Positions 1 through 64,000 of a stretch of 64,000 nt of DNA are shown piece after piece. The stretch is taken from positions 1,178,001-1,242,000 of the forward strand of contig MU055753.1 of assembly GCA_013239625.1 (NCBI GenBank), written 5' to 3'. The position numbers and the translations under genes were made by a program. The stretch is from Lama guanicoe (lineage: Eukaryota). The notes under the pieces are model-generated. The model was given only the letters and a program-made list of their open reading frames with translations, did not search any database and was not told the origin of the DNA. Position 1 is the first letter of the stretch, and each line of letters starts with the position of its first letter.

Positions 1-20
1 TGCAGTTAAGAGATATGTTT

Positions 21-113
21 GGAGGGGGTGGCAATTGCTTAGTGGTAGAGTGCGTGCTTAGCCTGCATGAGGTTCTGGGTGCAACCCTAGCACCTTCATT
101 TAAAAAAAAAAAA
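21..113 (+). mobile_element. tRNA-derived SINE (vic-1-like), degenerate
   Basis: tRNA-like head (gcttagtggtagagtgcgtgcttagc...ctgggt) plus A-tail. Confidence 0.8.
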
Positions 114-858
114 GGGTATGGTTGGTCTGGATTGTCATTTTGAAAGGATGAAAGCAATTAAACTCTATATTTTTGTATCTTTAGCAGGTCATCAAATACT
201 TTTAGGAAAAAATATTGTCAGATGTCTGAGTGGAAATTTTAATGGAAGGCAGAGCATTTTTTTAAGCATTAACAATTGTACTGGATGGTTGTATTCAAGC
301 TAAGTGCTATATTCTTTTAGGAGAGGTAATGAATGCAGCAGGTATTGTCCTTCTGGTCACAAGATCATGAAATCCAGAGGGTGGCTCCAATTCTTCTGCT
401 GCTTCAGATATTTGCAGTGGGTTGCAACTGGTCAGGCCTTGGCAATCTTTTTAATTAGGTTGAACCATATGAAAATGCCAACATTTGGTCATTTGGGCTA
501 TATTATAAAAACAATAATTTCATATGGTTCAACCTAATATAATAAGTTTCTCCAGCTCTTATATGTTCTGTAGCGTGAATTGGGGTTTGGTTACTACCTT
601 TAAGAATGTGTATTGCTTTCTTGTTCTAAGACAATCATACACAAGTGAACTTTAATCAGACTTGCTTCTGAGGTGGTTTGTTTCTGTGCTTCTGAATCCT
701 CCTTAAAGTTGCTGATGAATTAGAACCACTTCAGCTGACTTCTGTCTGTGGCCAGTATCATCCGTCAGCTTTAACATTAGTTTGAAAAATAATTAATGAA
801 CATGAATTGGAACTCTGAAAGTTTATTAAAATGTTTTTATTAATTTGTTTTATTTTAG

Positions 859-1099
859 TCTCAGATGCAAACATCCGTGGGAATTGTACCCACACAGGCA
901 ATTGCAACGGGCCCCACTGCAGATCCCGAAAAGCGCAAACTGATACAGCAGCAGCTGGTTCTACTGCTTCACGCTCATAAATGTCAGAGGCGGGAACAAG
1001 CCAATGGAGAGGTTCGGGCCTGCTCTCTCCCGCATTGTCGAACCATGAAAAATGTTTTGAATCACATGACACATTGTCAGGCTGGGAAAGCCTGTCAAG
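859..1099 (+). CDS. CREBBP: CREBBP exon 4 (TAZ1/CH1 N-part)
   Basis: ttttag|TCTCAGATG ... CAAG|gtaagt; 241 nt; SQMQTSVG...[18 protein letters not shown]...CQAGKACQ. Confidence 0.97.
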
Positions 1100-2336
1100 G
1101 TAAGTGCCATTTTCTGAAGTCCTGATGGCAGAGCTTAGGGTGAAATTTGTCTCTGTTGTTCTCAGGCACCTCTCTTGTTAATAAGGTTCCTGCAGCCTGC
1201 GTCCCCACACACTGACCAGTCAGGTGCCTCTGGAGCATCTGCTGAGGAGAAAGGCGATTTGCTTCTGTAATGTTCTGTGAACTTCTACTGGATGGGGCTG
1301 TGCCCTGCGTTTGCTCTTTTCTGCTTCCCTCTGTCACAAAAGACATTTGTCCCTTCTTGAGCACTGTCTTCCTCATAAATTCTTAGATCATGGTTTTCTT
1401 TTGGACAATGTAGCGCACACACGTGCATGCACATGCCCTTCCCCAAGCCTGGAGCATCTGTCTTGCAGTCGTTCTGTGTGCCCAGACTGCCAGGTCCCAC
1501 CACCTTGCTTCTCCACCTTTCCATCTTGAGGCTAATCAGGATACCAACAAAGTTGTCCTGGGGGGCTGTCTGTGATGTGGGGAGCTGCACACTGCCTCAT
1601 CCCTGCCCCTCCTTCTTTCCCTCCAGGAGGGGGTGAATCAGGCACATTACGTGCCCCACTCTCTGCTCTTCTATGGCAGACACCTCGATTCTCCTGAAGA
1701 AAGTGTTTCTTACTGACAGCTCTCCTTCCTTTAATCTTTATCCTCTTTCCTTCTCTTCTTTCTTGTGCTCCTAAACCTTGAGGAGAGTCTCTCTGATCTC
1801 CCTCTTTCCCTTTGTGACACTGTGAGTCCCCAGTGTAACTGTGATCCTGATGGAGAAGCAGAGGGTCATGCTAGACCTTTAGAGAGAAATGACAGCACCT
1901 CGATGTGGAAGTGAAGATAAAGACTGAGATTACCCTCTCAAGTCTTTGGAAAGTGCTTGGGGACCCTTTCCCAATCCTCACAGACCAACCATTTGCTTCT
2001 CTGTATTTCTTCAACTATAGTATTTAGATAGTTTCATCTTGAAACATAGCTTAATTTTTTTTATTGTAAATAGTGACATTACAGAATTATTATTTGTTCT
2101 ACCTTTCATCCCAGCTGTACAGTATTTCAGGTCGAGTAGTTTTTGTTTTGTTTTTGTTTTGTGGGCTGAACCTTAATCACCATCATTCATAACATTGCTT
2201 CTATGGGAAGTTTTTGTTTGGAATTCTCAACAGTCGACTTACAAACTTTTTGGAAAACAGCCTGTTTGTAAGTTGAGGACTGCCCGCACTGTGCTATGGT
2301 TACACTTGTTACCATTTTCTTATGGAAGCTGGCATT

Positions 2337-2540
2337 NNNNNNNNNNNNNNNNNNNNNNNNNNNNNNNNNNNNNNNNNNNNNNNNNNNNNNNNNNNNNNNN
2401 NNNNNNNNNNNNNNNNNNNNNNNNNNNNNNNNNNNNNNNNNNNNNNNNNNNNNNNNNNNNNNNNNNNNNNNNNNNNNNNNNNNNNNNNNNNNNNNNNNNN
2501 NNNNNNNNNNNNNNNNNNNNNNNNNNNNNNNNNNNNNNNN
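2337..2540 (+). other. CREBBP: N-run probably containing CREBBP exon 5 (114 nt, TAZ1 C-part)
   Basis: Exon 5 peptide (AHCASSRQIISHWKNC...) not found elsewhere between exons 4 and 6; the 204-nt gap is large enough. Inferred, not seen. Confidence 0.65.
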
Positions 2541-4714
2541 TAGAGAAGCTTGGAGATGAGAAAATAAGCTATTTCTAAAGAGATTACAGAAGAGTAGGTA
2601 GGAAGCAGGGCAGAAATTACTAACCACAAAGTTAGTGGTTCAGTGGGAGCCGAGATACCTAGGTGGAGACGTGCAGGGACCTGAGGGTGAAGCTGAGCTT
2701 AGCAAGTAGACGGGTTCTCAACGTGCTCAGTGGACGTGGTCGTTTTGGAATCCACCCCCTCCCCCGCCCCCACACTAGAATTGTCCACAGCAGAGCAGTG
2801 AGTGCAAAAGAGGAGAGTCACTTTGATCAAAGAGCCTACTTGAGGACTCTTCGTATTTCTTGAGAGATATTCAGTATCTACAGATTTGAATGTCATGTCA
2901 CTGTAATGGTGGCGACTTCGGGGTGAGGAGTGAATAGAATGGACACTTCTTTTGAAATTATCCTAAAGTAAGTTTTGAGGACTCTGTGTTCTAGAAGAGT
3001 CAGTCAGGCTGGGTCGGTATAAAATTCCACGTGCAGACATCTGGGAGGTTTTCCTCCTTGGAGATGTAGTTCCCAGACCTAGTTGCATAACTAACAATTT
3101 ATTCCGCCCAGATCGAGAGTCTCTGCCACAGGACTGGCTGCATCCTGATCATTCCCATCGTTTTGTCATCTTTCACGTCGATCTGTGTACCCTTAGCTGA
3201 TCACTTAGGCAGTGCCCTGCTCAGGAGGCCTGCATGTGGCTCCCGGGGCTTCCCTGTAGGCATCAGAGCAGGGAATGGGTGAGCATCTCTCCCCAGTTTT
3301 CAGTCCTCTCCTGTCATTTCAGAGGGAAAACTGTGGTCTTTGGGTGTGTCCCTCAGTGTGGACATTTAGGATGTGCCCTTCGATCTCATGTTGCCCCTAG
3401 GGCTGGAGCTGCTCCCCATGACTCCAGCACTGTCTTCATCTTCCTCCATCTCGTCTGTTCCATCTTGCCACCCTCCCCTGTTTGTGGTTATGTGTTCATT
3501 ACTCTCATTCTTCTTGATCATCTTCCTCCAGACCCCACTGCTGCCTGGAGAACGTGTGCTGCTTTTCTTTCTGGTTGTTTCCAAGTGGCACCAGGAAAGA
3601 TGGACAAGCACACTGTTCCTCAGAGCACTGTGCAGCCTGAGTGCCTTCCTCTCAACAAGCCCAACTCCCTCCCTCACACAGCGGAGTGTCCACGTCACCA
3701 GAGAGACGTTCCAGGGTCACTGTCATCCTCCCTCCCTCCCTGCAGGAGTTATACTAAGTTTCCTTTAAAAATCACTTTCCTAAATCAGTTAAATTATACT
3801 TTGATTAACCAAAAATTGAGTTAATACATGATTTTCAAGGTCATCTCTTATATAAAGTGAAATTCTAGGAATCTAGATCTTCTAGAACCAAATATTTGGG
3901 ACAGTAGTTCTAGTGGAATACAGTCTGGTTTTCTTCTTTATTGGTATAAAACTTTTTTTTAACACGTATGTTGTGATGGTTATAATTTGTTGTGTTTTAG
4001 AATGTATTTCAGTCATAGGCTCTTCAAGTGCCAAAATACTCATTGTCGGGTTTGTGGTTACACAGTATTAATTTCATGAATAATGAATTTTAGGAGATTT
4101 TTTAACTTGTAATTTGGGGGGGGTGGCTCTTCTGGAATCTTTTGGTTTTTAATATGTATTGCCATAGCAATTGTAAACTTTTGTGATTTCACTTTTTAAG
4201 AAACACTTTGTGTGGTTTTTGTTTAAAAAAAGAAAAGCATTGAATGTGGTTTTTTTTTTTTTTTTAACATCCTTGTAACTGCCTGACTTGTAACAATTGA
4301 TCCAGTGCGTGCTCTCAGAAGTGGTAAACCACAGTGTTTCTTCTAGTCATAATGTAAGGTGTTACCAGGGTAATTTTATAATACAGAGTCACAGAGAATA
4401 TGTAGATTAACTTTGTTCAAGTTTTGGCAATTTTTCATGAAAGAAATGAAAGCTTTTTTTTTTTTAATGCTTCTCAAATTAGGTTTCCACTTGAGTGTAT
4501 TCCTTTGGCTTTAGCACTATAGTTTTGTGACTACAAAGGAATTTGATGAGTGAGAAAGCTTTAGCAATTTATTTTCTGTAAATTTTTTTTGTTGTTTCTC
4601 CTCTCCTAAAGCAAATTGTGCTTAACATGTGTGAACACTGAGCTTAAACAATAGAGAGGAATATTGGTCTGACCCTCCGATAGCTTAAAGTCAGTTCCAC
4701 TGTTAGAATATATA

Positions 4715-4900
4715 CAGCTGACCCTTGAACAACTCAGGGGTTGAGGCGCCATTGCCCTGCACAGACAAAATTCTACACGATTCCACATCTGCAGATTCAA
4801 CCAACATGAGCAATGTGTTACTATAGTATTTACTATTGAAAAAAATCCATGTATAAGTGGACCTGTGCAGTTCAGACTTGTGTTGTTTAAGGGTCAGCTG
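4715..4900. mobile_element. Tc1/mariner-Tigger family MITE (Tigger2/MER8-like)
   Basis: TIRs CAGCTGACCCTTGAACAAC / GTTGTTTAAGGGTCAGCTG (18/19 match) flanked by TA on both sides. Confidence 0.85.
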
Positions 4901-5613
4901 TACCTGTACCTCACAGGAGTGAGGTAGAGACAGGTCAGTAGTATAGATATCCCTGGAACGGTGTATCAGATTGTGCTGGAGGGCGGGGCTTGGTGAAGCC
5001 CAATTTTAATAAAGTAACAATGGAAGAGCATTTTAGACAGCACCAGCAGTGGCTGCACAGCTGGCCTGCCTGCAGGGCACACATCTGACTGCACTCAAGG
5101 TCCCTGTGCAAGCCAGGTGATTCGGGGAGACAGGGACCCCTGGGGACCGTCGGAGACCCACCTGTGCCCACCGAGGCTGTGCTTTCCAGGCAGGATTCCC
5201 CACAGATGCTCACCCCACCCGATGCACACGTCTCATTGTCTTAACTTGTCTCGTTGATATGTCTGTTGAGAGAACCTGCCAGAATCCCCTGTGGAGCTTA
5301 CCCAGTGGTCATTGAAATGAAATCCAGTTACTTTTTTGCCCTGTATTGAGAATTTGTTTGATTTTTCTTTGAGTTGTTTTCCAGAGATTCTGTAACCACT
5401 GATCTTGAGTTATCCATCCTTTGTAGAGATGATCAGATTTTATTGAATAATTAAGATTTTGAAAGGTATTTATCTCATATCAGTCCTCGCATCTGACTCC
5501 CAGTTAATTTCAGTACACAGGATGGCATGGGGAATGGGAACTGTGTGAACACATGGCTGAATTCCCTATTTGAACTCATGTTGCCTCGTCAGTATGATTT
5601 TTGGTACTCAAAG

Positions 5614-5766
5614 TGTGGTTCTCAAACCAACTTCATAGGCACCCCCAGGATGCTTGTTAGAAATGCAGAAACTTGAATCCTGTCCCAGACCTTCTGTGCT
5701 GTTAGACTGCATTTTCACAGATTCCCAGGTGATTGGGATGCACATTAACAGCTGAGACGCACTGCT
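5614..5766. mobile_element. MER5-like hAT-Charlie non-autonomous element
   Basis: gtggttctcaaac...cttgttagaaatgcaga...ctgcatttt...cccaggtgatt...cactg motifs, recognised by eye. Confidence 0.7.
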
Positions 5767-8700
5767 TTGGGTGCCTTGAAGGGTGGACTGTCTGTTCCAG
5801 AGCTCTTGAGAAGGTGTAAGTCATTTTCTGAGGGAACCCTGGGTTTCCCAACTCAGACCAGAAGGACTGTGAAAACAGATGCTACATGGTCAGAGCCAAA
5901 CCAGACCTGCTCACTGCCTACAGCTAGCTGCCTTGGACCCAGGCTGCCACACGTGAGCCTCAGCAGTCCTCAGACCCATTGCTTGAATACCTCTATTGGC
6001 TTAACGCTCTCTGCCTGTCCTACTGTGTGTTTCAGTATTGGGCACCTCTGACTGAGATGCATTCCTTCATGATATTGAGTCCAGATCTACCGCCTCAAAA
6101 CTTGCACTCAGGACGCCTGCTGGGCGCTTAGTGGGCGCTTGTTGAACAGGAGCTCGACTCGCCTGAGGGCTCTTCAGACTCTCAGACACCTCTCCTGACA
6201 GCCCGTGTTGGGGCCGGAACAGAGGGGCAGTGGAATCTCAGCGGCCATAGGGACAGCATTGAGCTTGTTTGTCCTGATTTAAGTACCAGACAATCACTGT
6301 TGATCTTCTTCATTGAAATGGCTTTGTCCTTGCTCTTCTGGGTGATACGGTGTTGCCATTCTGAGTCATTTGGCTTCTGAGGAAAACGCCCTGAAGAGTG
6401 TGCATTCTGGCTTGCTGACGGCTGTGATGGGAGGCCTGGCACTGAGGCCTGGCTGTTCCCCTTTGCTCTCTTGCCCTGTACTGTGCACATGAAGATGCTG
6501 GAAAAGAGGGCACTCCTGGTGCACCGCGTATGCGGAGCCATGTGCTGTGGGAGCAGCCCTGCAGAGACATTTGCAGGTCTGAGTCAATTCCAGCCTGACT
6601 TTCTCAGTAGAAATCTTAGATAGTAGCTGCTTTGACTGCTTCATGGTATGTCTCCCACCATCTGACAAAGCTCTGGGATTCAGTGTGTCTGCTTTCATTG
6701 GATTTCTATATTGAGTACTATTTTTCTGAGTTTCTGGTGAGTTGAATATTGCAAGTTAGCAACGTGTATTATACATGGAACTTCTTAGTAGGACAGTCTT
6801 TGTGCCCACTGGGGAAGGACTGCCTTGAAAAGTGATGGGCGAGTCCTGGACAGAGCCCACTGTAAAACTCGGCCTTTTATATTCTGGGTCATGGGCTCCT
6901 GATTTGGCTGCAACAGAAGGGAAGGGTGAGGCACTGGAGGGTTGGGGGTGCTTTGAAGACGTGCTGAGAGCAGGAGTGCCCAGCTGGTGCTCAGGGGAAA
7001 GGAGCCCACACTTTACTGAGACGTTTGGGGACACTGTGTGACACCCATAGCTTAAGGACTGATTGTTCATGAAGCATAGCATTAAGCTCCAAGAGAGGAA
7101 ACAAGATATAAACATGGCCAAAAGAACAGGAGCTTTTGACATTTAAAGAAGTAAACATCAATAATGTGTAAAAGTGATTGACTTAGAAGACCGCATGCTC
7201 AGTGATACCGGCTGAACAAAATGCTGCTGCTTTTAGCGCTCCTTTATGTCTTGTTCAGTCTCCAAGGCCTCAGTGCGGCGGCGCCAGGCGGGCGCGCAGG
7301 ATGCCGGGCGCGCTGCTGGCGGCGGCTGCTCCCATGGGCTGGGCACCTCGCTGGGAGAATGTAGAGGAGTCACACGTCCGCCCGCCTTCAGGGGGTGTGC
7401 AGGGAGAGAGATGGGCGCGGCTGTCTCCAGCACAGGGTCCGGAGCTGCAGGCCCCCGTCGTTAGGTGATGATTAGGGACATTTGTTGCTCTTCTAGAAGA
7501 CCCTGTGCTCCACGTGTGCAGACTTTGTGCTCACACTGTATCCTGGAGCCCAGCAGAGGGAGTGAGGGAGGGTAACCAACAGCCCAAAGAGGAGCCGAGA
7601 CCAGTAGGCACTGTGGGAATTTAGGGGACAGTGACTGGTGCCCGAGGGTTGATGGAGAGGTAGAGTTACGGTTGCGTTTACCTCGTAACTCCCCTTTCAG
7701 TCAGCCATCAACCGCGTAGGAAACGCACCCGTCCCCTCACTCCGAAGTATTTGTGTTATCCGGAGTAGATTTGGACTCAAGTTGGGCCATGCCTAAATGT
7801 CAGAGACCTTTTTTTCGTTTGTATTTTGTTTTCCTTATTTCCAAATTGTTAGGAATGTCAAGTACCAAATGGCTACTTGTCTTTAGATAGGTATGATTTC
7901 TTTTAAAATAAAATATGCTAATGTTTACATTTAGGAAATAAATGCTTTTAACACAAACACAAAATACTCTGACCATGTCAGCAGCTTCCCTGGGAAGTGC
8001 TGGCTGCCCCATAAGTAGCCTTGGGCTTGGGAATGGCATTCATCCTAGGGTGGAGAGTTTTGGCTAGAAGGATGGCATTTGGGGAAGTGTAGTTGCAGCG
8101 GATTATAGTAGGAAGAAGTCGTCGTTAAAGCACAGCTAGCTATTACCTCTTCACACAGAAACGGAAGGCCACCTAGACCTTGTTTCTTTAAATTCCTCTC
8201 CACAGTGGATCATTCTGTATATCCAGCGTAGTCTGGGCCTGTTCTTTCTTGTACCGCAAGGTGACAGAAAAGTAAACCTACCATTAGAACTTCACATATC
8301 ATAGTTCTTTTGGAAAATTAAGCATGTCAGTTTTAGGAGTATAATAGCATGTGTTTAAGTTTTGGGGACAGTTTTACCTATTAGGAAAAAAAATACTTTT
8401 AAAGGTATTATACATGAGTTATTTTAGCTACACACTTGTCATAAAGTATACCTTGGGAATTGCTTTTCATTTATAATAATGAGGTGCTTGGTGTGTGTAA
8501 TTGTGTCTAATGAGCATTAATGAGTTTGAGATCTGAATATCCTTATTAGAAAAGTTAATAGAATGAAATGTGTAATTATCAAGGTTTTTTTTACACATTT
8601 CAGTTTAATTTTCTCTGATAAGTATTTGAGTTGTTTAGGTCATAGTGCACTTATGATAATGTAAGAATACTGCTATTACATATAATAGTACGAATTTTAA

Positions 8701-9825
8701 AGAAAGGCTTTGTGATAGTGTTTTATGTATCAAAGATCATGGTTCCATATCAGTTTTATAAGCTGCTATTTATGACATGACTGTAAAGTTTGAGGAAAGT
8801 AGAAAGAGAGGAACTCAGGAATAAGTGGTATGATGTAAAACTTCTGCCATCTGGTGAGTGCTTGCCAAATAAGGACATTTGGATGGATAGACAGATGGAC
8901 ACATGGAAGTTTGGAGTCATCTCTTTTAACTTTGAAGCCTTTGGGAATGGGGCTCTTTATGTTGCCATAGACTTTCTTTAGTCTTCTGGGATTAGCCTGG
9001 AAGGTAGGGTAGCTAGAGGGAACACCCCGCATGCTCACCGCAGGCTGGGCCGGGGGAGTCAGCTCTGATTATCAGTGGTGCTGAGGTGGCGCCTGGATGA
9101 ACGAATATCCATGCACAGTTGCCAAGCCTCGATCCATCAGCTTGACCAGTCACTCCGTCAATTACAGTATTTCTTGAACAGCTTTATGTGGCAGAGCTCA
9201 GCATGGCACCCTCCTGCATAGGAAATTCATAGGAAAGAAAACTGTAAGTTACATGGTCACTGAATACCGAAGATTTCAAGGAAGTTCAGTTTTGTCATTT
9301 GGGAGATCATGTCATAGATCTTAATTGAGTTATTAATTAGTAACAAAACTGACCCAACTGGGTATCGCCTCTGCTCCTTCTGTTAGGCCTTCTGTACCTG
9401 TGCCGGTGAGCAGTGAAGGACCGGGGGCTCCTTAGCTCATCTCGGAGGTGGCTGATGACCCCCAAAGAATCACAGGCTTTCTGTTGTCATATGTTTGCCA
9501 TTCCTCCAGAGCTGACTTCTTACGAGGCTGTAGTATAATGCACACTAATTTTGATGAAGTGATTGCTGATTTCGTCCGTTACTTTCTAACACAGAAGCTT
9601 GAATTTTCTTTAGCTTTTTGCTCCTCAGCTACTGCCGTGAAGATTAGATGAATAGAATAGGAGCCTTCTCTCTGCACATCTCCTTTCTTGGTAGCCTTGT
9701 TCCAGCATTCATGACATATATAGGTGGTCTTCTGATAAAATTTTACTTGCTTTTCAGTAGTTTTTAAACCATTCTTGACTTCTCCCTTTTACTTAACTTT
9801 CTTGTTTGTCTGTTTGTTGTTGTAG

Positions 9826-10068
9826 CCATCCTGGGGTCGCCAGCTAGTGGAATTCAAAACACAATTGGTTCTGTTGGCACAGGCCAACAGAATGCCACTT
9901 CTTTAAGTAACCCAAATCCCATAGACCCCAGCTCCATGCAACGAGCGTATGCTGCTCTTGGACTCCCCTACCTGAACCAGCCTCAGACCCAGCTGCAGCC
10001 TCAGGTTCCTGGCCAGCAACCAGCACAGCCTCAAACTCACCAGCAGATGAGGACTCTGAACCCCCTGG
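9826..10068 (+). CDS. CREBBP: CREBBP exon 6
   Basis: tgtag|CCATCCTGGGG ... CTGG|gtaggt; 243 nt; ILGSPASGIQN...QMRTLNPL. Confidence 0.96.
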
Positions 10069-10874
10069 GTAGGTGAAGGAACTCTCGGGAATTTCTTTGT
10101 CCAAATGCAGCACTGGGAATGGCAAGTCTTCCTGGAACCCAAGGCTGTTTCAGTTATTGTCTTTACTTTAAATTCAAATTAATATATGCATATACCACGG
10201 TGATAGTATCCTTTAAATGTGAAATTAAAAACTTCCAGGAAAAGGCTAAAATGTTGGGTGCATGGAAGATGTTAGAGGCTTTTAAGATGAATAGTATTTG
10301 CAAATGAATCAACTTTTTGGTCATTTCTCTGTGGACAGTTTCCATAAATGGCATTTCATATGGCTCAGATTGCAAAATCTCACAAGTTAGAATAGTCATT
10401 GTACCATTTGTTTGTTGGAGAACTTGAGGGTGGGCTGCAGTTGCTAGCACATCTTGGTTATGGGCTACCTCATGGCTGGAAGTGACTGGCCTGGACATGG
10501 CAGGTTAACAGGAGTCTCAGAATCTCTCTTGTCTTAGACTTCTCTATAAATTAGTATTTCCTAGTGTTATCTTAACCCATTGATTGCCAGTGTTTGGTCA
10601 TTTGCACATATATCTCCTCAATTTTTGTCATCTCTGCATATTGTTTCCTTAATATTTTTCTTTAAATTGACATAGTCCTTTTAAGCTTAGGCTTAGGCCA
10701 GGCAGTTACATCAGTCAAGTCAAGTCAAGGCTGTTATACTAATTTTGTTCTCTCCCTAATAGAGTATTTTAACCTTAAAAATGACTCTTAAAAATGACCA
10801 ATTAAAGACATCACATTTGTTCCTTTTTGGAAAGCAATTGCCTTCATGTATCTCTGACTCCTGCTGGCTAGGAG

Positions 10875-11030
10875 ACTGGGTTGGAGTCCTGAAACTTGAG
10901 TTCTAATCTGACTCCACTTCTATTGATGGTAGAATCTGGGACAAGACTGTTAACCTCTCTGTGTTCCAACTTTTTCTTACTTTAAAATGAAGACTAGACA
11001 AATTGACCTTTTATGTTTTCACCTGCACTT
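10875..11030 (+). mobile_element. MIR fragment
   Basis: gagttctaatctgactccactt...ggacaag...ttaacctctctgtg...aaaatga core-like motifs. Confidence 0.6.
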
Positions 11031-11178
11031 AATTTCTATGATTTTATTTTCTGATAATGCCCCCCAAAAACCAAAACCCCCCCAAAACAAAAGATGACGC
11101 AAATATATGTGACAAGTCAGCTTACTTGTTTAGGGCATGATATTAATGAAGCCAGAATCAAGATCTGAAGTTGCAGCA

Positions 11179-11317
11179 GGGAGGGTAGAGCTCAGTGGTA
11201 GAGGACGTGCTTAGCATACAGAGGGTCCTGGGTTCAGTCCCCAGTGCCTCCTCCCAAAATAAATAAATAAATAAACCTAATTACCTCCCACCTAAAAATA
11301 AAAAAAATTTTTTAAAA
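11179..11317 (+). mobile_element. tRNA-derived SINE (vic-1-like)
   Basis: gggagggtagagctcagtggtagag...gggttcagtcccc head, (AATA)n-acctaattac tail; TSD atct(g/t)aagttgcag at 11163-11176 and 11318-11331. Confidence 0.88.
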
Positions 11318-11612
11318 ATCTTAAGTTGCAGATGGATCATTTCTGATTTTTTTCCACAGCCATGGAGTGCTTATGTCTCCATAAAAATGCCCTATTTGGG
11401 TTATAAAGTACAATGGGAAAGAGCCTGCAACTGAATTTATACATCGATCACTGTTACTGAAAATATAACTCCCAGAGTTCCTGCTATAGTGTTAATATTG
11501 TAACTCCTAAGAATCACTTATTTATATGTGATTTGTTTATCTGTTATCAGGACTTTAAAATGTGTGTTATAAATTAGGAGTTGGTTGATTTTTTTTTTTT
11601 CTGTCTTTAAAG

Positions 11613-11715
11613 GAAATAACCCAATGAACATTCCAGCAGGAGGAATCACAACAGATCAGCAACCACCAAACTTGATTTCAGAATCAGCTCTTCCAACTTC
11701 CCTCGGGGCCACAAA
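11613..11715 (+). CDS. CREBBP: CREBBP exon 7
   Basis: aaag|GAAATAAC ... ACAAA|gtaaga; 103 nt; NNPMNIPAGGITTDQQPPNLISESALPTSLGAT. Confidence 0.96.
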
Positions 11716-11776
11716 GTAAGACCCATGTTCCATTTGGCTCTTGTCTGAGTGAAACTAGCACTGACAGTGGACTGGG

Positions 11777-11849
11777 GTGCTGTACACCAGGAATTGACAC
11801 AACATTGTAAACTGTCTATACTTCAATAAAAACATAGCTTAAAAAAAAA
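11777..11849 (+). mobile_element. Extremely 5'-truncated L1 (3' tail only)
   Basis: tgctgtacaccag...ttgtaaa...AATAAA + A10; perfect 11-bp TSD agtggactggg at 11766-11776 and 11850-11860; similar to the L1 3' end near 27590-27640. Confidence 0.85.
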
Positions 11850-12079
11850 AGTGGACTGGGACTCACACGAAACTCTTGATTCTTTCTAAATGTGTGGCAG
11901 AGAAAGTAGTTTAAACAGGGCGGGTGGGTACTGTTTCTCTTTCTTCCTTTCTTTTCAAAATCATAAATGTAGAACAGAGAGTAAAGTTTAAAGTCACACA
12001 TGGTTGAAGAACCTTAGTTGGATGAAGTGCATCTGAGCCACTTCAGCGGCTGGATGAAGTGTTCTTATCCTTCCCTCAG

Positions 12080-12226
12080 CCCACTGATGAATGACGGCTC
12101 CAACTCGGGCAACATTGGCACCCTCAGCACTATATCGACAGCAGCACCTCCTTCCAGCACTGGTGTTAGGAAAGGCTGGCACGAACATGTCACTCAGGAC
12201 CTGCGGAGCCATCTGGTGCATAAACT
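12080..12226 (+). CDS. CREBBP: CREBBP exon 8 (KIX start)
   Basis: ctcag|CCCACTG ... AAACT|gtatgt; 147 nt; PLMNDGS...GVRKGWHEHVTQDLRSHLVHK. Confidence 0.97.
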
Positions 12227-13064
12227 GTATGTGGCCACCTCACCCATCATTCACATGTGATGTAAACATTTTGTGGCTAATGGCTATGTGACAGTTTTAC
12301 AGGTTCATCAGTGTCTGATTTACTTCCTAAGTGGTGTCCTGGGCCCCAGGTGACAGTACCCTAACAGCTAATGCATGTTACATGCTTGTTTAGGGAGGCC
12401 ATAGAATCCTAGACCCTGTATCCCTGGTGGGTGGCACCAGAGCATCTGTGGCTCTGCCCTGCAGAGGAGCATGAACCATGTCTCAAAGGACCAGACCTGT
12501 TTTCGGAACTCTGGGATACACTTTGGGAGCTGGGATTAGCTCAGAAGCCTTGCATTATTTTATGGCTCAAAATTATAGTTGTGGAGACCATGAGAATTGG
12601 CAGGATTTGGGCCTCATGAATGCAGACAGCATGACAATACCATCATACAGTCACTTAACATACAGGAAGTTAGTAGTTAACTTTCTCTGGCTAGTTAAGC
12701 TGAATTGAAGGTGTGGTTAATCAACTCAGTTCCCTTAGGGGTTCCCCCCACCACCACTATTTTAATCAAAATTTTTATAAGAAATAGTTTAATACTAGAA
12801 ATTCTTTAAATGATCTGGCAGCTATTGTTAATAGCAAAATATTGGTATGTTTGACTTGGAGATAAATTGGCAGGTCAGTATTGTCTCTAGAGTGGCTTCA
12901 TTTGTGTAATCGTAAACTAGGAGAAAGAGATTTGGGGGTTCTCTCAACAAGGTGTCGTCCCCAGAGGTAGATGGTTCTGTTTCGTTCTTTCCGTGTAACG
13001 TACAAAATGGCAGGATATTGATGTTGTTTTGAAAGTAAATTGAGAGGGTGCATTGTCCTTTCAG

Positions 13065-13182
13065 TGTCCAAGCCATCTTCCCGACACCTGACCCCGCAGC
13101 CCTGAAGGACCGGCGCATGGAGAACCTGGTGGCCTATGCCAAGAAAGTGGAAGGGGACATGTATGAGTCCGCCAACAGCAGG
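13065..13182 (+). CDS. CREBBP: CREBBP exon 9 (KIX)
   Basis: ttcag|TGTCCAA ... AGCAGG|gtaggt; 118 nt; [39 protein letters not shown]. Confidence 0.97.
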
Positions 13183-13698
13183 GTAGGTGCCACCTGTGTT
13201 CCTGCCCGTGCAGCACCTGTGGGAGCTGCCACTGCGCCTGTCTGGCTTATTGTCTGGAAAGGGGGGTATGTATTAGTCTGGTAGACTCGTCACTTGAGGG
13301 CACTGACCAGGGAGACTTCCCAGTTAAGACATGAGGCCCCTTCACAGCTCTCTCGGCTTATTACAAATGTCTCCACAACAGCAGTAAATGAGGTATATGG
13401 AATTGTGTTTCATCCATGGGTATAGTCTATAATGGGCCTTGTTTTCTGTGCTTGTAGTCTGTTACTGTCAGCGTCAGTGAAGAGGTTCAACTGTGGAATG
13501 AACTGTAATGAGCACTTAGTGCCTACTGTGTGATAAGTCCTGTTAACATCACTGGGCATGGATTTATCAGTTAGAAGTGCTGAATGTACTTAATTAAATG
13601 TACTTAATTAAAAAGTTCATTAGTTTGTTAGAACATACAAAAACATCATTTGTTTGTTTTTAACAAATAACTAGTATTGAATGTTAACTGTTTTTTAG

Positions 13699-13870
13699 GA
13701 TGAATACTATCACTTATTAGCAGAGAAAATCTACAAGATACAAAAGGAACTAGAGGAAAAACGGAGGTCGCGTTTACACAAACAAGGCATCTTGGGTAAC
13801 CAGCCAGCCTTACCAGCCCCCGGGACGCAGCCCCCTGGGATACCACAGGCACAACCTGTGAGACCTCCGA
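13699..13870 (+). CDS. CREBBP: CREBBP exon 10 (KIX end)
   Basis: tttag|GATGAATAC ... CCGA|gtaagg; 172 nt; DEYYHLLAEKIYKIQKELEEKRRSRL... Confidence 0.97.
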
Positions 13871-14175
13871 GTAAGGAATTCATTTCCTTTACTAGCCCTT
13901 AGTCTGTTTCCTTGTTTTTCCTTCTGTGTTTGGGGTGTATTTCTAAGCATGAAGAATTACATTCTCAGGAAGCCTGCACTTTGGAAACTGTATGGTAATG
14001 ACCATGACCTTCTCCAGTGGCCTGTGGTTTAGCCATTGAGTCTCCCTCCTGCAAAGGCCCTTTAAGGGTGTGCTGGCATCAGAATGCACAGTGCTTTTGG
14101 ACCTGTGTGGACTGGTTTTCTGTTTAAATTTGAAGGATTATTTTAAATAACCCATTTTTTTTCCTGCTGTTTTAG

Positions 14176-14220
14176 ATGGGCCCATGTCCCTGCCAGTGAA
14201 TCGCATGCAGGTTTCTCAAG
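14176..14220 (+). CDS. CREBBP: CREBBP exon 11
   Basis: tttag|ATGGGCCC ... CAAG|gtattt; 45 nt; GPMSLPVNRMQVSQ. Confidence 0.93.
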
Positions 14221-14961
14221 GTATTTAACTACTGTTGTGAATTCATGTTTTGGTTTAACACTCAACAGCCACACAGTTTATTGGTTTGTTTTCTTCCCTC
14301 TGTAGTTCTTTGTAGCTCCTTCTCTTATTCCTCCCATTCCTTTTTGCTGTTGAGCAGAGTTCATGTCCATTGACATATGAATATTTGTTGCATGTGAAGG
14401 TTTTGGAGATCATAGGAAAGCTCTCCAGGGAGATCAGAAGTAGGAGTTAACTTTTTTTTTTTTTTTGGATGATAAGAGAAGATATTGTTCTGAGGAAGAA
14501 TCTCCAAAGAAAACCTTGTAGGTGGGAAAAGAAACATTTCTGAATGCTTGAAAAGAGAGTATCAAGCCCATCTTGGGGCAGGAGCACTGCTGGGTGGGCG
14601 GGGAGGCCACGGTGCCTGCTCTGGGCCCTCGGAGCACAGGAGCCACGCCTGCCAGGGTCGGCGGAAGGGAGTTTGTGCTCAGAGAATCCTCTTCAGGCTG
14701 GGCTACTGTCAGCTGAACAGCTTTCAGAGGTTCTTCCTCAAGTCGAAATTCTCTCTGTTGTTGATGGTTCAAGCAGTCATTTGAGTTTAGGGGTGAGTGT
14801 CGCTTCACAGCTTTCACTGCTCTTGAACAGTAGTATGTTTTTACAGGCTGTGAAATCAGGTGGTGACATTATCTAGAAGATTCCAAAGCATGGCCTTGCT
14901 ACTGTGTGTAGAGTAGTTTGGGAGGGGAGAAGAGATTATTTTAAAAGTTGTGGTAATCACA

Positions 14962-15096
14962 GGGGGAGGCTGTAGCTGTGTGGTAGAGTGCCTGCTTAGC
15001 ATGCACAAGGTCCTGGGTTCAGTCCCCAGTGCCGCCATTAATTAATTAATTAATTAATTAAACCTAATCCCCCCCCAAAATAAAAAAATTTTTTTT
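14962..15096 (+). mobile_element. tRNA-derived SINE (vic-1-like)
   Basis: Same head; TSD aagttgtggtaat at 14945-14957 and 15097-15109. Confidence 0.88.
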
Positions 15097-16441
15097 AAGT
15101 TGTGGTAATTATATTGCATACTGAGTAAGAGCTGGTAGATAAACTGATACTGTGAAGGAAACTTCTCAGGGACTTGGTTAGATGGATTGGAGGCATGAAA
15201 GAAATCAGGAAGTCAGAGAAAGAGAGCCTTTGGAAAGGGGCAAGTCCTGTGTCCGGGATGACGTGGAAGCTTCTGCTGGTCTGGGATCTGATGAGGTGGC
15301 TGCTGAGCAGAGTGCTGAGGAGGGGTCTTACAACGAAGTGCTCACATGCCCCCTACCCGCACATCTAGGTCTTTTCATGGTTCCATTTCTTCGTACATCT
15401 TTTTCTTAAAATCTTCTTAAAATCTTCTCGTCAATAAAATCCTCAAGGAGAGGGGACACTTTTGTACTGTAGGCTTCCTGGCAAGTCCTGGGCCTGTGCT
15501 TTCACCTAGTTACATAGGGTGACATTTCCAGGTGGTGCTGAGGGAGGCACACGTTGCCACCCTCTCACACTATACCAGCATTGAGACAGCACCTCAGGGA
15601 TTCTGTTAAATGCCAGTGTCAGTCCTGAGACTCAGTAAAACCAGTATTTATTTTATGTAGAGCTTGGAGTTTACGAAGTATCATGGGAAATGACGAAGGA
15701 TGAGACTCTGTGGTCTTGGAGACACTTAGCGGCTGTGAGGTGTCTTTCATGGTGTGACATTCTGGCAGACTGCAGGCACCCCTGGGAAGGCGAGGGGAGC
15801 TGAGAAAATGAGATCTTTCCAGTCTGAAGAGGAGGCTGAGGTTGAGAACTGCTGACCCTTGGGCACTTTCTAAACATTTAACATACTTGCAAAATTAAAA
15901 CCCCATTTTGAGTCTTACCCCAAATTCTGATAATAAACGTAAACCCAGCTGAAGAGCTGGAAGGCCTGAGGTGATGGGAACAGGCTTCCTGCAGGAGAGG
16001 AGACAGGAGTCAGGGTCTCCAGAAGGCTTTGAGGGGTTGGTTCAGACGGGTGCCCTGGCCTTAGTTGACCTCCTCCAGCAATGGTGGGAGCCCCTTCCCC
16101 ACACCATCTCCCTCTGCTTTGTCACTTTGAAGCTTTGGTGCCGAGTGACCCGAGCTCCCCAGCCTTGTCGTCTCTCACTTAACCTGACTTTCTGCCTTCA
16201 TCTCCTCATGCTCCCTACCTCCCTCCCCACCGTCTTGTCCTCACCACCACTGCATTGCTGCCATTTTTCCTGGACATGAAAAGTCTATTCCTGAACCATC
16301 TTTTCTGATTAACTGATTGCCTTTCAATCGTATATGCAGTGTGTGTGTTCCATCTTGTTTTGCTTAGAGTTTATTGGGTGAGTTATAATTTGTTTTCCTG
16401 TGGGTGCTCTTCCTAATGAACCATTGTGGGTACATTTACAG

Positions 16442-16566
16442 GGATGAATTCATTTAACCCAATGTCCTTGGGGAATGTACAGTTGCCACAAGCTCCCATG
16501 GGACCGCGTTCAGCGTCCCCCATGAACCACTCTGTCCCGATGAACAGCATGGGCTCCGTTCCAGGG
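16442..16566 (+). CDS. CREBBP: CREBBP exon 12
   Basis: tacag|GGATGAAT ... CCAGGG|gtaagt; 125 nt; MNSFNPMSLGNVQLPQ...GSVPG. Confidence 0.95.
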
Positions 16567-17160
16567 GTAAGTGCCACTGCTGCCTTGGCTGTGCCAAGGA
16601 GGCCTGGCTGCAAGGAGGGAGATTGTCTAAGTGGTGCAACTCAAAGGCTGTCGGGGATTCCTGCAGTCCTTTGGATTTGGGTTTTGCTTTATTTCCATCG
16701 TCTCTTTCTCTCTTTGGTCTTTATTACTGCAAGAATTATTTGACCGTTATTTTTTAGTGAAATGACAAATTCATAGGAACCTGTGACTCTGTGAGAAGAT
16801 GGGAGTTCTGAGGATGGGGTAGGCAGATACGCGGCCGAGAGGGGCGTGTCAGCGTCTGTTGACTCCTGGAGCTCACTCTCCTGAGGCTGCTTTCTAAATG
16901 CTTCAGAGAGCTCATAAAAGGCCTGCTTGAACTTGAAACTGTGGCACACTATTGATTTCTATTCAGAGGACTCTGTGGCACTGGCTCACTAGAGACCTAG
17001 TGTGAGAAAGCATGGCGGGTGCCTCAGAGCCAGATGCCTTATCCAGTGGTGGCTCTCTTCCTGCGAGAAAGGACGATTTGAAGATTTCTGTCTCCTAGTT
17101 TGTCTTGAAGACTGGCGCTCGAACCCCTCTGAACTCACAGTGATGCTTGTTGTCTTGTAG

Positions 17161-17349
17161 ATGGCCATTTCTCCTTCCCGAATGCCTCAGCCTCCAAACA
17201 TGATGGGTGCGCATGCCAACAACATGATGGCCCAGGCGCCTGCACAGAACCAGTTCCTGCCACAGAACCAGTTCCCATCGTCCAGCGGGGCGATGAGTGT
17301 GAACAGTGTGGGCATGGGGCAGCCGGCGGCGCAGGCCGGAGTGTCACAG
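17161..17349 (+). CDS. CREBBP: CREBBP exon 13
   Basis: tgtag|ATGGCC ... TCACAG|gtactg; 189 nt; MAISPSRMPQPP...GVSQ. Confidence 0.96.
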
Positions 17350-18095
17350 GTACTGTTCCTGTTGGAGCTGTGAGCCACCTACACGGATGCAGCCCCAGCT
17401 CCCTGCTGCCCTGAGCATGTCTCAGTTCATGGGTATTAGAACTCTAGACTAAACATTTTCTGTACTAGCATCTCTTGATTTTTCCCCCTTCTGTCCCATC
17501 ATTTTTACCTTGTTTGAAATTACTCTTACTGTCTTGGGGTAAACTTCATGCAGAAGTGGAATGGATTATGGTTTTTTGATTTGTGTGCTTTTGTGTTTTG
17601 GTTTGGGGTTTTTAGTTGTCATTTTCTTGGTCTGTCTTTATGTGTTTTAAATTCTAAGTTTCACATGTGATCCTGAGAGACATTGGATTTTAAGGATGGA
17701 GTGGAGAAGGGCCCCATGAATTCACTCCTAGTGATTTGGTCTTTGTATCTGATTGCCTGTCTATGTGAACTGCCTAGGTGGAATCCAGCTAACTGGATCA
17801 TTTGAGTATTTCTTTTCTTGTTGAATGTTTTTAATTATTCAGTCTAATGCTGGGGAGAACTATTTTCCATTCATTTTACTGCCTTTTCCCCCTTTTGTTG
17901 GAGTACATCAGATTTCTGCTGTATATAAGTGTACATGTATTCAAAATAGGCCAAATATTCCCCCCAAAGACAAGATTCATTATTTAATTTTTAACATAAA
18001 ATAACATTAAATAAAAGACACTGATTACACTAGATTTACATACTAAGTATTTATTAATTAATTCTTAATTTCCGTAACATTTCATTGCTCTGAAA

Positions 18096-18320
18096 CAGGG
18101 GTCAGCAGATTTGTCCTATAAATATTTTCAGCTTTGTAGACCATGACGTCTTGGCTTTACATACTCTACTCCACTGTGGTAGTGCAAAGGCAGCCATAGA
18201 TAGTACATTCACATGTAAGTGGATGGGCAGAGCTGCGTGCCAGTGAAACTTTATTGACAGAAGCTAGCAGCTGGCTGGACTTGGCCTTGGGCTGTATGTA
18301 GTTTGCAGATCTCCACCTTA
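18096..18320. mobile_element. MER58A-like hAT element
   Basis: caggggtcagcaga...aaggcagccataga...tgccagtgaaactttatt...gtagtttgc motifs. Confidence 0.7.
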
Positions 18321-18741
18321 GACCAGTGATTCAGAATAGCTCTGTATAGGTCCACAGATAATTCTAAAGCGGGTCCCTAGTTGAGAACCACTGCATTGAA
18401 ACATTTCAGTGTTTGAAAAACTAATTTTTAGAGAAGGCTCAGACCTTTTCCAGTGGTCTGAGCTGTGGGTGAATGTTGTGGAGCACGAAACTAGTCATTG
18501 AAGTGTATATGTTTGTTTAAGCCAGAGATTTCCACACTTGTGTAAATCAAAGCATGAGAAACAAGTGCACATTACTGTAAGTGTACAGATTGATGAATTT
18601 TTATGAATGGAACATTGCTGTGCAGTCAGCAGACCTCATCAAGATACCATGATTAGATTTTTATATATTTAATTCTTTAAATCTGTTACCACATTTTCAA
18701 ATGGAGGAAATAATTTTAACATACTCTGTTCCATCTGTTAG

Positions 18742-19158
18742 GGACAAGTGCCTGGTGCTGCTCTTCCTAACCCTCTGAACATGCTTGGGCCCCAGGCCAG
18801 CCAGCTGCCTTGCCCACCAGTGACACAGTCACCTTTGCATCAGACGCCACCTCCTGCTTCCACGGCTGCGGGCATGCCATCTCTCCAGCATCCAGCAGCA
18901 CCTGGGATGACTCCTCCCCAGCCAGCAGCTCCCACCCAGCCATCGACTCCTGTGTCGTCTTCCGGGCAGACCCCTACCCCGACTCCCGGCTCAGTGCCCA
19001 GTGCTAGCCAAACCCAGAGCACCCCTACGGTCCAGGCAGCAGCCCAGGCCCAGGTGACAACACAGCCTCAGACCCCAGTCCAGCCTCCGTCCGTGGCCAC
19101 CCCTCAGTCGTCACAGCAGCAGCCGACACCTGTTCATGCCCAGCCCCCTGGCACACCG
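18742..19158 (+). CDS. CREBBP: CREBBP exon 14 (P/Q/T-rich)
   Basis: gttag|GGACAAGTG ... ACACCG|gtgagc; 417 nt; GQVPGAALPNPLNML...QPPGTP. Confidence 0.96.
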
Positions 19159-20574
19159 GTGAGCCCCTCAGTCTGTCATCTTCTGGCCAAGACTCTTAGA
19201 AGAGAACTTTCCCGTTAAAGCAGTGGCATAAAGTCACTGAAAGTCTTGGTGCAGTCACAAGACCAGCACCCTAATCGAACCATAATGAGCTGTTCTATTC
19301 CAACATTGGCTCCAGACGCTGTGTCCAGCAGGACGTGACTTATGATTATCTTCTCTAATTAAATGGGTTTATAGAAATCAGCCAGTAAAAGGATTAATAC
19401 GTGGGTCCTCTGTAGAATTTTTAAGCTGTCTGTCCATAGGAGCAGTGTGTTCCCCATTATCTGTCCTAGGCTGACGCCTGCTGAGTTTGCATAGTTTTTC
19501 TCCTGTGTCTTGAGAACTAGGTACACGAGTCAAGTTCCTAATTATATGTACTTTGACCTATATTCAGGCTAGAAGCCTTTTCTTTTTCATGACAAAAGGC
19601 ACACCCAGGCTAACGGTTCCTGTGGCTCAGATCTACCCATCCCTCCAGAGAGGGGAAAGTGGCAGGATCACTTCGCGTCCCATGTCCCACGTCCCATGCT
19701 CTGCTGATGATGCCTGGCCTGGTGCTGTCCCAGACTGGGCCGTCCCCACTGACGCAGGGGCCTGAGGCTGCCTTTGCTCACCTCCGCATTCCTCCCGCAG
19801 TTATCACTGAAATCTCACGGTCTGTTTTCTTATCAGTCCAACTTGAAGACCTCCTTCCCCCCTGTACATTATTTGTGGGGACTGAGGATATTTATTTATA
19901 AAATGTCGAAATTAATCCCAACAGCAACCCCAAGATGACATTACTGTTTATAGTTCTCCATAGGGAGTGTGCTTATTTATCCTTATTTTATACTTCTTAT
20001 CTCTAAATAAGACCCTTTTGTAATTTTACATTTTCTTTTGTTTGTTTACTTTAAACTACTTTGGGTAAATCTTTGAAAATTTAGAATTCTTTTAGGAATT
20101 CCTTCTCTGAATATTTGTTTACTTCTCCGCCCCTCTTCCCTACAGTTAACAGGCCAGTTGTACATTCTTGCCCCAGGTAGGCACTTTATGCCTTCCTGCA
20201 GTATATAGACTTACATGTTTATAATTCAGCCTTTTACCGTATCCATTAGTGTCATTATTGGAGGGGATTAAATTTAAAATTGGAAATTCTGTGACTTGCA
20301 TAGAAAACTCCCCCAGAATAATTTTATATCAAAGTGTTGAAAGCTCTGCTCTTCTGTCTTTGCATTATTGGCAAGAAGTCAGTTGTTTTTCTGCCTAACG
20401 TTGACTTCCTCTGGAGCCCCTATTTAACTCCTGTTCTTCAGGTGTCTCAGATCGGAGTGCCTGTTAGCTTAGTAATGAGAAAGTTACAATGAAACTATAT
20501 TGGATGTGCATCAGGCTTTGAGATCATTTATAGTCTCTTGTTTACCAAGATAAATGATTTGGGTTTCTCCACAG

Positions 20575-20754
20575 CTTTCCCAGGCAGCAGCCAGCATTGA
20601 TAACAGGGTCCCCACTCCATCCTCAGTGGCCAGTACTGAAACCAACTCCCAGCAGCCAGGACCTGATGTACCAATGCTGGAAATGAAAGCTGAAGTCAAG
20701 ACCGAGGACACCGAGCCTGATCCCAGCGAACCCAAGGGAGAGCCTGGGTCTGCG
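20575..20754 (+). CDS. CREBBP: CREBBP exon 15
   Basis: cacag|CTTTCC ... TCTGCG|gtaggt; 180 nt; LSQAAASIDNRVPTPSS... Confidence 0.96.
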
Positions 20755-21731
20755 GTAGGTCCCTTTCCTGAGAGTGACAGATGTGCTGCGCATGTGGAGG
20801 CCCCAGGGTCCACCATAGATGTCCCTGCTTTTTGTTTCAGCGTCCTGTTTGATTATGCTTCATGTAGGAAATCAATTAAAAACAGATCACCTACTTATTT
20901 TTAGATATTAGTTACAGGTTTTTTAAATTTTGCCAGCAGTGAAGAGCACTGGCATGTATTTTAATTGTTTGAATTATCCAACAGCTTTTTATAGTCATTT
21001 CTCATTATTTTATAGTTCTGCAGAGTTAGACTATGCAAGGGATGTATTTTTTTACTAATTAATCTGTGGCAGAAGTTGGAAACTGACTGACCGTGGGTTG
21101 AATCCAGCCTATAAGTCTGTTTTGGTTGACCCACACAATATTTTTAAAGTCAGAAATTACAAGAGTCTAGATTTCTGGCTTTTCTTGAAAAATGAGAAGC
21201 TCTGCCACCACTGTGTTTGCATTCCTGTGTGGCTGCAGTCTGGATGGGAGCACCAGCCATGGCTATTAGATGGGTCATGGGCCCTCTGGTTCACTGGAGT
21301 CTCCACTCCTCCCTACTGCCTCACTCCACGCCTCCTGCTGCTCTCGTTTACTTCACCTTCCTGGCCCTCTGAGCAGTTGGAGTTCTGATCCCTCCCCCAA
21401 TATTTGAGGTGATTCTTGTTCCAAACTAGAAATACCTGTATGTAAAACCTCTGAGGAGATAATAATGTATATACAGTGTATATACGAGTTTTTTAAGCAC
21501 TCTAGCATGTAAATTTTTTTTTAATTTTTAAGACTATAGTTACACTGGTATTGTGTTAAAAGTGACTCCACCCCTTCTTGTGGGAGAGAAAAGAAATAAT
21601 CAGTGCAGCTCTGACTAGGGAAGGGCTTTAACAAGCCCAGGTAGATTTTTAAGAGCCTTCCAGTAAGGCTGAGTTAAAATAAAGGTCTTTGATTTTCATA
21701 TATCATTATCTGTAATTTGGTTTTTCTCAAG

Positions 21732-21921
21732 ATAATGGAGGAGGATTTACAAGGATCTTCTCAAGTTAAAGAAGAAACAGACCCAACAGAGCAGAAATCA
21801 GAACCGATGGAAATGGATGAAAAGAAACCTGAAGTGAAAGTCGAAGCTAAAGAGGAAGAAGAGAGCAGTGCAAACGGGACGGCCTCTCAGTCAACTTCTC
21901 CTTCGCAGCCTCGCAAAAAGA
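21732..21921 (+). CDS. CREBBP: CREBBP exon 16
   Basis: tcaag|ATAATGGAG ... AAAGA|gtatgt; 190 nt; IMEEDLQG...SPSQPRKK. Confidence 0.95.
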
Positions 21922-22604
21922 GTATGTCGTGTTCTTGTGAGCTTCCTAAACAGTGCTGCTTTTCTATTGTATTGTGATTCTATACTGTGGATTAAAAGCT
22001 AAAGCAGAAGAAAAAAATTCCATCCCTCCTTTTACCCTTGCCTGCCATTCCTTGAGTTTTAGAAATGGTGGCAGTAAGCTGACTCCCGGGCGAGGGCCCG
22101 TGGGGTCTATGCTAGGGACGAGAAGCGAGCTGAGTCTCCAAGGGGCAGTGCGCAAGCAGCCTGTCTGGGTTGGTGCTGACTGTACTTGGCAGGCCACGGA
22201 CAACCACTGATGTATTCAAGCGAGAAGGTGATCGGAAGCTTGAGGTTAGGGAAATTATCACCATGGCAACGTGTATGCACTGGAGTTTGTAGGTTTCTTC
22301 TGATATGGACAGAAAACTAGGTGCCCAAAGTCATGGGATAGGAGAGAGAATCTGACTAGTGCAGCAAGAAGGGGCAACAGGATAAGCCAGTCTCACAGTG
22401 GAAGTTGGATAGAATCCATTTGAGATGTGTCCAAAGTAAGGAGGTAACAGGGAGTCAGAAATTTGTCAAGAGACCCTTGGAAATGTGAGACAGGGCTCAG
22501 GTAGTTGAGGGCCGCTGGTGATGCACTTAGGAAGGATGGCAGAATAATGTTAAAGGCTCATATTGTGTAGATTTGCTGCTAGAAGAGACCCTGGAGATCA
22601 TGAT

Positions 22605-23925
22605 ACGGCAGGTCTCAGACCTCTTTATATTCCTAAAAATTGAGGACCCCAGAGAAGTTTTTGTTTGTATGGATTATCTGTCACTATTTACTCTATTAGA
22701 TTTTTTTAAATATTTAATCTATATAAATGCAAATCTGTTACATGGCATTCATAAATAACACATTTTTATGTAAAATAACTTTCAAAACAAAAATAGAGTA
22801 GTGACATTTTCTGTTACAGTTTTGTTACTCAGGGAGTTAAGTGGGCACAGCTGGGTTCTGTATCTGCCTCTACTTTGGCTCTTGTGTTACATTGTTTGGT
22901 TGAAGTACATGAAGAGAATCCTGCCCCATTCAGGTGAGTAGTTGATAAAGAGAAGAGCACTTTAGTAGCCTTCTCAGGTCATTGTGGATATTCTTTTTTG
23001 ATACTATACCACCACTCAACAATTGGAGGTTTACTAAAGGTTAGTTGCAGTGTGAAATCTGAATCCGTAGCACTGAATTTTTTGTCCTCTGGCATTAAAA
23101 TCTGTTTGTTTTTTATCTTGAATGGATCTTTTGCCCTTGCATGATTTTTCTTTTTTAATAACATAGTCCTTTGGTCATCTAGGAATTTGACTCACTGAGT
23201 TATGCACATCTTCCAAATGACATACTTCATTATGTGAAATTTTGAAAAACCGCATTCGTTAATACCACTATGAAATCTCTTCAAAAAAATCTTGTAAATT
23301 TTGACAAGCTGTCAAGCTCATGTGGCGTAAGTTTTCAAAATTCTAATCTTTGATCAAAGTCCATATTTTATCACTGGTAGAAAATAGAGAGTTGTCCTGG
23401 AGGGAACTGGCTTACGTTGTTCATTTTTGAGAAAATGTCTGTCCCATACCCAGACCTAAATAACCACAGCTTGCCTGTGAGACAGGTTTTCTAGTTTTAT
23501 GTGTTCCACGAAGAAAAGCAGTTACGTCCTCTCTCAGCACTCATACCAGTGCATCCTCTCCACACAACCACGGCGTGCAGCAGAGGTGCTTTATGACAGC
23601 TTCCCAGTTTGTCGTACAGAATAAAGGACATGTAGCCAAGGGCTGAGATTCAATAAAAGTAAGAATTTTCAGTCCTTCATCAAGGACATCCATCCCTGCA
23701 GTTGACATCCTTGTCTTGTGTGTGCAGAGCAGCAGCTTAGAGCGGGGTGGCCGCCGAGTAAAGTCTCGTGTTGCGGGGCTAGTGATTTACTCACTGCTGC
23801 TTTTGCCCCATCGTGTGAATGTCAGCACAGCGCAAAAGGCAAATGACGACATAGTGGTAGCATGAAACTTGTTTTACATTATGGAATAAATTTGATTTCA
23901 CAGAGCCCAAGAAAGGGCCTGAGGC
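22605..23925 (-). mobile_element. Decayed hAT-Charlie DNA transposon with transposase remnant
   Basis: Minus-strand peptide DFTLQLTFSKPPIVEWWYSIKKEYPQ (ORF 22979-23164) resembles the hAT C-terminal dimerisation region; boundaries approximate. Confidence 0.6.
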
Positions 23926-23944
23926 AGCGCTGGAAGTGTTACGT

Positions 23945-24096
23945 ATCTGCACATTCCATGTGGCAGTCACGTGGCTCCTGAGCACTTGAAATGTTGCATG
24001 TGTGACTGTGGAAGTAGATTTTTAATTTTATTTAATATCAATTCGTTTTGATTCAGGTAACCAAATATGGCTGGTGGCTACTGTATTAGACAGCAC
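23945..24096. mobile_element. MER3-like hAT element
   Basis: cacgtggct..tgagcacttgaaatgt...atatggctggtggctactgtattagacagc motifs. Confidence 0.7.
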
Positions 24097-24395
24097 CGGG
24101 GTCTGCAAGGCCTCCGTGGGCAGTGCTCGGAGGACTGCTGATGTAGTACACCATCCTGATTGTTTGCAAAAGATCTGGAGGCCCGAGAAGTGCAGTGACT
24201 TACTCCTAAGCACACCATATGAGTCACTGGCAGAGAACCTGTTTCAAACACAGCTTCTGACTGCTACTTCCACTCACTCAGAGTCTTATTCCATCAATAT
24301 GGTGGTTAAAGAGTTTGAAAATGACTTTTCCTCAGCATAGGTATTACACAGATGTTTCATGAATGAATGAAGTCATCCAAAGTGAAACGCATGGT

Positions 24396-24523
24396 GGGGA
24401 GGGTGTAGCTCAGTGGTAGAGCACGTGCTTAGCATGCACGAGGTCCTGGGTTCAGTACCTCCATTAATAAATAAATAAGTAAATAAATAAACCTAATCCC
24501 CCCCCCAAACAAAAACAAAAAAA
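24396..24523 (+). mobile_element. tRNA-derived SINE (vic-1-like)
   Basis: Same head with a small internal deletion; TSD caaagtga(a/g)a(c/t)gca at 24378-24391 and 24524-24537. Confidence 0.88.
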
Positions 24524-24565
24524 CAAAGTGAGATGCAAGTAAGGCCATATTACTTTTTATTACCA

Positions 24566-24878
24566 CTAGGGAGATGAGAGGAAACTTCAGGGCCAGAAAG
24601 TACATACTTTAGCCCTTGTGTGTCATAAGGTTTCGTTGCAGCTACTGAGCTCTGTGATGTGGGAAAGCAGCCAAGACAACATGTGCACAGATGAGCTTGG
24701 CCGTATTCTAATAAAGCTTTAGTTTGACAGACCAAAATTTGATTTTGTGTAATTCACGTATCATGAAATACTTTTCCCTAACCATTAAAAAACTTAAAAA
24801 CCGTTCTTAGCTCAAGGCCATACAAAGGCAGGCATCTGGCCAGATTTGGTCCGTGGGTCATGGTTTGCCGACCCTTGG
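24566..24878. mobile_element. MER58B-like hAT element
   Basis: agggccaga...gcagccaagaca...aataaagcttta...ccagatttggtccgtggg...gtttgccgaccc motifs. Confidence 0.72.
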
Positions 24879-26193
24879 TCTAGAAGAATGAAAAAGCTAT
24901 TGATTAACTAAAGAATTGTTTTCTAATAGTTATTCAAAGAAAACCAAGCACGGCTTCATCTCTGTGAAAAGCCTAGAAGACTAGAAGAAAAGGGGTTAGC
25001 TGAAGGCAGGATTTGTGTGTGTTTCAGGGGCCTCCACAGGGCACTTCTGCTCCCTAGACCAGGCCTTTGTGCCTGCTGGGGAGTGTCTTGGGGAGCGTCT
25101 GCTGGGGAGCGCTGCACTGGATGTCGCATGCTTGCTGACCTCCAGCAGCCAGCCCAGGTCTAGTGCGCCAGGTGTCCTGGAGCGTAGGAGGCTGTTCCGT
25201 CAGGAGGTCAGGTCGCTGGCTCTGATGACAATAAACTCTCTGGAAACTTCCCAGCCAGTGTTTTCATCTCTCAATATACTTGATGCATGCCGCTTCCCAA
25301 CTGGAACTTTAAATGTTTACGATTGTTTTAATCTGATTTATGAATTACGGTTTACCACATGTGTGTGAAAAGGTTTAGGAAACCTTTTCACAATCCAAAA
25401 AACCACAAAGAGGAAACCTCTTATCACTTAAGACCTAAGTCATCAGAACTCCTTTGTGCTGTTTGCCTCTGGTCATTTTACTATGTGTAGAAGCATATGT
25501 GAGCTTTGCGGGATGCGGGTTTCCCATGTCGTTAGAACTCACTAGGGTTTTGTATAAATGTACCATCCTGAATGTATTTGGCAGCCATATTTGTTCTTAC
25601 ATTGGTGACGACAGAAAGTGCAGTAGGAATTGTCTGGCCTAGAAGTTGGAGACTGCTACATGTGGGAGGGTATAGTACAGAATTGGCGGGGGAGGGTCTT
25701 GTTTTTCTAGCTCTGTTACTGTATACATTTGTTTGTGAGGTTGTAATACAAAACCATCGTCTCAAGTGGTCTGAGTTTACTTCAGCCAAGGACAGACAAG
25801 TTTCCTTAGAGGAGGAAAGGCCCCTTCCAGTGAACTGACTTTATTTACACCCACTTGATCAATGAAGCAGATTTGGGAGTTAGCATCATTTTCTATTCCA
25901 AGGAAGTTTTAACATTGGAAGCCTTCACGTTGAACAAGCAAACTTCTCAGTTTGCTTTTTTTGCCTCATGATGTGAGTGCAGTTTTTAAAAACCCTAGTC
26001 TGGCTGTGTATTCCCAGTCCCTGAATCACGGCTTTAGAACACCATGGACCCCACGGTGAATGAGCCCTCAGAAGCTTCACGGCTGGAGGGGAAATGATTC
26101 GGACCTTCTCAGCAGCAGCCCGGGCTTCCTTTTGAAATGTTTTGGAGAAGGAGTGCCTTGTAAACAGTGTCGTTTCCTATTTCCTAACTGCAG

Positions 26194-26312
26194 TCTTTAA
26201 GCCGGAGGAGTTACGCCAGGCTCTGATGCCAACCCTAGAAGCACTGTATCGACAGGATCCGGAGTCCTTACCTTTTCGGCAGCCTGTAGATCCCCAGCTC
26301 CTAGGAATTCCA
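26194..26312 (+). CDS. CREBBP: CREBBP exon 17 (bromodomain)
   Basis: tgcag|TCTTTAAG ... ATTCCA|gtaagt; 119 nt; FKPEELRQALMPTLEALYRQDPESLPFRQPVDPQLLGIP. Confidence 0.97.
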
Positions 26313-26649
26313 GTAAGTTGATGCTTTAAAAACATGTGGTAACATCACCAGTGTAATTCATGAGTATCCATTGTTTTATCTTTTAAAGTCAGGTAAAATA
26401 AAGCCCCTTGTTTTGAAGATTTTTTTTCCCCAATATAAAAAAATTTTTTCTGTCAAAACAATAATACACTTTTGTCTTAGTGATTGAAATGTGTGTTTCC
26501 AGCTGGTTCTGTTAAGCCCAAGGGTCTGTGGAGCGGGTAACAGTGAGATGTGGGGAGCATATCCTGGAGCACGTGGCCTCTGTAGCCTTGATATTTGGGC
26601 TCTGGGTAAGGCTTTGTCTGCAAGAATGGATTTAAAGAATTGGTGAACA

Positions 26650-27653
26650 AGAGAACATAGATAAAACATTCTCTGACATAAATTGTAGCAATGTTTTCCT
26701 AGGTCAGTCTCCCAAGGCAATAAAAATAAAAGTAAAAATAAAATGGGACCTATTCAAACTTACAAGCTTTTGCACAGCAAAGGAAACCATAAATAAAATG
26801 AAAAGACAACCTATGGACTGGAAGAAAATATTTGCAAATGATACATGCAATTGACAAGGGCTTAATTTCCAGAATAGACAAACAGCTCATACAACCCAAT
26901 AACAAACAAATGATGCCCAATCAAAAAATGAGCAGAAGACCTAAATAGCCGTTTCTCCAGAGAAGACATATAGATGGCCAGTAGGCACTTGAAAAGATGC
27001 TCAACACTGCTAATTATCAAGAAATGCAAACCAAAACTACAATGAGGTATTATTACCTGCACTCCAGTGTTCATAGCAGCCCCATTTACAGTAGCCAAGA
27101 CAAGGAGGCAACCTAAACGTCCATCGACAGATGACTAGATAAAGAAATTGTATCTATGTGTGCGTGTGTGCACGCGCACACACACACAATGGAATACTAC
27201 TCAGCCATTAAAAAGAATGAAATAATACCATTTGCAGCAACATGGATGGATCTAGAGATTATCATACTAAATGAAGTAAGACAAAAAAAATCATATCACT
27301 TTTATATGGAATTTTAAAAAAATGATACAAATGAACATATTTACAAAACAGAAACATACTCACAGGCATAGAAAACAAATTTATGGTTACCAAAGGGGAT
27401 GGGGGAGGGATAAATTAGGAGTTTGGGATTAGCAGATACAAACTACTATATATAAAATAGATGAACAACAAGGTGCTAATGTGTAGCACAGGAAACTGCG
27501 TTCAATATTTTGTAATAACCTGTAAGGAAAAAGAATATGAAAAAGATCATGTATAATTTTAAATATATATTATATATAACTGAATCACTATGCTGTACAC
27601 CAGAAACTAACAACCTTGTAAATCAACTAAGCTTTGATTAAAAAAGAAAAAAA
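26650..27653 (+). mobile_element. 5'-truncated LINE-1 (ORF2 3' end, 3'UTR, A-tail), sense in intron 17
   Basis: L1 motifs (tgcacagcaaaggaaacc, aatggaatactactcagcc, ccatttgcagcaacatggatgga), A-tail, TSD aattggtgaaca at 26638-26649 and 27654-27665. Confidence 0.92.
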
Positions 27654-28164
27654 AATTGGTGAACATCAGTTGTAAAACACAGGCCTCCCACTTTGCTATC
27701 CCTGGGTGCTATTGCAAAGGCCATGGTGGCCCAACAGATTCTGTTCAGCAGTGTTACTATTTTTGGTTTGTGTTTGTGTTTGTCTTGGAATGTCATTTTG
27801 CTTGCTAGAAGTGAATCTCTAGAAAAACATTTTATTTGGTAAATATGCTCATGATTTTAATTCAGTGGATCAAAACCCTTATGTTTAAAAAAATTACATT
27901 AAAAAACATCTTTTATTAAATAATTATTTTAATACTATTTTTACTTTGCCTTTGTAATAATTTGATCACACTTGAAAATATTAATTACAATTTCAGGTAG
28001 TAAAATCAGAGGAAGATCAGAGGTTCTTTTTCAATTCCAATTTCTATTAGAAATGATTTTACTGTTGCTTTCTACTGCTGTTTTACTTTAAGATAAAGCT
28101 ACCAGATAAGACCGGCATTCAGAATTTGGGGGATCCACTAAACTGAGATTGTTTTGTCTTTAAG

Positions 28165-28404
28165 GATTATTTTGACATTGTGAAGAATCCCATGGACCTT
28201 TCCACCATCAAGCGGAAGCTGGATACAGGGCAGTACCAGGAACCCTGGCAGTATGTGGACGATGTCTGGCTCATGTTCAACAACGCCTGGCTCTATAATC
28301 GGAAGACATCCCGGGTCTACAAGTTCTGCAGTAAACTCGCAGAGGTCTTTGAGCAAGAAATTGACCCTGTTATGCAGTCCCTTGGATATTGCTGTGGACG
28401 CAAG
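28165..28404 (+). CDS. CREBBP: CREBBP exon 18 (bromodomain)
   Basis: ttaag|GATTAT ... CGCAAG|gtacag; 240 nt; DYFDIVKNPMDLSTI...AWLYNRK...YCCGRK. Confidence 0.97.
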
Positions 28405-28827
28405 GTACAGTTGAAAGTTTTTCTAGAAAATAAACTGCCCTTGTTAATCCAGCCAAAAAGAATTTTATGATGATATGAGAGACTCAATATTTTGGCCACA
28501 CTTGTGTACTGAGAAGTACCCAGGTGGGTGCTGGTCTTTTGTAAACCAGTTGATTGTCTGAAGCTAGAGGTACTTATGGGGGAAGATCTTGGGTTAAGCA
28601 TTTCTGGCTATGTCCATTCCTCTATCTGTAGTAAATGTCTCTTAGACGCTAATTCTGTCCCATTGTAGCCCCCCAAAAAAGTCTAAATAGCTATGAAAAT
28701 TGTTAAGACTATCCAGTGTACTAATAAAAAGAATTTACTAGCTAAAGCTAACACTCCATATTGGACTAGACCATTACATGACAGTAAGTGGAGTACATTT
28801 TTAGTATTTTCTCCTTTGTTTTTGCAG

Positions 28828-28916
28828 TATGAGTTTTCCCCTCAGACTTTGTGCTGCTACGGGAAGCAGCTGTGTACAATTCCTCGCGATGCTGCATACT
28901 ACAGCTATCAGAACAG
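28828..28916 (+). CDS. CREBBP: CREBBP exon 19 (RING start)
   Basis: tgcag|TATGAG ... AACAG|gtgagc; 89 nt; YEFSPQTLCCYGKQLCTIPRDAAYYSYQN. Confidence 0.97.
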
Positions 28917-31900
28917 GTGAGCACTGAGCAATTTCTTGAATTACAGGACAGAAGGAAGGTCTTAGGGCAAGTTATGCTCATCTGATGACAGCCTGGGTAC
29001 GTTATTTCTTTCCTGAAGTTTCAGTGAAAAGAGCTGAAATTTCATTGCTTCTCAGTATTCAGATAGGCCTATGGTCTCTTAACTTAAAAGCAGGCTTTTA
29101 TAGTATAAAATTTTAAGTTCAAAACTGCTTGCTGCAGTGCTTGGATCAGGTACATGTATCAAGCCAAAATGTGCCAAACCAATATGAGAAACTCTGGAGT
29201 TAAGAGTAACTCTAATAAAGGTTGACATCCTTTTTTAAAATTAATAAAGTTGAAGCATTATATTTTACCAATCAGTGTATAAATATTTGCCTAGCTAATT
29301 TGGCCTGGACAGTCTGATAGAAAGACTTGTGTTAGTGCTAATTCATTAAAAAAAAAAAATTCAGGCCAGACTTTTTAACTGGTAGTACAATACAGAATGA
29401 AATTAGTGTTTTTGTTGAGTTTAAGATCAATTTTCCTATCATGAGATAGTGTTTTCGGGGTTTTGTGAGTGGTAGGTATAATTGAGAAATATTTGCTATT
29501 CTTTTGAAATGTGGAGATGTCTTAAGAATAGATTCCATGTCTTGAATAGAAGGAGAATGAAAATAATTTTTGTTATAGGTGATTCCCCCATGTAAGTACA
29601 ACTTCCTGGTTTGGGGGTTGTTTTGAAAATTAAGCTACTTTGTATCCATTGCTTTAGTGGCCACATGTTGCTGTAGCATGGAGGGCATCTTGCCCTGAAA
29701 CACAGGCTGTAATTCTTTGTCAGATTCAATTACATTGCCTCCATTTTGTGAATCAGCAATTAAATTCTTTATGTGACCAAGGTGGAGCTTCATGCCTATT
29801 CTGTGTCCTCAGGTTCAAGTATTAAATATCACCATTTAGAGTTTGGTGTTTTGATTATTTTGATCTTATGTTTGCTTGGAGTAATTATATATGTCCTTAT
29901 ATTTCAAAGAAGTTAAGTACAGGGCTTTTTATTTGTTCAAAGGTACATGCACAGGCATGAATAATTTGAAATTTTGCAATTATTTTTTTCCAGCTATGTT
30001 TTTTAAATTATTTTAGTTTTTTAAAAATGTCTAACCATATTCAAGATAATTGACAGCTCCCATCAAAATCCTATTTTAAAAAAAAAAGAACTGTTGACCT
30101 ATGAATAAATTAAGATTTCCAAGCCTTATTCAGCTCACTTATCCTAGTGAAATGCTGGTTCGAGGGGAAAGATGGGTGTCCCCAGAAAGAACCTCTGTTG
30201 GAAGTACAGCCAGCACAACCGTCCTGCTGAAGATATTTTAACATTTGGAATTTAATTTCTATCTTGGCTTGCCCTTGTAGCAATAAAAGCATTTTAAATC
30301 TGAAAGTTTGAAATGGTACCATAGCCCTTTTGTAATGGAGGCCTTCCTATAGTGACAAGTGTTGTTCTGGAGGTTCTGGCCCCTCCGTTTACACACCCCA
30401 TAACATACCAAGCTTAACCTTCTTATCCAACAAATGGGCATGGTAACAACTTCCCTGATAGCCTTAGTTATCAGCCTCCAAAGAGATAATGAATAGGATT
30501 TCACTTTGGAAACTGTTATGTGCCAAGCAAAATAAAGTTACGAACTTTTAAGAGAATAGGCTAAAACTAACTATACCCTGAAAAATGCCCCCACTGCTGA
30601 GTGCCCCAGTTTGCGTTTAGAAGGAAGAGCAGACAGTGGGTTGCTTGTCACCATATCTTAAGTTTGAGGGCCTTTCATTGTTGATTTCACTGTTTCTGGG
30701 TCCTTTGGGACCCTGCCTTTGCCGATTGGCACAGATTTTAGCCATGCGTAAGTTGAGAGCAGTTAAAGTTCAGTGGAGTCGAGGGCATGAGCATGCCACT
30801 GCTGCCCCTCGGAGGAGGTTGTTGACGGAGTGCAAACATGGGATTGTTTTGAAAGTTCCGAAATGTCCAATTTTATTTCTATAGAGGACTTAATTTTTAT
30901 TGAACAAAAATAATGTGTTTTCCTTAAGAGTAGAACCATGAATAAAGGCATTCTCTTTTACTCGTAATACATTTTAAGAGTGTAAGCATGCTGCTCCTCA
31001 GCTGAGTATCACAAGGTGTGCCTCCTAGAATACTGACCTCAAAGAGATAACCGCCTTGTGAGTCTAGGAAAGCAGTGGTCTAATTCACGATGGACATTTT
31101 AAGTGCTTACATTCTTAATCTCAACTTTGACTATTGATGGACACTGTGGTGTTCTTTTGAATAACTTATGGCACTTATAGTCCTAAACTGTTTGGGCACT
31201 TAGAATAGGCAATTCTACAGACCGTTTAAACAAGTGAATCTAATACATAAACTAGTGTATGGTTACATTTTTCACTTGTTTCCATACTTTGACATTTTGA
31301 AAGTAAGTCATGTTGGGGAAACTGTTCTATAGATTTTTCCATATATTGTCTATAGATAAGATAGGTATTATCTATAGACATTTGAATTCTTTGTATATAC
31401 TGATATGGTACTTAACAACAATCTGCATTTGAAAATTTACTCCATACATTACCTTTACAGATAAACTGTGCAGTTACATTGTATTAACCTTAGGTACCCA
31501 GATGTACATCATCATCAGATTATGTGAAGTACTTCTCCTTTACAATTCCATATTCATCATGCTGCTTCCTTCACACAAGGCAGAAGGTCATCCAGAGTCT
31601 TTAGGTTGAAAAGTGAATCTCTGAACCGTTATGTATTTCCAGGGTGAATAAAGTTTGGACTCGATTGTAAGATAGGGACAGCCCAGCATTAGCATCTGTC
31701 ACCCACTGATTGCCAGGGTGGTTTCAACCTGCTTGACCAGATGGGTGGCTGCACCCCTCCTGTGGGCTGTCGTCACCTCAGTAAGGTGCTGCAGGGAGGC
31801 CCGGGCGCCTTCCTCTCCCTTTACACCTGAACACGTTTCATTCTCCACCGTCTCTGGCATTGATTGCTCTGAACAGACACTGGAGCGTGCTCACTGTGTG

Positions 31901-34224
31901 TCCCTCCCAGTTTCTGACCCTGGGGTTCTTGGGGACAGGAGTTATACACAGAGAGCGCAGGTTCCCGTGGCCACTCTGAGGGCTGCTGTTGGGCCATCAG
32001 TGCTTTGCTCTGGGCCAGCTTCCTCCAGTGGAACGTGGTGGGTTTGTGATTCTTGTTTCCCAGGTGTTGCTGGGCTCGATGTCCTGCTTGAATAAAAACT
32101 AAGAATTTGTCCAAGATTTTTAAAACTATTGTGTAATTATCATGGCAATTTCATTTCAAAATGTATTCGGTAGTCCTCTTTGAGCTAGCCCACAGTGGCT
32201 GTCCTGTCATAATGAATTGGACCATTCCATCCCAAGTTCCATTTTTAAAAGGGAAGCAATTTGGCATTGAGGAGCTATCTTTTTTGCATATTGTTCTGGT
32301 TAACACTTAATTGGTTTATAGTTTATGTACTTTTCTTTCTTGCCAATGATGATCATGCCCTCCTGCACGTGGAAGTTCTACTACATGATTTCAAGGCTCC
32401 ATAAGAATATTTACAAAATAGTGAATGGTCAGAATATTACTATAGTTCATTCAGAGAAAAATGATACATATTTTTAAAAAAAAACAGCAGTGTTAATCTG
32501 TTCCTGGTCAGTTTTTAATCTTGGCAGACTTTGTTGATTGAATTAATCCTAAATATACTGGTCCCAGCAAGAAGCTTTTATTAATTCAGTTGCTACCCAC
32601 AGTGGCTCTGTCATGTTCTTCATCAACAATCTGAAAAATTGAATAAGCTTGAGATGTGTGCATGCTCTGAAGTTATATGCTTTTGATTCACTGTGTGTGT
32701 TTAGTCAGTGAAATACAGCCGACAAAATGCTCAAGTGTGCTTAATTAAGATTAGAATTAGAACCTGTGGGGGCCTATTTTAGTGTTAATGAAGACGTTCT
32801 GGCCAGGCAGTGGCCTGAATCCCAGTCCTTTATAGCTGTGTGCGTGCGTGTGTGTGTGTATGACTGCTGCATCTCCTTCTGCCTGTGTGGTTCAGTGTGA
32901 CGGTCCAAGTCTCGTCACAGTGTCTTTAACACTAATCCTCTTGGCATCTCGTAGACGTAGTTTTGAGCGCTAAAACCGCATTCCATTGTGCTGCCGCCGC
33001 TGCCTTGCACTCATCCTTTTTGCTTGTGTAGTTCGCCTCATTCAGCTCGTTTACTTCTGCAGTATTCTCGTGTGCCCATCTTGTTTTATGCAGCATCAGC
33101 CTACATTTTTGTTGATTTCTCATTTGTGTCCTTTCCAAACATTTAATAGTTCTTATTTTAATTGTTCTTATTTAATAGCTTGAGCCCAGGCTCTATATAA
33201 TCAGAAATTGGGGTGATGGATAATTTCTCAAATGCAGATTGTGCTGTTAAGATTAACTTCCTAAATTTGCTTAACTTGGATTGTCACCAAGTCAGAGCAA
33301 TCACTATCTCAGATTGATGAATGATTGGTCCCAGTACCAAAAAGTTTAAATCAAAGCTTAGAATTGAATTTTAAAAGTCTTTAAGATTGTTCGTGGATTT
33401 ACATATATTGTATTGTTTATACAATATATCACAATTTTTTCTCTGTATATTCTTACTGATAAATGGCTGGAAAGTCTTTGACCCCGATTGCATTTCTGTT
33501 AAATGTTTGTCTAGAATATGGATTTGGTTTCATTTCTATTGTAACCCAGTTAACTAAGTGATTAACATGAGAAAAATGACAGAAGAAAATTAAAAACAAT
33601 TCTGGGTGCTCAACATTTTCATACCTTTAAAGATCTGGCTTAATAACAGAAATAAAATCTGTGAATCGCTGTCAAGCATAAATTTACTGTTTCAAAAAAT
33701 AAAGCTATTACAGTTTAAATTGCTTTTTTAAGATATTTTGTCAGACTGTTTTATTCAGAGTAAATTTTTTCCATCTCAAACCCTGGAGTTATATTTGATT
33801 TTTCTCTAAGTAAATAAAATTCAAACTCTAAAATTTAGGCTCCTTGCAATTCTAGTATTAACAACTCCTTGAAAACATTTGCATCTTGGAGCTGGACGAG
33901 CCCACTATTAGTCATGATGGCCTGTGATGTGTGCAGTGAGACCGGATGCTAATCAATGCTTTGCCTTGGCTTTCTGCTCTGTGTTGTCTTGGTGTTTGCG
34001 TCTTACCTTTATGTCTGTGCTATTTGTTCCCTCCCCTGTTCTCTAATCCTGCCCTTCNNNNNNNNNNNNNNNNNNNNNNNNNNNNNNNNNNNNNNNNNNN
34101 NNNNNNNNNNNNNNNNNNNNNNNNNNNNNNNNNNNNNNNNNNNNNNNNNNNNNNNNNNNNNNNNNNNNNNNNNNNNNNNNNNNNNNNNNNNNNNNNNNNN
34201 NNNNNNNNNNNNNNNNNNNNNNNN

Positions 34225-34305
34225 NNNNNNNNNNNNNNNNNNNNNNNNNNNNNNNNNNNNNNNNNNNNNNNNNNNNNTGGGTGACGACCCTTCACAACCC
34301 CAGAC
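34225..34305 (+). CDS. CREBBP: CREBBP exon 20 (5' part hidden in N-run; start inferred from the expected 81-nt length)
   Basis: Visible 34278-34305 encodes GDDPSQPQ(T), followed by donor gtaagt. Confidence 0.85.
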
Positions 34306-35821
34306 GTAAGTACCATCCTGTCATTTTGTTCGGAGATGACTCTTAATTGCTGTTTTCCTCCTGTCTATGATTAAAAGGGGAGCACCACTGCCATTTTGAC
34401 GTTTGTGTGGTGTGTTTTTTCATACTCACTGTACCCAAACTGACACTTCAAAGTGTGGCTGTTGTAGCTGAGTCCCAGAGCCACACCCACTCTCCCCTCC
34501 ATACCGAGCATCTAGACACCGCGGTGCTCTGGCACCCGCGCAGCTCACCAGTCCCTCTTGACCTTGCTCTGTCTCTTGTTTTAAAACACTTGCTTTTTCC
34601 TAGTGGCTGTCAACTTACATTGGGGGAAATTATAAATTTTCAGATACACCTCTTCACAGAACTGGTGGGAACAGGAACAAGTCTTGTGTACACACCTTGT
34701 CCGTAGCATTTGGTTGATCTTCCACTGAAACCTCTGTCCTTTAAGTTGTGGAGTTAACAGAACCCAGATGGTGAGACCCAGCGAGCAAGCGTATCTTCTT
34801 CCTTGTTGGAAGCTGGACTCTTGCTCATTAGCTCCAGTGTGGACAGGCATGAATGTTAGTTCATTCATTCCTTCACTGAGTTCACCATTTCCTCCCCGAA
34901 GCTTACTACCTTTGAGTAGGCTGATGGCCAGAATGTGGCAGGAAAAAAGCAAGTCCACAAGTTCAGTGAATTGAAGCGTTTACATGCGTGGGATACCCAA
35001 AAACCTGCCAGCCACCACAGCTGCCTAGGACTGCCAGTATTTTGTGGTTCTTTATTTTCTCCTGACTCTGCCATGATTCCTGCCACCGGGAAGTCTACTG
35101 GTGTGACTGTCCCCCCTAGAGGCAGGAAAGGCTTCCCACCGAAGCAGTTTCCAGCAGGCACAGACGGTTACTCTGCAACTCAAGTTTACTTTCTTCAAAT
35201 GCAGAACAAACCATAGCCGCCTGTAAGACATTCAGACCAAAACGACAAAATTTTTCATATTTGGTTTATTTTTCTATCCCATGTCATCTTAATTCTTTGA
35301 TCCAATTATGTGACTAATAATTGGATTGTATAATTCTATGATTCAAACAATTCACATATACACTGATCATTAACAAAGGAACAGTAGAAAAGAAATACTT
35401 AGCTCTTTAAGAATAAGTGAAATAGCCCCAAGTACATGCTGCCTTGTGTTGGTGAGGGAATTGTAATGAGAAGAATTGGTTACACCAGTGTTGGTCAGAT
35501 TCAGTAGCCGTTACATGTAGATTTGATTGAAAATTGATTTGAATCGCAACATAATTTTTCCATCATATTTTGACTGACCTTAATTAAATCTTATAAGTGC
35601 TGATGATAGTTTGGAGGAAGTAAGATAGAGAAAAATAAATGGTAGTGCTTTTGTAGAATTACATTTTATGCCATCATTACCTCCACTGAGATTTCAGCTG
35701 ACCATTTATTTTTTATGTGAAGAATTAGTTACAAAATAATACCCCAGAGACCCTATAGTTTATACTCAACAGATAAATTTAATTAACGTTTTTCCTTTTT
35801 TTTTCCTGCTGAAAAAATAAG

Positions 35822-35878
35822 GACAATTTCAAAGGATCAGTTTGAAAAGAAGAAAAATGATACCTTGGATCCTGAACC
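35822..35878 (+). CDS. CREBBP: CREBBP exon 21
   Basis: ataag|GACAATT ... GAACC|gtgagt; 57 nt; TISKDQFEKKKNDTLDPE. Confidence 0.95.
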
Positions 35879-38768
35879 GTGAGTATACAGCTATTTCTGA
35901 ATTTTAGGATTTTAGTTTCATATCAGGAAAGTTCCTCCTTATGATTGGGTTATGGGAGAAGACATTGTAAATAAATATATTACCTTGAGTGGAATTCTTT
36001 GTATGAAGTTATTTCAGATATGGATTCTGTTTAGACTCTCACAAAATATATATGTCTCTATAGCATGGTATGCATGTACTGAATGTTAATAAAGATCAGA
36101 TCAGGTGGATGTTTGGGTTGTATTAGAGCCTCTCTGATGGCCTGGTCACTGGTGTCTTTAAGAAGCTGTTTTGTGAGACTCTTTAGACAGCAAAGGTAGG
36201 ACTGTTTGGTGGCAGGGTGCTAGTATCACTTAGAGGGACATTTGAGAAAGAAAACTCCTAGAAACTACTTTTTAAAAATAATGGGAAGCCTAGTGCTACA
36301 TGTTCTTGCCACCATATTTTCAAAGGTTGTTGTCAAATATTTTCCTTCCAGTGAGAATACTGTGTGTGCAGAGTTCGCTTTGTAATAGCTTCTAAAGAGG
36401 CCTCAGAGCTCTTTTCATGTGGTGGCCCTGCTCAGGTCCCTAACTCTGAGTCCTGAGGGCACCCCAGTCACTGTGGGGAGCGCCTTTCCAGGGCCGCGTG
36501 GGGTGTCTGGGAAATGTGACTGTGGTGCATCCAGAGCTGAGCAACAGGTCCTCACCTTCTGTGGCCCAATGTCCCAGCTCCAAGGGGGCCATCGCTGCAG
36601 TGGAAGACACAAGGGCTGTTGGGGCTGACTCAATCTCCCTGCCTGCAGTTCCCTGGGCGGGACGGGGTGGGGCAGGGGCATGTTGATTCCTTAGCAAAGT
36701 GCCTGGTGTGTGAGGAGGCTGCTCACACACGTCTTGTCAGTGACCAGGGGATTGTTTGTCCTGATCGGCCACCTCCCTGCTCACAATGTGTCCTCACCCA
36801 CAGTTTTTCAGTTTCTCAACGACTTATATTCACTTTTCAATTTGAAAATATATTACTTTGAAGTAGTAAGTGCCAGGCAGTGGGGAATACATGGATGAAT
36901 AAAGGGGGCTTGGCCCTTCGGCTGTTCATCTTCTTCTAGTAGGAGAGACAGAGAGATGGTATCATAGACAGCAGGAGGCAGTAAGGTGGTCCAGAGGGAG
37001 GGGCCCCAGTTCAGGCAGAGTGACATCCCGGAGAAAGTGACATTCATCTGGAAGCAGGTGTAGGGGGTGGGCAGAGCATTCTAGACACAAAGAAGTGACA
37101 CAGGTCACTGGGCAACACTGCAGGTAAGCTCGAGTGGTGGGCAGGTAGGGAGCATGGATGGAGCCCCACGGGACGAAGAGGCAGAGGGTGCTGGGTGAAG
37201 GGCCACATACGCCCTTCCCTGGCATGGAGATTTCCTCCTGTGTGAGCTGCGGAGGTTTGCAAGGACTTTGTGGGTTTCTGTTATGGAAGGATCACTCTGG
37301 ATCTGGAAGATGGATTCACTAGGAGAGGAGGAAGCATTGCTCCCCAGTAGGGAAATCAGGTGGAGACTTAGAGCAGCAGCTCAGGGAGGAAGGGGAAGCA
37401 GACCTCAAGGAGGGTCTTCTGGTAGAAGAGGCCACGCCAGGAGGTGGGTGAGGAGGAGGCCAGACTTGGTGTTGGCTGAGGTGCAGAAGTGCGTGAGCGA
37501 GAAGCACAGGGTCGGAGCCGGCCCCGTGGTTAGACAGAGGCAGGAGGAGGGAGGCTGAATTCAAAATCGATAGAATCGGGTCTAGAACATGTGTATTTTT
37601 TTGACCTTCCTCTTCCCTAACATAGGGAAGAGTTGAGAATGGTCTGTCTTCAGAGGGGACACGGAAACTAAGGGAGTTACTGCCTACTGAGCTTTCAAAT
37701 TCTTGACCCAGGGGTTGAGCTCAGCTGCTAAGATTTCAGAGAAGGAGCTGGTTGGGGGTGACACGGCCCTTGAAGAAGGAGCGAAGGTTCAGAACAGCCA
37801 CTGTATAGTGTAGGCGGGGTGGTGGCAAAGGGCAGGACTACTGGGGAACTGGAGGGCAGCAGGTGAGGGCTGCTGCTGTTCTGCACGCTTTTTTCCTCCA
37901 GCAGAGCAGGAACAGAGAAGCTGGGTTGGGCTCCAGGTGTGGTTGAAGGGTTGCTCAGCAAGGGCAGTGGGAAGTTCGGGGTCAGGGACTCGACTGACAG
38001 CAATGAGTGCGTGCATCTGCTTGTGGGGCTCAGCTTCCTCAGATAGGAAGAGCCTGGACCTGGGACAGTTTGGAGAAATGTCGTACTTTCTCGTCCCTTC
38101 CGTCTTCCATGAGGTGTAAGTTGTGGTGGCGGTAGGGGAATGGCTGAAGAAATAGAAGGTTTTGACCTTCAAGCATGTTGGCGATTAAGATTCCTAGGTG
38201 AGGTGACAGGGCCCAGGCGAACCACAGTGGAAGCTGCACAGTGTGGTGCATCCCAGTCTCGCTAGTGTTTGCTGGAATAAAGACCATCATTTACCAGTTG
38301 GCTTGGTCCCCACCCTTGTAACTGATGCAGAGCAGATGTTTCCTGTGCCTAGGCTTACGGACACACGTGTTTGTAACACTGACAGTATTGTTCTCTGTTA
38401 TTCAAGTTTGTTAAGGTATGTGCAGTCACCTACAGCAAATGCTCGTCTTGAAAATGTGTGGTAATATCTGATACTGACCCGTAAACTGTGCCTTTATCAT
38501 AGCAATTTTTAGAAGTAAATTTTCATTTCTGACTGCAAAGATTGAGAGAAGAGAGGAATGAGGCACTTGTACAGAGAAGGGGAGAAAACCAGCTTTTCCT
38601 GTTGGAAGTATCATATACTGATGCATTTTTAGAACACGGCTCAGTCAGTCAGCAGATGCTTTAATGCTGCAGATTCTCAAAGTCATCAAGGGGACGAGGT
38701 GCGAGTGTGGCTCAGGGACTCCGCGTGTGGCTCCCCATGTGTTACAGCACGCTCTCTCTGTCTTATAG

Positions 38769-38846
38769 TTTCGTTGACTGCAAGGAGTGTGGCCGGAAGA
38801 TGCATCAGATCTGTGTTCTCCACTATGATATCATTTGGCCTTCAGG
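38769..38846 (+). CDS. CREBBP: CREBBP exon 22 (PHD)
   Basis: tatag|TTTCGTT ... TCAGG|gtgagt; 78 nt; FVDCKECGRKMHQICVLHYDIIWPS. Confidence 0.97.
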
Positions 38847-39172
38847 GTGAGTGATTTCCTGGTGATTTCCTGTGATGTGGGGAAGGGAGAGCATCCTGCA
38901 CAGAGCAGAGGGGAGGGTGCCGGCTGCTGCTGCGTTTCATTCATTGTTGTCAGCAGGAATCCGGCAATTAGATCGATGGCAGTTGGTTCTAAATTTAAGT
39001 CTTAAGTGTTTGCCCGCTTTAGGAATTGTGGAATCAAAGCAGTCTGCCTCTTCACTTTTGTATAATGATGAGATTTAAATTGCCAACAAAGTACTTGAGT
39101 GCTGCATTTCACTGGTTTGGCAACATATACTGTTTTATATAATCTGATCACACCCATTATTTTTTTTTGCAG

Positions 39173-39240
39173 CTTTGTGTGCGACAACTGCTTGAAAAAA
39201 ACTGGCAGGACTCGAAAAGAAAACAAATTCAGTGCTAAGA
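39173..39240 (+). CDS. CREBBP: CREBBP exon 23
   Basis: tgcag|CTTTGTG ... AAGA|gtaagt; 68 nt; FVCDNCLKKTGRTRKENKFSAK. Confidence 0.97.
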
Positions 39241-40299
39241 GTAAGTTGTGGAAGGATTTCTGTTTTGTAGTCTGTACGTTTTAGAAACGTGTGAATTTTC
39301 CCAGTCCTCCTTTGTTTCTAACACATGGCTTTGGAGCTCACTTGCCTCAGGTTTTCATCTGTAAGTTTGTTTTCTAATACTTCGCATTTTTCTTGTCTTA
39401 CCCTTGAAGAGAATCATTTGCCTGAATCTGTGTGTGAAAGTCAGCTTTATGATCAGTCTGTGTCTCAGATGAAAACTTAGAAAGCTTGGGCATATAGTGA
39501 ACTCTGTAAATTCTGAGAGAGAAGATTTTTCAACAGATCCTTCTCAAGTAGCTTAGAAATAAGACATGCTCCCAGTATACATGCACGCATGTGTCCTGTG
39601 TGACCAGTGCACTCAGCCCTGAGCACATGGTGGGGCAGCCGTTGTGAGGAGTGGCCCTCTGGGGCCCACTGGGAACCGGCCAGCCGCGCCCAGGACTGGC
39701 AGGAGCCGGGTCTGCACAGAGGCTTGCTGGGCATGTCACTGCAGCGCTGAGAGCGGCTGCTGGTGTCTGTGTAGAGCAGGGTGAGTACCCTCTTGCTATA
39801 GAAGTAACTTTTCATAGGTAGTATGGACGTTTTTTAGAGATGACACACTTTTCAGAAGTGTACGGTATGTCATCGTTGTCAGCTTGGCACTGAGACCACC
39901 TTCACGGTGTTCACGGCTGTCCTGCTGAGCTGACAGCAAACCTGAATGAAACAAGCCCCCGCGGCAGTGCCGTACAGCTCGCTGGCCCAGGGCTCCCTCT
40001 GCGCCCCCTCTTCTCCAGCAAGACGGTGACTAGCGCACTGCAGAGGGGTTCCCAGCAAGAGGTAGGCTGTTTGAGGAGCTGGAGTGCAAGAGAGATGGAA
40101 TGTAGGGAGAGATCCCCAGGCAGAAGGAGGAAAGGTGGCAGGCAAGGAGGAGAGACCCCTCTGAAGGCTTTCAAGTCAATGTTAATTCAAGTTCTAACAC
40201 TGTCACTACCAAAATCCAGTTACCCTATCACTTAAACTCACTATTGTAAAACCTTCTGAAATATTAATGAATTCACTGATGTAGTATTTCTCTTTAGAT

Positions 40300-40380
40300 C
40301 AGTTTCTAAACTGACATTCGGGCCAGATAAGTCTTTATTGTGGGGGGTGTCCTGTGCTTTGTAGAATTCTAGCATTCCAG
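40300..40380. mobile_element. MER20-like fragment
   Basis: cagtttct...tgacatt.gggccagataa.tcttt.ttgtgggggg..tgtcctgtgc motif. Confidence 0.6.
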
Positions 40381-41662
40381 GAAGGGAGGCCACCTTATGA
40401 GGGAACAGAACTTGCTCAGCGGCATGAGGGGGAGCACATGGGGATGAGAATGTGAGGATTTTTTTCATGGGCTGAGTTGATTAGATGGGTCAATTGTAAG
40501 TCCCTTACACCTAATTCTGTATTTCTCAGGATGGTTATCTCAGCTGTGGGGAGTGTGAAGTAAGAAGGGGTCCAGGGCATGAATGGCACAGCTGAGTAAA
40601 GTGTACATCTGTGTCAGAGTGTGACAGATCGTAAACTTCACCTCACTTTTATAGTTTTGCAAGTTTTCATTTTTCTATGGGGTTTTTATTTAATTGCCAT
40701 TGTAAGTTTTTTTTAAGTATTTTATTTAGGTATAACTTAAATACGGAAGTAACTCCACCATCGGTATGCTTATTGCAGAGGAACTAAGTTTAGAAAGTTA
40801 GTCTAAATTTTGCAAATACCTTATAACCTCAGTAAGGAATCTTCTAAAATCCTATCATCTATAAATATTCAGTGTTAACCTGTCACAGTTTTCCCATCTA
40901 ATCTTTTTTCCCGTACACAAGTTTTTTATGTTATGACTGTATGTGTACTTCCATGCTGTGTAACTGGTGTCACAGTGGCCACGTGCAGAGTGGCGGGCTG
41001 GAGTAGCCCACCAGGAACGATGCTGGGCGGGTCTGGGTACTGGGACGGTGTTCCTAGTCTCCCAGGATCAGAACACTGGCCGTCTGCTTGCTTAGCCATC
41101 TCAGACTGCAGGACGACTCTCCTCGGAGCTCGGTGGGAGGAGGCATTTGTGCCGTCCTGTCCTGGAAGAAAAGCAGTGGCAGGCTCCCCACCAGAGGAAT
41201 TCCTCGCGTGTGGGTTCCAGCCTCAGGACCCAGCTGTGACCCCAGGCAGCCATGTGGGCACAGCTGGGACCAGATCTCAGGCTCACCAGGGCCTGGGTAC
41301 AGGGCAGGAGGCAGGGTGGACATGGTGTGACTTTCCCATGCCTGCTCCTCTGCTTTAACCGAGAGCTCCTCTATTTTCAGCTTTCATCTTTGTGGCTCTT
41401 CTGCCCCTTACATTTAGAAACAGATGGAAACATTTGAGCATTTGACGGCAGTTCTCACTGTGTGGAATGCCTGAGCTTCCAGGCCCCACCTTTCTCCTGT
41501 AAAACGTCCTTTATGGGACAGACTAGATCCCTTCTGTGTCTGGAGAATGTTACTCCTAAAAATAGCGGACCGCACTGAGAGAAAAAGGTGGATTCTGTGG
41601 CTTCAGCACCTTCTCCACAGCCTTTCCACAGCCCTGTCACCTCCTTGTTCTGGGCTTTCCAG

Positions 41663-41813
41663 GACTGCAGACCACACGATTGGGAAACCACTTAGAAGAC
41701 CGAGTGAACAAGTTTTTGCGGCGACAGAATCATCCTGAAGCCGGGGAGGTCTTTGTCCGCGTGGTGGCCAGCTCAGACAAGACGGTGGAGGTCAAGCCAG
41801 GGATGAAGTCACG
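41663..41813 (+). CDS. CREBBP: CREBBP exon 24 (HAT)
   Basis: tccag|GACTGCAG ... TCACG|gttcgt; 151 nt; LQTTRLGNHLEDRVNKFLRRQNHPEAGEVFVRVV...GMKS. Confidence 0.96.
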
Positions 41814-42182
41814 GTTCGTGTGCAGACATTAGTCCAGTGGGCCCCCCACCTGCTTACTCAAAGCCCTGCTTTCTGGCAAGGCTGCAGAGTTTGCACAATT
41901 TGAACGCTTTGCATCACTTAGTGTGTAGCCAGCCCTTCTTTCAGTCTCCCAAATTCATCAGGGGAGGTGGAATTCCTGGCCAGGTGGAACTGTCTCAGAG
42001 AATGGGTTCGCAGCTCCAAGCTGCGCAGGCCAGTGGAGGAGCTCTGGGCCAGCAGTCAGAAGAGGCTGCCGCGCCTCCGCGCCTCCGCTCCTCCGCACTG
42101 AGCAGGTTTAAAGGAGCAGGGCTCCTCCGTCAAGCACTGTGTAAACAGTGATGTGCGCAAACATCAGGCTCTTTTATTTCAG

Positions 42183-42329
42183 GTTTGTGGATTCAGGGGA
42201 AATGTCTGAATCTTTCCCATATCGAACCAAAGCACTCTTTGCCTTTGAGGAAATTGACGGAGTGGATGTGTGCTTCTTTGGGATGCACGTCCAGGAGTAT
42301 GGCTCTGACTGCCCCCCTCCAAACACAAG
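42183..42329 (+). CDS. CREBBP: CREBBP exon 25 (HAT)
   Basis: ttcag|GTTTGTG ... ACAAG|gtaatc; 147 nt; [26 protein letters not shown]...PPPNT. Confidence 0.97.
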
Positions 42330-42952
42330 GTAATCCTCCACTCTTTTCGGGTGTGTGTCATGTGCTGCGCTGTGTTACAGCGGCCGCGGCTCTAACTGTC
42401 TTGGAGGACTGCTTAACCAACCAAACTAGTTAGTTTAGTTTTCCACTCAGACGGTGGGAAGTGAAGAGTTTTGATGACTATTCTTAGCGTGTTGTCTGTT
42501 TTGTGTTCACGTGGGTTCAGGGCCTGCTCTTGCTGTTGTCCGTGTCTTACTTGGAGCAGGTAAACCTGCAGAGGGTGGGGTGGAGACTGCTTTGTGGGCC
42601 CAGGTATTCTTTGATGCACCTGTAAAAATGAAGTTTCTCTGCCAAGAGTTACTTCACATCAGTCAGAATCCAGGTGAGGGAGGTGCAAGGGGCTGTTCTG
42701 AGCTTGCTCTGATCTCTCCATAGTTCTCCATGGTGAGTGACAGCATTGTTTCTTAGTTCAGGGATGAATTGAATTTCTCTTGATTGATCTGCAGTAGTAG
42801 TGGTTGGTGATGGGAGATCCTGTTTGTGGCCAGTGTAAATGCTATCAAAACAGAGCTTATTTCTGGAGCTTTTTTTTGAAGCCTGATGTTTGGTTTCAAG
42901 TTTAGGGGATAACCTGAGCTTTCGATTAATTTCTCTCCTGCCCCGTCCCCAG

Positions 42953-43066
42953 GCGTGTGTACATATCTTATCTGGACAGTATTCATTTTTTCCGACCCCG
43001 ATGTCTCCGAACAGCCGTTTACCATGAGATCCTTATTGGATATTTAGAGTATGTGAAGAAATTGGG
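42953..43066 (+). CDS. CREBBP: CREBBP exon 26 (HAT)
   Basis: cccag|GCGTGTG ... TTGGG|gtgagt; 114 nt; [37 protein letters not shown]. Confidence 0.97.
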
Positions 43067-43319
43067 GTGAGTTTGATTCAAATTATTCAGAACTAATAAA
43101 AACTCCATTTTTAATTTTCACCGTATATTTACTTTGTGAAATAACAGAAGTATTGTTTAAGGTTTTATGTGTTTTCATTTTAATATCCTTAGATGGATTC
43201 AGAGGTCTCTATCCAGAGCCCCCCTTTCCAGATGCTCTTTTGTGTCACGATGGTCTAGGGTCCCCAGCACAGCGTGTGTGTTTTCCTTGCCTTCTGTGTT
43301 CTTTTCCACTCCAGTATAT

Positions 43320-43620
43320 TGTTTTTAACTTTACTGAGGTGTATTTTATGTACCATAAAATTCACTTATTTTAGGTGCACATTTCAATGATTTTTAGTAA
43401 CTTTGCCAAGTGATGCCACCATTACCATAAATCAGTTTCAGACCGTTGTCATCCCTCCAGTGAGAATACTGTGCCCATTTGCTGTTCATCCTTGTTCAAC
43501 CCCTATCCCCAGTGACTACTAATCCACTTGTCTCTGTAAATTTGCCTTTACTGGACAGTTCATGTGAATACAATCCTACCAGATGTGGTCTCTTGTGTCC
43601 AACTTCTTTTTCTATCTCTT
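43320..43620 (-). mobile_element. Old L1M 3'-end fragment, antisense
   Basis: ctttactgaggtgta...accataaaattcac...aatgatttttagtaa...ccactt.tctctgtaaatttgcc motifs. Confidence 0.65.
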
Positions 43621-44159
43621 TTTTTATGTCCTAGATCATATTTCTTTCCCAAATTTGAAAAAGAGGTATTTGATTAAAGTGTCTTGAACAGAATGAATGA
43701 GATCTATTCTGACTTTAACACGTTAGAGAGAAATACTGAGCTGCCTTTCCAGTGTGCAAGAGAAAGTACGTAGGAAGTTCATTGCACCCATCCCTGGTGT
43801 AAGCCCCCGATACACTGCTGAGGCGCCATCTTCTCAGGCTCTCTCTTGTGCCACAGGTTCCCTTGCAGTCTCGGCCGCTACCTGATGTGCCCACTCAAAA
43901 GGGTGGTCTCTTGGCCAGTGTCCAGGCTGTGATTGCACACTCTAGAGACTGGGCTTCACCCTCACCACCTGCTCCTTCACACTAGTTTGGAACCTCATTA
44001 GCCTATTACACATTCGGCCAGAAGTGCTTTGTAATTCCCTTGTTTTTCTTTAAATTTATTTCCGTGCTTGCTTTGATCCCTGTTCCTCAGCTGTGACTCC
44101 TTGAAGGCAGGGACGACTTCACGCACTGCCTCGGTCTGAGTTGTGTGTGTGTCTTGCAG

Positions 44160-44325
44160 GTATGTAACAGGGCACATCTGGGCCTGTCCCCCAAGTGAGG
44201 GAGACGACTACATCTTCCACTGCCACCCCCCTGATCAGAAAATCCCGAAGCCGAAGCGCCTGCAGGAGTGGTACAAGAAGATGTTGGACAAGGCCTTCGC
44301 CGAGCGGATCATCCATGACTACAAG
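44160..44325 (+). CDS. CREBBP: CREBBP exon 27 (HAT catalytic core)
   Basis: tgcag|GTATGTA ... TACAAG|gtgccc; 166 nt; HIWACPP and LQEWY motifs intact. Confidence 0.97.
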
Positions 44326-44616
44326 GTGCCCGCGCGGAGTGGGGGCGGGGGGCTCCATCACCACCACTCCCACGTCCTGCTCACACATGGTAGATTTGCG
44401 TTCACTTAGGATTGAAAGGCAGAAATTTAAAAATTTAGGAAGTGTAAACTAAGAAGCATCGTACCTGCCATTGTCCATTGAGACTTTCGGTCGGCAGTCT
44501 GGAGGCAGTTCTGTTACGTGGCCTGTGACGCCGGGCACCACAGGAGTGGGTGGTCCCATCCCGGAGTCGCGGCCCCCAGGCCCCTCGGCTCACCGCTGTG
44601 CTTGTTCACCCTCCAG

Positions 44617-44784
44617 GACATTTTCAAACAAGCAACTGAAGATAGGCTTACCAGCGCCAAGGAGCTGCCCTATTTTGAGGGTGACTTCTGGCCCAACGTG
44701 CTGGAGGAGAGCATTAAGGAGCTGGAGCAGGAGGAAGAGGAGAGGAAGAAGGAGGAGAGCACTGCGGCCAGTGAAACCACGGAG
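44617..44784 (+). CDS. CREBBP: CREBBP exon 28 (HAT)
   Basis: tccag|GACATT ... ACGGAG|gtgagg; 168 nt; DIFKQATEDRLTSAKELPYFEGDFWPNVLEE... Confidence 0.97.
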
Positions 44785-46492
44785 GTGAGGCTGGGCCTGG
44801 GCGCGCGTGCTGAAGGGAGGGAGCGCGGGCTTCTCAGTGCACAGGACGTGGCTCCTTTGTCTATGGTGGTGTTTTCATACATGACCTCATCTTGTCACTG
44901 CCTACACACTGGGTGTGGGGTGAGCTGGAGGCAAGTCACCTGCTAGAAGGGTGTCATGGTCAGGGACCAGTCACGTCACCTGGAAAACTACTTGAGGAGG
45001 AGACCCTTGTTTGCCAGGCCTCGTCGCAGACTCCCCCACCCCTGCCGTGTACAGGCGCCGTCCTCAGTGGTGCAGTGGGGAACTGAGGAAAACCCCATCC
45101 CTGCCCTCACGGGGTGTACGTTCTAGTAAGAGAAACAAGAAAATGAATGCATGGGTGGTCCTCTCTGAGAGGATCTAGGAGCCTGGAAGAAAAGACGCAT
45201 GGGGAAGTGGCATCTGAGCAAAGATGGACTGGTGAGGGAACCCAGAAGATCCAGGGGAAGAGCTTCCAGCAGGAAGAGGAGGACATAAGAGTCTGAGTTG
45301 GGAGCGAGTGTCCTGTGTTTCCGGTGTTCAGTGATGGTGGTTTAGTTGGATTTGTAGCTGCATGAGGTGATGAGAAGGACGTGTTGTGTTTTGAGAGTAA
45401 CAGCCCCAGAACTTTGTGGCATGTGAGGAAAATCCTGTTGAAGTCTGCCTGCTGGGTCTGGGGCCTGAGACCTGAATCAGTGTTCCCGCCTCTCCCTGGG
45501 GGGCAGGCAGAGGGGAGAGCAGCAGGGAGAAAAAGTCAAGAATTGCCTGCAGGTGTGTGGATCTTGAGATGCCTGTTAACAGCTGTGCAGGCTTGGGACC
45601 CTCGGAGGAGAGCTTTGGGCCGGGCACGGAGCCAGGGGTCTGGAGCTGAATGTCTGCCTGACTGCTTCGTGCCAAGCAGAGTGCGCTTTGGAGTGTGTCC
45701 TTTTTGCTAGAGAGCATCCCTAACCCCTTCCAGAAGGGAGAAAACGTGGATGAGGATGTGACAAGTACTCGTGGGCACTGAGGAGAGCTCGTGGGCCGTG
45801 GTCATCATTCTCTGCCTGACTTTTGCTGGGCCTCCCTGGAGGTGGGACCTGTCATCCCCCGGAGCGTGGGGTGGTAGAGGGCTGGAGATGCCGCTCCTCC
45901 GGGCTGGAGCTGACCTAGAAGAGTGGGCCGGATTTCAGTGGAAACTCGGAGTGCCTGCGGGAGAGAGACAACAGCCAATTTGTGAACCCAGGTCCCTCTG
46001 GGTGTCAGCCACCGCCAGGCACCTTGGGAGGCGGTCTGAGTCAGCTCCTGTGTCCAGGGCTCATGGAGGGTGGTGGGAGCAGAGAGTGCCCTGCCAGCTG
46101 AGCTCCCGCAGGGAGGGGCTCTGAGGGGGCTGCCGCCAGCCATGTGACCGTCAAGGAGGAGTACCTGCTTCTGACCAGTAGAAGATGTGGAATAAAGAGA
46201 AATGGCTTCCACCTCCTCAGCTGTTAACCCCAACTAGTGTCATATGTGTGTTCTTCCCTCTTGAGGTAACATGGTGTGTGGCTGGGGTGGCACAGGCAGC
46301 ATTTGCTTTATGTCTCTGTCACCGTGGTGCCTCTTTAGCAGCAATGTTTCCAGGTGCTCAGGTCAGGGCCTGCTCGGGTCTCCTGCCTCAGGCCTGGCTT
46401 CCTGGAGCCCCCACAGCCGGGAGCTGGTGGCCTCGCTGCCAGGCAAGGAGGAGGACACGGTGTGGGGCTGACAGCCTTGAGTCTTGTTGCAG

Positions 46493-46654
46493 GGCAGCCA
46501 GGGCGACAGCAAGAATGCCAAGAAAAAGAACAACAAGAAAACCAATAAGAATAAGAGCAGCATCAGCCGAGCCAACAAGAAGAAGCCCACCATGCCCAAC
46601 GTGTCCAACGACCTGTCCCAGAAGCTCTACGCCACCATGGAGAAGCACAAAGAG
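46493..46654 (+). CDS. CREBBP: CREBBP exon 29 (Lys-rich autoregulatory loop)
   Basis: tgcag|GGCAGC ... AAAGAG|gtagca; 162 nt; GSQGDSKNAKKKNNKKTNKNKSS...MEKHKE. Confidence 0.97.
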
Positions 46655-46895
46655 GTAGCAGCCAGGGCGGGGGGCGGGGAAGGCCTGGCGGCTCTGTGGT
46701 ACCCACCGTGGGCCTGGTGGGAGAGCCCCCCCGGGAGGCAGAGCTGGCTGTCCAGGCAGCACCACTTGGCTTGTCACCAACTCACCTCAGCCCCAGGGCA
46801 GCAGGAGTCAGGTCGGCTGGGTCCTGCAGGCTGGGCCAGCTGACACGTTCCTCCTCTGCACGGGGCTGACGCCACCCCGCTCTGCTGTCCCCCAG

Positions 46896-47177
46896 GTCTT
46901 CTTTGTGATCCACCTCCATGCCGGACCTGTCATCAACACACTGCCCCCCATTGTCGACCCCGACCCCCTGCTCAGCTGTGACCTCATGGATGGGCGGGAC
47001 GCCTTCCTCACCCTGGCCAGGGACAAGCACTGGGAGTTCTCCTCCCTGCGGCGCTCCAAATGGTCCACGCTCTGCATGCTGGTGGAGCTGCACACCCAGG
47101 GCCAGGACCGCTTCGTCTACACCTGCAATGAGTGCAAGCACCATGTGGAGACGCGCTGGCACTGCACCGTGTGTGAG
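46896..47177 (+). CDS. CREBBP: CREBBP exon 30 (HAT end, ZZ start)
   Basis: cccag|GTCTTC ... TGTGAG|gtgagc; 282 nt; VFFVIHLHAG...WHCTVCE. Confidence 0.97.
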
Positions 47178-48771
47178 GTGAGCCCTGGGCACCCCCACCC
47201 TAGCGGAGCTGGCGAGGTCCATGGGCACCCTTTGTCTGTGCATTTGCGTTTCAGGTGAACTCTTAAACAGTGGCATTTTCCAGGGGAAAAATGAAGAATA
47301 ATTATCTGTCCACTGGTTCTCTCAGTACCATTGGTTATGAGGTTGTGTTTTGGGGTTCATTTCCATGTTGGTTGGGTTCCCGCTGTGTTCCTGCTCTGGG
47401 GCTCATCGCCAGACCTCCAGGGCAAGAAGCAGCTGGTCTTCCCTCAGGCAGGCCGCTGGTCCTGACCGAGCTGAGCATTACACTGGGGTCTTCAAGAAGT
47501 GTCCGCAGTCCTGTCAGCACCTCACCAGGCAGGGCTGGTCTTCGGAGATGGAGGGAAGTCAGTGAGCTTCCCTGGGAGGCGTGTTTGTGCTGACCTTTCC
47601 AGGATGAGGAGATGGGTGATCACAGAGTACTTTGACATTTAATTCCCTGTGCTCGGTCAGCACTGGCTCTGTGTTGGGCCATCCACAGGCCTAATGGTGC
47701 AGGTGGGAGCACAGAGAGGGAAGAGGCACAATGGTGCTTTGGTTCCACTGGCATTCTGACTGGTTCCTCTTCTGGTGCCCTCGGGTCTAGCCTTGCAGAG
47801 AAGTTGGGGGTGCCCTGCCGTTGTCAGGCTAGGCTCCTTTGGCCAGGGGTCTTGGCCCTGTGTAAGGGCTGTGGGCTATCCCTTGCACAGAAGGGTCCCT
47901 GGCTTGGAGTGTCTCGGGCCCTCCGCCTCCCCATCCACAGGCTCTGTTCTCCCGCCCAGCCCTTGCCTTGTTGATGAGGGCACCTGAGACAGTCCCCGTA
48001 GCCACGTGCACCCAGAGCGACCTCTGCCTGGGGCAGAGTAGAGCACTTGTAGTGCCCTCGTCCTTCCCCACTGCTCTCCGCAGCCTCCTTTGGGCCTCTC
48101 ATTCCCTCTTGCAGGGATTTCCACGTCCTTTCTGTGAGAAGGTCAGCGGTCCTGGTTGTAGGGCTTCATCTGCAGATCCACTGCTCTGTCAGCTCTCAGG
48201 GCAGCGTTCAGAAACCTGGGGAGGGGGCATTATGTTGCCATGGTGTGAGCCCTGGGCCTCCCTCCTGGTGGTGGCTTCTTAGCCCCAGTGTCCCCTGGCA
48301 CCCCGCAGCAGCCCCAGAGAGTGGGGACTGGCCCTGGTACTTCAGCGGTCTCAGGGGCACTTGAGAGGGAAGGGGCACGGCCTCAGCCATTCCTTCACTG
48401 TCAGACTTCCTAGGCCGGGCACGGGAGCAGGACGCAGTAGGTCTAGATGCCCTTCCCAGGGAGCAGAGGAAGGATGGGAAGGGGCGCAGTGCCCACCGGC
48501 ACACCTGAGAGCCTGGGGCAAACGCAGAGCCACACACGTGCACGCGTGAGCCCGTGCACTGCGCACACACTGGGGGCCGGCTGGTGGGCGAGGCCAAGTA
48601 GATGCATCAGTGGTTTTCGGAGATTTCTGGGCTGCAGAGTGTTCCCAGGAGTTGAGGTTCTGGGGAGCAGACGTGTTTGGCATCTGTGAGTCTCCCGGGC
48701 ACAGACCCAGTGGCAGAGGCCTGGTCTGGGCCGCGTGCTGACACTGGCTTCTTCTCTTTCCTCACCCTCAG

Positions 48772-50952
<2,181 letters not shown>

Positions 50953-53575
50953 CATTGTGAGAGCATCATTTTTTTTTCCCTTTCATGTTCTTGGACCTTT
51001 TGTACTGAAATCCAGGCATCTAGGCTCTTTTTATTCCTAGATGGAACTGCTACTTCCAAGCCGTGGNNNNNNNNNNNNNNNNNNNNNNNNNNNNNNNNNN
51101 NNNNNNNNNNNNNNNNNNNNNNNNNNNNNNNNNNNNNNNNNNNNNNNNNNNNNNNNNNNNNNNNNNNNNNNNNNNNNNNNNNNNNNNNNNNNNNNNNNNN
51201 NNNNNNNNNNNNNNNNNNNNNNNNNNNNNNNNNNNNNNNNNNNNNNNNNNNNNNNNNNNNNNNNNNNNNNNNNNNNNNNNNNNNNNNNNNNNNNNNNNNN
51301 NNNNNNNNNNNNNNNNNNNNNNNNNNNNNNNNNNNNNNNNNNNNNNNNNNNNNNNNNNNNNNNNNNNNNNNNNNNNNNNNNNNNNNNNNNNNNNNNNNNN
51401 NNNNNNNNNNNNNNNNNNNNNNNNNNNNNNNNNTATTCAGAAACTGATTCCTGAAATAATGCAAGCTTATAATGTATCCCGGTAACTTTCTGATGTTGCG
51501 GGAAGATTTTTTTCTATAGTGAACTCTGTGGGCGTTCTCCAAGTATTAACCCTGGACGATAGGAATTGGCTCCTGCGTGCACACACCACACACCCACACA
51601 CATCTATCTATACATACTGGCTTAAGCCAAACTCTTGTCTTGCAGATGTAGAAATTGTTGCTTTGTTTCTCTGATAAAACTGGTTTTAGACAAAAATAGG
51701 GATGATCACTCTCTTAGACCATGCTGATGTTAATAGAGAAGAAGCATCCTTTTCTTTCTTCTATGTGAAACTTGAAATGAGGAAAAGCAATTCTAGTGTA
51801 AATCATGCAAGCGCTATAATTACTATANNNNNNNNNNNNNNNNNNNNNNNNNNNNNNNNNNNNNNNNNNNNNNNNNNNNNNNNNNNNNNNNNNNNNNNNN
51901 NNNNNNNNNNNNNNNNNNNNNNNNNNNNNNNNNNNNNNNNNNNNNNNNNNNNNNNNNNNNNNNNNNNNNNNNNNNNNNNNNNNNNNNNNNNNNNNNNNNN
52001 NNNNNNNNNNNNNNNNNNNNNNNNNNNNNNNNNNNNNNNNNNNNCATTGTATATAAAGTATCGCTTAAAATTGATATAAATTACTGAAGTTTTTAACATG
52101 TATTCTGTTCTTTAAGATCCCTGTAAGAATGTCTAAGGTTTTTATTTATTTATATATATTTTTGGAGTCTGTTCTTTGTAAGACATGATTCTGCTTGTTT
52201 GCTCATAGAGGAGAAGTGGGGGCCGCGGTCCTGATGGCTGTGGGGGTGGCAGCCAGGCTCAGCCGAGGCCTGGGAGGTCCTGGTTCACTGCTCATGGGAG
52301 AAGCCCACCCAGAGTCAGGGACACAGGTGGGCCTGAAACAGCCCTTTGTCTCCCATCCACTCCCCGTCTTAGCCACCCCCGCCCACCCGCGGCCTATATA
52401 CCAACCCCGGAATTGCTGCAAAGGGTGCTCCGGGGACAGGAGGTGCTTCCTGGCCTACCCCCAATCCTGGCTCAGTAGGGGAGGATGCCGCCACAGCCTC
52501 TGGTCCTTCCTTCTCCACTCCATTCTACAAACAGCGAGGTGCTTCCCTGGAGGCCGCCAGGGGGACGATGTGGAGTCCTGGCTGCCAGGACAAAAGACCC
52601 TGCTGTGATGAGAACAGGCCTCCAGCTTCGAGCAACACTTGTTCACTTGGCCGCCTGGCCCCACCCCTCCTCTCTGGGTCTAGTTCCAGAGGCCCTTACT
52701 GAGGGGGTGACATTCGAGGTCCTGAATGCTACAAGAATCACATCTGAGAGGAGCGTCACCGCCACAAGAGCCGAAGCGAATTTCCTAGTCTGCACACCCC
52801 TTCCCAGGCACAGGCGGGTCAAGTCCGGTCCTACTTCCTTGCTCCCCAAACCAGAGTGTGGTCTAAGTCGAGGGGTTGAGGTGTTAAACTTAGAAATCAT
52901 GACCCAAATAGCTTTCCTTTTGGCTCCATGTTCCCAGAGATATTTTCAAAATACTTGGGAGTCTAAATTTGATGAAAAGTTCTCAGAAATTGGTTTTAAC
53001 AGAGCTTCAAATGTTCTAATATAGGTTAAGCCAGGTAAGACTAAGACCACCAGCCAATCCGCATCCCTAAGACCATCCCCAAGAGGGAAGCAGGGCTGTG
53101 CCCTACTCGGCCACACACCATCCTTGCTCAACGTGCTCAAGTCTCACATCCCTGACCCTCTTCCCAGTCGCCTTTTGCACTGAGGGGAAAGCTCTGAGCT
53201 GAGCCCGTGTTCAGACCAGGAGTGTGGGCCATCTGGGGCCCGGAGAAGCAGCTGCAGTCCAGCCTCCAGACAGGCAGCCCTTTAACCCAGCCAGTGGGGA
53301 GTCTCTTTCAGGTTATCCTGGAATCCAAATCTCTGCGTACCAACTTCATCCTCTTGGAGTCCCATGCAATCCAGATGCCAGAGGGTGTGGCCTGGATGCT
53401 AACCTGGCACTTGGCGGAAAGAAGTTTCTGTGAGAGCTGGAAAGCCCCAACACGGTGTCTCACACACAGTCTACTTAAGAGGAGAAGGAAAAAGTCCTAT
53501 ATTTGTGATCAAAACGAGGAAACTTTGAATGTGCTGGTGTTTATAATAAAAGCTGGTAAACCTGCTTGGATTCAG
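50953..53575 (+). other. CREBBP: CREBBP 3'UTR (approximate long form)
   Basis: From the stop to shortly after AATAAA at 53545-53550; ~2.6 kb, similar to recalled human length; cleavage site not determined; two internal N-runs. Confidence 0.7.
53545..53550 (+). terminator. Probable distal polyadenylation signal (AATAAA)
   Basis: Canonical hexamer ~2.6 kb after the stop, with a GT/T-rich tract near 53655-53680. Confidence 0.65.
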
Positions 53576-55817
53576 AGATGGTTCCAGTTGGCTAACAACC
53601 CTTGGCATTAGCCTAGCAAACAGTTGTAAGATGAAGGGGCTCAGTTGATTCTGTCTAGTGTGTGTCTTTATGTATTTGAGCATTTAGCATGTTTTAAAAA
53701 AAAGTGGACTGCAACAGCTGGGTAACATGAGATGAAGAGGCTGCTAAGATCTCAGGCTGAAGACTCCTAACCTTTTGATTGCTATAAAGTGGAACCAAAG
53801 ATTTCATTTGAACCAAAATGTGCTTTTAGAGCTGCATGGGAAAATAAGCTACTGTGAAGAAGGAAAGGAGCTGAGTGTTGGGTGCAGCGAGGGGGTAGCC
53901 AGGGAGGACTTCACCCAAGGGCAGTGCTGGGGTGCAGACGCCCTAGCGGTGCCACCTTAGCAAGGAGATGTGCAGGACGAAGGGGATGGAGTCCACATGG
54001 GGTCCTAAAGCCACATGCACCTTCCCCGGGTTCCCCGCGTTCACTGCACTGCGTTACTCAGTCAGAAGTTCATTGTGCAAAGTCGAGAGTAGGGAAACGG
54101 GTCAGTTGCAAGATACTAATCGTTAAGTGGATGTAGCCCTTAGGCTGACAAAGACAGACAAGACTGAGGGACTTCAAAAAGATGAGGATGCAAATGGAGC
54201 TTCCAGTAAACTGAAAAATTCAAAGGGTGCTGACAGCTTAGAACACCTTGATTAAGGAGGTGGTATAGATGTAAGGGGATTAGAGAGAGACTGGAGAGTG
54301 AGAGACCAGATTATAGAAAGTGCGTGCCTGAGGCCTCTTGGGGTGAGGGTGCGGGAGTAATGGCCCCGGGCCCCGGGCCCTCGTCAAATGTGATACCAGA
54401 TCACAGGTGCTGTTCGAAAGCATGCCCAGCAATGTGGTGGGAAAGCGGAGGCAGAGATTTGCCTGAACTCATGAGCACCAAGGGCAGACCCTGAGCCAAG
54501 CTACCCTTGTGTTTGGAAAGAGCTTTTCCTCCCAGCCTTGATAGCTATCCTTCGTGCCTGCCTCCCCTCCTTGTTCCACAGGCTCACCCACTTTGGGGTG
54601 CCTTGGGGAAGTGGGGGCATGGCGGTACATTGCAGCCCCTCCAACATCCAAGACGGTAGTATGCGGTAACCAGGTCCTTTAAAGGACTGTTTGGGACTCA
54701 GCCCGCCTGTGTCCGGTTCCCCGGCTCACTTCAGCATCAGAGGAAAAGAAATGTTGGCAGAGTCAGACAACCCTGGTGTCCACAGCTTCAAGCTCTGGGT
54801 GTAGAGGACCCTAACCCACCTCCCGCCCAACACCTAGAGAGGGCTTAGTGATGGAAATGGGGTTCATCAGCTGATCGTGGGTCCCAGGCGAGCAACCAGG
54901 AAGCCTCTTACCGACTTTGTTGTACTGATTATATTTGGGCGAATCGGTGATAAGGATCCTCCGGCGAGGTGGTGATGTTTAGAAAACGTTCCAGGTGAGA
55001 GTGAGGGTCCTGCATCAACACACCCTTCAGGAAAATGTCCAGAGAGGACATTCTTGGAAAGGATGGCGAGGGGTGTGTGCCTGGATCCCTCCTTGTCTTC
55101 TCACCCGACCCGGGGCTCCTCACATCTGGGCACAGGTTCTGGGCCCTCAGGAGAGGGAGGGTTGCTTCACGTGCTGTTGCACAGGGAGGGGTGTCTGCTG
55201 AAAGAGGGAGAGTCTTGGGGACCAGACGCTCACATTGCAGCCGTGCTCCCAAAGCCAGGAAATATAGAGGAAGGAAGAGGAAGGTGAGGGGGCCGGGCGT
55301 CCATGCTGGAAGCATTCAGAGCTGACAGGTGTTCAGCAGCCAGAATTGGGGTCACCAGTGAGCTGGAGGCCTCTGCGGGAGGGGCACAGGGGACTCCCCG
55401 GGCTCCCTGGGAGGCTGCTTCTCACTGTTGCCCACCCTCTGGACACTCGAGTTCTGAACTTTGGTCTCCTGGGTGAAGAGAAGGGGTCCTCGTGTGGGAA
55501 GCGGGCAGGAAGGATGCAAGTGACACTTGAGCTGGGGCCCCTTTCCCTCTATAATGAGCAGCTTCAGGATCTGCTGCTTCCAGCTGATGTTCAAATGAGT
55601 GCCACGTTTGTTCACTGCACAAGTCTATCTTGAGCAGATCCTAGGCAGTGACATACAGCCCTTGGGGAACTCAGTTGACAGAGACAAGTCTCAGAGGAAG
55701 GTACTTCGGCTCAGCTAGGGCACTGCAGCCAGTCTGTGCTGGAAACGAATAGTCTCCATTAGGGCCAAGGGTTCAGGAAGCACACGATTTCTTCGACTGC
55801 CCTGTGTTCCCTGGGAC

Positions 55818-55970
55818 AGTATTTCTCAAGCTTAATGTGCACGTGGATTGATTGGCTGGGATCCTGCTAAAATCCTGATTCTGTAAAACTGAGGGCCGCG
55901 TGCTGAGATTGCACGTTTCTAACAAGCTTCCAGGGAGGCTGCTGCCGCCGGCCCTCATGCATGGAGTAGC
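55818..55970. mobile_element. MER5A-like fragment
   Basis: cagtatttctcaagctt...ctgattctgta...tgagattgcacgtttctaacaagcttcc motifs. Confidence 0.6.
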
Positions 55971-58217
55971 CAGGCTGTACGGGACCAAGAACAACCCTCT
56001 CAGCTTGGAAACTGCCTTAGTTTTAATGTTCATGATCAGACATGGGTGTGGGGAGAGTGGGCTGGAGCAAGTGGTTCTCACCTGAGGTCTGGACAGGACA
56101 GGAGCTGGGGCAGAAACTGGGCCCTGAGCAGCCCCAGCGGGCTTAAAGCCCTGAGTTACCTGGAAAGGGCATCCCAACCGTTTTGTTTGGTGCAGGGAGA
56201 CGTCCTGGCTGTGAAGCGCATTGGTTAAAATGCAGATTGTGAAGAGAACAAAGAAGGGAGTCACATCATGCTTGCTTCTCCCAAGAAGCAGGAGGGGTGC
56301 CTTGCCCCTAGCCTGTCTCCAGGCCCTGTAAACACGCTGTTGCCTGTTCTTGGGCTCCCAGTGGAGTCAGCGCTAGGGTCTGTCCATCCCTCCTGTTTGC
56401 TGAACTGTAGGCACGGCACCCGCCACTCGGAAGAGGCCAGGGGCTGCTGCTGGACCATGGTCCCCTCCGCCCGAGGAGTGAGGGAAGATACCCAACAGTC
56501 TGCATTTCCACCTGTCCTCCATACCCAGCTGGACCAGAGAATCCTGGCTGAGGGGACCCTCTTCACACCTGGGGAGACACAGTCTCTGGAGGAGAACGTG
56601 ACAAAATCTGCCCCCTGGCTGAGGCCTGACACCAGGTGTTGCTCAGGACACCAGCTGGGCAGGGCTCTGTATGGAGCAGAGGCCCAAGTGCCCAGGCTAA
56701 GGGCCAGTCCTTCAGGGAGGCAGGGCTTTGCCGGCATGGAGCAGACACTGAAGGAGGGGGCCTTGCGGCCACCAGGAAGCCATATCAAGCAGGGAAAGAG
56801 GCCTTCGAGCAGGCAGAGTCTCCCACACAGCCTCTCTGCTCCCTCCAAGCATCAGGTGAGAACTGCAGCTCCAGGAAGTATGAAGCACCGGCTTGGCCCA
56901 GGCTCACACGGGCACATGGTGGAAGCACGCGGGGAACAGTGTGGCTTTCTCACCCCTCAGTCTCTCAGACCAAACGAATTCTCACTTGTCCTCTTTCTCA
57001 TAAGCAATAGATGCAGTGGACTTGAGGGCTGGTAGACACTTTTTATTCTTAAAATGGATGTCATCCACAAGCTGGGAAAAATTTTGATTTGAGTTCTTTG
57101 CCAGGACAAAAATGCACCTTTCAAAACATGCCCTCAAGGCTAGTTCACCTGGTGGTGTCCCCTCAGTGGCAGAAATGCTGGGGGCAGAGTTGCTGCCTCC
57201 TCTACCTGCCTTCCCCAGAGCCACACTCACTCAGGCAAGGCCCCTCCAGTGATATTTCGTGGTTATCCAGGCACAGTTAACTGTCTTATGTTGGTCACAT
57301 GGGACAGGGAGGCTGGGAGCCCAGCAGGATGGCCCCTCCTGCCCCTCCTGTAGGGAGCACAGGCAGCCATCACAGGGGAAGGACCCCACAGGAGAAGGGA
57401 TTGCCAAAGGCCACCCAGCTAGTGGGTGACCAGGGAGCCCCTAGAGGGGCCTGGAATGACTGCTGATGCTGTAGGGAATGAAAATGGAGAAGACCTCAGG
57501 TCTATTCACCCCTCAGACTGGGGTGGGGGTGGGGGTCCTGCGGAATCAGCCTGAGACATTCCCAGTGAACTTGATGGTAGAATTAAAAGTGGCCACTGGC
57601 AAAGAAGAACAAGCCATTTAGAGAAAAAGCCTCAGAGCCATCTAGTAAGTTCCAGGCGAGGTCCTGCTAAGTGGCTGCACCTGCCTCCACGAAGGGCCAT
57701 AGGTCTTGCTTCTGGCCCAGTCCCAGCCTCAGCATGTGTGCCAGCAGGGGTCAGATGGAGCCGCGCTGCCTTGGGCAGGTCTCTGAAGTTGGCAGGATTG
57801 ACATTTGTCAAACACACTGAGCTAGTTGTCAAGCAAATCAGCAAAATACAAGTTTTCTGAGTTCCAACTCACTCTGAGTTGGCATCAAAGTACTGCGAAG
57901 GATGAAAAGGACTTTAAGAAATGCAAAAAAACCCTGTGAGGTACCAGCAGGCCATTTGTACTTCTCTGAATTTGAACGTTTCGATGCTTCAGAAACCCAG
58001 GGAGAGGTACTGCGTCTCAGGCTTTGGTCAAAGGCCACCAAGCTGCAGCTGCTCCTCTCCAGGCCAAGAAGTATCCTAGAGCCATGAGCCTCTCTTCCTA
58101 GGGAACACTCAGGATGTTGCTTGATGAAGGGAGAAACTCACCCAAGAGTTAGTACTTTGAACAAAGAAATGAAGAAAAAGGGAGTTAGTCACATTGGGGT
58201 TTTCTTTGCAGTAGGCA

Positions 58218-58710
58218 TTTTTTTTTAATTGTGGCAAAAAATACANNNNNNNNNNNNNNNNNNNNNNNNNNNNNNNNNNNNNNNNNNNNNNNNNNNNNNN
58301 NNNNNNNNNNNNNNNNNNNNNNNNNNNNNNNNNNNNNNNNNNNNNNNNNNNNNNNNNNNNNNNNNNNNNNNNNNNNNNNNNNNNNNNNNNNNNNNNNNNN
58401 NNNNNNNGCCCCTGGGAGCCACCGTTCTATTTTCTGTCTCTATGAACTTGACTACTCTAACTACCTCTTGTTAGCAGAATCATATAGTATTTTGTCTTTT
58501 CATGACTGGCTTCNNNNNNNNNNNNNNNNNNNNNNNNNNNNNNNNNNNNNNNNNNNNNNNNNNNNNNNNNNNNNNNNNNNNNNNNNNNNNNNNNNNNNNN
58601 NNNNNNNNNNNNNNNNNNNNNNNNNNNNNNNNNNNNNNNNNNNNNNNNNNNNNNNNNNNNNNNNNNNNNNNNNNNNNNNNNNNNNNNNNNNNNNNNNNNN
58701 NNATTTTTCA
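58218..58710 (-). mobile_element. L1M 3'-end fragment, antisense, largely masked
   Basis: T-run then ttgtggcaaaaaataca; gcccctggg..ccaccgttcta.tttctgtctctatga.cttgact; atcatatagtatttt...gactggctt. Confidence 0.6.
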
Positions 58711-60495
58711 CAGCCCTCAGCTCACCCCAGGGGACGGCAGTGACTTCTGCAGAAGAAATGGACAACCTCAGAGTTGGTTGTCCAGGCCACAGAGGTGGTC
58801 TGGAGACCCAGGGAGGGGGGTGTCTCCTCCTTCTCTCCTGTCCTGTTTCTCTCTCTTGCTCTCTCCAAGCAACTCCTTGCCAGTCTCCATCAATTCTGCT
58901 CAAGCACATCTGCATCTAATCATTTTTTCCCTCTTCTATTTTCCTTGTCTGCAAAGGGGCTGAAAGCTGCTCATGACCCCCTTAGACTGGCCTGGATCCC
59001 TGGGCACCTTAAAAGGCCACAGTTCCCTGCGCTACCAGAGGACCCAGTATCACAAAGATCTGTGGCTGAGGGTATGTCTCTGAAGGCCACAGGCCAAGAG
59101 AGGACAGAAGGCCCAGGTAGGTGTGTCTGGAACCTGATAGGTTTGCCCTCCACAGAGCCTGGGTCCTGCCTGTCTCAGCAGAGGCCCCCCCACCATCCTT
59201 AACTAAAGCCTAGGTTTCCTTCCTTCCTTTGCCAAATACCACTTCCTCTTCCTGAAATAAAAGGGCTCCCCAAGCTAGATCTATTGCCCCATAGACCACT
59301 GTGTCAGCTCTTACAAAACAGATGATTTCCTGAGTGGAGTGAACAAATGAAATGTGACGGTGAGACACCTCGATTCAGTGACATCCTGGGAATGGAATGC
59401 TATGTCTGGGACTGGCTCAGTGTCTGGATTGTAGGGAAGGAGGGAGAGAGGCAGGGATTGGTTATGCAGGGCTTGGAGGCCAAGGCATAAGGGATTTGGA
59501 ATTGATTATCTGCTGGGAAACCACTGGAAGACCCTGATTGAGGAGTGTATGATCCAGCTGCTGTGTAGAGAATGGGGTGTGTGTTGGAGGGTGCGGGGTG
59601 GGGTGTCAGGAGGCAGCTGGAGTCTCCCAGCTGAGAGAGCTCCTGCTCTTCCATCCAAATCTGCCCACGTCTTTCATGTTCCTCTCCTCTGTTGCTTAAG
59701 CCTGGAACTTGTGGATCACCCTTGACATCTTCTACCTGGAAGTGTTCCTGGACACACCCCCTCCTGTGGCCCTGGCTAGGTCCAGGTCCCACGGGGGGGA
59801 CACTCCCCTGGCTTCTGTACTTTGCAGATCCTGTCACAATCTCAACCTGTTTTTGTGCAATTATTTGATCGTGGCAGCGAGTCTTCAGTGTGCCTCATTA
59901 TCATCTGGGGAGCCGCCTGAACCCCACTTCAGGCAGTGCTGGAGAATCTGCATGTTACATGGTTTGAAACTCTCGTAAGAAAGGGAATTCAAGGTCGGAA
60001 TCCCCGACGAGACTCCTACCTCCAGGAGGGCGAGAGAATTGGAATGAATGAATAAGGCCAGTTTGCTGGTGGGCTTTGGCTCTCGAGTTTTGGTGTAGCC
60101 AAGTCAAGCATGAAAGTCTCCCTTTTGCTTTTTAGCTATTTGGCCTGCGTTGGTTGGAACAGACTGACTTCCAGCGGTCTGGACGGGTGGCCAGGTCTTA
60201 TAAAGGATCCCAGAGGTATTAACTGCTTCTGCCTGGGCGCCGCCTTTTCACACCCTCTGCTGTGGACTGGAACATCTGCCCGTTTCTGGGACGCACAAAC
60301 TGAGGCCCAGCTGGTGGACAGGTGCCCAGGGCGACCCAGCACTCACTGCCCGTCGCCCTTGACAACGCGATACAAGGTCGCGGAGGTCCCGCCTCCAGGC
60401 CCGACTGTCCTCTCGCGGGCCGACCGCGCCCGCGCCACGGAAGCCCGGCCCACTCGCCCGCGCAGGCAGCGGACCGGGCAGCCGGGCGCGCGCTG

Positions 60496-60503
60496 TGACG
60501 TCA
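60496..60503. promoter_or_regulatory. Full palindromic CRE (TGACGTCA)
   Basis: GTGACGTCAC at 60495-60504, ~70 nt upstream of the TRAP1 ATG. Confidence 0.8.
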
Positions 60504-60569
60504 CCGCGCCGCGCACGGCGACCCCGCCCGGGCCGCGCGTGGCTGCTCTGGGCGCTGAGGAGAACCGGC

Positions 60570-60645
60570 ATGGCGCGGGAGCTGTGGGCGCTGCTGCTGT
60601 GGGGCCGCTGCCTGCGGGCGCCGGCGTTGGCGGCCTCCCGGGGAG
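60570..60645 (+). CDS. TRAP1: TRAP1 (mitochondrial HSP90/HSP75) first coding exon, N-terminal targeting peptide
   Basis: ggcATGG Kozak; [25 protein letters not shown] resembles recalled human [29 protein letters not shown]; donor GAG|gtgaga; expected synteny; exon 2 not seen in window. Confidence 0.93.
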
Positions 60646-61299
60646 GTGAGAGCGGCCGGGCAGGGCGGGTGGAAAGCGGGCAGGGATGGGGACGCGCGGA
60701 GCTCCCAAGAGTCCCGAGCCGATTTTCTCCTCCGTGGGAGGCGCTGTGTGGGAGATTCTGTGAGACTGATGTGCCCAGCGCGCGGCGAGCGGCGAACGCT
60801 GAGCGCTCTGTGCGTCTTGATGTCACCTGGCTCGACCCAGGGCTGGGCCGCCGGGGTTTTCCCGTAGGTGACGGGGTTGAGTCCGGGCCCACGTGACTGC
60901 AGCAAAGGCTTCTCCCCTACCAGCTCCTGGGGCCGGGTTGAAGTAGAGAGGCTGCGGGCTCCTCGCTGCTGGAGCCGAAGGCAGTTTCGAGGAGTTGAAA
61001 TCGAAGGGTGTGTGTGCGCTGGGAACGGACCCCACCAGGATGATGACTTAAGTCCCTTAGTTGCGCTTTTATTCCTCTCCTCCCCCAAGTTGATTTATAC
61101 ACGGATAATGCATAAGCCACTTGGTCACTCGTTCATTCGACACAAACTTGAGTGCCCACTCGGCCTGGCATGGCACGCGGCAGCGAGCCGAGCAGAGACC
61201 CGGCACCTGGGCCCTCATGCAGCCCGTGGACTCTGGGTTATTGACCGCCGTGTCCTCAGGGCCTGGAATCGGTAGGTGCTCAAATAAATGTTGAAAGAA

Positions 61300-62030
61300 A
61301 AGAATGACCGCAATCTCTGCTTTCTCACTCCCCACTGGGAAGTAACCACGGGTGAACATGTTGATGTTCTTCCAGGCTCTGCACAGTTACACACATACGT
61401 AAATAGACCTGTCTAACTATTTTTACGTAAAAAGGCCTAAACCGTATATACATTGTGCAGCAGTTTGTTGTTGTTGTTGTTGTTTAAAGCTCCAGCATGG
61501 CTTACACAGCTTTTCTTGTCAGTATGGACCGGTTCCATACTGTTTACAGTGGCTGCGTAGTGTCCTGTGTTATGGATGTATCATTTACTTAACATTATCC
61601 TGTTGAGGGAGTGGTAAAGATTATTTCTGTTCTTTTCGTCGTGACAATGCTGCCTAGAATGTATGAGTGTTTAATCTTTGTGTACAGGTATGGCATTTCT
61701 TTCGAATTACAGAATTAAGAGTTTTAAAATTGATGGTTCATAGTCTTGCGTATTTGAAATGTTTGCTGATATTGCCAAATTGTTCAAAAAGGTTTTATCA
61801 ATTTATATTCCCCTTAGCAGGGAATGAGACTACCTGTATCAAGGCATCTTCTCCAACACTGGATATTAGATCTTTTTGAAACCAGTGGTTTGTAAACTGT
61901 ATCTTGTTTAACTTACATTTGCATGGATACTGATAAGAATGTTTTCATTTGTTTAATGACTGTATATCTTCTGTGAATTTCCTCTTCATATCATTTACAC
62001 TTTTTTCTGTTACCTGAGTTTTAAATTTTG
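61300..62030 (-). mobile_element. Old L1M-like fragments in TRAP1 intron 1
   Basis: AT-rich tract with atggatgtatcatttacttaac, atattgccaaattg, ttctccaacactggat motifs; boundaries approximate. Confidence 0.45.
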
Positions 62031-62044
62031 GTGTTGTCTCTATT

Positions 62045-62184
62045 TTTGTTTTGTTTTGTGTGTGTGTGTGTGTGTGTGTGGGTAATTAGGTTTATTTATT
62101 TTTAGAGGAGGTACTGGGGATTGAACCCAGGACCTCATGAATGCGAAGCATGTGCTCTATCACTTGAGCTATACCCTCCTCCCC
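62045..62184 (-). mobile_element. tRNA-derived SINE (vic-1-like), antisense, with (TG)n microsatellite in its tail
   Basis: Reverse complement of the same head (...gaacccaggacctc...gagctataccctc); (TG)n at ~62057-62080. Confidence 0.88.
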
Positions 62185-64000
62185 TACAATGATTTTTTAA
62201 AATAATGTGTATTAACAGATAAGACAACTGTAGGTTTTATTACTGTTACTTGTATCCAACGTCTTCCTTCCTTTTTGGATTTATTTCCTGTTTTACCAGA
62301 GTATACCGTTGTGTTAGTTTTGCAGAAAAAGTCAGTTGGTTGTAAATTTTCTAAGCCCCACCATGTCTAAAAAGATTTTTATTTTGTGCCCATACTTGTG
62401 GAGTCATTTGGCTGGGTATTTTATTGCATTCCAGGTTGAAATAATTTTCCTTCAAAGAGTGATACTGCTCTGTGGTTTCTTCTAGTATCTTCTTTACAGG
62501 TGAGCAGTCACACCAATTTGATTCTTGTGTGTTTTTTGTAGCTGACTTATTTTTTCCCCCTTCTCTAGAGGTTAAGATTCTTTTCTCTTTTTTGTTTTTT
62601 TTTTTTCATGTTCTAAGATGTTCTGTTCATGTGTGTTTGTAATTCATTCTTTGTACCATGTAGGGTCATTTCCATTGTGAAGATACATTGGTTTCCTGCC
62701 AAGTTTTGTTCTGGTTCTTTCTCTCTTTCCCTTTATAATCTGTATCTTCTCCTTCTGCAGTTTGTCACGGTGGTTCAAGTAGTCATTTCTTGAATCTGAG
62801 ACACTAAATCTGTTCTCGAAAGCTCTCTGTATTGCAGATGCCTTTGACATTGTCACCTGTGTGTATAAGGGTGAATATATGGTTGTTTGGATGGATTGAG
62901 TGACAGGTGAATCTAGCCAAGAATATGTCTTATGCATTGGGGGGAAGAGAATGTGGTTGTAGTAGAATTCACCTATATAGAAAATTCAGAATTCTCCTGT
63001 ATTTTTTTTTTCTCTTTTCCTGGGAAGGTATTGTCCAGTTTTCAGCCTGTGCTTGGCTTCACATCCAGGACTCCGACCTCAGGTCACCATCATCCTAGCG
63101 CTTCTTGCACATAGAATATCTCTGTGGGATAGAGTCTCTGACTGCAGACGTTTTATTTTTCACTTTTGCTCATTACTTAGTTTATTCAGCAAATATATTT
63201 AGAAGGCCCTCTGGAACTTCCAAGGTGGTATGACCCTGCCTTTGGGTCATAGGTTAGTGGGAACACATGGCTGCCAGGCAGTATGCTGGGCAACGTTGGA
63301 GGCATATGTGGTGTATCAGAGAATAGAAACATGTGGTTGACTGTTTTTCAAGTTTCACAGAAGAGAGGATATTTGGGCCAAGTCTTGAAAACATTAGGTG
63401 CAGGGTAAGGGGGTGCTTTTGAATAATTTGGTTTGACAAGAAACTAGGAGTATAGGGGAGTGAGGGTGAATGAGGCTAAAAATTACGTCCTTTCTCTTCT
63501 GTTAGATGTAAACTTGTGGGTTGGGACCACATCGTTCTGTAATCAGGATAGTCAGAGTGCTGGGCCTGGGCCAGTGTTTGGAGAAGCCAGCTGCAGTCTC
63601 TCTGAGGACCACAACCACATGCACCTGACTTCACGTGCCCTCAGGACCTGGTGGCAGATTACAGATGTCAGAGACAGATAATGTCTCTTCTTGAAGCTTG
63701 AGTTGACTGGTAGTTGGGGACAAACAGTATTTCAACCAACAAGTAATCCCTTCCCTTGGTAAAATTTAGTTATTCATTATGGGGAGTGTGGATATCAGAA
63801 CTTGAATAATCTGGAAAACATAATGTTGCAAATAAAAATATAAACTGCCATCAAATCTTTCCACCAGAGATCCAGCGAGTATCAGAAGTTGCTGATTTGC
63901 TGGTAGACAAATAAGAAAGCTACCTACCTCCCAAAGAAGAGATATGACCCCGAAAAATCAACGACAGACTCAGTCTCCAGAAGCAAATGTGACTGTGTTG

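What the first reader, a model, noticed from the sequence alone, without database searches (positions are those of the whole stretch)
32837..33130. Candidate regulated poison or alternative terminal exon in intron 19
Seen, in order: TGCATG at 32659-32664; UG repeat at 32837-32859; 7-bp hairpin TGTGACG/CGTCACA at 32896-32919; branch-point-like ACTAAT at 32931-32936 (also the QKI motif); pyrimidine-rich spacer; two AGs 6 nt apart (32953-54 and 32959-60). Splicing exon 19 (ends AAC AG) to either AG reads the same frame and stops at TAA 32971-32973 (R-R-S-F-E-R* or S-F-E-R*). The following ~150 nt retain many CpGs in an AT-rich intron and resemble no repeat I know. I see no strong donor nearby, but AATAAA occurs at 33651 and near 33698 and 33813. 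Known: UG repeats bind TDP-43/CELF and flank repressed cryptic exons. Inference: a switch yielding either NMD or a CBP that keeps TAZ1, KIX and bromodomain but lacks HAT, potentially dominant-negative. Best candidate for an unannotated element here, but unproven.
Basis: partly seen in the sequence, partly recalled or inferred. Interest (0 to 1): 0.7.

Follow-up and report, generated by a model that had tools for sequence, protein, structure and literature searches.

The report
Weak acceptor in CREBBP detained intron
A UG-rich patch inside intron 19 of the gene for the chromatin enzyme CBP carries a weak splice-acceptor-like site that is likely seldom used, so the proposed protein-truncating exon is unsupported; the clearly ancient splicing signal of this intron lies about 1 kb further on and is shared with the sister gene EP300.

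Summary
The window is a mammalian CREBBP gene and every motif listed is at the stated place. Singly they are common: 14 branch-point-plus-AG sites, 77 seven-bp stems, 48 AATAAA in 43.5 kb of intron. The UG/UGC and CpG richness is an outlier. As an exon it is weak: the two AGs rank 32 and 84 of 309 in the intron, no good donor follows, and 0 of 99 CBP/p300 proteins carry the predicted tail. Unnamed homologous stretches keep the acceptor region but have lost at least 4 of 7 and 3 of 5 CpGs. No reads were laid, so junction use is untested. What is solid: the human orthologue of intron 19 is a listed detained intron, and 33946-33991 is a branch-point/pyrimidine block 43/46 identical to EP300, where it heads a 327-346-nt AG-free zone before a +30-nt alternative acceptor of exon 20. 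Verdict: likely pseudo-acceptor, possibly a decoy or RNA-binding element; poison/terminal exon about 20%.

The parts
28828..28916 (+). CREBBP exon 19 (89 nt, ends AAC AG); read-through into the intron gives R-stop at once
28917..34224 (+). Intron 19 (about 5.3 kb; 3' end inferred from an 81-nt exon 20); human orthologue listed as a detained intron
32659..32664 (+). TGCATG (RBFOX-type motif, label recalled); 1 of 12 in the introns
32837..32859 (+). Imperfect UG repeat, 11.5 copies, 80% match
32896..32919 (+). Small hairpin just upstream of the branch-like motif; locally stable but not rare
32931..32936 (+). Branch-point-like ACTAAT
32953..32960 (+). Tandem AGs; weak acceptors (5.4 and 2.5 bits; ranks 32 and 84 of 309)
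32971..32973 (+). In-frame TAA if exon 19 is joined to either AG
32945..33075 (+). CpG-rich patch (9 CpG, o/e about 1.15); CpGs partly absent in homologous stretches
33030..33031 (+).
33651..33818 (+). Three AATAAA, at background frequency
33946..33991 (+). Branch-point motif plus pyrimidine tract, 43/46 identical to EP300 intron 19; heads an AG-free zone (117 nt visible here): predicted distant branch point for exon 20
34225..34305 (+). Exon 20; start lies in an N stretch and is inferred from length

Best explanation
The stretch is a UG/UGC- and CpG-rich part of CREBBP intron 19 whose branch-point-plus-AG site is most likely a seldom-used pseudo-acceptor that is removed with the intron, not a regulated exon. 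Shown: motifs, frame, weak scores, single copy, homologous stretches elsewhere. From print: the human orthologue of this intron is spliced slowly (detained). Inferred: the slow, regulated step is set mainly 1 kb downstream, where a paralog-conserved distant branch point and long AG-free zone would feed a +30-nt alternative acceptor of exon 20 (10 extra residues in the RING region); the CpG excess is probably lineage-specific (kept or gained here, lost elsewhere) and not the mark of exon selection.
For: Acceptor matrix from 34 true sites: 32955 scores 5.4 bits (above 18% of true sites, rank 32 of 309), 32961 2.5 bits; best donors downstream 5.8 and 6.0 bits, above only 24-27% of 33 true donors. 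Motifs at background rates. 0 of 99 proteins with the exon-19 end have the tail; 83 are canonical, 5 have the +10-residue insert, 7 end R-stop, 4 other. No counterpart in EP300 intron 19 (11 and 31 of 100 shuffles score as well). P0200 lacks at least 4 of 7 CpGs, P0201 at least 3 of 5; the 9 members of the P0201 cluster differ among themselves at several residues. CREBBP absent from the searched supplements of four NMD/cryptic-event papers. Detained intron: the only CREBBP row among 13,308 in Boutz Data S2 is chr16:3801807-3807288; 3801807 is the start of a 435-nt circRNA equal to exons 20-24 here.
Against: The patch is a compositional outlier on four measures. P0200 matches the window at 7 of 7 antisense residues over 32935-32955 and has its stop at the branch motif, with no frame-shifting gap over 34 codons: compatible with a kept branch point, both AGs and the stop, though the A of each AG and the T of the stop fall on wobble positions. 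Estimated 82-88% identity would be above neutral if the source species are distant (unknown). NMD isoforms are rare in protein databases, so 0 of 99 is weak; the matrices are crude; real poison exons often have weak sites (recalled). No reads were examined. Crebbp is not in the mouse detained-intron list.
Confidence: 0.5

Rival explanations
1. The patch is an intronic splicing regulator or decoy acceptor: UG/YGCY-binding proteins and branch-point factors load here without productive splicing and so help hold intron 19 unspliced or favour back-splicing to exon 20.
For: UG, TGC, YGCY densities match those of the conserved block at 33900-34057; unique UG run before a branch+AG site; host intron detained in human cells; exon 20 is the acceptor of circ_0037655; homologous ungapped stretches exist.
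Against: No EP300 counterpart; no pairing with the distal block or the exon 19 donor region beyond shuffles; many substitutions among homologues; no binding or deletion data.
Confidence: 0.24
2. One reading: a repressed acceptor that, when TDP-43/CELF/RBFOX/QKI control shifts, joins exon 19 to a stop-carrying exon and yields NMD or a HAT-less CBP ending at an intronic poly(A) site.
For: Branch motif 17-22 nt from the first AG with a 34-nt AG-free spacer, 72% pyrimidine; UG run upstream; acceptor region compatible with conservation in P0200; a truncated fish p300 isoform ends two residues after exon 19 (P0039); an SRSF1 preprint reports a frameshifting CREBBP event whose exon I could not see.
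Against: Weak acceptor, no good donor; AATAAA at background, 8 copies upstream; 0 of 99 proteins; no branch point listed in intron 19's 3' part in Mercer Data S2 (the true exon 20 branch point is missing there too, so weak); plain read-through of exon 19 already gives the same truncation.
Confidence: 0.2
3. The CpG-rich patch is a DNA-level element (an unmethylated intronic enhancer or factor site), and the splice-like motifs are incidental.
For: Highest CpG o/e of 233 intron windows; single copy.
Against: Only 130 nt; CpGs not kept in homologues; no chromatin data.
Confidence: 0.06

Closest known systems
Detained introns (Boutz et al. 2015, PMC4281565; passages and supplement rows seen)
   Same: The human orthologue of this very intron is in the human list; the paper notes detained introns often flank alternative or NMD exons.
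   Different: Not in the mouse list; detention in this species untested; no role of the 32837-33130 patch shown.
Exons with distant branch points / long AG exclusion zones (Gooding et al. 2006, PMC1431707; passages seen)
   Same: EP300 exon 20 has a 327-nt (L004) and 346-nt (L006) AG-free zone headed by a branch consensus and about 90% conserved; CREBBP shares the head block.
   Different: CREBBP/EP300 are not named in the paper's main text. Conserved between paralogs. The one human branch point listed near EP300 exon 20 is proximal (exon coordinate recalled).
Poison (NMD) cassette exons and TDP-43-repressed cryptic exons (general knowledge, recalled)
   Same: In-frame stop, UG run near a weak acceptor.
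   Different: No donor, no junction evidence, no ultraconservation shown.
Annotated +10-residue CBP/p300 isoform (P0154 orangutan CBP; fish p300 P0050, P0076, P0096, P0097)
   Same: The recorded alternative event in this intron.

Membership tests
Poison (NMD) cassette exon | Inclusion brings an in-frame premature stop | tested here: met
   but 31% of intron-19 AGs do so within 6 residues
Poison (NMD) cassette exon | Usable acceptor | tested here: inconclusive
   5.4 and 2.5 bits, above 18% and 6% of true sites
Poison (NMD) cassette exon | Usable downstream donor | tested here: inconclusive
   best 5.8 bits at 33212 and 6.0 at 33935, 239 and 962 nt past the stop
Poison (NMD) cassette exon | Junction reads that rise on NMD block | not testable with these tools
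   no reads laid; CREBBP absent from searched supplements
Poison (NMD) cassette exon | Conservation above neutral intron | tested here: inconclusive
   about 82-88% to unnamed homologues of unknown distance; CpGs lost
Alternative last exon / intronic polyadenylation | Poly(A) signal used after the acceptor | tested here: inconclusive
   AATAAA present but at background rate; no 3'-end reads
Alternative last exon / intronic polyadenylation | Recorded product with the new tail | tested here: not met
   0 of 99 proteins
TDP-43-repressed cryptic exon | UG repeat near the cryptic site | tested here: met
   32837-59, 95 nt upstream of the AG
TDP-43-repressed cryptic exon | Appears on TDP-43 loss | not testable with these tools
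   CREBBP not in 9 searched supplement files of PMC12586162, one unreadable
Detained intron (host intron 19) | Excess intron reads in poly(A) RNA | tested here: inconclusive
   met for the human orthologue in print; not measured in this species; absent from the mouse list
Distant-branch-point exon (exon 20) | AG-free zone of 150 nt or more | tested here: inconclusive
   met in EP300 (327, 346 nt); in CREBBP 117 nt visible, the rest under N
Distant-branch-point exon (exon 20) | Conserved branch consensus and pyrimidine tract at the head of the zone | tested here: met
   TGCTAATC in window, L004 and L006; 43/46 identity
Distant-branch-point exon (exon 20) | Lariat mapped at the distant A | tested here: inconclusive
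   not in Mercer Data S2 nor found in Pineda and Bradley files

The most novel reading that the evidence does not exclude
CBP and p300 share a splicing switch older than their duplication: a distant branch point that slows intron 19 and selects a 10-residue insert in the HAT-regulating RING region; CREBBP has added an upstream UG-gated acceptor that diverts detained transcripts into NMD or a bromodomain-bearing, HAT-less CBP, which would make intron 19 a dosage dial and antisense target for a haploinsufficient disease gene.
Probability: 0.12. Interest if true: 0.72.

Novelty: new member of a known kind. Interest (0 to 1): 0.3.

Why it matters
CREBBP is dosage-sensitive (Rubinstein-Taybi syndrome, lymphoma; general knowledge), so any non-productive splicing route in it would be a place for deep-intronic variants and for oligonucleotides that raise protein level. 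The better-supported lead is the conserved block at 33946-33991 and the AG-free zone behind it: by Gooding et al. a new AG in such a zone can create an acceptor, so variants up to about 300 nt before exon 20 of CREBBP and EP300 deserve attention. I did not find this block described in 10 literature searches, which cover only the held library.

Tried and rejected
Microexon idea: the AG at 33030-31 reads S-S-P like the fish 10-residue insert, but that insert abuts exon 20 in EP300, and the AG is lost in P0200: rejected as coincidence. Young repeat or known RNA: single copy, no Rfam hit at E<=1 over 28917-33105; old repeats were not tested. Pseudogene or small protein: no homologue by word search in two frames; phmmer gave 4 hits, two judged homologous intron frames (P0200, P0201), P0199 a cysteine-rich repeat protein and P0202 without a stretch, both dropped. 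Duplicate of the exon 20 acceptor region: alignments no better than shuffles (256-283 of 300). Long-range pairing: none. Orthologous CREBBP DNA: none from pattern scans (0; 3 loci, 2 chance bacterial, 1 vertebrate EP300; 2 bacterial; 0). Two papers sought by recalled ids were not held. OpenSplice, PMC12868714 and PMC5855767 passages concern other exons or a variant list.

Full report
Setting. The window holds most of a mammalian CREBBP gene on the + strand: exon 18 (28165-28404) is 100% identical to named CBP proteins and tblastn places the exons. Exon 19 is 28828-28916. Exon 20 ends at 34305; its start is under an N stretch and is inferred at 34225 from length. The finding lies about 1.27 kb before exon 20, is single copy in the genome and matches no Rfam family (28917-33105).

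Observation. Counted over 43,493 intronic bases, the parts are ordinary: 12 TGCATG, 13 ACTAAY, 14 branch-plus-AG sites, 77 seven-bp stems, 48 AATAAA; 31% of 306 AGs in this intron reach a stop within 6 residues. The hairpin is stable against its own shuffles (1 of 300) but equally stable 36-nt windows occur at 39 places, and 269 of the finding's 294 bases fold no better than shuffles (z -0.37). Composition is unusual: CpG o/e 1.14 is the top of 233 windows, TGC/YGCY/TGTG densities are in the top 0.1-0.7%, and no other of the 14 branch+AG sites has a UG run upstream. These are post hoc ranks.

As an exon. Of 198 proteins fetched (120 of 293 hits; 78 cluster members), 99 contain the end of exon 19: 83 go on canonically, 5 carry a 10-residue insert, 7 end R-stop (what read-through of exon 19 gives; some may be partial records), 4 differ otherwise, 0 have the predicted tail. 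NMD products are under-recorded, so this is weak. No reads were laid; use of the junction is untested. The run search found RNA runs holding most of the stretch, which cannot separate retained intron, DNA and exon.

Conservation. No orthologous CREBBP DNA was obtained. A phmmer search with the antisense frame of 32935-33108 found two unnamed short frames, P0200 (25 of 34 residues) and P0201 (27 of 41; cluster of 9 variants), which I read as the same intron in other genomes. Simulation puts them near 82-88% nucleotide identity; they were found because they are similar, and the species distance is unknown, so constraint is not shown. Against: at least 4 of 7 CpGs are absent in P0200 and 3 of 5 in P0201, three changes are shared by both, the A of the AG at 33030 is changed in P0200, and the P0201 variants differ freely. 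EP300 intron 19 has no counterpart.

What is conserved. EP300 from the same genome (L004) shares one intronic block with CREBBP: 33946-33991, 43 of 46 bases, E 5e-14, a TGCTAATC motif with a pyrimidine tract. In EP300 it heads an AG-free zone of 327 nt; an unnamed vertebrate EP300 locus (L006) has 346 nt and about 90% identity there against 52-75% upstream. The 24 other true CREBBP acceptors measured, plus exon 19's, have zones of 11-73 nt; 117 AG-free bases are visible after 33940 before the N. The zone ends at an acceptor 30 nt before exon 20 that encodes the 10-residue insert seen in fish p300 and orangutan CBP. This fits the distant-branch-point class of Gooding et al. (PMC1431707, passages). 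Mercer Data S2 lists one branch point near EP300 exon 20, about 20 nt from the canonical acceptor by a recalled exon coordinate, and none in the 3' part of CREBBP intron 19. I infer that the distant site would serve the +30 acceptor and the near site the canonical one; no lariat shows this.

Host intron. Boutz et al. 2015 (PMC4281565; passages and supplement rows) list 13,308 human detained introns in Data S2; the one CREBBP row is chr16:3801807-3807288, and the mouse list has none. PMC8114954 (passages) gives a CREBBP circRNA from 3801807 of 435 nt, equal to exons 20-24 here (81+57+78+68+151), which identifies the row as intron 19.

Literature. Ten searches (listings seen) showed no report of an exon in CREBBP intron 19. 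CREBBP was absent from the searched supplements of PMC7347940, PMC10123112, PMC12586162 (one file unreadable), PMC8361881 and PMC5959240 (one file unreadable); some tables may not use gene names. PMC13733691 (passages) reports a frameshifting SRSF1-dependent CREBBP event without naming the exon in what I saw; its supplements were not seen. Protein-binding labels (TDP-43, CELF, MBNL, QKI, RBFOX) and the RING location of the junction are recalled.

Verdict. Even if used, the product would differ by a few residues from plain read-through of exon 19, and a HAT-less human CBP isoform ending after exon 21 is already on record (P0163). Interest 0.3; the neighbouring paralog-conserved branch block is the better lead.

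Noticed in passing
window 33946-33991; L004:2746-2791; L006: Branch-point and pyrimidine block shared by CREBBP and EP300 (43/46), heading a 327-346-nt AG-free zone in EP300: predicted distant branch point older than the gene duplication.
   Followed up: yes
L004:3066-3095: Alternative acceptor 30 nt before EP300 exon 20 encodes the 10-residue insert found in fish p300 and orangutan CBP records; function unknown. The CREBBP counterpart lies under N.
   Followed up: partly
window 34225-41813: Exons 20-24 sum to 435 nt, the length of human circ_0037655; the back-splice acceptor is the one behind the long AG-free zone.
   Followed up: partly
window 28917-28919; L004:1214-1216: In both paralogs read-through of exon 19 hits a stop at once (R-stop); 7 of 99 protein records end so.
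   Followed up: partly
P0039, P0163, P0166: Recorded truncated isoforms: grass carp p300 ends two residues after exon 19; human CBP isoform X8 ends after exon 21; hamster CBP isoform X2 ends inside exon 19. All lack the HAT domain.
   Followed up: no
window 24397-24465 and 26716-27650: A tRNA-like SINE and an L1-like fragment in introns 16 and 17 (labels recalled, not tested).
   Followed up: no
window 50193-50269: GCA/CAG repeat of about 26 units in the last exon (polyglutamine tract).
   Followed up: no
window 60001-61000: CpG island (94 CpG, 66% GC), likely the promoter of the next gene.
   Followed up: no
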